The notes beneath the pieces were generated by a model, which searched no databases, had not been told where the DNA came from, and saw only the letters and a program-made list of their open reading frames with translations. Of a DNA stretch of 64,000 nt, positions 1-64,000 are shown in pieces; position 1 is the stretch's first letter, and each line of letters starts with the position of its first letter. The DNA is from Hydrolagus colliei (taxonomy: Eukaryota). The stretch lies in NCBI GenBank assembly GCA_035084275.1, contig CM068743.1:18166001-18230000 (forward strand), in the 5' to 3' direction. A program made the position numbers and the translations under genes.

Positions 1-470
1 AAGGAAGGTCTTGAGACCGACCTTGAAGGAGACAAGGGAGGAATTGAGGCGAAGGGACTATGGGAGTTCCAGAGTGTGGGGGCAGAAAGGCTAAAAGCCC
101 GGCCATCGATGGTAGGGCGGTTCGGATGGGAGACATAGAGCAGACCAGAGCCCGTTGAATGGAAAGGCAGGCAGGTTGAACTGTGCGACGGGCAGGTTGA
201 TAGGGCATCAGCAGGTCAGAGAGATAGGAAGGGGCAAGGCTGTGAATGGCCTTGAAAGTGAGGACAGGGATCTTGAATTTGATCCTCTGGTGGATGGGGA
301 ATCAATAGAGCCAGGCGAAAGTGAGAGTGATGTGGTCACTGAGCTTGATGCGGGAGAGGACATGCACTGGAGAGTTTTCGATGATCTACAGCTTGTGAAG
401 GGAAGAGCCGGGAAGGCCAAAGAGGAGTGAGTTTCCATAGTCAACCTTGATGTGACGAATGCATGGACGA
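1..470 (-). mobile_element. L2-clade LINE fragment (3' part of ORF2, decayed)
   Basis: The minus strand resembles the other L2 copies (e.g. 43225-44240, 53095-54410): GAAGGTCTT, GGAGTTCCAGAG and GATGATCTACAGCTTG blocks. ORF 208..444 is an off-frame reading. Confidence 0.75.
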
Positions 471-2820
471 ATCACAGCTGACCAACTAACCAGCTTCCTG
501 TGTGCATATACATGATGTCAATCAGTCCATTGATTGAAGGTGGAAGTGAACTGCACTTTTGTTAACCATTTGGCTACAGGACATTTGCTTCACATAGTGA
601 GACATATGACTGGATGAGTCTATGCATGCTTTCCAAACACGCAGAGCCCCATTACATAAAGACTCTCTGTGTCTTCCATGTCCTCTGCAATCACTGTCTC
701 TCCAAATACATGTTCATTATTTGCAGCAGTCAATCTTTTTAGTCCGCAGGATTATCACTGAAACATCGCTGTAAAAATATCAGTCACCATTAATGTTTTA
801 TCAATGTTCATCAATGACTCTAAATGCAGCACAGACTGGGCAGATCTAATAGAACCTTACACTCTAACATGAAAGATGACAGAATTATATCTCTAAACCA
901 AGCCTGTATTTTCTCCCAGGTTATCTGAGCAAAAATAAGTTTTGAGTATCAAAAGCTAATATAGAACGGATACTTAATTTTCTTTCCAACATTCTACTTT
1001 CTGAATATAACTGAGCTCCAGATCTATGATAAGAAAATCATGTGATAATGTCTATTATGAATCATAGAACAATCCATACAACAGTCAAGCAATTACTGTA
1101 TTTGCATTGCACTAGTGCAGTGTGACAAAAATAATAATCAGATAATCAGATACAACATTTACATAATACTGTACACAGTATATCACAGACCAGTCACTGT
1201 ACTTTGATTATTTCAGCTTCATTAAACCAGCTCTTTAAGATGTTGTCTTCTGTTGCTTTCACTGCATCTCCTCGCTTTGGCCCTTACGAAGCAGGAAGTA
1301 ATCAGAATATCTAGAACACATGAGGATTCAATTAAAATGTGATTGTTCTAAGACTACAGTTCCATTGTCATTATGTGCTGGACTCATTATGGTATTTTGC
1401 TTAGCAAATTAGGTCAGCAATCTGCTTGACTGTGGCTTTGTCACTAGCTGAGTTGCAACAACTTCTGGGAACAGAGCCAAAATGTCATTAACATTCAAAA
1501 TGATTAGTTTAATTGAAAAACATAAATTCCCACCCTGTCAGTAAATCACAGAATCACACTGTTCTGGTTTAACTCTTCCATTCTCACTTTAAAGAACATT
1601 TAGAATGGTACACCAGACAGACATTGAAACGTAGCAATAAACCTTGCACTTTTGTTGGCAAATATGGCAGCCGAATTGCACATGGAAATGTCTCTCAAAC
1701 AACCTGGATACAAATTGTAGAATTATAGAGAATCATAGAATATTACAGCATAGAAAGAAGCCAAATGATCCATTTTATCCAGGGGCGGTGTTGGCTAGGA
1801 CACAGGGAAAAATAGTTTTCAGTGGTCCGCACAGGCGTCAGGCAAAATTATTCTTTGGATGGGCTGAATAAAACTCTGTTAAAGGGTCCACACTCTTTAA
1901 GGTGAGCCTTTGGCATGACCGACAGGACCATAATCAATCAAAGGTGAGGATGTCCCGATGACCAGCCCACCAGACGGAAATGTGTCAATGACGAATCAGG
2001 AGAGGGTCAAGAGGGCATCTGCGTGCCCACGGTTGGAGTTTCTTGGAGGACTGGCTGTGGTCCTCGTCAGGGCTCAGGGATTTCCCCTCCCAGCTCCTCT
2101 TAAAGAGATGAGCTGCAGTTAGTATCTCTAGTCCGAGCCTCCGCTGCCTATGGCAGTCCCGTGTTTTGACAACCTCTTTATGACGATGTGGTGCAAGCAT
2201 TTCAACTGATGTTATGGTCCATGTTGTATGAATTCCTAATTACTTGCGCAGTTCTCAACACATCATCGCTAAATTTGAATGTCAAACTGAAAGGCAAATA
2301 GCAGGAGTTGATATAAAAAAAAACTTGCATTATGTCAACAAGCTCCCATACATTATTCTGACCTTAACATCTGGAAGAATTACACAAATATATACATTAA
2401 AAAAAAATGAAAAGCATAGAGTATATCACATATAATTGCAGTCTGCTAAGGTGGTTGCAATTTAATACACTGGGCAATGGTCAAGCATCTCCAGACATTG
2501 TATGACTAGAACTAAGCTTTATATGACTTCTAAGCCTGATCAGTTTCATGACTTCCATGCTGATTCTGATATTGCTCATAGTTAACCTCATAACATTGCC
2601 AAATGTGTACGACTGAAATATTTATGCTAAGTGATAAAAAATATTGCAATATGTTGTCTTTCTTTTGGAAACAAAAGCACTCTACGGTTTCAGGCATAGA
2701 CATTAAAAGAAACCTATGCAGTTATATCCTTCTGTGAGAAGTGTAGCACTTGTGTAATACACAGAAGAATATAACCGTCTGTAATGTACATCTTTTAGGC
2801 TTTTGCAATTATTAAGAATA

Positions 2821-2875
2821 AAGTGATTTTCAATTAAATTGTAATTGTAAGTGATTTTCAATTAAATTGTAATTG
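2821..2875. repeat. Perfect tandem duplication of a ~28-bp unit
   Basis: AAGTGATTTTCAATTAAATTGTAATTG occurs at 2821 and again at 2849. Confidence 0.9.
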
Positions 2876-3169
2876 AAAAAGATCTATGCTGTACGTGATG
2901 ACATTTTTTATTATTATGAACGTTGATTTTAAAGTGAGCACGTTCAATGTGGGCTACTTGTATAATATTGCACATTGGAATATGAGCCAGAGTATGACAG
3001 AGAGCACACATTGTTTTGTCCTGAGGAAATTTGCAAACATTTCAAAATAGGTTGATCAAACTGCAATAAATTGCTTCATTAATGCCTCAGCACAGGCAGT
3101 GACATGGAAAATTATTTCATACTTCATTTTGTGGAGGCAAATTATAACATCATTGCTATGGATGTTTGC

Positions 3170-3540
3170 CAGGCTCAGCTGGTAGGACTTTTGCCTCTGG
3201 GTTTTGTGTTCAAGTACAAAGCCATTGACATTCAGCTTTCAGTCCAGGCTTAAAGTTACAATGACAAGGATGCCCTCCTTCAGATGAAATGGTCTTGACA
3301 AACCAGCTGTTCAGGTGAATGATAATTACAGTATTCATATAGCACTATTTGAAAAGAGAAGGGAGTTTCTCCCAGAGTCCAGATCAACAATCCTCCAGTT
3401 AAGTTGTTGTTGTACCTCCTGGCTGTATGGGGGAGATCACTGTATGCAAATTGGTTGCCTCATTCGACACAGTCACAGAAAATTCTACAAGTGTTTTGAG
3501 ATGATTCTACATATTAGGGCATTATACAAGCTGCTAAGAA
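3170..3540 (+). mobile_element. Old DeuSINE (SacSINE1/AmnSINE-like)
   Basis: Decayed tRNA-like head (GGCTCAGCTGGTAG), then CCTTCAGATGA, GCACTATTTGAAAAGAG..GGGAGTTTCTCCC and GTATGCAAATTGGTTGCC, which resemble the Deu domain. Confidence 0.6.
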
Positions 3541-3964
3541 ATAATCAATCAGATTTTCAGATGATTACCGACATTTTTTTACTTGAAAGAAAGTTGCTGT
3601 GAGGTAGCAACCAGTTCCCTCACCCCCACCCCACCCAAATACAATGCAAGCCTTTTGTATTTCTTGATATATGGAGAGCAAAATAACTACCAGAAAAGTG
3701 TGAGTGGAGGAGATTGGTCTGAAAATATTCTTTGGTTTCTCAATGCTCAAGTTAACGAGTGGAAGTCATGAATGCAGACAGTACAGAGACCAACTGACCT
3801 TCCATATTATAGGTTAAAGTATATGACTGTAACAAATGTTGAGAGAACTTTACATATAACACCTTCATTTCAGAGCAACTACTACTTCATTGGAGAATGC
3901 ATCATGGAAAGGAAATATTCTAAACGGCAAGTTAAAGGCATCGTCCTAAGGTACTGTACTTTCA

Positions 3965-4290
3965 AAATCTTAGGCAAGTTTCTTTACTCCCACGCTTCTG
4001 TTTATCTATCAGTAAATAGGAACCCTGTTGTTAGTCAATTGGCAGATCACTTTCTGGGAGTAATAATCCTGCAAAAACAAATAATAATTTTGTTACTGTT
4101 TGTAGGACACTACTGTGCACAATTAGCTGCCATGTTTTACTCACAAAATATAGTCAATTTACTTTACTGAATATTCTGTGAAGAGCTTTCAGACGTTCTC
4201 CTGACGCAAAAGGCGCTATACAAATGTAATTTTTTTTTGTTGTTGCATGATGAGGCACTATATCAAATGCAAAGATTATTATTATTATTA
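3965..4290 (+). mobile_element. 5'-truncated long-form tRNA-derived SINE with an L2 tail nested in its 3' end
   Basis: GGCAAGTTTCTTTACTCC..CTGTTTATCTATCAGTAAATAGGAACC body and (ATT)n tail. An L2-type tail (AAGGCGCTATACAAATGTAATTT..GTTGTTG) lies at ~4190-4246. Confidence 0.8.
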
Positions 4291-4649
4291 CATGAGCAGG
4301 AAGTCCTAATACAGGTTAACATGTATTGCAGTATTGTAAAAATGTTGAGAGAACTTTGCATTTTATCTAAACTATACATAACATTGAAATATCTTATATT
4401 GATAAAGGCCTACAATGTTATCGTTCAATGTTGTAAAGTTTCTACTTGAAAAACAAATCAAATTTCTCTTCTTTAAAATTAGTTAATTTGCAATTTTACA
4501 TAAAATTATTTGCAATTTTAAATAATTAATTGTATTCTTAGTTCCCATCATGTGAAATACTCCATGTTTAGAGTCTGGAAACTAACTGGCCTCAAGGCTT
4601 CTATCAAAGCCACTGGTGACTTACTTAACAAAATATCAGCCAGTTAAGA

Positions 4650-5290
4650 AAACTTGCATTTTTATAGTGCTTTTTCGTATCAAAAGATCTTAAAGCGAAA
4701 TGCTTCACTCGTAATTAATTGTCAAATGTCCTGATTGTTTTTTAATCAAACATGGCAGTAATACGTGCCAGCAGATCACAGAAGAAACAATGCAATGAAT
4801 GACCAATTTATTTAGAGGTAGGGGAAATACTGGACAGGACAGTAGGGGAAATACTGGGCTCTCTTTCATATCTTAATATGCACCTGAACAGTAATAATAA
4901 TGTGTTGCGTTCAAAATAACCCCTTTCATATTGGGGGAATATGACACAACATTTCACAGGTTTTACTGTAAAGTGGAGTGATTGTATTTTTGTAGATGAA
5001 TGTGGCAGTCAATTTATGCACAGCAGCATCCCACAAATTCCCGACATGTGACTTGAACTTACTGACTCAGAAGTTGGAGTACTGTGCACTGAGCTAGACT
5101 AACACCTAAACTGCGCCTGGCTGACACAAATACAAGATTGTAGATTAACATGACATCCGAAGATTGCACCTCCAATAATGTCGCATCCTGCCTCCCACGT
5201 CTACCCTGGGAGTTTCAGGCAAGACTATGAGCTCAAGTCACGACCTTCTGTCCCATTTAACAGTTTAAACCCACATCTGAACTAATCAGC
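4650..5290 (-). mobile_element. Decayed, nested DeuSINE fragments
   Basis: AACTTGCATTTTTATAGTGC tail, GTGGCAGTCAATTTATGCACAGCAGCATCCCACAAA Deu block and GCACCTCCAATAATG block. Confidence 0.5.
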
Positions 5291-6569
5291 CAAAGCAAGA
5301 ATCTCACCATCAGAAATTCTTAGAAAAATTAGATAAACAAATGAGCCATTGAACAACCACTTTGTTTTTTCCCTATCCGTTCCATTAATTGGAATGGATT
5401 TGTTTAAACTGTAAGCCAAAACAATGATATCACTGGGAAAACTTGCTTAGACAAGTCACAGAAACAGATCATGTGAAACTGCAAGTTCTATCATTGATTC
5501 GAGATGTATCAACCACTCTACCATTTCAACTTCTGCACATCAAAGGGCACTATCGTCATGAGTAAATATTAGTCAAAATGCCTATGGTGAGAAAATGTGA
5601 TGAGCTGTTCTTGTTAAAGCGATGCTGAATGCACACACAGACGTGAAGCATGATTTAGCCAAAGGCATGAGTTATGTTTTTTTATATAAACAAATAAAGC
5701 TTTTCTTGAGGATAGGTAAACAGTTGGGCTCAGTAACTCCTTCACATCAGATGTTCATGCATGTGTATGTAACTATTCTGATTATTTGAATAGAGCAACC
5801 TAGGACAATGAAACATCTGGCATGTTTTAGCTACTATAAGATCTCACTTTATAGAAAATATCAGTTTATATGAGCCAATTTAATAAATAGTTAAACGTAT
5901 TACAAGTATATTTAATTCTTCAAAATTTTACTAACATGGTAAGTGATTTCCTTGGACACCCAGCATCAGATAACTAGCCAAGAAGTCAAAATATGTCCAA
6001 GACTCAACAAAGCAGAAGATTTGGGTTTGTTGCCTCAGTAATGTGACCAGGCCTCATAATATCATAAATATTGACTACCTTTCAAGATGCAACTGTTTTT
6101 CAACATTCAGAAGCAGTATTTACTAATGTCTGGACCAGCTCGAAGTCAAAATTCAGCCCAAACATTGAAGAACATTGCAATATTTAGAAACATGAAAAGG
6201 CAACTTATCAAAGGCATCTGACACTATTAGAATGTTACCCCCAACAAAAGTAAGTGGCTTCAGGAAAGGAGTGAGAAAAGGGGAGAAAATTGTCCCTAAA
6301 ATAGGTTTTTGTTTGATAAATATTACAGTACAACTGGAACCCAGGTAGCCTTGTTATTGTACAATACCATGGAGTTTTCGTGATGAGCTTATATGTTCAA
6401 ACACTGACACAATTATAAGAATATTGAATTTCATGGAGATGTTGGCAGTCTAAAGATAGCTAAGGATGTTAGTTGACTCATCGCTCACTTTGCCAAACAG
6501 TATGAGACAGCAACAAATAAGCAAACAGGATATTGAGCTATACCATATTTAATTCTCAGACTATTTTAT

Positions 6570-7370
6570 CTTTTGAAGAGGTCACACCCAGAGTACTGAA
6601 TACAGTTCGGGTCACCATATAAGGGTTTATATATGATGTAAGGAGGGCTATCCAGGCTCTAGAGACAGGGTCGAGAAGGCATCCAATTAGTTAGCTATGA
6701 AGCTATGAAGTAAGTGGAGTACTGTAGCTCAGTGGTTAGAGCACTCGCCTTGCAAGTGAGAGACCTTGGTTCAATTCCCGCAGGGCGAAACCTTGAACAA
6801 GTTCCCTTACTCCACATGCCTGATAATAATCCCTCGACTGTTTATGGGACACTGTTGTGCACAATTGGCTGCCGCGTTTCCCCACAAAAATATAGTCAAT
6901 TCATTTTACAGTATATTCTTTGAAGCGCTTTGAGATGCCGAGAAGACGTGAAAATCGCTTATCAAATGCAAGGCTTATTATTCTAACAATAATTATTTAA
7001 GATAGGTCTCATCAGTCTTGAGAAAAGAGACTCAAAGCAATCTTATAGAGGTATACAACATTTTAAATGGGATTCAAAAAGTAAACCCAGAATAATGCTT
7101 TAGGATACACCAAGCCAGCAGAACAAGAGGACATAGCTTTAAGTTTGCAAAGAGCAATTTCAGGACAAATACTAGGATGTTTTCCTTTACACAGATCGTA
7201 AATAATGCCAGGAAAATTGGCCAAGGAAAGGTTGTTAGATGTGGTTGTGGGGTAGGGCGCTGGACATGTTTAAATACTCTGATGATGAGATAAGAAGACT
7301 CTAAGGTTGTTGTTCTGGAGGGATGAGATCAGATGGACCAAAGGATCTTCTTCATCCATACAAATGTTAT
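6570..7370 (+). mobile_element. Old CR1 LINE 3' fragment interrupted by a SINE
   Basis: Decayed equivalents of RPHLEYCVQFWSP (~6580-6620), LEKRRLRGDLIEVYKI (~7015-7065) and RTRGH (~7120). Confidence 0.65.
6716..6982 (+). mobile_element. tRNA-derived SINE, short form
   Basis: A box TAGCTCAGTGG (6725), anticodon-like arm CTCGC-CTTGCAA-GTGAG, B box GGTTCAATTCC (6768), Deu-like TGGGACACTGTTGTGCACAATTGGCTGCC, L2-like tail ending TTATTATT. Confidence 0.9.
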
Positions 7371-7719
7371 CAGCCTTATTTGTACATTTTCCACCCTATC
7401 TCAAACAAGGTTTTAATCTCTTTTTACATAATAGAAATTGACCCTGTTACTCTAACATTATACTCTTGATGACTATGCTTTGCCAATTCACCCAGAGCAC
7501 TCGAGTTGCTGAGCAATAGCAAGGAAAAATTATAAGACAAATCAACCTTAATCCCTGGTCTTTAAGTTAATCATTCTGTGAGTTAAGACCTGGTTCTAAG
7601 ATCAGACATTAATACACAAGAAAGTACAGCATAAGAAAAAGGTAATTGATTACATTGCAAAGTTTCTTTACTCTTCTTGCTCTCTGATTCCAACAATAGT
7701 TGGTTGAGTGTCCCAGCGC

Positions 7720-9554
7720 AGCCACCCCAACCATCTCATGGCTCACTCCGCAGCAATCAGCTATGAAAGACAAACACTTTTTCTCCCTCTCCTCACCCAT
7801 ACCTGTTCTAACTCTCCTGGCTCCTCAAACTCAATGATCACCTTTCCCCCATGACCCAAATCCTCTCTATAGCACTCTCCCCATCATGGCCTCCCACCAG
7901 CAAACCTATCCACATTTTCCTCCAAAATGTGCCCTCCCTCTCCAACAAAGCCTTTTCTATCCATGACCTTATCTTGCTTGAGCATATTGATATTCTCGGG
8001 CTTACAGAAACTTGGATCTCTCCCGGTAACCCCATCCCCTTGTTGAAGCCTCCCCTCTGGCTACACTTTCCACCACACACTCCACCCAACCCAACATGGT
8101 AGCTGGTTGACCCTCATCTCCCAAGCTTCCCTCGGTCTATCTCCCTATTCCTCTGGCTGATTCCCATCTTCTGAGTACCTCACTCTTTACCATCTGTCCT
8201 CCTCTCTCCCTCAAAATCCTCCTAGTTTACTGCCACCACTAACCCCCTCCCCTCCAACAATCCGCTGACTCCTTCCTCATCGATATCTGCTCTCTCCTCT
8301 CATCCCTGTCCCTCTGCACTGAAAACCTGCTCACAATGGATCATTTTAAACTCCACTTAAACTCCCTTTACACCACCTCCTCGGATCTTCACCTCAAAAA
8401 TTTAAAAGATCCTCTTGGCTGCATTGTCCTCCCCCGCCCACATGTCCCCTTCCACCCAAACCATCCAGACTGCCTTCTCCCTCCACCACAGCTCCTACAA
8501 CTCTCCCCCACTTACACTCCTTTGTCCAATTTCTCCACCCTCCCCTTAACCACAATCAATGGGATGAAGTTCAATACTTGCTACCTCAACCCCCTCCCCA
8601 CCCAGCTGCTGGTCACTCAACTCACGTTTCACTCCCCCTGCTAGCTGACACAGTCAACCATTTTCTCTCTTGTCAGGCTCTGTTCCACTCCTGAAAATCA
8701 CTGTCATCACATCCCTCCTCAAATAACCTCGATCCTTCTAATCTCTCACACTGCCATCTCATCTCCAATCTCCCCTTCCTTGCCAAAGTCCTAGAATGCA
8801 ATGTTGCAAGTCAACTTCGGTCACATCTTTCCCTCCACTCCCTTCTCGAGCCCTCCATTCTGGTTTTTGCCCTGACCACAGCACAGAGGCAGCGCTTGTC
8901 AAAATCACAAACGGCATTCTTTCTATTTGTGACCAGGGCTCCCTCTGCCTCCTCGCCCTCCTAGATCTTTTTACCGCACTCAACACAGTTGACCACTACA
9001 TCCCCATCTATCGGCTCTCCTGTTCCATCTACCTCAGTGGGACCTCATTTGCATGGTTTGAGTCCTACTTAACTAAGCATCTCAATTTCATCTCAGTAAA
9101 TGGTTTATGCTCCTGCCACTGCAACATTCACCTGGGCTCTATCCTTGGCTTTCTGCTTTTCTTTATCTATATGCTCCTTGAGGGGGATATCAACTCCAAA
9201 CACGGGATAAACTTCCCCATGTATGTGGATGACACACAAGTCTACCTTGCCTCCTCCAGTACCAACTCCAGGTCCGCCGCTGTTCTATCCTCTTGTTTGA
9301 CTGTACCTTATCTCAAATGCAACCTCATTCATGTGTTTATCACCTCCCACCTAGATTACCCTAATGCACTGCTCTCTGGTCTCCCCAGCTCCACAATTCA
9401 ACAGATCCAGCTGATTCAAAACTCTGCCACCTGGACCAAACTCCGTACCCACATCCTACCAGCTCTAGCCAGGCTCCACTGGCTCCCCATCATCAAATAG
9501 GTCACTTTCAAGGTCCTCACACTCATGTTCAAATCCATTCACTCCTGTCACTCC
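7720..9554 (+). mobile_element. Decayed L2 LINE ORF2 (AP endonuclease plus reverse transcriptase, with internal deletions)
   Basis: ORF 7851 has LQNVPSL and DILGLTETW (APE motifs). ORF 8796 has HSGF..HSTEAAL, LLDLFTALNTVDH and MYVDDTQ (RT motifs). Frameshifts and stops throughout. Confidence 0.9.
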
Positions 9555-9855
9555 AGTCCTGTAGCTCAGTGGTTAGAACCCTCACCTTGCAAGCGACAGA
9601 CCTGGGTTTGATTCCCAGCAAGGTGAAATCTTGGCAAATTTGCTTAATCCACACTCCTGGTAAAAATAATCCCTAAAAAAAGATGCATTGGTTATTTCAA
9701 TCCACGACTGTTTGTGGGACATTGCTGTGTGCAATTCGTTGCCACGTTTCACCCACAAAATATACAACCAATTCACCTTACTGTATATTCTGTAAAGAGC
9801 TTTGAGATGTCTAGAAGACCTGAAAAGCACTGTATCAAATGAAAGGATTATTATT
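9555..9855 (+). mobile_element. tRNA-derived SINE, short form
   Basis: AGTCCTGTAGCTCAGTGGTTAG head through AAGGATTATTATT tail, colinear with the 6716 copy. Confidence 0.9.
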
Positions 9856-9879
9856 AGTGGTAGTACTACTATTACATAC

Positions 9880-11085
9880 CCTCCACCCTATCTCTTCCCC
9901 CATCTTCTCTGCTCTCCTCCGTAAAATGAAACCCACTACCTGCTCCCTTGACCCCATCCCCACCTCCCTCCTCATCTCCCAGCTCCATCTCCTAGCACCT
10001 CCTTCTAACTGATATCATCAACCTCTCCATATGCACCGGCACCATCCCCACTCCTCTAAAATCTGCTGTCATCGCCCCCATCTTAAAAAAAACCTTCTCT
10101 TGACCCATCCCTACCTCCCATTCCTCTCCAAGATCCTGGAAAGAATTCTCGCTTCCCAGTTTCGCTCCTACCTCTCCCACCATTCACTCCTCAAACCCCT
10201 TCAATCTGGCTTCCATGGTGCCCAAAGCACCGAGATAGCGCTGGTCAAAGTCTCTAATGACATTCTCAACATTTGTGACTAGGGCTCCCTCTGCCTCCTT
10301 GTCCTTCTCGACCTCTCAGCCTCCTACGACACTGTTGATCAATCCATCCTCCCACACCGCTTCTCCTCCTTCCTCAATCTCTGCGGACCTGCCCTTGCCT
10401 GGTTCGACTCCTACCTCTCTCATCGCCTACCAACGCTTTCTCATCCGGCACCTGCACGCTTTGTCACGCTTTGTCGCCACCAACGCTTTCTCATCCGGCA
10501 CCTGCACTGTCACCTGTGGCGTCCCCCAGGCCTCTGTCCTTGGCCCCCTACTTTCCAACATCTGTATGCTCCCACTTGGTGACATCATCCGCAGAAATGG
10601 GGTTAACTTCCACATGCATACGGATGACACACAACTCTATGTCTCTGCCTCATCCCTTGACTCCAGGACTACCACTGTCCTGACAGACTGTTTGTCAGAC
10701 ATCATCCTGGATGAGAGCTAACTTTCTACAGTTGAATGTCAACAAGACCTAGACCCTACTGATTGGCTCGTGCCAGCGCCTTCTTGCATCAAGCGCTGGC
10801 TGCATCAACGTTCATGTTTGCATACTCAACTTCACTAAGCCAACTCTTCAGCCACTCTGCCCCCAATCTCTGGAACTCTATCCCAAAGTCCCTCCGCCTC
10901 ACCCCCTCCCTAGCCTCCTTCAAGTCTCACCTCAAGACTTTCCTCTTTGATGGACCCATCGGCAACTCCTTCCCCCGCCTCCCCTGTCCTCAGCTCGGGT
11001 CTGAATCAATAACTGTCCAGTGCCTTGGGACGTCCTCCTGATGTGAAAGGCGCTATACAAATGTAATTTTGTTGTTGTTGTTGTA
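9880..11085 (+). mobile_element. L2 LINE (RT region to 3' end, internally deleted)
   Basis: [26 protein letters not shown] and HTDDTQLY motifs. Ends GTGCCTTGGGACGTCCTCCTGATGTGAAAGGCGCTATACAAATGTAATTTT(GTT)n. Confidence 0.9.
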
Positions 11086-12224
11086 GTATTATTATTATTT
11101 AGTGAAGAAATCAACTTAGACATGTGATAGTTAAAGCAGTGAATGGGCACTGATGTCACTGGTCAGATGGACTGTCTTTTCTGATCCTGCACATTTCTAC
11201 GTTCCAATGTAAATTGAGTTAAACCAGTATCACAGAAACTAACCCTGAAATTAATAACGTACATTCTACCTGGGTGGCTTTCAACCTAACCATTGAAGTA
11301 AGGTTGACATATGAGGCTGAGGGTTTGACCGGAGCTAAGAAAATGACTTAGATATCGGTGAGGCAGGATTTTTAATAATATGATAATGCTAATTATGATC
11401 AGTGCTAAATATCATATCACTTGGCGCATTTTACACCCATACATTTTTGTTGTGAAGTGCATTAAGACATGAGTATTGTGTCCTGTTGGTTTATACTTGT
11501 CTACCATAGTATCACTGCAGAATTATACAGCAGATACTGGAATGATATTTGAGCCACAGTAAGCTTATTATAATTTCATCTAATTGCAGTGAAATGGCAA
11601 GAGGGCTGATGAGTGATGAGACTGTTGTACAAAATATTGGTTAATTTTAGGAAGCAATTTAGTTCATTTATATTTTATCATTCCAAAGTTTCTGAGGTGA
11701 CTCATGTTACTTTAGATGCACCTTGGCACATTATTCTATTACTAATGTTGTCTTAGATGTCATATAACTATAGTGTGTCATTCCCCTTTTTATTTGCTTA
11801 TATACGCATAAATTACAAACATAAAGTTAGTAAAATGGAATGAAATCCTTATTCTGCATTGCTCCGGTCACTGGCTTAGAACTGTTGACAGGAGATTTTT
11901 GTATCACTTTTGTTTGTGTTCTGCATTCAGATTCATTAGATATTAATGGACATCTTTTGGGTTTTGTACATGCTTTTATTTCAACACTGTATTACAATGC
12001 TACAAGGAGGATTTTACCAAGGCAGCCATTTTCCTATGCAAAATGTAGCCTGAGGGAAGATGTATGTTCTATCAACAAGTTGTACGTAAGTCAAATTCAT
12101 TTCTTGAAATATAAAATCTAGAATAAATACTCTAATGCATGGAGACATTTCCTTACTGATGGATTCCAGTTGCTTTCCTGTTTTTGTATTAATTATGTCA
12201 AATTATTTTGTGTAAAGGAAGAAG

Positions 12225-12420
12225 TTTCTCTCAGGCTCCCAACCAACAAACCACCCATCACATTGATGACTCACTTCAAAGTTGTTTGTGGGACATTACT
12301 GTGTGCAAATTGTGGGGTTCGCCCACAAAATACGCAGTCACTGCACTATACACTACATCTTGTGAAAAGCTTTGAAATGTCCCGTAAACTTGAAAGACAC
12401 AGTATCAAGTTTAAGGATTC
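12225..12420 (+). mobile_element. DeuSINE 3' fragment
   Basis: TTGTTTGTGGGACATTACTGTGTGCAAATTG..CCCACAAAATA followed by a decayed tail. Confidence 0.6.
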
Positions 12421-12489
12421 CGAAAAAATCATGAATATTATTGATATTTCCTTTTTCACAGTCAAAATGGGATTTTAGTTAACACTTTG

Positions 12490-12980
12490 TATCTGGTCGT
12501 GACCAAGACATTTTTCTGCATTTCTGCCACATCTCTGCCTGCCTTTGCTCTCACATCATCCAGAAAGGCATTATGCTGCCTTTCTCACCTAACATTTCAA
12601 ATTATCCTCACTGGCCTTCACAACTACAGTATCAGTAAAGCAGACCATCCAAAACTCAGTCACCTGCATCCTTCAGTTCATAAAAAATGGTATGATTATC
12701 AACCCTGTCCTCACCACCTTCACTGACTCCCAGTGGATCGACTTTAAAATTCTCACTCTCTCCCACAAATGTTTTCATGACCTCACCCCTACCTACCTCT
12801 GCAATCTTGTTCTGCATCACTCTTCTGGTCACCCCTAAAATCACTAAATTGGGGCCTACTGCACATTCCTTACATCCTCCTCTCCACGATCAGCAGCCGA
12901 GCTTTGAACTATATGCCCTCACCCTCTGGAACTCCCATATCAACCATTCCATCTCACTCCTCATTATCTTCAGGAGGTTC
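12490..12980 (+). mobile_element. Old L2 3' fragment
   Basis: Pyrimidine-rich. ACTTTAAAATTCTCACTCTC and CTCTGGAACTCCC blocks are shared with younger L2 copies. Confidence 0.6.
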
Positions 12981-13084
12981 TAGCTGCTTCATTGCTCATC
13001 ATGTTAAAACAGTGTGAGACAGCAATAAACAAAGCAAACAGCAGACGTAATATAAATATATTTCGCCAACAACAATCTCACCGG

Positions 13085-13210
13085 TAACAACAACAACAAA
13101 ATTACATTTATAGAGTGTCTTTCACATCGGGAGGACGTCGGGACCCGAGCAAGGGAGAGGGGCAGTGTAGTGGGGAGGGTCAGGAGAGAGTTAGGAGGGG
13201 AGCTTGATTA
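13085..13210 (-). mobile_element. Short L2 3'-tail insertion
   Basis: (CAA)n-AAATTACATTTATAGAGTGTCTTTCACATCGGGAGGACGTC. Confidence 0.8.
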
Positions 13211-13805
13211 GACAAATACATTTTGCCAAATTCGCTTTCTCACCTCAAATACAGGTTGCGAAATGTACCAATTCTACGAGATCAACTGGTTTCAAGGCAA
13301 TTTTTTTAAAAAAAAGTGAAATTCTGTTGAACATTGAGTGGAACTTTTTAGAACATTTGATATAGTGCCTTATCAGGTCTTCGAGACGTCTCAAAGCGCT
13401 TCACACGATGTACTGTAAAGTGAATTGACTGTATATTTTGTGAGAGACCAAGAAACTTGTTATTTTGATGACTTGATTGGTACAACTGGCACATAGCCTT
13501 TTTTGCCATGCAATATTTAACAGAGTATGTTTTGCCAGTGGAAACACAGCTGGTGTACAATGTAACTGGATCATCTTTTCAGCGTGTGTATATGATTGTA
13601 TTTGAAACCTGAATGGTGTCAGTGTTTGTTAATTCTCAAATGACCAGCTTTTTAGTCAATTGCCATGGGATTTGTGTTCCTGAGCAGTTTGACAACCAGG
13701 CTTTCAACATAGATAGACTTGGAGTGATGTTTCAGAGAGTTAGCCTGAGAGGCATCTGGGTAATGTCAGGATTCATTCTGTAGATATCAAATTCCAAACA
13801 ACAGA

Positions 13806-14290
13806 TTACCCCAAATAATATTTCTTATGCTTGATATAGTGCTTTTCATATTGGGAGGACATTTCAAAATGCTTCACAGGATTTAATAATAATAATACTG
13901 TACAATGTAATGACTGTATATTTTGTAGGCAAATGCTGCAAACAATTTGGGTACAGTGGTAGTTTACAAGCAGTCCTGAAGTGAGTGACCAATTTGGGGG
14001 GGGATTGTTGGCTGGGACTGGGACAATCTCCCTTCTCTTTTCAAAAGTACAATAATATTTAATGCCCACCTTATCAACTAGACAGGACCTTGATTTGACA
14101 TCTCAAGCGATGGATGGCACCTCCAACAAGCAGCACACATCCAGCTCTGCACTGAAGCCGAGTTCAACGACAACAAAATTACATTTATAGATTGCCTTTC
14201 ATGTCGGGAGGACATCCCAAGGCATTCAATGTTCCTTCTGACTAGCAGCCAAGAGTGCTATTGACTGTGCCACATGTTGACACATGTGCG
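13806..14290 (-). mobile_element. DeuSINE with a nested L2 tail (~14164-14225)
   Basis: Tail, Deu block, CTCCCTTCTCTTTTCAAAAGTAC, GGATGGCACCTCCAACA, then a head remnant at ~14235-14280. Confidence 0.65.
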
Positions 14291-15654
14291 TGTTCTTGTG
14301 TTCAGTACTGTTCTTGCATTTAGTACACCTAAATGAAAAAACATATTTCTATTTTATTTTTCTCTGATCTTGTATACTTGCACTTTCACCATTGAGTGAG
14401 GAACCAGAAGCATTTTGAGGAATCTTTTGAGTTATGGAAATATTTAGCAATTGCGTTCATGTTACTTTTCCTTTTGGATTATTCCATGAACAAATTAATA
14501 TTTGGTTAGAATGACCCCTCAATGAAGATTATATCAGTTATATTCTGTTCGAGAAGCAATACGGGGTAGTAAGGGTTAATATGGAGAGTGTTTGGGTTCA
14601 GAGAGAGGGTCATAGGTGTTTGGTGCTAGGTGGTCTGTTACATTTGCTAAGATTGAGTTATTAACCCCTTTGTCTTTCTTAAGGGGTAAAAAGTTAGTTA
14701 AGTGCTAACATTACTAATCCTAAAACTGAATCTCAGGAACTTTGAGGAATTTATTTATTTTATGTGAATTTGGGGTAAGGTATTTGTTTACCCTTGGTGG
14801 TCCACGTGTAAAGGCTCAGTGGATAGATATGTTAGAATTTAGAATATTATACTTTGTTAAAGTTATATCGATACAATATTATCAATGTGTTAGATAAGGA
14901 TTATGTGCATGCTTGTGTTGAATGCTCCAAATGCGGGAATATGTGTATATATATATATATATTGAAGCCTGTGGGATTGAATAAATGAAGAGTATTATAC
15001 CAATTGCCAAGTATTTTGGTGTAATTTGTGAGACCGCTCTGACCAGACATGAACCCAAACAGCAATAAAGAAAAGGATCATTCCTTTCAGAATGCACCTG
15101 GGAGGCGGTTATAATTCTCTCCAAGAGATCAGGATCTCGTGACAGCACGAATCGGAAAAATGTAAAAACAAGAATAGAAAATCCTAGATTTATCTTCCAG
15201 GGCTGTGTGACTAACATATTCCAATCACTTTATTTTAATGTTAAAATGTATGAATAGGTAATAAACTGTGAATGTTCCCTCAGAGATAATGCAAAGCATG
15301 CCCAGTGGAAACAAACCATCACTATATAAATTACTACTTTTCACCAATGTCTTCATGGCATTGGTATTTAATAATTAATAATTTAAGTGCTGATAATTTA
15401 TTTGTTTCAGCAAACATTGTGTATCATGACAATTCTTTGGAATTAACTCTTTCAAATTGCTGTGTGTAAACTTTCATATGTGTCAGCACAGAAGCATTTT
15501 GTAAATGTGGACTTCAATTGAATGGTTGCCTCGTTAATTACAAAATTATAAACTCGGTGTGGGGCAGGAGGAGAGTGCGGTAAGTGAGGTCACGTTGGAT
15601 CGGAGCTGGTTCCCAGATAGTCTAAGTCTTGAGTGAATTGGGCAATTTTGCAGT

Positions 15655-15925
15655 TCTCCAGGGCACTGGTGATGACAAACCAGGCAGCCTGGCTCATTGT
15701 CAAGACTTGCATTCCACCATTGGTGGTCGGCCTTTCAGCCTTATGCCCTGCCCTGAAACTATGGAAGACACTTTCTCTCCCTTCAGATCGCACCTGAAGA
15801 CCTTTCTATTCATCCATTCCTTTGGGTCACCTTCCCCCCGGAATTGTGCTCTGCCACTCTCAAGTGCTCTGGGACGCTGCTCTGCGTGAGGGCCGCTATA
15901 CAAGTGCAAGATGTTGTTGTTGTTG
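15655..15925 (+). mobile_element. L2 3' fragment
   Basis: CCACCATTGGTGGTCGGCCTTTCAGCC and CACCTGAAGACCTT blocks; tail GCTATACAAGTGCAAGAT(GTT)n. Confidence 0.75.
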
Positions 15926-16099
15926 GGGTGACAGACTGGGGGCAGGGATTCTTCCCACTCAGCTCCTGTTAATTCTGCAAGCAAAAGTCCTTGTGATCTG
16001 AATTAGACACGCAGTGGGAAGGTTGACAGAGACAGCACTCTCAATGGCAAGTTATGTTGTTTTATCTGGTCAAACTCCAGCAGTAGGGGGTTTCCAAGC

Positions 16100-16250
16100 T
16101 TTGGCTCTTGTTACCCTGTGCCTAATACTTCCCAGAATTAAGTAAACAGATGGAGCATCCCTCCAGGAGAGAGTGCACATTCCATTCCAGACACAGGGAA
16201 ATGTCCATGTCTAGGTGTCATTCATGTGTGGAAACTGCCTGGTTTGGAAA
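16100..16250 (+). repeat. Unclassified old dispersed repeat (second copy at 26497-26640)
   Basis: Both copies share colinear blocks CTCTTG..CTGT.CCTAATACTT..GAATTA.GTAA.CAG..GCATCCCTCCAGG..ATTCCA..TGGAAA..TGGTTTGG. Confidence 0.6.
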
Positions 16251-17401
16251 CTCTGAAGCATGAGTTTTTCGTGTGTGTATCACAAATGACTTCCTTGTAG
16301 ATTATACATGTCAATTCATTTTATACATTCATTTTGTAACATGATGATAATTGTTACCATGATAACAATGTATTGCATCTCCAAGGTTTTTCAAACTTTT
16401 AACCAATCTATCAGAAATATATTATATCAAAACAAGTGTTGATTTGTTGACATTGAGGAAGAGGTGAACAAAGATGCTTTCTTAAATAAAAAAAATCTAT
16501 CAGATTTATTAACTTAAAATGCTAATAAAAGTAATTCATTTCCTTTTTTTCTTTTATGATCTTGATTATTTTTCCCCTAGAAGAATTCTAGACATAAATT
16601 ATTTATCATCTATCGAGATAATGTGAACAAATATTGATCTATAGAACAGAGCTGCAAAAATAATTTGCTATAAAAACAATGCATAGAGAATAATCTGCAA
16701 CATTTTAAAATTCAATGTCATAACTTTAGAATTGAATTTTGGAAATGTATCCATAATTTAACATAGATTGCATGTCACGCCTTGGCAGAATTATAGAATG
16801 TATATATGAGTTGACTATTAGATTCTGAAAGAAGCAGAAACAGACATTGAAACAAATGATTATAATGGGAACTTAATATTTCCAAAGTCACTTTTGCTTC
16901 CCTGATACGCTTCTTGCAAATAAATAAAGTACAGTTTCAGAACAATGCCATTTGGAATAGGAAGTGTGTTCCATCTTTATATGAGAAAACTTTTATTTGG
17001 ATAAGTTTGGTAAAAGAATTCAAACAAAATAGTCACCTTTGACCTTGAAGCTGTTAACACAATACATGGCTTTATTACAGTGGATATTATCTTTAAAAAA
17101 TTGTTTCTTTCCCCACTCCATTGCACCATGATTTTATTCAGGCTACAATATTTGTCACAACAGGAGTAACCTTGATCTTGCAAATTCATCTGGTTTTCAT
17201 ACAATTACAGAACATTCAGTTACGTTCCAGTAATTTTGCAGAAACACCTAAGGGTATTGGACATTTGTTTGCTCTGTCAGTCATTAAAGGTCACTTGTGC
17301 ATTTAGGTTACATCAATGCATGAAAAATGCCATTGAGAAAAGAAACTTGCATAGCCAAATAAAAGTAGATGGCAGAATGTGCTAGAAAACTGTCCATTCA
17401 T

Positions 17402-17521
17402 ATTTGTTTGAAAGTCTTTGTTCAACATCTATCCTAAAGAAAATACCAAGAAACGAACAAACAATCAATGTCCTAAGTATTTCCTTTAGGACAGATATTG
17501 AACAAAGATTTTCAAACAGAT
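17402..17521. repeat. Inverted repeat: 45-bp arms, 30-bp spacer
   Basis: 17402-17446 matches the reverse complement of 17477-17521 at 40/45 positions; all differences are transitions. Confidence 0.85.
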
Positions 17522-17719
17522 GTAACAGCAAACTGTATATTGCATCCTTGTAGGAAGTGCCTCAATGATTTAATACATTCTGCAAGAGAAGGTAATCCAC
17601 GGGACTGAATTGAGGGTAAAGACAGCTGTCAGCTATGGAAAGGAAACTGGCTTAAATATTTAAAGGAAACAAAGTTAATACCATAACCCCAACTGAGCCT
17701 GCTGGCTGTAGTTAATACT

Positions 17720-18010
17720 TGTATTGATGTAGTGATTTTTATGATGGGAGGATGTCTCAACAGAATTTACTGTAAGGTTTTTCACTGTGTAGTCTGCAGG
17801 TCAATACAGCAGTCATTTTGAACACAGGATGCTACATAAACAGTCATCAATTTTCTTTTGGAGATTGTTGACCACTAGTAGAAACTCCCTTCTCATGATC
17901 AACGGTGCCATGAGATCTACAATATCCACCTGAATAGGGACTTCGATTTAATGTCTTATCGAAGGCCCGCAGCTCCCCCAGCACTCTATTGAAGTGGCAG
18001 CCTAGATTTA
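17720..18010 (-). mobile_element. Old DeuSINE
   Basis: GAAACTCCCT, GTGCCATGAGATCT..ATCCACCTGAA and TTTAATGTCTTATCGAAG blocks. Confidence 0.55.
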
Positions 18011-18359
18011 ATTATTTTATGGAAATGAATATTATTCAAAGATTTTATTTAGGAAATATTAGCTGAATTAATTTTGACAGCATACTATTGAATATTGCAA
18101 AACACTTATATATTTCTCATCTGCAAACAAACAGAACCGCCAAGGATTGTGTACATCAATATCTAACTTAATAAGAGGTGGCAGGCTGATGTTTCTAATG
18201 CTGATGTTTCTAAATGAAAATCGTCAGTCACAGCAGTTGGATTATAATGTGGATAAAATAAGGGTAATGAATAATGGAAGCCAGGCAGTTTTACCCAATG
18301 AAGTAGCATCCACTAGGAAAGGTGGAAAAAGAATAAATTTAAGGAGTGATTATTGACAG

Positions 18360-18658
18360 TGGAGTCCTGTCGCACAGTGGTTAGAGAACTCGTACTTACA
18401 AGCGAGAGACCTGGGTTCAATTCCTCACAGGGTGAAACCTTAGGCAAGTTTCCTTACTCCACATGCCTGATAATAATCCCTCACAAAAAAATCAATAATA
18501 ATTTTGTCATTTCAATCCATGGAACACTGCGTTGCGCAATTGCCTGCCACATTTCGCCCACATACACAAAGACATTTCACTCAGTATATTCTATGAAGTG
18601 CTTTGAGCATCTAGAAGATGTGGAAAGTGTTATATCAAATGCAAGGATTATTATTATT
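18360..18658 (+). mobile_element. tRNA-derived SINE, short form
   Basis: GGAGTCCTGTCGCACAGTGGTTAGAG head, GGTTCAATTCC B box, AAATGCAAGG(ATT)n tail. Confidence 0.9.
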
Positions 18659-19228
18659 AGTTTATTGAAAGGTTTCAGTTGGGGCCAAGTTCTTACAAGT
18701 TTAAAGATCACCCAATAAGGCATATCTTGCAGATATCACACACAAAGATGAGAAGAAGGCATAGTATGAGAAGGAAATATTCATCCCATCAGATCCCACC
18801 CCTGTTACGGTCTCCACCTCAACCATTCAATCTGTTTGTGGAATATTATGCAGTTACTCCCTCATCCCAGAAGGTTATCAAACAAAACCGACAGGTTTAT
18901 TTTTTCCTCCTTTCACCATGATTTACCCTGACCCACTTACATCCTAGTCATAGAATGATATAATGATGGATATGGCCCAGAAAGAAGGCAATTCAGCCCA
19001 TCAAGTCATTTGGAGCTACCTAGTTGAGCACAAAATACACAGTAAATTCACTTTATAATTTATCAGGTGTAGCAGTTTGCGATGTCATGATAAGGCATTT
19101 TATCAATTACAAGGATTATTATTACTCTAATGCATTCCTCTGCTCTTTCCTGATTAAAGGCAAGTTTACTCCTGTTGCGCAGCACCTCAGAATTAATTCC
19201 ATCCTTTCCTCACCTTAGTGTACATCTA

Positions 19229-19549
19229 TACTGTAGCTCAGTGGTTAGAGCACTCACCTTACAAGCGTGAGACCTATGTTTGAATCCAGGCAGATCAGGG
19301 CGAAACCTTGGGCACGTTTCCTTACTCCACATGCCTAATAATAATCCCTCCAAAAAAAACACAATAATAAAAATTGGCCATTTTCAATCTATGACTGTTT
19401 GTGGGACACTGCTGTGCGCAATTTCGCGTTTCACTCACAAATATACAATCAATCCACTTTATAATATATTCTATGAAGCCCTTTCAGACGTCGATAAGAT
19501 GTGAAAAGCACTATATCAAATGCAAGGATTATTATTATTATTATTATTA
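19229..19549 (+). mobile_element. tRNA-derived SINE, short form with CAGGCAGATCAGGG head variant
   Basis: TGTAGCTCAGTGGTTAGAGCAC head and long (ATT)n tail. Confidence 0.9.
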
Positions 19550-20129
19550 CTTGTATCCTCGACTAATCTTCCCAAGCAGAAGCATCTACACAATTTTATA
19601 AAGCAGTTAACTGCTGCGGCATCACCTGATTTTTTTTTGCCACTTAACTGTCATCAGGTTAAGAAGAAACGTTTCTAAATTCTACTATCACTTGAGGCTT
19701 TTTTAAAAATGTTATACCTAATGCCCACTTATTCTTATTCAGTGCTTATGGTTTTTGTCAAGCAGCTTCACTGCAGAGCTTTAAATAATGTAGAGATCTG
19801 AATCATATACTGTCTGAATTGAAAATGGGTTCGATTCAGAATTTCTCCTCAGACCTAAGAAATTCCAGAATCATCCAAGTTACTCTTCTGCGGTCTCTCT
19901 ACAATGCTGCAATGACCTTTTGAAAGTGGGTGCAGTGTATATTTTATTATATTCATACTTTTTTGAGTATTGTGGTAACACTTGTTACCAGTCCACCAGC
20001 TTTCAAGTACAGCTCCCAATTTGTTTGGATTCGCTAAAAATATTAACACAAATATCTCCTGTTTCCTCTCACATATTCTTAAGGGTCATATGTCATATTC
20101 TGTTTGACCTGATTATGCTGACTTAATAA

Positions 20130-20520
20130 TAAATTAATAATCCTTGCATTTAATATAGCACCTTGTGACATAATCAATATACTTCACAGGATTTACTGAA
20201 AGGTGTAGTGACTGTAATGTATAGATGAATAGGGCAGTTAATATAGTATGGGAACAGCAATGTCCCATGAAGCAATTAAGTGAATGACTAATTTTATCTG
20301 GCCAGGACAACTGGAGAAATTCACTTCACTTTTTGAATTGTGCTACAGGACCTTTAACATCTATCTGAACAGGCAGATGGGACCTGGGTTTAATGTCTCA
20401 TGCAAAGCACAACACCTCTGGTGATGCAACACTAGCCCAGCACTGAAGTGGAGTGTAAATTTGACTGATGAGCTCAATGTCTCAGCATGGGGCTTGAACC
20501 CACAATCGTCTGATTCATCT
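20130..20520 (-). mobile_element. Old DeuSINE
   Basis: ATCCTTGCATTTAATATAGCACC tail, ACCTTTAACATCTATCTGAACAGGCAGATGG, and GGGCTTGAACCCAC (B box on the minus strand). Confidence 0.7.
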
Positions 20521-20814
20521 GACCACCTGACACTTTGCATCTTGCAGATATTTAATTATTTGAGTTTGTTTGAATTTCTTCATATTACTTGCAGTACTGA
20601 TATCTACGTGTGTTTGAAAAATCCCGAGGCAACACTACTGCATCTGAAATTCGACCACAATGCTCATTTGTGAAGACTGGTGTGACTAATGTTTTCAATA
20701 CAGCTGTCATCTCTTGGTTGTTTTATAATCTCTTTTTGTCTGCCTTCAACATGATGTCTACGGCTAATATAAAAACAAATATACAATTCTGCTACGTATT
20801 GTACATATTATGAT

Positions 20815-21285
20815 AAAAATTGCTCACTTAATCTACAACTGTTTGTGGGACACTATTGTGTGCAATTAGCTGCCGTGTTTTGCTCACAAAATATACAGTC
20901 AATCTATTTTACAGTATTTTCTGTGAAGTGCTTAGAGATGGCTTCAAGATGTGCTGAGACGCTTTACAACAACAACTTCGATTTATATAGCGCCCTCCAC
21001 GCTGGATGCGTCTCAGAGCGCTATAGCAAATTCAAGGAATATTATTATTAATCCACTTGCTGCTACCTGCAATATGCTTTGTTATTGTCCTCTTCCATTG
21101 AATAATATAAAATAAAAATAATTTGGTCACTCAATCCATGACTGTTTTTGAGCCACTGCTGTGCTCAATTCATTGTCGCATATCACCCATAAAATACATA
21201 TCGCCTACTTTGCAATATATTCCGTGAAGCAGATATCTCAATGTGATAAGGCACTATCTCAAATGCAACATTTATTAGAATTATT
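20815..21285 (+). mobile_element. Two SINE 3' halves; the first carries an antisense L2 tail (~20966-21022)
   Basis: CTGTTTGTGGGACACT..GTGCAATTAGCTGCC body, with ACAACAACAACTTCGATTTATATAGCGCCCTCCACG inserted in the tail. Confidence 0.75.
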
Positions 21286-21764
21286 ATTGACTCTAATGTG
21301 CATATTTGATTATTAAATATTATTTCAAAATCCATTTGAGGATTCAATAATGCCACCATTAAACAGAGTGTTAGAGCTTGCCCATGCATTAGTGATCCAT
21401 CCTGGATGTCTTTTCGAGGTGTTCAAAAAGAATTGGAGCAAATCATGCACACAAAATGTGCACATTCTGTGTGGAGCTGAGATCTTGGCATGGACATTTT
21501 CCCTTTGGCATTGCATACCATCTGGACATTCATTCAGTGAAAGCCTTTTCTGTTCGAATGCGAATGTTATAGTTCAAACATGAATTGCAAATTTTGTAAT
21601 AAGTGTGCAAATTGGAATGTTTTTTTGAACAGAATCATTCAACAATGTCCATAATTATAAATGCCATTTCTTTCAGTAATTGGAAGTATGTGATTCTGCC
21701 CCTGCCTCCTACAACTCCCTGAACTCAAGAGTGTCACTGTGGTCTCCTCAGTTACCAGGAGCTT

Positions 21765-21970
21765 TGCTGGTAGAGCACTGTGTTGTCAGAGGTGCCATCC
21801 TTTGGATGAAATGTTAATCCGAGTTCCCGTCTGCTTGTTCAGATGGACATTAAAGATCCCATGGCACTATTTGAAAACGGAAACAAATTTCTCCTGGTGT
21901 CTTGGTCAAACAATATCCCAAATAAAATTAACTATTCCTTTCACGACTGTTTGTGGGACATTGCTGCACC
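21765..21970 (+). mobile_element. DeuSINE central (Deu) domain
   Basis: GAGGTGCCATCCTTTGGATGAAATGTTAATCCGAG..GGACATTAAAGATCCCATGGCACTATTTGAAA..TTCTCCTGGTGTCTTGG. Confidence 0.8.
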
Positions 21971-22802
21971 CATGGTACTACCACCATTACCATGGTACTT
22001 TTTTTTTACAAGGGTTATAATCTGTCCATGTTACTTCAGTGTTATTTTCACATGACCGAGTATGTCCTCTCCAATTTAAGTTCTAAGTTTCTGATTTGGA
22101 TACTTTCTACTCTTTTACGCCTTCAGAATCTTAGGGCTAATACAATGGTATAATAAAAATATACATTTGTTGCACCTCTTGCTGTCACCACAGATACAAT
22201 TTACTTCTGAATCTCTACTTTTCTACATTGTAATGTCATTTTCAATGGATGCTTTCAACCTGCTGTGCCACAAAACATGAATCTATAACCAAAATTTGCA
22301 TGACCAAATGGAGAGAGGTGGTAACTTCTCAATAGGGAGGAAATATCAGGGGGTAAACCATCATGGGTTGCTATGATGCATCTCTGAACAGTCATTGGTT
22401 TAGTTGGTTATACTTTCACCACTAGATCCGAAGGATGCATGTTAAAACATCACTTGAGTGTGTAGTCCAGCCTGACACGCCAATGCCATCCTTCACTGAA
22501 AGGCAAATTAATCAAAACTATTTTTGTTTAAATAACACAACCTTCAAAATTAGTTAAGTTAAAGTCCAAAAAGTGGTTTGATAGATTTGACACATATGAG
22601 GGTGTAGTTATTGCTTGATCAGTATTGTTTCACAGTATTCATATTAAATATGATTTTTTTTAAAGTACATCTTATTTCCCTTAATAGGTTCCCACTGTGA
22701 AGAGGCCTAAAGGCTTTTTTCAGATATCTCTCTCCATTTAGTCTGATTTTTAAAATATAAGCTCCTACTTTACATAATTATTATTACGATCATTCATAAC
22801 CA

Positions 22803-23165
22803 AAGTAATAATAATAATCCTTGCCTTTGATATAGCACCGCTTCAAAGCGCTTCACAGAATATACTGTAAAGTGGATTGACTGTGCAGTTTGTGGGCAAA
22901 ATGATGTTCTCCCATCCCACTCTTCTGCTTGCCTCTCTGCTTGGCTGAATTGGGCTTGTTGCGCATCTCCCACCCACTCCAAGCGACCAGCAGTAGCCAA
23001 GCCTTCAGCAATTGTGCCTCAAGCATCTGGAACTCCCATTTCTCCCCACCTTTCACAAATTGGCTATCACAATCACCCACAAATCACAAGATCACTTCAC
23101 TTTACAGGATATTCTGTTGGATGTCCTAATGTCGTCAAAAGTCCCATTGGAAATGTAAAGATTTT
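22803..23165. mobile_element. Mosaic: SINE tail (-), L2 piece (+), SINE tail (+)
   Basis: (AAT)n-CCTTGC tail at 22803-22905, GCCTTCAGC..CTGGAACTCCC at ~23000, decayed tail at ~23075-23165. Confidence 0.65.
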
Positions 23166-24180
23166 ATCCCTTCTTTCTGTCCTTAAGTTTCACATAATAA
23201 CTTTTCTCTTCAACTATGGTCACGTTGCAGTTCTGGTCTTCCACTTCTTCATTGTGGGCAAAATAAACCTTTTAGCATGATGGACGATCTTCTGACCAGT
23301 GCTGTTGTTTGCTACTTGATACTGGAAGAGAAACTGTGTGCAAAACATCATACTGTATATCCCAGACTTTGTATTGCAAACTGCAAGATGGTAGCTCTAA
23401 TTGGGGTTTGAATGGCAAATTATTTAAGAAACTCATTTTAGAAATAAATTTATAAGATAAAATGTTTGTAAAAGGCTCTTCAGTCTATTGATGTCAACCT
23501 TCCAGAATACTCACAGCTTCAAGCTGTATTTATTTTTAAATGAGACAATGCATCGCTCCACTGGACTGGGGTATCATTGGAGACTCTGGTGACCTAGACG
23601 TGAGTGTGTTACCAACTGAGCCAGGCTGACACCTCTATAAAATCAAGTTCCCCAAACCTATTAAAATTTAGACTCCCATCTGTTCTTAGCTGATGTTCCA
23701 GCAGGCTAGAAATTATTATCCTGTCTTCTGAAGGGCTGACTGATGCTTTGAGTACATTTCCACAGGCTATGCAAACTGCAAGATGTCAGCTCTGACTGGG
23801 AAGTAGAATGCTTTTCTTTTCATCTCATGACACCCTATAAATAAACATAAAAATACATGATCTGACATAGACCTTGTCAGAGAGGCAGGAACTATGAGGC
23901 CCAGGCTTTTTCCCCAAGTGAACTAAAGTCGAGATTTATTTTAACCCATCAGATTTTATATTAATTACAGGTGTTACAACTAAAATACTTTAAATGAGCT
24001 GTAGACTTTAATTGTGGCCAGAAGGGTTTTAAAACTAAATGCACTGCCGGATTTCCCCTATTTGGAGCAGGGTGTGTTTCTCAGTGACCTGGTAAATAGT
24101 CATTTATGGTAAATATAGCTTTTTGTCTTGCGACAATCATTGCCCAATTGATGTTTGGAGCCTTGTTTGCATAACCAGCA

Positions 24181-24272
24181 TCCTCATACCATTGGTTAGA
24201 GATGTGTCCTCATACTACTGGTTAGAGGTATGTCCTTGTACTTACTACTAGATAGAGATGTGCCTTTGTACT
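24181..24272. repeat. Degenerate minisatellite, ~27-bp unit, about 3 copies
   Basis: TCCTCATAC..TGGTTAGAG.TGTG repeated. Confidence 0.75.
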
Positions 24273-24579
24273 CTCAGTCAGGATTCCTTCTTCTGATCCC
24301 TAACCAGTCACTCCTGCTGAAACATATACAGGCATTTAATGAAAATGGAGGTTGGGACATGTTTTAGGGTAAGATTCTTTTCTAGTCTTTCCAGCATTTT
24401 GCCCAAGTTGGGGGAGGGCGGAAGAGAAGCTGAGTGCAAAGAGAAATCAAGCCTCAGAGATAGAGAGAGAGAGAGAAAAACAATTAAAAAAATACTGGCT
24501 CATCCTGTTCCCACCAATTGAAATATCAGTCACTGACTAGCCTGAAGACAAGATGTCAAGGGGAGATAATGGTAATTTG

Positions 24580-24940
24580 TGTATTTAATATAGCTATCAC
24601 TAGTTTACTTCTTCGAGACATCTCAATGCGCTCCACAAAATATATTGTAAAGTGAATTGACTGTATACTTTGTGGGTGAAACGTGGTAGCCAATTGCACA
24701 CAGCAGTGTCCCACAAATTGTGGATTGAGTGACCAATTTATTATTGTTAATTTTTTGAAGGAAATATTACCCCCGGAAAAGTGTTCCTTCAATCGACTAA
24801 AAATAGCGTTTTTGCTGACTGTTAGATGAACAGAGGCATGTGGAGCAAGGAAACTTGCCCAACATTTTGTCTGGCCGGGAATCGAATCCAGATCTCTTGC
24901 TTGTGAGGGACGTTCTGTAACAACTGAGCTACATGACTCC
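24580..24940 (-). mobile_element. tRNA-derived SINE, long form
   Basis: Head GGAGTCATGTAGCTCAGTTG on the minus strand at 24940; includes the extra CTCTGTTCATCTAACAGT..TAGTCGATTG segment. Confidence 0.9.
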
Positions 24941-25299
24941 AGATGAACCTGTATCTCCTGAGGATGGTATGTTGTGGTATGTGGCCGTATGGACACTAAT
25001 GTCCAAACGGGGGGGCGTGGAACGCAAAAGTTTGAAAACTGCTGATGTAGCTTGAGTGTTTTCTGGTTTTAACCTGAGCTACATGGAAGGGTTGAACTGG
25101 CCCCGTAATACTCAGAATTAGGGAGAGGAAAGTCGGTAAAAATACTGTACCAACTCCTGATCCCTCTATAGGATTCTCTACTGGTTTTGTATGTGCTTAA
25201 CCAGAAAGGAGAGGTTAGGATACCCAGTGACGCCATCTACAACTCAGGGGCCTATCAACACTCACTGCCCAAGCTCACACATCAACAATAATTAAAATA

Positions 25300-25700
25300 T
25301 TAATCCTTGCATTTAATGTAGCATGGTATCACATCTTCGAGACGTCTCAAAGAGCTTCACAGAATATAATCTAAAGTGGGCAAAACGGGGCTATCAATTG
25401 TGCAAAGCAGTGTCCCTCAAACAATCATGGATTGAAGTGACCGATTTATTGTTATTATATTTTTTTGACCACAGCCAGTGTACCAGAGGGCAATCAGTGC
25501 CTGTGAAAGCACACCCCAGCATGAGAAAGTCAAAGTAGGAACAGAGATTATACCAACAGGAGAAAAATTAAAACATAATTGGACACTGCCTTGTTTATCT
25601 ACAAAATATTACACTCCACAGTAAAATCCTGTGAAGCACATTTGAAGCGTTTCGAAGACGTGATAAGGTGCTACATGAAATTGCAAGGATTATTATTACG
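25300..25700. mobile_element. Two SINE 3' fragments in opposite orientation
   Basis: Minus-strand tail at 25300-25460; plus-strand tail at 25590-25700. Confidence 0.7.
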
Positions 25701-26089
25701 CAAGATTAAAAAGTTAGGAGTCTAAATTTACATCAGACAATAGGTTTGGGTCATTTGAATTGATATATTTGATCAAAGCAAAACAAGTCACATAACGTAT
25801 TAGCCCGGTAAAGTCTTTTTTCTTTTCTGGATGTCATTTCAATGTCTGTTTAATATCCAAACTCATAATGTTGTCAAATTTATAGTTGTAGACATATCAA
25901 ATGGATTATAGGCCATCAAGTCATATTCAGCCCTTGGTAACATCAAATGTCTAAACACATCCTTGAAAGTCTTGTGTAATCAGTACTTGTAGCTGTCAGA
26001 GTTATTTGCTACAAATGGAAATGTGTTGTAGCTTCACATTTCTAGTCTTGGAATCTACAAGTACCTCACAAATCATACAACACAATTTA

Positions 26090-26440
26090 CATAGTATCGG
26101 GAGAATGTTTTGCTGAGGGAACTGAGGGTATTTGAGAAGCTGAGGACTGTGGTTTGGTGGGAGAATGACCTAAGGTATGGTCAAAGAGGTAAGTTTTTAG
26201 AAGGGTTTTAAAAGTAGGGAGTGAGGGGCCGATTCATAGTGACTCCAGGATGAAAGCTCACTCACCAAAGGTGGGCAGATCAGGTGGGGCACATGAAGAC
26301 AGCCGGAGGAAATAGCTGGGTCAGTGAGTTTGAGGGAGGTCACGAAGGTAATGGTAGGGTAAGACTATGGAAGGATTGGAATTTGAGGATGAGAATCTTG
26401 AATTTGATCCTCTAGGAAATGGAGAGCCAATGGAACTGAA
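26090..26440 (-). mobile_element. Old L2 3' fragment
   Basis: Purine-rich; GGTCAAAGAGGT and GAGGATGAGAATCTTGAATTTGATCCTCT..GGAGAGCCAATGGA blocks. Confidence 0.6.
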
Positions 26441-26735
26441 AAATGAATGAATTCTTGTTCCTTGAAACCTGGATTTTGTAATGTTCTGTTTCAGTGGTCT
26501 CTTGCCAATCTGTACCTAATACTTTCTGGAATTAGGTAAGCAGGATGCATCCCTCCAGGGAGCGCAGAATGCATTCTATTCCAATGAAATCATCTCTGGG
26601 ATTTCTTTGTGTAGGTTGGATACATGGAAATTTGGTTTGGTTTGTGTTGTTGCATATTAAAGTTAACAACATAAGTGGCAATTAAATATAGGACAGGTAC
26701 ATAAGGATTCTGGGAAATAATCAATCAATCAAATC

Positions 26736-27140
26736 AATAACAATTTACATTTACATAGCACCTTTCACATCGAGAGGACGTCCCAAGGTGCTGTACAGTC
26801 AGGTAGGGTCAAGAGCAGGATGGGGTGAGGAGGGGTCGGGGAAGGATGAAGGAGAGTAGGAAAATTTACTGTATATTTGTGGGCAAAATGCAGCAGTCAA
26901 ACTGCGCACAGCAGTGTCCCACAAACAGTCATGGAAGTGGGATTAGGGAGAAAGATGGCAAGGGGAGGGGTTGGGGTAGGGGAAGGAGAGCAGGAAAGTC
27001 AATTGTATATTTGTGGGCGAATGTCTCAAAGGAAGATGGCGGGACAGAGGAATGGGGTGAGATGGAGGAGTCCTAAGAGATACAAGGGGATTAGACCAAG
27101 TTAGCTGAAGGCTTGGCTGCCAATGGATGGATAGATGGTG
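26736..27140 (-). mobile_element. L2 3' end interleaved with SINE-body fragments
   Basis: L2 tail at 26736-26795; SINE block TGTATATTTGTGGGC at ~26870 and again at ~27004. Confidence 0.7.
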
Positions 27141-27459
27141 GAAGGATTCAGACAACACAGAGAGAGAGAGAAAAGTCTCAATGTGTGTGTCTGTGCGGAC
27201 AAGATGGGAGACTAATGACTAGAGAGAGAGTTGGAGAGAGAGAGTGAAAGAGGTTATGGGAAAGAAACTGGATTGTAAAATTGCAATAAAGGTTGTATTG
27301 AATCAACATTGTGTATTGTGGATTGAAGAACATTACATGTACAGTATACTCTTAAGCATGGTGATGGGTTTCCGCATGTGGCACATACCTGGTCGACCCC
27401 AAAACAGGTTGAACAGACTGAAAGGCTCATTCCTGTTCCTATGTCCCCATATACTTCAG

Positions 27460-28110
27460 TCAACAACAAATTACATTTGTGTAGTGCTTTCAAGGAGGAC
27501 ATCAATCCCAAGGTACTGGACCTGCTCTTGCAGACCTGATTAGCAGCTAACAATTGGTACAATTGCAGTAATTGTCTATTAAATCGTGAAACTCCATTGC
27601 TGTGCTGGGGGAGTACTACATTGCTTGAGGTGCCATCTTTAAGATAAAACATTAAACCAAGTTGTAATCTGTCTGCTGAGGTGGATCTTAAAGATCCTAT
27701 GATACTATTTGAAACAAGAAACAAATTTCTCGCAGGGTCTTGGACAACAATCCCTCAAACAAATTGATCATTCACTTCAATGGCTGTTTGACAGATACCA
27801 CAAACACAACACAAGCCTTGTTGGATTAAATAATAATAATAATCCCTGCATTTGAAATGCAGCAGTCAATTGCCTACGTCAGTGCCACAAGCCTCAAGCA
27901 GTTGTGGATTAAGTGAATCAATTATTTTTTGTTTTGTTTTGAAGGAATTATTAATGCCAGAAATGCGATCTGTCAATCGACTAACAAATGGGTTCCTACT
28001 TGCTGCCGGGTAAACAGAAGTGTGTGAAGCAAGGAAACCTTTTGCCCTGCCTGGAATGTAACCCGCGTCCTTTCGCTGGCGAGGCGAGTACTACTGATCT
28101 ATAGGATGCC
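27460..28110. mobile_element. L2 tail (-), Deu domain (+, ~27590-27790) and long-form SINE (-, ~27830-28110)
   Basis: GAGGTGCCATCTTTAAGATAAAACATTAAACC..AAAGATCC block; (AAT)n tail to AAGGAAACCTTTTGCCCTGCC. Confidence 0.75.
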
Positions 28111-28767
28111 ACGTCGGGATGGTGAGTGAACTTTCCTGGTCCCATTTCCCTACTCTTTCCCTGCAGCCACCTACTGATTCCTTTGCTACATATGTGTTTT
28201 TCTAGCTCCATTTTAGATGCCTCCACATTGACTGCTGCAACAGCCACCTCAGGCAAATCATTCAATGTTTTTATTACCATAAAGGAGAAACATTCATTTC
28301 TAATTTCCACCTTTCACTACCCTAGTTCTCATCCAAAACAATTAGAATCATATGAAATTCATGGGAGATGGGATAGGTTGATGCCTGAAACTGTTTCTTT
28401 TGTATGTTGCTAAGTGCAGAGCATTTTTCACTTAATTAAAAAGTTGAGAACAGTTTTAGACAGCTTCGGGCAAGCTTACCCCAATCACTTTGAAGCAATC
28501 ACCTGCCTTTAAAGTTTTGAATACCATCACAAATTCTTACTGAAAAAGGCCAGGCAACATATTGACACTAAATACAATCTGTAAGATCTGAGAAGGTTTG
28601 TCCTTTTTTGCATGCATATTTGATTGGGAATGATATGCACCTCAAGACCTGTGGTAGCAACATATTACAGTTTGTGGAATAATCTACTCAGGAGATGGGA
28701 AACATAAAGAGCTACCAGTTGAATATTTATCACATTTTATTGTTAAAGAATTACTTAAAATATTTTT

Positions 28768-28858
28768 TTTGATGAAGGCTTATACCCCAAATGTTAACTT
28801 TTTCTCTTTCAGATGTTGGTTAATCTGCTGCCATGAGCAGTGTTTTCTGTATTTCAGG
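28768..28858 (+). mobile_element. Decayed Penelope-like terminal repeat remnant
   Basis: TGATGAAGGCTTATACCCCAAATGTTAAC-TTTTTCTCTTTCAGATG..ATCTGCTG..CAGTGTTTTCTGTATTTCAG, colinear with the unit at 44732-44935. Confidence 0.5.
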
Positions 28859-28964
28859 GGTCAACCTGCCTCAGTTAGTAGCACTACCTTGCCTCTGAGT
28901 CAGAAGGTCAAACCTCACATCGGGACGTTGAATTCACATAGTGTAGCTGATTTCGTCAGTGAGA

Positions 28965-29165
28965 ATAATAATAATAATTATTGCATTTTGATACAGCACT
29001 TTTCACATCTTCTAGACGTCTCAAAGCGCTTCACAGAATATACTGTAAAATGAATTGACTATATATTTGTGGGCGAAATGTGGCAGCCAATTGCACACAG
29101 CAGTATCCCACGAATATTTATGGATTAAATTGATCATTTTATTATAGTTTTTTTTCTTGAGGGAT
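28965..29165 (-). mobile_element. SINE 3' two-thirds
   Basis: (AAT)n tail, GACGTCTCAAAGCGCTTCACAGAATATAC, GGCAGCCAATTGCACACAGCAG. Confidence 0.85.
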
Positions 29166-29571
29166 TATGGTTTGGTGTGCACTATTTTTGAGAGATATAC
29201 CAATCCAGCATGCGCTTTAACCTGGCATTGGCCAGGTTCTGAGGGTGCCGGAAAAATGGGCTTTTACTGTACATTGAAAAATAAAAATGACGTCTCTTAA
29301 AGCAATAGAAACCAACAATGTTCAATATTTAAAACAAATATCAAAGAAATAAGCACAGTGGGCATGTGGGAAATGTGAGAAGATGAACAGAGACGTCCCA
29401 TCTGCCTCTTCAGATAGATGTTCAAGATCGTACTATTTGAAACAAAAAGGAAATTTCTCCTGGTATCCCAGCCAACATTCACCCAGGTAAAATTGTTTGT
29501 TCCCTTCATGGCTTTTTTCAGGATATTGTTTTGAGCAAAATAGCTGTTGCATTCACTTATAAAATACACAG

Positions 29572-29870
29572 CCCCGATAGCTCAGTGATTAGAGCACTCG
29601 CTTAAAAAGCGAGAGGCCTGTGTTCAATTCCCGACAGGGCAAAACCTTGAGCAAGTTTCCTTACTCCACATGCCTAATAATAATCCCTCAAAACAAATTT
29701 GGTCATTTAATCAACGACTGTTTGTGGGACACTGCTGTGCACAAATGGATGCCGCATTTAGCCCACGAATATACAGTCAATTCATTTTATAGTAAATTTT
29801 GTGAAGGTCTAGAGATGTCTAGAAAACGTGAAAAATGCTATATCAAATGCAAGGAATATTATTTTTATTA
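29572..29870 (+). mobile_element. tRNA-derived SINE, short form
   Basis: TAGCTCAGTGATTAGAGCAC head, GTTCAATTCC B box, complete tail. Confidence 0.9.
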
Positions 29871-29899
29871 TGAGTCTTACTTTGAGACCTACTCCCAAA

Positions 29900-30250
29900 G
29901 TATTTACCCTCAATATGGAATTTAGCTCAGAGGTTGGGATCTTATTCCAGCCTTAATGGAAACCTGTGAGAGGTCCTATTTTTTGAATGAGTTATAAAAC
30001 CGAGATCCCACCAGCTTGTCTTCAAATGGATGTTAAAGATCTGACCACTCTTGGAAAGAGAAAAGAGTAAAAAGTGTCTACTGATGTTATGCCGAACAGT
30101 CCTATATATTAATTTGCCATTCATTTCATGGTTAATTGTAGGACCTACAATTGGGACCATGCTGAGTGCAAATAGCTTGCACGTTTGTATACAAAGCAGC
30201 CACAACATTTGACAGTAATTACTTGTGAAGATATGTAATATGACCTTACA
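29900..30250 (+). mobile_element. Old DeuSINE carrying a foreign ~60-bp insert
   Basis: GAATGAG..TAAAACCGAGATCCC..GGATGTTAAAGATC before the insert; TGGGACCATGCTGAGTGCAAATAGCT after it. Confidence 0.55.
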
Positions 30251-33200
30251 ATATTGTAACTTACTTTTTTCTTCCAACTTTCTCAATGCTTATAGTGTAA
30301 CTGCTTGACTCCCTCCCATGGCCACAAAACTATGTGGCTCATAATGACTAACGGTCCTTTTGCACAAGGGAGAGTTTTGAGAGTAGAGCACATGCTTAGT
30401 TAGGTCCAACTAAAATGTTATGTTTCATAAACCGTTAGCTTACTCTAACCTCTTTGGAAGGCATGTATTCCAAAGTGTTTTTATAGTGGCTTTTTAGAAT
30501 GTATATAGCCCTTTTTAAACATAGTGTGGTTTCAGTGCAGTCAGTCACATCAGTCACTGTGGTTATGCACAGTCGGGTAGAATAGAAAATGTGACAGTCA
30601 GTCTATTGTACCACACACTGTGAACAAGGCAGAATCAAGAAGGGTGAGGGTAGCTATGTATAGTGTCAGATGACTGAGTTGGCAGACTTACAGAACAACA
30701 GACTTTACAGAAGATTACTGTACATTCGATCTTTAAAATAAGGCAAGGTTTTTATTTTAGTTTTAAACGTCAGCAGGAAAAACAGTATACGTGTGTTTAC
30801 ACTGTTAATTCTTCTAACTTGCCAGGATAGCTCGCTTCCACATTTTTGTTGGGAAAGTTAGTGAAAGAGTGCACTGAACTATTGAACTCAAGAGTGAAAA
30901 ATATCTCTGTGAGCCCTCAATGTACCGAGTGCGATGGCAAATTAATACAGGACTGTTCGGCATAACATCAGTAGACACTTTTTACTCTTTTTCTGCTTTA
31001 TCATTGTAGATTCTCTCATGTAAGATTTGATTGGAGTCTACACCACAGCAAGTTTCTGAAAATGGCTCACGGCTTTCATTTGTGTTTGAAATTCCACAAA
31101 TGGCCTCTGCTCAAACACCTGTTCTGAAGTGGTCTTTGGGTTGTTGAACATAGCTCTATAGGCAATCTAGGTCTCATGTTATAGATACATGTGATAGTAA
31201 CATCACAAGAGCAATAGCATTTGTTACTTATCTTCAAATGGAAATATGATAGTTGCTGTTCTAAAATATATTTCAGTTGCTAAAGCAATGAACAAATGTT
31301 ATTTCCTTTCTTGTGTTTGTTCCCTGCTTTTAATAAGGTTGAGTGTTTAAGGCAGAACTGGACTTGGTCTTCTAAGTTTGCATGTAATCCAAAGTCAAAG
31401 CACAGTACAGTGCTGTATATAAATAAAAAGAGTAGTCAATTTGCATTGGAAAGACAAAAATGCTTGGGAATTGAAATACGTTTCAGAGTCCTGGCTCAGT
31501 TGCCTCCTTCACTGAAAAATGCTGGTGATCAGCTTCAGTGACCACACTGGGAGATAAAAGTTTTCATCGCAGAAGGAAACCACATTTTCCTGTCTCTGTT
31601 CTTAAATTACTCTTTTTATTAATCCCACTTTCGAGTTTTTCCTCTGTCCCTTAATGATTTAACTTCTCGTTTGCTTTACCTTTATTGATCCAGTCTCAAC
31701 AGCCACTGGTGGTAATAAATTCCATACCCTAACTTTACTTGCTTTTTTGTGAGCTACATTTAGCTCTCTGAATGGAATCACCTTTTGATAGGCAGAACAT
31801 AGCAATTACATGCAAACTTAAAGCGTGAAAATAGCTATTGTCTTAACAATACTCTTGATGCACCGCTGATTTAAAATCAAGGGACTGAAATGATTCTGTC
31901 TGTTCTGGTACATCAGAATAATGAATGACAGAACCTTCCAGGGCAAGGCAACTATTCTGGGATAATTATCTGTCATTTCTGGCCAACTGAGAGAACAGAA
32001 CAGAGCAGAGTTATTTTACTGTGGCACATTAAACAGTTGGGAGGGGATTTCTGAGGCACATCGAGCAGATAAAAGCAAGAGGAGGCAAGTGGGGGAAAAA
32101 AAAGACCTGTCAATTAGAAAAAGCAGCAAGCACTATAAGTACCAATCAATGCCATCTGGATGCTTGAGGCATAGAGCCACTCTCTGAAGTTGCACCCTTC
32201 ACCATATAAAACAAAATTCCTGCGTTGGGAGCTTTTAATACAGCTGGCAATATCCCTGAGGAGAAATGACAAGTGCTTCATGATTGCAGGAGTGTCAAAG
32301 TCCTTAAGTTAAGGGGATTCTCATTTAAGTTTGATTAAAATTTAAAAGCATATGGTGCGTCATAAAATGGTAAACTGTTAAGTATAGAATTCATCACATA
32401 TGCGCTGCTGGTACAAATGTTGTGTCCATGGTACACAGAAACACAATCTCTATTTAATCACTTTCCATCACTTTTCTACCGGAGTCCGGTTTCAAATAGT
32501 CTATGGGGGAAATGCAGTATCTGATGTGAAAATTACGCGTTAAAGTGTTAAAGTGTATCCTTACGAGGAACGTTATTCATAGAATCATAGTATCTTACGG
32601 CACAGAAGGAGGCCATTCGGCCCATCAAGTCTGTGCCGGCTCTAGCAATTTAATCTCACTCCCCAGCTCTCTCCCCATAACCTCGCAAATCCGTCCTCCC
32701 CAAATAAATGTCTACCTCTCTTTTAAAAAAGTTGTTATCAAATCGGCCTCCACCGCCTTTTCAGGCAATGCATTCCAGATTCGAATAACTCACTGGGTGA
32801 AAAAAATTCTCCTAATTTCCCCTCTGCTTCTTTTTGAAACTATTTTAAATCTGTGACCACGAGTCACTGATACGCCCATCAGTGGAAACAGTTTTTCCCT
32901 ATCTACTCTGTCGAATCCCTCATGATCTTGAAAACCTCTATTAGGTCTCCTCGCAACCTTCTTTGTTCCAATGAGAATAAACCTAGCCTTTCTAGCCTTT
33001 CCTCATAACTGAAGTCCCTCATTCCCGGTACCATCCTAGTAAATCTCCTCTGCATCCTTTCCAATGCCTTAACATCCTTCCTAAAGTGTGGTGACCAGAA
33101 TTGTACACAGTACTCTAGCTGAGCCCTAACCAAAGTTTTATAGAGTTCAGTCAGAACATCCTGACTACTCAAGTACTCTATGCTCCTATTTATAAAGCCT

Positions 33201-33320
33201 AGTATCCTGTATGCTTTTTCGATAGCCTTGTCTACCTGTCCTGCCACCTTCAAAGAATCACTCACACAAACTTCCAGGTCTCTCTGTTCCTTCACACCCC
33301 TTAAAATTGCACTACCAAGC

Positions 33321-35979
33321 CAGGGCCGTACGCAGGATTTTTTTTGGGGGGGTGCGAATTGCTAGTGATGGGACCAACAATGGCCGGGGGCTTGCGGGCT
33401 GCCCCCGAAGCCCCCTCGAGGCTCCGACGTTTTACACAGTTTGAGGTCTTATTTAATCGGTTCAGAAGATCCAATATGAATGGTAAATGTTTCATGCCCT
33501 TGGTGTTTAAGAGCATCATTATTTATTCAGTGTTTTTATTTTCCCCGGTAGTCCGTGTCTAAATTTTTTGGGAAGGTCGAATGTGTTCGCCGATAAAAGC
33601 CAACACGATTGTTGACTCGATGATGTACGGAATGTGAACGATAAAGTAAATTACAATCCAATTAAAACAGTACAATGACGAATGCTTGATAAATGTATGC
33701 GTATAAGAGAAAATGATCATAAACTACAGATTGACAGTAATTAATAAGTTGTTCTGCATTGTTATCCTAAGATTCAATTTCTTTCGGACTGTAATGAACA
33801 ATAATGTAATAATCACTGCGGATTATATCATGGCCAATGATTGTGATGATATGGTTCTGTATTCTAGGTGAGGTATATTTAGAATTCCTATTTGCGAGCC
33901 CAATACTAGCAAGGTGATGTCGAAGAACCTCGTCATGCTTCGCAATCATCTGTAGGGCTGCCAGAAAGTTTCCTGGATTACCATTGTATTGTGTGACGTC
34001 ACTCGTAACGGTGTTACTTTCCACGACTCTTTCATTATCTCCTCTAAGTGCAATGCACTGACGTCCACAGAATAATACAGTTTCGGCAACTGTTCTTATG
34101 ATATGTCGATTTCTTTCAATGTTTTTCTTCTTTTCATCGACCAAACGAATGTCTATCTTATGTTGTGGGTTCGCAACAGAGTCGCGCATTGATGCCGATC
34201 TAATCATTGAATTTACGTGATAACCATTTCGTTCATGTTCCTTCGCCTTCTCGTTTAGTTTGTAAAACATGGTAAAGGGTGTATTAACAAATGCCCCCAT
34301 CCGTTTCCTCTCACTTGTTTGGACCATCAGTGCACAGTGAATGCAAAAGGCAGCATCTAATGAAGGACTGTAGACCATCCATTTATAATCTCGCAAGTAT
34401 CTCATCTTGAACTGGCGCTGACAATGGTGAAGGAACCGTGACGGGAAAATGTAATCTTCAGATGGGATGGAGTGGCTTGTCAAGAGATGGTATTTATATG
34501 CAACATCAAGTTTTTCAATTGCATTGGTCAACTCCTCAGGGCTCAGAGTAGCATTTATGATGTTTCCGATATCATTAACGAAATGAGTAGACCTATGTTG
34601 TATAATTATAAGGGGCTCGGCAACTTCAGCAGAATGCTGGACACTTATGCAAACCTTGACCAGGAGATTAGGTGACTCATGAGGTATATACCAGGCTTCT
34701 AAGAGACGCCCTGAACGTTTACTGGCGACAGCATCTGACAAATAGTGAGCTATATGGTACACTACCACACTGGTATCACAGACATAGGTTTAGCGGACAT
34801 AGCTGGAGAAGCCGGGAGGAAACTGTCCATAGTCCATAGTCCTATGGGAACCATTGCACTGTCACAGAACACGAGGTAGACCGACCCTAACCTACATTGA
34901 TACTCTGGAGCGCGATTCGGGTATTGGCAGACGGGAGTTGTCAGGCTGCATGGAGAGAAGGGATCAGTGGAGAAGTGTGGTTGTCAATGCCCGAGTTCGC
35001 TCGATCAGATGATGATGAAACTATTTTTAGGCCAAATTCGTGCGACATTGATGTTTTTTTCACTCTGGGTACAAAATTGAATGTGAAATAAAGTAGCACT
35101 GTTTATCTTTGCGGTCATATTTTTTTGCATGCCAGTGGACGTCTCTAAAAGCAATTTTTAATTACAGGAATACATTTTTAATAATATAAATCAAACGTGA
35201 TAATCAAGACAAAACAAGAAACATGATATTTCAGAAACACGCCTATCAAAACGTAAGTCATTTTTACTTACATTTATCAGATTAAAATACGATTTCAGCT
35301 TCCACAAAGTGGTGCTACCTTTTAATGTAGTGACTGTATACGGGATGATTTCCAATTGACACACCACATAGAATAGGCGCTAAAGCATAGGCCTACGTCC
35401 ATGAGTATTTTTTTTAAAGATAGGCATTCCCGTCCAGACACATATAACTTTTTTGTTGGGTTCTCAAAAGCTTTAATTTCTCAGAAGATTGTAAATATGT
35501 TGTCATTGTTTGCTAGCATTACAGTCACACCTCTCAAAACTGGAGCAATTTTTACTTACGGTGATCAGATGAAAAGATGATTTTAACTTCCAGAAGTGGT
35601 GCTGTCCCTTGTGGCTGTATGCGGGATGATTTCCAAACGAGGATTTGAGTCTTCGCGCACGCCTATGTTTATCCAGTCACGAGTCACAGACTCGCCGCGT
35701 CATTGACTCCTCTATCGACGCGGTATGTTTTGGGTAGACGCCGACTCTGGTGCGCGACTCGATAATTTTATATTAATACTAAAACATTCAAAGATGTGTG
35801 TTTATAATTTATACATAGTTTTGAAGAACTGATTGTTACACAAATGCTCAATAAATTTACTTTACTTGGTATTTAAATTTGATAAAAAAAATACAATTCT
35901 CTAACTCGGAAAATGTGGACCTTTTATAATTTGGGGGGGTGCGTACGCACCCGTCGCACCCCCCCTGCGTACGGGCCTG
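33321..35979 (-). mobile_element. hAT-superfamily DNA transposon, internally deleted, with 5-bp TSD (hAT5-like)
   Basis: Left TIR CAGGGCCGTACGCAGG (33321-33336) and right TIR CCTGCGTACGGGCCTG (35964-35979) match at 15/16. Flanked by CAAGC (33316-33320 and 35980-35984). Contains a transposase ORF. Confidence 0.93.
33767..34768 (-). pseudogene. Truncated hAT transposase: TTF-type zinc finger plus DUF4371 (ZMYM1/THAP12-like); catalytic DDE and C-terminal dimerisation domains missing
   Basis: Motifs WMVYSPSLDAAFCIHC..EH..H, VLFCGRQCIALRGDNE, NPGNF and KYTSPRIQN.II. Similarity stops before the expected first catalytic D. The ORF-track start is GTG, not a real start. Confidence 0.88.
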
Positions 35980-36727
35980 CAAGCCTATATTGCCTCCCCT
36001 CATTTCTCCTCCCAAAATGCATCACCTCACATTTCTCTACATTAAACTTCATCTGCCATGTGTCTGCCTATTTTACCATTCGGTCTATATCTTTTTGCAG
36101 ATGACTACTATCCTCCTCACTATTCACTATTTTTCCTAACTTTGTGTCATCTGCAAACTTCAAAATGGTACTCCCTATACCCAAGTCCAGATCATTAATA
36201 TAAATTAAAAAGAGCAGTTGTCCCAATACACTGGGGGACACCACTGTACATTTCCCTCCGGTCAGAAAAGCAGCCGTTCACCACAACTCTCTGCTTTCTG
36301 TTTCCCAGCCAGTTCTGGATCCATGCTGCCACTGTCCCTTTTACTCCGTAGGCCTTTATTTTCTTTATAAGCCTTTCATGTGGCACTTTGTCAAATGCCT
36401 TTTGAAAGTCCATAAAAACTACATCAACTGCACTGCCCTCATCCACCCATTCCGTTACCTCATCAAAAAATTCTATCAGATTTGTCAGGCAAGATTTGTT
36501 TTTAGCAAATCCGTGCTGGCTGTCCTTTATTAATCTATATCTTTCTAAGTGAAGATCTATCTTGTCCTTGATTATAGTCTCTAGAAGTTTCTTTCTTGTA
36601 CAGGGGAGTAACGTTAGCAATCTTCCTGTCATCTGGCAACAACCCTGTGTCCAAGGAAGATTGAAAGATACTCTCTGCCGTGCCTGCATTGACTCAACCC
36701 TGTTTAACCAGACACTGCACTACAGTT

Positions 36728-36785
36728 CTTTGGGTCATCCTCCCGATGTGAAAGGCACTATACAAATGTAATTTTGTTGTTGTTG
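36728..36785 (+). mobile_element. Short L2 3'-tail insertion
   Basis: TTGGGTCATCCTCCCGATGTGAAAGGCACTATACAAATGTAATTTT(GTT)n. Confidence 0.8.
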
Positions 36786-37544
36786 CACTAAAATTTCTCA
36801 CCAGTGATAATTATCACATCACTGACTGTTTCACTCCCCTGCCCGTCTCCCATTATTTCAATTTTATTTTCACCTGAGCTGCTCTAAATGCAGAAGGTGC
36901 TTGAATCACTTCCAATTTATGTGAAATAGCTTTTTGCATTCAGTTCTCCCTGCCATCTTGAAAATCCTATTAGGAAACTTCAATCTAAAAATGTGTTTTA
37001 ATAATGTTGTAGAATACATTTTGATGATTTACACTCTAAATCCGATTTGCTTGGCCAGCACACAGACAGCCTGGTCTCAGAGTACCATCATTGCCTCTTT
37101 GAAGCAGTCACCATGAATCATTGCCAGAGCAGCCTCAGGATGAGTTTCCTTTAGATGTTCTGCTCTGTGAGAAAGCATTGGACACTTAACTTCATCCAAT
37201 TCACAGTGGTGCAGTATAATAGGGATCTCAACAGAGTTGGAGGGAATTGAACCCATGGACCACCATTCAATGGTGCCAAATGTTAAAATGCTTCTTTAAA
37301 GTTCAAATTGACATTTTAAAACCCTAAGGCTTTAAGGAGTGAGATAATTTGTTGTTGTCACCAGATGTTGGCCTGAGAGGCCATTTAAGACACAATCCAT
37401 TTAAATTTCTTTCCTCCAAATTATTGATTAATACAAATAACAAAATGTAGCTACTTCCCTTTACTGCCATGTCTCTCTTTGCTACGCACAATGCTGACAT
37501 TCTACGACAAGTCAGCGTTGCTCCTTGATCCCCTAGCAGTGATC

Positions 37545-37710
37545 TAGGAATGTCCTCCCGATGTGAAAGGCGCTCTATAAATGTAATTTTGTTGTTATTG
37601 TTGAGAAGTGCCTGTAAATGATATTGGCCCCTGCCTATTGTGAAACATACTGCAGCAACAACAACAAAATTACACTTGTATAGCTCCTTTCAGATCAGGA
37701 GGATGTCCCA
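37545..37710. mobile_element. Two short L2 tails arranged tail-to-tail
   Basis: Plus copy at 37545-37602; minus copy at 37655-37710. Confidence 0.8.
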
Positions 37711-37904
37711 CCAGAGCTCCAATGTCATTTTAAAAGTAATGGCATTTATAATTACTGTGCAGGATTGTTGCATATATAGAAACTTAAATTAGAACCAAAA
37801 TATGACAGGTTGTAATTTGGGCAAGTAGTTGTAACTGGGGTGATTGTACTATATAGGCAATAGCGACAGTACCAAAAGTGAAGTTATTAAGACAGTCATC
37901 TATA

Positions 37905-39100
37905 AATAATAATAATCTTTGTATTCAGTATAACGCCTTATCACAACCCAATCCATCAACTGGCACCTCCACTTGACTGGCACAGGCCTCTTGCTTCTCC
38001 CTCGCACCCTCTGCTTCACATTGGAGGTCGTGCTTTCAGCCTCTGCTCCCAAACTCTAGAACTCTCTCCTTCAATCCCTCCGTCTTGCCACTTCTCCCCC
38101 CTTTTTCAAGTCCCACCTGAAAACCTTTCCTTCCGACCAGACTTATGGTCAACTTCTGTCTCCCCACACCCCCATCATCTTAGAGTCAGGTTCCTCCACC
38201 GTTTTGTGCTCTGAAATACTACCCTGTGTGGAGGGTGCTATAGCAAGTCATTGTTGTTATCACATCAGAAGGACTTCTGGAAGCGCTTCAAAACATTTAC
38301 TGTGAAATTGGAGTGACTATATTTGTAGATAAATGCAGCAGCAGAATTGCACAATTGCACACAACAACGTCCTACAAATAGCCATCAAATGGCCTTTGTA
38401 GGACATTGTTTTTGTAGGCCTTTGTAGGACAATTAGAATTGACCAGGAGAACTAATTTCTCTTTTCGAAGAGTGCCATGAGATCTTTAACATCCACTTGA
38501 ACAGGCAAACGGGGCCTTAGTTTAATAATAATAATCCTTGCATTTGAAAGGCATTTGCCTTATTACTTCTTTGATAATCTCAAAGCGCTTCACAGAATAT
38601 AATGTCAAGTAAATTGAGTGTATATTTTGAGGATAAAACACGGCAGTCAATTGCCCACTGCAGGTGTCCCACAATTAGTCATGGATTGAAGTGACAATTT
38701 TTTTTAAAAAGGAATTACTACCCCCAGAAAAGCGATCCGCCAAATTAGTAACAACTGGGTTACTTACTGCTAGGTAAACAGGGATTTACCTACTTACTGC
38801 TAGGTAAACTTACTGCTAGGTAAACAGGGATGTGGATTAAGGAAACTTGCCCAACATTTTGCACTGCCGGGAATCAAACCCAGTTTTCTCAATTGTGAGT
38901 AGAGTGCTCTAATCACTGAGCTCCAGGACTCAGATTAATGCCTCATTTGAAATAAGCACCTCTGACAATGTAACATCCACCCCTCCCAGCACTGCATTAG
39001 ATTTTCATCTTCGACTACGTGAGTACAAGTGCTGACGTGGGATTTGAACCCAGAACCTTCTGACTCAGAAGTGAGAATGCTACTACTGAGCCAAGCTCAC
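37905..39100 (-). mobile_element. DeuSINE host with nested L2 3' end (+, 37946-38256) and nested long-form SINE (-, 38523-38932)
   Basis: Host segments at 37905-37945, 38257-38525 and 38935-39100 are colinear. TTATCACA is duplicated at 37938-37945 and 38257-38264. Confidence 0.8.
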
Positions 39101-39280
39101 ACACACACAGGCAAATACAGTACACAGACTGAACACTTAACAGAAACATTGCAGTTAGCTGGACAACAGATGCCTGCACAGCCTGAGTAGCGGATAATAA
39201 AGGCGATTTCAACTGCAAGGTATTTCAGGACAGGCTCTTATGGTGCTGAATCATAGAGATGAGCAACCTGGAGATTATAA

Positions 39281-39616
39281 ATAATAATAATAATCCTTGC
39301 ATTTGATATAGCGCTTTCCACATCTTATCAACGTCCAAAAGCGCTTCACAGAATATACTGTAAGTGAATTGACTGTATATATTTGTGGGCGAATCGCGGC
39401 AGCCAATTGCACACAGCAGTGTCCCCCACACAGTCGTGGATTGAAATGACCAATTTTATTATTGTGTTTTTTTTGGAGGGATTATTATTAGGCGTGTGGA
39501 GTAAGGAAACTTGTCCAAGGTTTCGCCCTGACCTGCCTGGATTCGAACACAGGTCTCCCCAGCTTGGTCTCCCCAGCTAGCAAGACAAGTGCTCTAACCA
39601 GAGCCACAGGAGCTCC
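39281..39616 (-). mobile_element. Young tRNA-derived SINE, short form with duplicated head insert
   Basis: CpGs retained; GGTCTCCCCAGCT occurs twice; highly similar to 63669-64000. Confidence 0.92.
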
Positions 39617-42089
39617 ACAGAGGGCAAAGCTGGCCCTCTGAATAAGACCCCAGTGAGTTCCCCCAAAGAAGGCATGACTCACTGAGCTCTGTTCTACCCA
39701 GGATTTTTTTTTACCAGATCCTCTCAGCCCAAAGGTAGGCTCACAGTAACTCTCTGTATAGTTTGTCCTGATAAGCAATCAGGCTCCAAGCACTTTATTG
39801 GGCTGTATGATTCCAGTGAGTGTCTATGTAACAGGGCCAATCTGTTCTGGAACCAAGAGGGTCATGCCCTCCCAGCATCGCACAGGAACCCTCGACCGGT
39901 TGGGGTCCTGAGTCAGGATGCTTCATGTCATGGGGGGCTTTCAGCACAGAAATTTTGAGAACCTCTGGTTAAGACACTGTGAGAAACTCTTTTTTTTAAT
40001 ACAGCCACAGGATTTTTGGCAAATATTTAATCAAGGAGACTTGACCTGCACTGCAATGTTAGCGCAAAGTCTCTAACTCCTGTAGGTTACAACCTACACC
40101 CACCTGAGCCAGAGGCAAAAATGCTACTAATTATCCCAAACTGACACCAATAATAGATTCATGAGGCATGATATGTTATTTGCAATAGAATGCTGCATGA
40201 AATGATTGGAATTTTATAACCCAGCTCCTGCCGGGCATGAATCCAGGGTACAAATTGATATATTAATTGGTTGTCTCACATAAGGCCATAAGAATCATTG
40301 GCATGGAGAATGGAAATTCATACTTATGTCGGGTGAAGTTCTGTTGAGAGGTTTGGATTAAGCAAATTTTTGCATTGTTGGAGCTAAGTACAAATTTAAT
40401 CTACATCTGTTGCATACTTTATCCAAGAGTGCTTCATACAGTCAGTCATTGGTGTCGAAAATGAAGCACTATTCCATTCTTAAGTGCACTATTATTGTTT
40501 ATTTGATCAGGATAAATATTCACAAGACCGAAATAAGGAGTGTGGCTAAGAGAAAGAAACATTTACTGTCTTCAAAGTCAGTTCTTGGGAAACAGCCAAA
40601 AAAGAAATGAGTGTGCAAATATTTGAACAAAGCTACAGAAATAAGAGACCATTAGCAAAACAAAATCCACAGGAATGGTGCTAGAAACTGAATACACAGT
40701 GGATGATTGCAGACTATCACGTTATTCCATTTATAATGTAGCTTTTTGTAATTCGCATGCAACAGAAATTACACCGTTTTATTTATACATAGGATAAAAG
40801 CAACAGTGTACAGTTGCTCATTAAATAATCCTCTAATCACATTTTCTTTTCATTATGGACATATTAAAGGGGTGCAGTTTATCTTAAGTAGTAGTATGAA
40901 AAGCTTTTAGCCACTGGTTTGTAATTGATGGTGAAGCATCATATGGTGAGAAAAAACCATGGCAAATAACTTAGTGATGATGACAGTGGTTCACAATATT
41001 TCAGAGCCTTTCTGCGCAGAATAGTGGAGATCCTTTTTTTAAATCGTTTCTCTGAATAAGATTATTTTTCTTTGGGAAAAAAATGAACTGGAAAACTGAA
41101 TGTCAGTACTGTATAACAGATGGCTAGCATTCTGTATTTCATTATTACATGTGTGAATGTCAATGCATCTGCTCTGGTGGTTACTTTAAAGATCAATGTT
41201 ATAAGATGACAAATTAGAAGAAAATAGTTGACATCGTTTTTTTTAAAACTCTATAAGTAAAACAATAAATAATCTAAAAGATATAGAAATAAAATGATTG
41301 AAGAAATGTTAGCAGCCACATTCAATATATCCTTTCTCAAATGTTTTCAAAGTAAATAATGTATGATGTGCAGCCCAAAGCCGTCATCATGAACTTGGTA
41401 AAATTCAACTCAATGAGTTTAACAAACGACAGCTCAAATCCGTTTAGCACTTCAGAAACTTAAGAGACAATTACTATATGCTTTCAAGAATGAGGTAGAT
41501 AGAAGAACAGTTTTATTAAGAGTATCACCATTTTTTTTCCTGCAAGTGTATGATTCAGTTGAACTTTAGCAGTATGCAAGCAATCTTCTGGAATCCTCTC
41601 AGAAAATAATATCAAGGAAGAATAAAAAAGGTCATAATTCTATTTGTCCCCAGTTACTTCCAGTTAAGATCCACTAACAAGACTTGTAGACAGTCTCCCT
41701 TCATCTCCCTTCTACCTTGGCCTCATATTCTTATTGCGCTCTTCCCCATTGAATCAGGAGCCTGTTTGTTTCCCTTTCAGTGCTCTGAATGCCTTCATAT
41801 TATCTACAGTTAGTGGCAGTCCATTCCATAACTGTACACTGCAGTTTGACAAACCAATATTGTTAAGTGCCTTGGCATGTCCTCCCAATGTGAAAGCTAC
41901 AATGTAAATGTATATGGTATTGAATCGATGAAAACTGTGCAGTTTTGAAAGCTGAGAACCTGATCAACAAAGTTGATGCAAAATCATTTCAGGAAGTCAT
42001 GTCACATTTATTTATTCCGATCATTTTTCTGTAACTCTGGTCTGACAGCACACAAAAGTAATTTGAAAATGTAAAAAACAGGTTCCTTT

Positions 42090-42470
42090 GTGATCATCCA
42101 AATGCACTATTCAAACACCATGCTCATTGGACTCTCCAGCTCCCCATCCAAAACCCCACCAACCATGCCCTCGACCGTACCAGGTTCCATAAACCGATCA
42201 TCCTCGTCCTTGCGCAGTTCCACAGATTCCCTATCCACAGATCCACATCCTCATATACAAATCCTTTCACAGCCTCAGCCCAGCCTACATCTGTGACATT
42301 ATGCAATCATACTAACCCGGTCTCTCCCATCGCTCATCATCAGTGCCCCCGCTCTCTGAAACTGCATCCCAAACTTTATTCCCTCATTACCTTTGAAGCC
42401 ATCCTTAAGAGCGACTGCATTTTTGTCACCTCCCCCCACACCCCCGAACCCCTGTCTCAGCTCCTCAATT
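42090..42470 (+). mobile_element. Old L2 3' fragment
   Basis: TGGACTCTCCAGCTCC..ATCCAAAAC and TACAAATCCTTTCACAGCCTC blocks. Confidence 0.6.
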
Positions 42471-42494
42471 CAGAGATTGAAGAGATTCCATGTA

Positions 42495-42650
42495 AATGGT
42501 AGAACTTGGGCCAATGGTGGCAATTGGTAATTATGATGTGGAATCAGAGACAAGACCAAATCTGAATAATGGAACTGACTATAACATACTGAGATACAGG
42601 TTATTCAACAAAGATAGGAGGGGTTGGAAAGGTGGAGGTAGCCAAAGCAT
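42495..42650 (+). mobile_element. Old CR1 endonuclease-region fragment
   Basis: Translates to YDV..ET..DYNILRYRLFNKDRRGWKGGG, resembling the APE motif GY..FRKDR..KGGGV. Confidence 0.55.
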
Positions 42651-43224
42651 ATGTTTACCCATTGGGATGTTGTTGCATCAACAGAGCTGCTAATTTGTTT
42701 GCATATTGGAAGTCAGTCTTTATGTTCTATTACAGATTCAAAATTAGAGTCAGATAAGAATAATCTTTGCATTTGGTAAGGTGACTTTCATGTCAGGAGA
42801 ACATTCCAAAGCACTTGACACAATCTACTGCAAAGTAGAGTGACTGTATATTGAAGGCAAATGTTAGACTATCTTTGGTCAGCATTTGTCACTTGATACT
42901 CTCGCAAAATGGTTGACTGTATATATACATTTCAAATGTGACTTGGCTTCACACCAAGGGTTAAATTAGAGAAGGCGCAGAGATAGTTAGTGCTGCCTGG
43001 AGTGAGGCTGCAATTCACTACTCCTTTTAAAATCAATGTTTATTCAATTTTGAAGGAAAGAAACAAACACACTAAATACTCAGAAGATATAATAACTCCA
43101 TCTAATTTATTGACAAATGCCAACACACCCTCAATATCAATAATGCCGGGTAACAACCTTATAAAATTCAGAGAGTCTTTTTCTTACTGTTGCAACACCT
43201 GTATTTGCAACGGGATACCAGATG

Positions 43225-44240
43225 AAAACAACCAAAAAATTACATTTGTCGTGTGCCTTTCACATCGGGAGGACGTCCCAAGGTGCTGGACAGTTGGGGT
43301 TTGGGACACGAGCAGGTGGGGTGGGGGGCGCGCAGTGTTGGAATGAGAGAGAGTGCAGGGAGGTAGGAGGGCGACTGAAGGCACGGTGAAGAGGAGGGTC
43401 GAGACCGGCCTTGAAGGAGTCAAGGGAGGGAGCAAGGCGAAGGAGTTGTGGGATGGAGTTCTGAAGTGTAGGAGAGGTGAAGGCCCGACCGCTGATGGTA
43501 GGGCAGGTTAGGCGGGAGACATGGAGCAGGCCGGAGCCTGCTGAACGGAGGGAGTGGACAGATTGATAGGGTGGTCAGCAGGTCAGAGCGGTAGGAGGGG
43601 GCAAGGCCTTGGAGGAACTTGAAAGTGAGGACAAGGATGCTTAATTCGATTCTCTGAGGAATGGGGAGCCAGTGGAGTTGGGCGAGGGTGGAGGTGATGG
43701 AGTTGCGGAGCTTGTTGCGGAAGAGGGCACGAGCTGCAGAGTTTTGGATGACCTGCAGCTTGTGGATGGAGGAGTTGGGGATGCTGACAAGGAGGGAGTT
43801 CCTGTAGTCAAGTCTAGAGGTGAAAAATGTATGTGTGACGGTTTTAGCAGCCTGAGGGTGAGGCAGTGACAGAGATGGGCGATGTTACCGAGGTGGTGCA
43901 AGGCAGTGCTGGTCATGGCACAGATATGGAGGAGAAAGGACAGCTCAGGGTCAAACAAGACCCTCAGGTTCCTGACTGGCTTGGTTAGGTGGAGTGTGCA
44001 TCCATGGATGCTGATGCTGCCAGTGCCTGAGGTGTGGAGGCGCTGGCGCAAGCCAATCAGGAGGGCCTCAGGAGGGCCTCAGATGCTGATGTTCAGCTAT
44101 AGAAATTTGTCTCTCATCCAGGACTTGATGTCTGACAGGCAAGGAAGAGCGAAGCTGATAAGCAACGACTCTTTCAAGGACCTTAGAAAGAAAAGGTAGG
44201 TTGGAGATGAGCTGGTAATTGGAGAGCAATGTGTCTACGT
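43225..44240 (-). mobile_element. L2 LINE (3' end plus ORF2 pieces, internally deleted)
   Basis: Tail (CAA)..ATTACATTTG..CCTTTCACATCGGGAGGACGTCCCAAGG; ORF 43641 has VRNLRVLFDPELSF. Confidence 0.9.
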
Positions 44241-44731
44241 GCTCCTATAATACTACTACTACTACTACTACTACTACAAATAATAATGCAATAGCAACAA
44301 ATTATATTTATATAGTACTTTTCATGTTCCAAGGAACAGGACAATCAAGTTTTGCTTCCAAGCTGGGGGTTGGATTTGAGGCGGGTGAGAGCCAAGGGAG
44401 GTGGAGGTGGGAAAATGATCAAAAGTGCAGTCAAAGACGAAAGTCTTAATAATCCTAACATTCTATTCCAAAGCATTTTGCAAGATATACTGTAAAGTTA
44501 ATGATTGCGGGCTATGTATATGAACAGCCAATTTACGCACAGGAATGTTCCACAAACAGCCATGAAGTTTGTTGCCTCCATCTTGTCCCCTCTTCGCCCA
44601 TCTTCATATTGCACTGAAGATCTACCTCTTTGACTGTTCTATGGTCATCTCTCCTTTCTCCCTGGACCAGCATCAAGCTCCAATATTGTGCTCTGAGATG
44701 CTATATGAAGGGCACAATATAAATGCAAGTT

Positions 44732-44935
44732 ACAGAAATCGCTGGGAACACTCAGCAGGTCAGGCAGCATCTATGGAGAAAGGAAAGGCCATCAACGTTT
44801 CGGGTCCACGACCCTTCGTTAGACCCATACCTGAAACATTGACTCACTTTCTTTTCTCCATAGATACTGCCTGATCTGTTGAGTGTTCCCAGCGATTTCT
44901 GTTGTTTTTTTCAGATTTCCAGCATTTGCAGTATT
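44732..44935. mobile_element. Palindromic Penelope-like element remnant with minimal hammerhead ribozyme motif (- strand)
   Basis: Inverted arms of ~55 bp at 44732-44786 and 44847-44902. The minus strand of 44793-44824 reads CTAACGA-A-GGGTC-GTG-GACCC-GAAAC-GTTG. Confidence 0.7.
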
Positions 44936-46599
44936 TTACGTTATTTTCAAAATGCAAATTGTTGTTTGGTGCAGAAATAGCAAATGGAAATTGTCGATGA
45001 GGATTAGGGGTAACTCTAAATCAGGCAACTCTAACTGCTATTAGTATTTTAAGCCTAACACAGTGGAGAAGTGAGAAGGAGAGGGGAAATGTGGACCTTA
45101 AAATTGGTTGTTCACTTCATGTCTGTTTGTATGCCTGCAAAGTACGCAATCAATACATTTTACAGTAAATCAGTAAATTTTACATTACAGAGGTGGAGGA
45201 AAGAGGTGCTGGTCACTGAGTCACTGGATGTGGGGTAGAAACGACAGCTGGGGATCAAACCTACTGCATGGTTGCACAGTTTCATTGAGTCTAAGGGATA
45301 GGCCAGGAAGGTTAAAAGTGTTGGAGCCACAGATAAGATGTTGATGGGAAGATAGGTTCCATATTGTCTATATTTAGCTGCAGAAAGTTTGCTAACAATA
45401 TTGGTCTAACAAGCAAGTGGACAAAACATTGATGCAGCCAAAGGAAAAGTAGATTTGGGTTTTGGGTAGATTCAGAAACAATGGGGAAAGAATCCAGGTG
45501 GAAAAGATCAGGAAACGCAGGGAGGTGCATTTCCATTATTTACAATGCAAACAACTGGATTTGCTTTCTGACTCTGTGAAATGGGAACATTATCTACCTC
45601 AGGCAAATGGTGAATTCATACCAGCACAGAAAGGCACATAAGCTCGGTTGTTTGGAAATATCCAGGGATGTGATAGAAATGCCAATAATTGGATGGAGAT
45701 GAAAGTAGATGCAGGGAAAGGAAAAGATCAGGTACGTAAGACTGCCAAGTAATACTTGGAAACAACAAACCTTGTCCCAGAGCCCTAGACTGGCAGAAAC
45801 TCTAATGTGTCCTATAAATTCCATCCTTGGCATTCTTCTGTCATATATAAAGAGACTCAATAAATTCTCTGACAGAGAGGCTCAATAAATTCAAGTATAA
45901 AAACACAATAAACCTACGCAGAACAACAGTAGAATTGAATCCTTACCAAATTGTTAAAGCGAAAATAATGATATAATTTTGAAAGCATGTCAATCTTAAG
46001 TCCATACAGCAATTTAATATAAGAGCCGTACCCAGAGACATTGAAAGGCACAAGAATAGTTTGGGTTGCGGTCATGTAAACCTGCACTACTTTCCATAGT
46101 TCTTTGCATTCAATTTTAATATGAAGCATTAATTTCTATTCCTGATGCAGATTGAGCTAAAACTAGATCATATGAAAGCTAAATTCAGTTTTGGAGAATA
46201 CTACTTATCATTAACGCTAGTTTGACTGCTGGACTGAGGCTACCTTTGCTTAATAGTCGAGGTCTCATGAATCAATGGGGTTCCCTACTGGAAAATAATT
46301 TACATTCACAAAGCACTTTTTCTGCCAGGCACCGGTTACATTACCACTTATTTTTAAGAAAGCTTCTAAACACCATTAATATTTAGAAACATAGAAATGT
46401 ATAGCATAGAAATAGGGCAGTTTGGCCAACATGCATATGCTAGTCCTCTGAAAGAACTATCTGTTTAATCCCATTCTTCTACTACTTCCCCGTAACCTTT
46501 AATATTTCTATTTTTGGCAAGTGCTCCAGGACACTATTCTGTGTGAAGAGCACTATATAAATACAAGTTGTTGTTGTTGTATTCAGTCTCTAAATTCAA

Positions 46600-48025
46600 G
46601 TAATAAAAAGAATCTTTGCTTTGATGTAGTGCCTTATGTTGCCAAGACGTCTCAATCACTTGATGGAATATACTGTAAAGTGCAGCGATTGTGTAATTTT
46701 GTGGGCGAAACAAGTTACCTAATTGTGCATATCAATGAACCATAAACAGCCAAAGAATAAGTGACCAGTTTTAAATAATGCCAAATCAGGGATATAGGAT
46801 AGTTTCGAAATTAGCCACATAAAAATTTATGATGCGTGACATGATCCACGGATTGAGGAAAAGATCCCATAAATTGAACAGATGAAGGAAAATGTTTAAC
46901 ATTCATAGTACTTCTCTTATAATCTGTATAATGGTTTTGTTAAGAATCTTCATCAAGATTAAGACATTTAAAATGAGTCGTTAATTTGTGCTTTCGTAAA
47001 CCCTTTTAGAACAATTTTAATTTTTATAATCCTTGCGTTTGAAATAGTGCCTTATAATGTCATCAAAGCATATGAAACAACATCAGATAATTTTACCGTA
47101 AAGTGTATTTGTAGGCAAATATTAATTATTTCAAAATATTCAACACCTTTTTCAAAACTAATCATTAGAATTGCAAAAGTAAATGTGTGGAATAATTCCA
47201 TGGTTCCAAATATAAACCGCAATTGATGCAACCACTATTATAAATTCCACTTGATGTGGCTAAAGAAATAACTCATAGGATAGATTAAAGATTAATCCAT
47301 TGGATATATATTAAAGAACATGTTATATAAACAGATCAATTGAGTGCTATTCAGGCAACCCAGCCTACCGGACCAATTTGATTATCTCATTCATGAAAGC
47401 CTCTTCTATGTATAATGGAATTGTTGGTATCTTAAATTTATAGAAAATTGCAGCACAGAAGGAAGCTATTCATTTCTTTCTACCTGTGCTGGCTCTCTGA
47501 AAGAGCAATCCATTTGGTCCCACTCCCCTGGCTTTTCTCTGTACTATTTCAATGCATTTTCTTTTCATATCAGCTGCCATGGTTTTGAGCCTCGGGTAAA
47601 ACTCAGCAGAAACTGTATTGAAAATATGAGATTTATGGACATTTAGAGCTTCAGGTTGGTCTTTAACTAGATTATGTTAAATAGGATGCCTTCTGTTTGA
47701 CAGGCTCCCCTGGGCGCATTCCATACAAATCAAGAGAGGTATCTGCCACCGCAAAAATAATAGTGCTATTCTATGAAACATTGCTACTCTCAGAATAAAA
47801 AAGGTAGTTTGTTTTAATAAATAATAATCCCTGCATTTGATAATAATTCTTGCATTTGATACAACTCCTTATCATGTTGTCAAGATGCCCCACAGTGCTT
47901 CATGGGATTTTACTGTCAAATGCAGTGTATATATTTTGTTCTGCATTTCATGTCAGCAAATATGGCAACTAATTTGGGCGCAGGAATGCCTCACAAACAA
48001 CCATGAAGTGAATGACCAATTTTAT
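46600..48025 (-). mobile_element. Cluster of decayed SINE tails (46600-46775, ~47025-47120, 47816-48025) and CR1 3' UTR remnants
   Basis: Repeated AATCCTTGCATTTGA-type tails; CAGCACAGAAGGAAGCTATTC at ~47450 resembles the CR1 3' end at 32600. Confidence 0.55.
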
Positions 48026-48659
48026 GGTGTATGTGTGTGTATATGGTGGGGGTGGGGGGAATGATTTACACTGGAAAAATACATGTTTTGTAAGATATTG
48101 AGGTTCAAAGTTACTATGCATAAAAACAATGACAGCGATCTTTGCCTCCTATCCTTTTAGCCAATCACTTTTAAAAATAATAGAGTTCTAGGGCAATGGC
48201 TTCTGAAGGATGGCAAATAATTTATTTCATGCTTGAATTCCGATTGATTGTATGAAGACGTTTAACTCAAAGGCAAGCATCTTTGTAACCGGCACATTCA
48301 ATATAACCAGGCAGGAATCAAAGGAAATCATTCAGTGGATGAAGCCTCAACAGCTGGAACATAAATCCATAGTTAAAAGTATCAATATAAACCATGAGCT
48401 CATAATTTTTGCTAATTGATTTTGTATTTCATGCATGATGTATTCTGGTGAATTTTTTTAATTTGAGTACCCAAATTGCTGGAAATAGACACCACTGACA
48501 TTGCCAGACCTAGTGTACAATCTATACAACAATATAAGGATACAAAAATGGGTTTTTCCTTAAAGTATTCTGTAATTTCTTTACATAATTCCATCAGGGG
48601 CAGGCCTTTTCCAGGTAACCCACAGTGTTATCACCCCAGCATTTTGTGTGACTCTTAAA

Positions 48660-49410
48660 TAAGTCTGAAAATCAGTTAAGGCCCAGCACATCTCTACAGC
48701 TCAAACCTGCTCACACCTCTGCCCACTCCCTTCACTCCACCATCTCAGGTCTTCTGATTGTCCCTTAACTCCTCTGCTCCACAGTCGGTGGCCGTGGCTT
48801 CAGCCACTTTTATCTGAAACTCTGTAGGTTTCTCCCTCAATCCTTCCAACCTTGTCCCCTCTGTGCCCATCTTCAGATTGCATCTGAAGAACATCCTCTT
48901 AAATCGCCCTATCGTCATCTCTCCTCCCTCCCCAACTCAGCTTCAATCTCTGCCACTGTTAAGTGTTAAAATGTTATCCCACATTGTTATCTATTAGAAA
49001 GCACCGAGTGCCTAGGAGCTGCAAGATCATGTAAATAATCCTTGCATTTGATATACCACCTTATCACATTGTTGAGGAAACTCAAAACACTTGAAAGGAT
49101 TTTGTAGTGTCTGTGTCCCTGTACGCAAATGTGCCAGCCAATGTACGTGCAGCAACATCCCACAAATAGCCAATGAAGGAAGGATCAATTTTATTCAGAG
49201 GGGATTGTTTAATGTTCACATGAACAGGCAAATGGGACCTTGGCTTCACATCTCATTCAAAGGCAGCACCTCCCAAGAATGCAGCATATCCTGAGCACTG
49301 AAATGAAGTGTCAGCCTCGATTGTGGCTTCAAAGCCCTAACATTTGTCTTGAACCTACAACCTTCTCACTCAAACGTGAGAGTGGTTCCAACTGATGGTG
49401 CCAGGCTGAC
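48660..49410. mobile_element. Old L2 3' fragment (+, 48660-48970) and DeuSINE (-, 49035-49410)
   Basis: CTCCACAGTCGGTGGCCGTGGCTTCAGCC (L2); GAACAGGCAAATGGGACC..CTCATTCAAAGGCAGCACCTCC and TTGAACCTACAACCTTCT (SINE). Confidence 0.65.
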
Positions 49411-50459
49411 TCCAAAGTTAGAATTGATTTCCATTCACAACAATGAATATAACTGACTTCCCACTGTTGGTGAACAGGTCAATCTGCCTGTTGGATACAG
49501 ATTGCGCCCCATCTCTCATCTCATATTGTTAATACTGCTGCATTTAGATATTTTCTCAAATCCCCAAATGCTCAAAATTTCATATACAACAACAACTTGC
49601 ATTTAAATACTGTAGTGGCTTTCACGTGGGGCAGCAAATAGCTTCATTCTCCCATCACGATATACTCCGAGTCCAGGCATGTATGCTGGAAGCAATGAAA
49701 GGATGAAGACAAGATGGCAAATGGAAATACAGATTGTTGCCAGCACATAACAGGTGGCAGCTTGCTCTACACAGCTCAGACAGATGCACCTCCAACACAT
49801 TTTGCTGTCCTAACAGTGACATACAGTATATTGTGCCAGTTTATAGAAATTTATCAGTGTATTTTTTTAAAACAAAAAGCGTGTGCCATGTAAAATGTCC
49901 TTGCTGAGTGCTGGGCTGGCACATACCCTGTGGGCATAACACCGACATTACACATCACAGCAGTTTCAGACATGTGCTTACAATTCTCTCTCCATGCTTG
50001 CCACCCCCTAGACAGTGGTAATTTAAAGGTTCCTTTTCTTAACTACTATATAAAGTCATCCATATGGAAATGGCAGCCTTTAAACACAGACACACGCGCA
50101 ACCATCCATTTGGAGGCAAACCAGGAGAGGATTCTTACTGCCTTATATACTTATCCTCGAGATGTAGCTGAATTAGTGCCAGACAACAGATGTTAATTAA
50201 AATCTGTTGGGAGTATGGGAAAATGTCAACAATAAAAAAAATACAAACAAGGATACATTTATATAGCTCCTTTCATGTTGTGAGGCCAATGGTTACTTAG
50301 GGGAGTGTGAAGGAAAGACAGGGAGTTCTTCTTTTAAAGTGGTCCAGGTGAGGAAACTATCTTTCACCTTTTGAACCTGGTTTTGAAGCATTCCAGAGTA
50401 ATGGCTTAAATCTCCCTTCTCTTTGTTGTCTGTAATGGTGCTCATTGAGCTGGAATCTG

Positions 50460-51320
50460 GCATTAAACGGCAATCTCACCCAAACACCATGAAGATACCT
50501 GGTGTGGTTGATGGAACATTTGCATCGGTGCATTAAGAATTCTTAGAGTTCCAATGCATGGGGGAATAGAGGTTGACAGCCGATGGTAGGGTGGGTCAGA
50601 TGGTAGACATGGAGCTCTGAGGGATGTGGAGCCATTTAGCCAGGCGAGGGTGGGAGTGATGGTCACTGAGCCTAGTGCAGGAGAGGACACAAGCTGTAGA
50701 GCTTTGGATGATCTGCACCTTGTGGAGGAAAGAGTTGTGGCAGCCGACAAGGATGAAGTTACCGTAGTCAAGCCTTATACCTAATGGGTTTAAGACTCAT
50801 CCAGCTATGCAACACCCCCTTTCCCCCCCACCCTCCCCCCCGGACTAATTTAAGGAATACCATGGATTATAACCCTATATCTCATAGCATTTGAAGGACA
50901 ACAACAATAACAACAATAACTTATTTGTGTAGCGTCCCTGATGCAGGATACCATCTCAGAGCGCTTGATAGCGGCGGACATGACACCAAGCTAGGGGGAA
51001 GGAGTGTGGGGACGTGACAGTAATCACGGTCAATGAGGAAAGTCTTTAGGCGCAAGATGGAAGAATTGAGAGGGACTGTGTCAGAGTTTCAGGGGTTGTG
51101 GCTAAAAGCGCTGCTGCTGATGGTAGAATGGAGGGCATAAGAGACTGGCAGGAGATTGGAACCTGTTGAATGGAACTGACGGGTAGTGGAGTGGTGAGTA
51201 AGCACGTTGGAGAAGTAGGGATGAAGGAATTTGAAGACAGGTGTGTGGATCTTGAAATCGATTGCTCCAGTGATAGGGAGGCTGTGGAGCCTGGTAAAAA
51301 CTGCAGGGGTGATGGGGACC
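50460..51320 (-). mobile_element. L2 fragments
   Basis: GCTTTGGATGATCTGCACCTTGTGGAG block; (CAA)n tail at ~50898. Confidence 0.7.
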
Positions 51321-52719
51321 AGAGTTTAGTGTTGAATTATGTTGCTGTCCAGGTGCTCATTGTATCAGTTATTTAGGCTTCTTTAGGCTTGTTACTTCCA
51401 AACTGAGAGTGAGAGACTCATATAATAACATAAAGGAAGGCCATTTCAAGCCATTAAATTACTGTAAGATTCCAGTAACTGAATACAAAAAAAGGGTTCT
51501 GTTGAGTGAGATCTACCACCATTACTCCAGACGAGTTCTCATAAAGGCCTCAATAAATTATTTGCACATTACTGTGATTTTTTTCCTTCCCTTACAATTT
51601 CTCATTTTCATCTTTCTTTATTATGTTTATAGCTTTACTGTAACAGCTTAAACAAGTACTCTCTTTCTCTTTCAGCCAGAGGTCTTGTTTGACCCTCCCT
51701 TATTACATTCCCTCTCATCCAAGGGACATTGCCAGATCCTACTTCACCCAACCTCAAAAACCTCAAAACATCAAACTATTGAATACTAGCATCTGAAGAC
51801 AGTCTGTTGATTTCCTTACAGAAAGCTACAGCTAAACTTTGTATGTGATTCTACTAATTTACAGAAACAATAAAGTATAGCATATTCATGCTATTTATAT
51901 ATTGCCATTCTTCAACTGGCAAGAATTAAAGGCACTCAGTCCTTGCATTTTGGAAGCATTAGGAAAATGGGACACATTTGGAGGAACTGTGTAAAATACT
52001 GATGACTACATGCAATCTGCTTGGTTATCACTATAAATCCTCATGAAAGTCAATTTTCCAGAGCTTACCTTGGCTGTTTAGCTTGCTCGCAATATTCATC
52101 ACGTAGTTACCGGAGCAGAGTCAAACTACTACTTAAGAAATTCATCAGAATATAAATTCATCTTTCATAAATTCTGCATTCCAGTGACCTTACATTTTAC
52201 ATTATTACTGAGAAACACACATAGTCTTATAGGGAAATCAAATCACAAAATGCAATGCAATAGGGTACCAGGCACTATACTGAGTGACTGACTGATTGAC
52301 TGACTAACTAAACAAAGAAAACAGTATTCTTCTTCTGATTAATTTTTAAGATAAAAAGGATTTTTTTGTTAAAAGTCATCCTGGGTAACTGTTTTTGATC
52401 ATTCATCAGTTTTTTCCCTGGAAATGACGCATATGTTGACATTCCATCCCCTACCCCCATATGGTTGAATAGTTCACATATAAAACTCTTTCAAACATGT
52501 TCAAAGATCAGTCACTTTCCAAGAGAGAAGAGGGAAGGGGAGTATGCAGTAGGGATAAGGACAAGGGTTAAACTGGAAGGAATGTGTAGGGAGATTCCTT
52601 TCAGTTCTCCCAGCTATATACTCTTATTATTTGCCTTTGGCCAAACAAGATTGATTGCAAAAGGAGACCCATCTGTTTAAACTTTCTCAACTGGTTTCCT
52701 CTCATGGTATTATTAATAG

Positions 52720-52795
52720 GACAGACAACATGAACTCTAATGGATTTTTTGAGTCCTGTACAATCCTAACTTCCGATGTTACTGATGAGGAGGAG
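52720..52795 (+). other. Candidate small exon (MNSNGFFESCTILTSDVTDEEE if read from ATG 52730)
   Basis: TAG acceptor at 52717-52719, GAG|GTACGT donor at 52796, unique sequence. Weak pyrimidine tract; peptide not recognised. Confidence 0.2.
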
Positions 52796-53094
52796 GTACG
52801 TGGGTCCCGGAAAGGATGCATTTACTTCAATTCACAACCTTCCAAATCTACGGAAAACATGGTACAGTATTTGTGTATGAACCAATCAATACCCAGTCAT
52901 TACTATTTTTCTGGGGTCAGGCAGCTCTGGATCATTCCAAATCACCAACATCTTTTAAACTACACAATGCTTCTCCAACTCTGGTGTGGCTGTTTCTCAT
53001 AATTGAAGACAGAGGAATGATAAAGGTCATGAGACTTGAAATTCAGAACAATTAGGCTGATCTTTTCAACCGCACATTCGGTCACTTTCTTCCC

Positions 53095-54410
53095 CCTCCC
53101 AGCCAGGAGGGGGAAGAAAGTGACCGAAAGCGCGCTTGAAAAGAAAGGTCTTTAGCCGAGACCTGAAAGTAGGAATAGAGGGGGTGAGGCGAAAGGAGTG
53201 AGGAAGGGAATTCCAGAGCCTCGGTGACTGAAGTGACTGAAGGCATGGCCGCTGATGGTGGAGTGGAGGTTTGGGAGACAAGGAGGAGGTGAGACTCGGT
53301 GGAGCGAAGGCAATGGGTACTGTTGTAAGGAGAGAGGAGGTCAGAGAGGTAGGGGTTGCAGAGGAGTGGAGGGATTTCAACAAAAGAGTGAGGAACTTTA
53401 AATCGATCCTCTCTGGGAAAGAGCCAGTGCAGTCTGACGAGTGCATTTGTATAATCCAGCCAAGAGGTGACAAAGGCATGGATCAGGGTTTTGGTGGCTT
53501 TTGGGGTGAGACATTGGCGAGATGGGCAATGAGTCGGAGATGGAAGAAAGCAGTGTTGGTGGGGAACCGGATGTGGGGGAGGAAGGATAATTCTGGGTCA
53601 AACCTGATGCCTAGCTTGCGTATGGATTCGGAGAGTTTTAGAGACAGGTTGGATAGGTAGAGGAGGTGACAACTGTGCGATTGAAGACACTGACGAGAGC
53701 CAAAGTGTATGCCTTCCATCTTGTCAACATTTAGCTGAAATTTATGCTCATCGAGCTCCTGATGTCTGACAGGCAGGCAGACAGAACATCAGGGGACTGG
53801 AGGGATCGCAAAGTGAGGTGGAAAAATAGAGATAGGTGTTATCCGCATACATGTGGAAGTGTACACCATGTCTGCGGATGACAGCCCCAAGAGAGATCAT
53901 ATAGATTAGGAAGAGGAGGGGCCCAAGAGTGGATCCTTGGGGTACTCCACAGGTAACCGGGTGAGAATGGGAGGAAAAGCCGTTTGTGGAGATGTACTGC
54001 TGGTGGTTTGTGAGGTAGGATGGGAACCAGGTGAGTGCGGTCCCACTGAGGTGGATGACGGAGGACAGGCGGTGATGGAAGATGGAGTGTTCAACTGTGT
54101 CGAAAGCGGTGGAGAGGTCCAACAACAACAGCAACAACAACAAATTACACTTATAAAGCGCCTTTCACGTCGGGAGGACGTCCCAAGGTCCAGGAGGACA
54201 AGGAGGCAGAGGGAGCCCTGGATACAGATAGACAGGATGTCATTTGTGACTTTCACAAGCGCAGTCTCTGTACTGTGGGCAGGGCGGAAACTGAACTGAA
54301 GGGGTTTGAAGAGAGGGTGGGAGGAGAGGTGTGCGTGGAGTTGATTGGCAACAACGCTTTCTAGGACTTTGTCAATGAAGGGAAGTTTGAAATAGGGCGG
54401 TAATGGCTGT
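53095..54410 (-). mobile_element. L2 LINE (RT to 3' end) with nested 64-bp L2 tail
   Basis: HSTETALVKV, LDLSTAFDTVEH, CGVPQGSTLGP, MYADNT and LGIRFDPELSF motifs across frameshifted ORFs. Confidence 0.92.
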
Positions 54411-54494
54411 AATGTTCTTTTCACAAATTAAAAAAGAATGCAAGTTACAAAGAACATCAAGTATGGTAATATACATATTTACATCAAACATCAT

Positions 54495-54597
54495 CGCCCA
54501 CAAAATATACAGTCAATTTACTTTACAGTACATTCTGTGACACGCTTTGAGATGTCTCGAAGATATAAGGCGCTATATCAAATACAAGGATTATTAT
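54495..54597 (+). mobile_element. SINE 3' fragment
   Basis: CGCCCACAAAATATACAGTCAATT..GGCGCTATATCAAATACAAGGATTATT. Confidence 0.85.
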
Positions 54598-55369
54598 CAG
54601 TACAAGGAACAACATTTTAATTAAGAATGTTATAATTTGTAGCTTGTAATCTTGCCTATTTTGAAAATCAAATCAAAGAATTGGAGCATGCACATCAACA
54701 GAAAGAGGAAAGTGAAGTCAGATGAAAGTGTGTATAGTACTTGCCATCTGCTGCAGCCCATGTGATACAAGCAACTTGGCAACTTATCTTTAACTTTATG
54801 TGTGCATTACAAGCCAACATGTATGGCTGACTCACGACGGGAAGGCTCACACCTGGGATTTAGCGTAATGTTGAACAACTCTGATAAAAGCAGGAAGATG
54901 CATTTCACAGTACGAGGGAAGTATTGCGTGGGTAGTGTCCTCCAAGCACACCTGTTGGAAGAGGCAGGTAAACTACATAAAGTGGATCAGTTTGGATTTG
55001 TCCACAGCAAAATTGTGATTCATTAAAATTATCCTTTCTCAAATCCACCAATTTAAGGTAGTCACTGAATACAATGTGGACAATAATCTTCAGTACAACA
55101 GCTTCACTGTAGAATTCACTAGGAAAAAAAACAAAAAAGTGCATGTTGCACATTTTCAAATGTAATTCTGTATGGGTTGGGTAAGATGAATCTCCCAGGA
55201 ATAGATGGGGATTCCTATATTCCTAAATATAACTCTGAAAAACATATGGATGAAAGAATCAGGGAAGCGAGAAATTAAGTGGTACAGCAGTTTTAGAACA
55301 CAGTCCTTTCACTCTGATACCTGTATTTGAATATGATGCATACTGGATGGAGAGGGTTGAATGTTTTAT

Positions 55370-55785
55370 TTCATTACAAGCTTGCAACCTCACCCTTGTA
55401 TTCAAATCCCTCCACTCCTCTGCACCTCCCTACCTTTCCGACCTCCTCTCTCCGACCTCCTCTCTCCTCAAACCAGCACCCATTGCCTTCGCTCCACCGG
55501 GTCTGGCCTCCTCCTTGTCCCCTATATCCTCCGCTATGCCATTGGCAGCTGTGCCTTCAGCCACTACGCCACAAGGCTCTGGAACTCCCTTCCTCACTCC
55601 CTTCACCTCACCCTCTCTCTTGCCAGTTTCAGGTCTCAGCTAAACACGTTTCTCATCGACCGGGCCTTTGGTCACCTTTGTACCCCTGCCCCTGGCTCGG
55701 TCCCGGGATCCGTTATTGTGAAGCGCTCTGAGACGTCATCTGGCGTGGAGGCCGTTATATAAATTGAAATTGTTCTTGTCGTTTA
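55370..55785 (+). mobile_element. L2 3' fragment
   Basis: AFS..A.RLWNSLP..L..F.S.L.TFL C-terminus in ORF 55361; tail GAAGCGCTCTGAGACGTC. Confidence 0.85.
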
Positions 55786-57249
55786 GGAATTCTAAATGAA
55801 TTTATCTTGGGGATTCTGAATTCAGATCCCAAAGATCAGAATTCATCATTATTAAATAATTGCATATTATAAATTTAAGACAGGGCAACTCTTGCAATCC
55901 ACTTACCTGACTCCTCCAAGTTTCCGCAAGATTCCTTCAATAGATCTACCTCTAGATCAAATCATGGAATCTTTTTGATTGACAAGAATGTATCCAATTC
56001 CTTTTTGAAACGTTGTAGTTTCTTGTTCTACCATCCTGTATGAGTAGTTTGTTCATTGTCTTCTATTGCCGAAATAAGAAGTGCGGGACCACAAAAAATA
56101 AATCTATTAACCGTCCCTGGGGAAAGATCACTCGCTGACCAATAACATTTATCACAAAACCAAAAGATTGGTTCATCAAATTTGCTCTCATCCTTCCAGA
56201 ATATCCATCCTATTGTCTTCCCATTACTGCATTCAACTGTTTTTTTAAAATGAATCCAGCATCCCTGCCTCCACTACCTTTCCTGGCAACCAGTCAGCAA
56301 TTACTCTGATTGGGTAAAGAAATACTTCCCGATGTTTGTATGGATTTGTCCTTTACAATATTATCCCCGTGTCCTCTTATGCTTATAGTCTTGGTGCATC
56401 CAGAAGTAATTGAGCTTAATCTGCATCTACGATATACAGTAAAAGGCCGTTTATCAAATGCAAGGATTATTATTATCATACACTAATACCTCACCATGAG
56501 TGATACATTTTGGGTTCCAATCATGTTCCCTCCTGCAGCACTGATATAATGAAGCTTTTTTCTTTGTTGGAGTGAAGCACAACATTGAAAATAAGTTTGT
56601 TTCACTGGTTTCTTTTGCTTGACATCATTTAGCATTCTGACACTTGGAAAGGTTACCTTTATTTATTATCTTCTTAGCTTATAGTTACCACATTCAATTT
56701 AGAAAAATACAATTAAAACAAGTTGAATACTGCATTTCAATTGTGATGACTTTACTTCAAGCTGGTGAGAAGCATATATTTTGCTTTGCACTGCAGAAAG
56801 ATTAGGTTTGATTATAAAAATGATAATGCAAAAACAATAAGAGGTGTCAAAGTTCAAGCCTTTGCTTAAAAAAAACTTTCCATTATTACTCTTTCAGTCC
56901 AACTACTTTTTGGTCTTAAGCCTCTGCCAGAACAACTCTTGAATAGGCTGCTAAGTGATAGCAAGTTAATTTATCATTTGGTTTTCTTTCTCCTCATCTC
57001 TGCTTAGTGCCCGTCTTGCAGCTCAGTTGAAATCATGGCAATCTTATATTTCAATGCGCTATGGATCTATGCGTTCATACATCAATGCTCTGTAATAACC
57101 ACCCATTCTCTTCAATCATTTCCAGTCACTGCTTCTTCCTCCAACACTTTGAGGTTTAACTTTCTACAGTTCTCCATTGTTTATGACCAGGCCCTGGTCA
57201 ATTCATCAAGAACCATGTCCATATTTTCTGCCCTAAACTTGTTTTCACA

Positions 57250-57640
57250 ATAACAAAGGATTTATTTATATAGTCCCTTTCAATAACAGAATGTCTCAGA
57301 GTGCTCAACAAATCTAACGGTTAGCTTTCTTGAGCACAGCATTGCTCAGCAGAATAATGAGAGATTTAGGGATGTTCGCCAAAGGCATGGTCAAAGTGAT
57401 TTGTATTTAGGAGGGTTTCAAGGCAGGAAGACTGGTAACAAGAGAAAATAGTTTTGGAAGAATGTTCCAGATGAGAAGGGCATTAAGGTTGAAGGCATGG
57501 CTAGAAAGGAAGAGGACAGACCAGAGATGGGAGATTATGAGCAGGAATGTGGAGTTGGGGAATGCTGCATAGACAGGAACTGGGAAAGACTGTGGAGAGA
57601 CTTAATCTAGATCTCTGAGGTATTGGGGATTATTGACCTT
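57250..57640 (-). mobile_element. Old L2 3' fragment
   Basis: ATTTATATAG..CTTTCA tail; GGTCAAAG..TTTAGGAGGG and GTTCCAGA blocks. Confidence 0.5.
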
Positions 57641-58524
57641 CAGCAAAATTGGAGATTCTGAGTCTTATTCATGAGAGCATTTCCACTACATTTATGAATT
57701 AGTTGAAGTTTCTGGACTTGAAATTTCTTGACCTGAAATTTCTATCTGGTTCTAGATTCAGACTATTTTCTTAAATAGTTCATCTCTTAGGAGATAATCC
57801 CAAATTGATTATCATATTAGCTGATAAGAACAATATTGAACTCTTACTAAATGAATCCCTGGAACTCCAATGAAGCAACATCATGAGAATCATAGCTGTG
57901 CATGAAGTGTATGACCATATTGTCATCACAACCAGATCACACAATATAATGCGTTGAATGGTGAAGTGGAAAGCTTCCAAAATAGTCGCTGAGCAAACTG
58001 CATACCAACTAGCTATCAAAAGATGGATATTAAGGCACGTGCTCATGAATTTTGGATCATACTTCCAGCAAACATAGTCCCGGGCCTTGGTTTTCTCATT
58101 AGCTTTTCATCGAACATCTGTCTTCAGCCTTTGGAGTGACCTTTTGTAGGGAAGCTGATAAAGTGCCAGTAACCTCAAAATCATAGAAGTTCAGGTTCTA
58201 TGTCATGTATCAGGCTTGCTAATTACCAACCACTAAATTTAGTGCCCATGTGAATGGATTTTGCAATGAAGCAAGCTCACCGTGAGTCTGACTCTGCCTC
58301 CTGTGCAGCTGTTTCCGTTTTACGTTTCCATTCAACTTCACACTGTGATCATGGATCCCACACCAGGGCTGTAGGAAAGCTTTCTGCAGCATCACTAGCG
58401 TTTCAATCCAGGAAGAATTGTACAATCAATTTATCTGCCACAACTTAACCTGCATTGGGAATTTGCAAGAACCAAAAAAAAGTGCTCTTCATCCTGAGTT
58501 GCTCCCTTTCCCTCTTCTGTGACT

Positions 58525-58592
58525 GTCCAGCACCTTGTGACGTCCTCCTGACATGAAAGGTGCGATACAAGTGTAATTGTGTTGCTGTTGTT
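58525..58592 (+). mobile_element. Short L2 3'-tail insertion
   Basis: CCTTGTGACGTCCTCCTGACATGAAAGGTGCGATACAAGTGTAATT(GTT)n. Confidence 0.8.
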
Positions 58593-59146
58593 GAGTCCTG
58601 CAGACCTATTTCCATGCAAATTACCATGGACCAGGGCCGTTATATATAAATATGAACCAACAATTGGGGAAGATATTCATATATCATTCAAACAATACCT
58701 TCAAATTCATAGTTTGAGACATGCAGAGCCATAGCCGTACACTTGGAGGGGGGCATTAGCACACCACACTGGTTAGCCTGTTGTGCAAGACGGTGAATGC
58801 ATTAGATACCCAGTTTAATCTTCTTTCAAAGGTCAGAATCTCTTGTCAATATGTTCATAGTTAGCGCTGAGATGATTTTGAACACTTGAAGATTTGAAGC
58901 AGGCTAAACTGTCATGAACTGTAGTGTAATGGGCACGGGATTCCCATTACACTACAACTCCCCCCACACGCCCTACCAAAGACCCCCCCCCCCCCACCCC
59001 CAAAGCCCCCCACCCAACCACCCCGCACCACTGTGAATCCCACCTTGTTAAAAACAAATAATGTTCACCCTCATTCATGTCGCTGGGTGGATTTTGCAAT
59101 TACATGAAACCAAACCTAAGATTCATCTGTTACACCCTCTCCTCAT

Positions 59147-59510
59147 GGAGTCCTGTAGCACAGTGGGTTAGAGCACTCACCTCACAAGCGAGACCAGGGT
59201 TCAATTCCTGGCAGGGCGCAATGCTGGGCAGGTTTTCTTACTCCTCATGCCTCTGTTTATCTAAAAGTAGGAACTTGGTTGTTTGTCAATTGGTGGATCA
59301 CTTTTCCGGGTGTAATAATTCCTTCAAAAAAAGTTTTAATAATAAATTGTTTACTGAATCCACGACTGTTTGTGGGACACTGCTGTACACAATTGGCTGC
59401 ATGTTTTGCCCACAAAATATACAGTCAATTTACTTAACAGTATATTCTGTGAAGTGCTTTAAAACATCTGGAAGATGTAATAACGTGCTACATCAAATGT
59501 GAGGATTATT
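59147..59510 (+). mobile_element. tRNA-derived SINE, full-length long form
   Basis: GGAGTCCTGTAGCACAGTGGG head, GGGTTCAATTCC B box, TGCCTCTGTTTATCTAAAAGTAGGAAC segment, Deu block, GGATTATT tail. Confidence 0.9.
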
Positions 59511-59867
59511 AAGTGTCAGGAAAAATAGTACAGTATTCCCAAGGGAACAACAGCGTTTGATTGATTATGGTGGCTAAAGCTGTTTACAAACCTTTAAACA
59601 GTGAAATGCATTTATTTAAAATCATTGCGCACTGAGGTTTTTTTCAGTAAGTAATAATAGGTCCAGTATTTCACTACGGTTTGTGGAGCATCAGAATTAC
59701 CGCTTTTGGGACAGGAAGTCTGAACTTTTAATCTTCAGAACAGAACCTCAGGAACAATAAAACTGAAAGCGGCTTGGGGCAAGCTAATGAGCCAACCTGT
59801 AATTTTGGGTGCATTTCAGGGCTATTTATGAATCCTTTATTATTCTCTCAAGTAGTGTTTATAGTAT

Positions 59868-60095
59868 AAATCCTTGCAATTGATATCAGCCCTTATCATG
59901 TAGTTGACAGAATATTGTAAAGTCAATTGACTATATATTTTATGGGCGAACTGCAGTAACCAATTGCATACAGTGTCCCCAAAACAGTTGTGGATTGAAT
60001 AATCAAATTATGTTTTTGAAGGGATTATTACCTCCGGAAAGCAATCTGCCAATCGACTAACAACCAGGTTCCTACTTATCGCTAGGTAATCAGAA
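59868..60095 (-). mobile_element. Long-form SINE, 5'-truncated
   Basis: Tail through GCCAATCGACTAACAACCAGGTTCCTACTTA. Confidence 0.8.
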
Positions 60096-60419
60096 GTTCT
60101 ATTATATGCCTCGCATCGACCACATTGGAAAATTTAGATTGGTATTCATTACAACATATTTTTCGTATCAATCGGCAGGATTTTTTTCTTCAAAAAACAT
60201 GACCAGCGCCTTTAACTTCCCTACGGTTTGCCGCGAATTCCAAATGGACACCAACGAAACTTAAAAACCCGGTCCCAAGTTCTGAAGTGGAGTCAGTCCG
60301 AATGGATGGAGTTTTTTTTTTGTTGAATAAAAAAAAAGGGGGGGGGAACTGACCACAGCAAGGTGGGTTTTAAAACAAGTTAATGAGCCAGTTAACCATA
60401 AAAAGAAAATGTGAGATAA

Positions 60420-61100
60420 TTGTGTGTGTGTGTGTGTGTTTGTGGGAGGGTGGGGGTTACACACACACACACAAAAAAAAAAAAAACACTCAAGACAAGA
60501 CCCAATCTGGTCGGAAACGGTTGGCTGTATAATTTGGGGACAAATTCTGCCTCTCCCACAGAGACACTTTCAAGCGTCCCCAGCAAGGTGTCCCACAGAG
60601 AGCAAAGCAACGCATCTGCAATCGCAGTCAGCTTGTTCCATCGACCTCAACCATCCCCACCCCCACCCACCCACACACACACACACACACCACACACACA
60701 CACACACCCCCCACACACACACACACCCCTTCACACACACACCCCTCGCGTAAAAGCCACTGAGTGAGGAGCTGGACACTGCGATGTGAAGCAGGTCCTC
60801 TCCTCCTCTCCCTCCCTCTCCCCCCTCTCCTCTCCTCTCCACAGTCCAGTACAGATGGGATACCCCCTCCCCAGCCGAAATGACAGGGGCCTTTCTCTAA
60901 CCCGTGCATCTCAGCCTGGGATGACGCAGTGTTAATCTGCAGGCGATGTTAGTGTGTTAATAGGGAGGGGTGTGTGTGTGTGGGGGAGAGAGAGAGAGAG
61001 AGAGAGGGAGGGAGGGAGGGAGCAAGGACAGGAGTGGACTGGACGTGGCTGAGAGTAGCAGTGAGCGTCCCCTCTGTGTGTGGCTGCTCAGGTGAGTGAG
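60420..61100 (+). promoter_or_regulatory. Probable promoter and non-coding first exon of an unidentified gene
   Basis: TE-free, GC/CpG-elevated island with (CA)n and (GA)n tracts. CRE-like TGACGCA at 60922. Consensus splice donor CAG|GTGAGT at 61091/61092. Confidence 0.5.
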
Positions 61101-61617
61101 AGACTGAGTGAGTGAGTGAGTTGAGTGAGTGAGTTGAGTGGAGGCAAGAGCTTGTGTGGTGTTGGGAGCAAAGCAAGAGAGAGAGAGGGAGAGAGAGAGA
61201 GAGAGAGAGACAGCATAAACACCATGGGCGGGTCCCGGACTGCAGTCTTGGCATGGAGTGAGTGAGACTGAGTGACTGACAGCAGCTACTGTGAGTGACC
61301 AAGCTGCCCAGTCAGCCACAGGGAGTGAGGGCTGTGTGTGTGTGAGAGAGTGAGTGTGTGAGAGAGAGAGAGAGAGAGAAGGAAAGGAAAGGACAGAGTG
61401 AAAGATAAGACAGTGAGAAGCCGCTGGCACTCTGCTTTGCTGCTGACTTGACATAACCTCTCTCTCTCTCTCTCTCTCTCTGTGTCCAACTCCACACACA
61501 GCAAGATAACTCCAGACTCTGCAAAAAGGATTAAACCCCTGCCCTGCCCTGCCCTGCCTGTGTGTGTGTGTGTGTGTGTGAGCAGAGGGTAAGAGGCAAG
61601 AGACCAGCCTGGACATC

Positions 61618-61694
61618 ATGTCTGGTAACAGAGTACAGTTTGCGGGATTGCCACCTCTAGGGGATGGGAAAGACAGCCACAAAGTAGCAAGTAG
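61618..61694 (+). CDS. Candidate first coding exon (MSGNRVQFAGLPPLGDGKDSHKVA...), gene not recognised
   Basis: ATG with A at -3 (GACATCATG). A short non-repetitive coding-like island between microsatellites, followed by donor candidates GTAGGT (61691) or GTACAT (61695). Confidence 0.4.
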
Positions 61695-61718
61695 GTACAT
61701 TTCTTCTTTTGCACCTTA

Positions 61719-61750
<32 letters not shown>

Positions 61751-62032
61751 ACACAAAACCTCCCCAAACTTCTCGCTGTTCTCCTGCACGTGGTGTTAGT
61801 GTTATTTTTTTTCACACAAAAAAAGGTAAATAAATACATTTTGTGCGTCCGTGACCTTGTCTCTCGCTCACTCACCCACCCACTCACTCACTCACTCACT
61901 CTGCCTGATTCGGGACAGACAGCGCAGCGTAAATGTGTTGTGTGTGTATTGTATGCAAATACTGTATGTGTCATCATATAGGTATAGTGTGTGTCTATGT
62001 ATAGTTCATATGTACGTACGTACGTACTGTAT

Positions 62033-62271
62033 NNNNNNNNNNNNNNNNNNNNNNNNNNNNNNNNNNNNNNNNNNNNNNNNNNNNNNNNNNNNNNNNNNNN
62101 NNNNNNNNNNNNNNNNNNNNNNNNNNNNNNNNNNNNNNNNNNNNNNNNNNNNNNNNNNNNNNNNNNNNNNNNNNNNNNNNNNNNNNNNNNNNNNNNNNNN
62201 NNNNNNNNNNNNNNNNNNNNNNNNNNNNNNNNNNNNNNNNNNNNNNNNNNNNNNNNNNNNNNNNNNNNNNN
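62033..62271. other. Assembly gap (239 N)
   Basis: Run of N. Confidence 1.
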
Positions 62272-62543
62272 TGTCTCCCTACCTTGTGCTTTCAGCTACT
62301 TGCCCAGAAACTCTGGAACCCCCTCCCTCAACTTCTCTGCCTTGCCCCCCCCCCCCCCCCCCCCCCTCTCCTCTTTTTCAAGTCCTGCCTTGGAAACCTT
62401 CGTCTTCGACTGTGCCTATGGCCACCACTTACCCCGCGCTCTCCCCCCCCCCCCCCCACCCCCCCCCCGGCTTGGAAATCAGGCTCCGCCACCGTTAATC
62501 ACTCTGAGATGCCACCCTGTGTGGAGGGCGCTATATAAGTGCA

Positions 62544-62576
<33 letters not shown>
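62272..62576 (+). mobile_element. L2 3' end
   Basis: GCTTTCAGC..AACTCTGGAAC..TTCAAGTCC..AAACCTTCGTCTTCGAC; tail GGCGCTATATAAGTGCAT(GTT)n. Confidence 0.8.
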
Positions 62577-63039
62577 ATGTGTGTGTGTGTATGTATGTGT
62601 GGCTTGTGGGCAGTATACTTCATGTTGGCCAGTTCCGTGTTTAATGTGGAAGGAGTCGCCTGCAACTCTGGGAATATTCCCTTTTCTCTTCAATGATGCG
62701 TTTCCTCAGCGCTGTTCACTTGAAGTCCTCAATCCTGGGGCTCGCAGTGGCCATATAGATCATGCATATAAATCGATGGTTTTAATGTTGTTATAGTTGC
62801 TACGTCCTGTCAGAATGTTGCATTGGTTTCATGTGGGATACTTTGACATAAGTGCAGTACTGTACTTTATCTTCAAAAACCTATTATCTCATGTGGAGTT
62901 AATTGGTGTGATTTCTTTTTTGTTTAAAAAAAAGCATTGAGGGCAAGCCAGATGGACTATAATGGTATATTTGTACAATCCTATGTTGCCAAGCATACAG
63001 TCTTACAATGTTTTAAAGATGTATCATCTCCTGATATAT

Positions 63040-63262
63040 TCTGCGCCTGTACCTTGACCGCCCCCCCACCCCCCACTTTCGCTCCCCACTATTAATGTTC
63101 TACCTTAAGACCAATATTTTCAACCACGCTTTCATCACCTTCCTCGGCTTCCCCCCACCCTCCCTCCCTCCAGCTCCCCCACTCCACGCACGGCACCCAC
63201 TCAGCTGTCTGACTTTGAGACGTCCATGTGAAATGTGCTATCTAAATGTAAATTGTTGTTGT
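63040..63262 (+). mobile_element. L2 3' end fragment
   Basis: CCTTAAGACC..TTCAACCACGCTTTC; tail TTTGAGACGTCC..GCTATCTAAATGTAAATTGTTGTTG. Confidence 0.65.
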
Positions 63263-63668
63263 GTTTTTAATGAGATAAATGATGTACATTAATAAAAGAA
63301 TTGGGTTTTTAATATTATCAAATATTATCATACTTTTAATAGATATTTTTGTGATTATGCACATGAAGTGACTTAACATCTTTATTATCTTTTCTCACAT
63401 TGTATGCGAGTTAAATGACAGTCACTTTAAATTATGCAAGGCAAGCTGAGTACTGCTTTGGCATAAGCAAATGCACAGTTTACTGTAGGGACAATGGCTT
63501 ACCATTGTTGTTCAAATTTACTTGCATCTACGCTTTTGTTACTTCAGATGTGTAGTTAAATGCTTTTGGTGAAAAATATGCTGGGTAATGGATGTGTTAA
63601 CAAGTTGATGGAAAAAAAAGTGATCAGTTAAGTGTATTCATTGTATTCTGGTCTTGGCTGTGTGTGCT

Positions 63669-64000
63669 AATAATAATAATAATCCTTGCATTTGATATAG
63701 CGCTTTCCACATCTTATCAACATCCCAAAGCGCTTCACAGAATATACTGTAAAGTGAATTGACTGTGTATATTTGTGGGCGAATCGCGGCAGCCAATTGC
63801 GCACAACAGTGTCCCACACATAGACGTGGATTGAAATGACCAATTTTATTATTGTGGTTTTTTGGGAGGGATCATTATTAGGTGTGTGGAGTAAGGAAAC
63901 TTGCCCAAGGTTTCGCCCTGACCTGCCTGGATTCGAACACAGGTCTCCCCAGCTTGGTCTCCCCAGCTTGCAAGATGAGTGCTCTAACCCACTGAGCCAC
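63669..64000 (-). mobile_element. Young tRNA-derived SINE, short form with duplicated head insert (runs to window edge)
   Basis: Same diagnostic ACCTGCCTGGATTCGAACACAGGTCTCCCCAGCTTGGTCTCCCCAGCT as 39281-39616. Confidence 0.92.

What the first reader, a model, noticed from the sequence alone, without database searches (positions are those of the whole stretch)
33321..35979. hAT-type transposon with a 5-bp (not 8-bp) TSD, confirmed by restoration of the host CR1 reading frame
Seen: 16-bp TIRs (CAG...CTG, one mismatch) flanked by CAAGC on both sides. Deleting the element plus one CAAGC gives the uninterrupted minus-strand CR1 peptide KCEVMHFGRRNEGRQYRLGSAILRGVKEQRDL. No 8-bp duplication fits. 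The apparent repeat is CAAGCC, but its sixth base is the first TIR base. Known: canonical hATs make 8-bp TSDs, and 5-bp TSDs define the rarer hAT5 group, described mainly from invertebrates. Inference: this is a hAT5-like family active in this vertebrate after the CR1 inserted, possibly uncatalogued.
Basis: partly seen in the sequence, partly recalled or inferred. Interest (0 to 1): 0.7.

Follow-up and report, generated by a model that had tools for sequence, protein, structure and literature searches.

The report
Imported hAT5-type transposon with stowaway retroelement
This is a real, broken copy of a young cut-and-paste jumping gene that duplicates 5 bases on insertion, a trait already known for one hAT subgroup; the family likely entered this vertebrate from a marine invertebrate, and it carries a scrap of a retroelement whose parent was not found in the host.

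Summary
Confirmed. The 2,659-bp element has 16-bp TIRs and a 5-bp TSD. In 53 of 71 scored genomic copies the TSD is exactly 5 bp, and in none is it 8. Sister CR1 copies show one 5-mer at the empty site (23 of 24). The window copy is a dead deletion derivative of a ~4.87-kb master with an ~845-aa Hermes-fold hAT transposase; two intact frames survive. The 5-bp TSD is not a vertebrate novelty: relatives at 30-38% identity with near-identical ends also show it (11 of 19), and hAT5 is already reported in fish. hAT5 membership by phylogeny against Repbase references and catalogue status could not be tested. A sequence look-up of this scan's earlier notes found no match. Verdict: new member of a known kind, moderate interest.

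The parts
33316..33320 (.). Left copy of the 5-bp target site duplication (CAAGC)
33321..33336 (.). Left TIR (3' end relative to the transposase), begins CAGG
   Evidence: I7; copies
33346..33356 (+). Subterminal G7-TGCG motif, also at 35933-35943 (direct) and 35955-35965 (inverted); likely transposase-binding sites (inferred)
   Evidence: (D14, I21)
33337..33809 (.). 3' non-coding arm, equal to the first ~489 bp of the master; ends at the breakpoint of a ~1.8-kb deletion that removed the catalytic and dimerisation regions
33811..34627 (-). Transposase remnant, about residues 65-330 of ~845: zinc finger and start of DUF4371; no start codon and no catalytic residue
34628..35017 (+). 3' remnant of an RTE-type LINE carried in the master's 5' non-coding region, antisense to the transposase, ending in a (GAT)n tail; clipped at its 5' side in this copy
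35018..35026 (.). Downstream copy of the LINE's own 9-bp TSD (the upstream copy is present in full-length masters and deleted here)
35238..35636 (+). Imperfect internal direct repeat (spacing ~281-288 bp) in the 5' arm; further duplicated in some masters
   Evidence: (D1, D3)
35964..35979 (.). Right TIR (5' end relative to the transposase), ends CCTG
   Evidence: I7
35980..35984 (.). Right copy of the 5-bp TSD (CAAGC)
32903..33315 (-). Host CR1-type LINE ORF2, part downstream of the insertion (limits approximate)
35985..36634 (-). Host CR1-type LINE ORF2 with reverse transcriptase domain, part upstream of the insertion (limits approximate)
   Evidence: (RVT_1, E 9e-15)

Best explanation
The element is a dead, internally deleted copy of a young ~4.87-kb hAT DNA transposon family that makes 5-bp target duplications, likely belongs to the hAT5 group, and likely reached this vertebrate by horizontal transfer from a marine invertebrate. 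Shown: full-length copies encode an ~845-aa transposase with a zinc finger, DUF4371, D348/D413/E785, CxxH, W509 and the hAT dimerisation domain; several deletion subfamilies (2.25 kb, 2.66 kb, 4.0-4.6 kb) keep both ends and multiplied; this copy sits in a CR1 that had already mutated. Inferred from hAT biology: transposase from full-length copies bound the TIRs and subterminal motifs, cut this copy out through flank hairpins and joined its ends to target DNA at two phosphates 5 bp apart, with occasional slips to 4, 6 or 7; the deletion forms would have arisen during repair of excision gaps and were moved in trans. Inferred: the LINE remnant entered the master before the burst, probably in an earlier host.
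For: TSD: 53 of 71 copies at 5 bp, none at 8; empty site 5 bp in 23 of 24 CR1 paralogues. hAT identity: DUF4371 E 4e-18 and Dimer_Tnp_hAT E 1e-8; AlphaFold model, pLDDT 79.7, whose 11 listed Foldseek hits at E under 1e-6 are all Hermes, with no Transib or RAG among the listed rows. Lineage trait: 11 of 19 related metagenome loci with family-like TIR pairs have 5-bp TSDs, 1 has 6, 1 has 8, 6 have none; they fall with the host element in one 98-supported branch. Transfer: host has RAG2; 78-83% identity to G. aegis proteins and 83% to an unnamed ENA protein, 65% to Hydra, 41-50% to teleost proteins; nested among invertebrates; a single vertebrate clade rejected, p-AU 2.7e-5; CpG observed/expected 0.94 and 0.81 against 0.32 for the rest of the window. 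Young burst: 3.2% mean pairwise distance, pN/pS 0.71 and 32 in-frame stops over 23 long copies. Passenger: 9-bp TSD and tail in 5 of 5 full-length copies; 88% identical to an unnamed LINE protein; its upstream part has no match, or only 24-34% matches, in the host, while its 3' part is found readily.
Against: No reference hAT5 sequence was available, so membership rests on TSD and lineage, not on a tree with Repbase elements. All relatives with a measurable TSD come from one set of records (WLWD contigs) at 30-38% identity; none of the close relatives (snail, Hydra, teleosts) had a measurable TSD. No host-gene control for the vertebrate-snail distance was computed, and no snail DNA was seen. 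The AU group was named after the tree was seen, and paralogous lineages also break a vertebrate clade. High CpG also follows from youth alone. Three other organism labels hold copies at mostly 95-99%, so the invasion may predate their split. Only 117 of 2,427 candidates were scored in the LINE search and 35 loci were inspected. The copies scored were top hits, not a random sample.
Confidence: 0.78

Rival explanations
1. The family is a hAT5-type lineage inherited vertically in this vertebrate line, with a recent reactivation; similarity to the snail reflects purifying selection on successive active elements.
For: pN/pS is below 1 (0.71). Teleost relatives exist in the same wider lineage. Other organism labels hold the element. 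Transposase proteins of related fishes may be poorly sampled in the database.
Against: Tree distance to the snail proteins is about 0.2 changes per site while teleost relatives lie in other branches. Copies form one shallow burst. [quoted passage not shown]
Confidence: 0.12
2. The 5-bp TSD arose independently in this family from an 8-bp Tip100- or Blackjack-type ancestor, so it works like hAT5 but is not hAT5.
For: No direct comparison with hAT5 references was possible. One related locus has an 8-bp TSD (L196).
Against: 5-bp TSDs occur in six separate related families at 30-38% identity with very similar ends; L196 belongs to a family whose other copies show 5 bp. The nearest named relatives include Hydra and Nematostella proteins, and a Hydra element is classed as hAT5 (PMC9004415, table passage).
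Confidence: 0.08
3. The passenger LINE inserted into the master inside this host lineage, from a LINE family that has since decayed or was missed by the search.
For: Most candidates were not scored (117 of 2,427). LINE copies are mostly 3' fragments, which the many hAT-borne copies could crowd out.
Against: All 117 scored matches begin at or after the passenger's truncation point. The reverse-transcriptase part finds only 24-34% matches with 95 of 95 candidates scored. All 35 loci inspected are hAT-borne.
Confidence: 0.3

Closest known systems
hAT5 group (Kapitonov and Jurka 2007, Repbase Reports 7:1188; seen only as cited in PMC12730594 and described in PMC9004415)
   Same: hAT transposase with a 5-bp TSD; aquatic animals; relatives in Hydra, Nematostella and fish.
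   Different: No difference shown. New here are this family, its likely transfer, its passenger LINE and the measured TSD spread of 4-7 bp.
Hermes (Ac-type hAT; PDB 4D1Q, 8SJD, 8EDG)
   Same: Best fold match; DDE triad, CxxH, conserved Trp, C-terminal dimerisation domain, CAG-starting ends.
   Different: 13-15% identity; 8-bp TSD in canonical hATs; DUF4371-type N-terminal region here.
Gigantopelta aegis proteins XP_041374266.1 and XP_041364202.1 (named 'ZMYM1-like' and '52 kDa repressor-like')
   Same: 78-83% identical; one branch with the host element (SH-aLRT 99-100).
   Different: Mollusc; annotated as host genes; ends, TSD and passenger could not be seen.
Transib and RAG1/2
   Same: 5-bp, sometimes 4-bp, TSD (PMC1131882, passage).
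   Different: CAG rather than CAC ends; no Transib or RAG chain among the listed fold matches; the shared TSD length is best read as convergence.

Membership tests
hAT superfamily | C-terminal hAT dimerisation domain | tested here: met
   PF05699 at 35-36 bits, cut-off 21.4, in both intact frames
hAT superfamily | RNase H-like DDE core with large helical insertion, CxxH and Trp (Hermes fold) | tested here: met
   Motifs located; top Foldseek hits are Hermes
hAT superfamily | Short TIRs beginning (C/T)AG, with subterminal repeats | tested here: met
   third base G as in PMC1131882 passage
canonical hAT (Ac, Buster, Tip100) | 8-bp TSD | tested here: not met
   0 of 71 copies
hAT5 | 5-bp TSD as the family norm | tested here: met
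   53 of 71 copies; 11 of 19 related loci
hAT5 | Transposase groups with Repbase hAT5 elements inside the Blackjack-containing animal lineage | not testable with these tools
   No labelled hAT5 sequence; the supplement of PMC12730594 had no hit for hAT5, hAT6, Blackjack or Tip100; its tree figure is not held
hAT6 | 6-bp TSD | tested here: not met
   2 of 71 copies
Transib | CAC termini and RAG1-like transposase | tested here: not met
   Ends are CAG; fold matches Hermes
Non-LTR retrotransposon insertion (passenger) | 5' truncation, simple-repeat tail, variable-length TSD, reverse transcriptase in the parent | tested here: met
RTE / RTE-X clade (passenger) | Placement of the reverse transcriptase with RTE-clade references | not tested
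   The clade name is recalled from the C-terminal motifs and the tail; only RVT_1 and a weak DUF6451 hit were obtained

The most novel reading that the evidence does not exclude
A hAT5 transposon crossed from a marine invertebrate lineage shared with a deep-sea vent snail into this vertebrate, bringing a LINE scrap that retrotransposed into it in the former host. The scrap is a postmark that can name the donor, and the surviving intact transposase frames make it possible to test how a Hermes-fold enzyme reaches the 5-bp stagger of RAG and Transib.
Probability: 0.5. Interest if true: 0.58.

Novelty: new member of a known kind. Interest (0 to 1): 0.42.

Why it matters
The 5-bp TSD by itself is known. 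The family matters modestly for three reasons. It is a candidate invertebrate-to-vertebrate transfer, whereas the large survey I read covered transfers among vertebrates and found 93.7% in ray-finned fishes (PMC7070016). A hitch-hiking LINE remnant with no parent found in the host offers a way to trace the donor. And two intact ~845-aa frames of a 5-bp hAT make the structural basis of TSD length testable; no solved relative was found by sequence.

Tried and rejected
Frame restoration as proof of 5 bp: does not separate 5 from 6 and only partly from 2 or 8. 6-bp TSD: rejected by copy tallies. Contamination: rejected, as copies lie on contigs of up to 156 Mb and this one is inside a host CR1. 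Viral carrier: 116 pattern matches in viral contigs, none a relative. PDB sequence search with the alignment: no hit. No RNA holder listed. Run X14 has no cover over the passenger region, but no contig joins across it, so it is not used. Whether this exact insertion is present or absent in related organisms stays open. A first motif filter for metagenome ends missed the main TIR type and was replaced; chance TIR pairs without the family motif were not counted. 'hAT5_DR' in PMC3517528 is a zebrafish Buster-family name, not the hAT5 group. Ten paper searches listed no description of this family, of hAT5 in cartilaginous fishes, or of a snail-vertebrate hAT transfer; Repbase Reports and subscription papers were not searchable.

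Full report
1. Observation. The sequence shows CAAGC at 33316-33320, a 2,659-bp element at 33321-35979 with 16-nt TIRs differing at one base, and CAAGC at 35980-35984. Scanning shifted boundaries gave duplications of 3-6 bases and none of 8. Removing the element and five bases gives the quoted CR1 peptide, but removing 2 or 8 also keeps the frame (8 adds a stop), and the 6-bp reading gives the same empty site. The frame test is therefore supportive, not decisive.

2. Copies decide the TSD length. A DNA search of the own genome gave 43 matches from 40 scored of 1,666 candidates, the full-length ones 95-97% identical. I examined ends in loci. Dropped before the count: one duplicate (L007), five copies with damaged ends, and 23 loci where one end failed the alignment threshold or lay outside the fetched stretch (among them L016 with 5 bp and L017 with 4 bp). 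Of 71 left, 53 have an exact 5-bp TSD, 2 have 4, 2 have 6, 2 have 7, none has 8, and 12 have none (4 of these are one mismatch from 5); shuffled flanks give 0.8 on average, at most 6 in 2,000. Target preference is weak and palindromic: over 53 sites counted on both strands, A at TSD position 2 and T at position 4 in 52 of 106, with T and A favoured three and four bases outside (46 and 45 of 106). In 24 sister CR1 copies, 23 have exactly five bases at this site and none reads CAAGC. The changed base appears in both TSD copies, so the CR1 mutated first and the transposon then duplicated the changed 5-mer.

3. Anatomy. A protein search found 137 matches, several in frames of 850-870 aa. L051 and L052 hold uninterrupted frames of 846 and 845 aa from the first Met, with DUF4371 and Dimer_Tnp_hAT, a C155/C158/H191/H197 zinc-finger motif, D348, D413, C441xxH444, W509 and E785. 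The model (pLDDT 79.7, pTM 0.62) matches Hermes structures first (E 4e-8 to 7e-7). The longest ordinary form is 4.87-4.92 kb (L072, L081, L089). The window type lacks about 1.8 kb with all three catalytic residues and about 0.4 kb with the start codon; all 30 loci share these breakpoints. A 2.25-kb type is also abundant, and others of 3.9-4.6 kb occur. Over 23 long copies the coding region differs by 3.2% on average, with pN/pS 0.71 and 32 in-frame stops: a shallow burst followed by decay.

4. The passenger. The 5' arm of the master holds about 470 bp encoding the C-terminus of a LINE protein, antisense to the transposase, with a (GAT)n tail and a 9-bp duplication on both sides in 5 of 5 full-length copies. 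Its one database match is an unnamed protein, 88% identical over 85 residues, whose cluster carries RVT_1; 'RTE-type' is my recalled label. In the host, the 94 residues upstream of the truncation found nothing, the reverse-transcriptase part found only 24-34% matches with 95 of 95 candidates scored, and the longer protein gave 117 matches, all starting at residue 193 or later (117 of 2,427 scored). The 35 of these I inspected lie inside the hAT. Shared stops show the remnant had decayed before the burst. The parent LINE was not found with these queries; that is not proof of absence.

5. Relatives. The host is a jawed vertebrate (RAG2); a cartilaginous fish is my guess from genome size, LINE content and RAG2 scoring similarly against the solved RAG2 chains (their species recalled). 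The closest proteins are an unnamed ENA record (83%) and two G. aegis proteins (78-83%), then Hydra and Diadema (65%), then corals, sponges, amphioxus and teleosts (mostly 41-63%). Quick maximum-likelihood trees of 46 and 69 rows, rooted at the midpoint for drawing only, place the host with the snail (SH-aLRT 99-100) inside a branch with Diadema, Hydra, corals and Nematostella; teleost proteins fall elsewhere. A tree forcing host and three teleosts together is rejected (p-AU 2.7e-5), with the group named after the tree was seen. CpG observed/expected is 0.94 in this copy and 0.32 in the rest of the window. Public contigs of three other organism labels carry the family, passenger included, mostly at 95-99%, and a fifth label carries a more diverged form; names are coded, so their kinship is unknown.

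6. Is 5 bp special here? No. Among 80 metagenome loci, 19 had a family-like TIR pair around the transposase: 11 with 5-bp TSDs, 1 with 6, 1 with 8, 6 with none. Those with TSDs come from one record set, represent six families at 30-38% identity, have ends very like the host's, and share a 98-supported branch with it. In print: hAT5 and hAT6 are defined by TSD length and lie in a lineage with Blackjack (PMC12730594, passages; supplement searched without hits); hAT5 was found in invertebrates and fish (PMC9004415, passages), black carp (PMC12512617, passages) and Hydra (PMC12220107, passage). The defining Repbase report was not seen. PMC6004678, PMC7895826 and the EDTA v2 preprint (passage searches) added nothing; the preprint's supplements were not seen.

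7. Mechanism. Shown: end structure, TSD spread, catalytic motifs, fold, deletion subfamilies, order of insertion. Inferred from Hermes-type biology (established knowledge; hairpin chemistry as in PMC1131882, passage): end binding, excision through flank hairpins and strand transfer, here 5 bp apart; movement of deleted copies in trans. Why the stagger is 5 rather than 8 was not tested; tighter target bending or a changed dimer geometry is the likely cause, and the 4-7 spread suggests a flexible register.

8. Verdict. Real feature, correctly seen. It works like hAT5 and is probably a member; membership by phylogeny is untested. Horizontal origin is likely (about 0.8), a foreign origin of the passenger is more likely than not (about 0.65). 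New member of a known kind; interest 0.42.

Noticed in passing
L056, L081 (7 bp); L088, L149 (6 bp); L017, L024, L089 (4 bp); L196 (8 bp); L228 (6 bp): Exact TSDs of other lengths occur at about 8% of scored host copies and in relatives, so the stagger varies around 5.
   Followed up: partly
L089:953-5827: A contig of run X12 joins across the whole element with 4 letters fitting on either side: an empty site matching that copy's 4-bp TSD (the flank may itself be a repeat).
   Followed up: partly
L139-L158: An abundant 2.25-kb deletion subfamily whose junction overlaps by about 14 bases in the BLAST mapping, suggesting microhomology-guided deletion.
   Followed up: partly
G000:C3:104.1-104.85 Mb and C111; G000:C36:2.9-4.6 Mb; L006/L007: Clusters of near-identical copies with shared lesions or flanks, pointing to segmental or tandem duplication after insertion.
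   Followed up: no
L131-L138; G000:C6:81.49-81.52 Mb: A LINE-like frame of 1,058 aa repeated on several small contigs, and reverse-transcriptase matches in tandem at about 3.28-kb spacing on C6.
   Followed up: no
L089 laid with run X14: A fifth organism label holds a more diverged relative with both ends at very high depth and AT-rich flanks, suggesting many short non-autonomous copies there.
   Followed up: partly
window 8700-10700, 43400-44100, 53000-55800: Decayed LINE fragments that resemble L2-type ORF2 (label recalled) fill much of the window.
   Followed up: no
L160, L184, L185, L216: Other TIR-bounded elements surround or adjoin the related transposons in the WLWD contigs.
   Followed up: no
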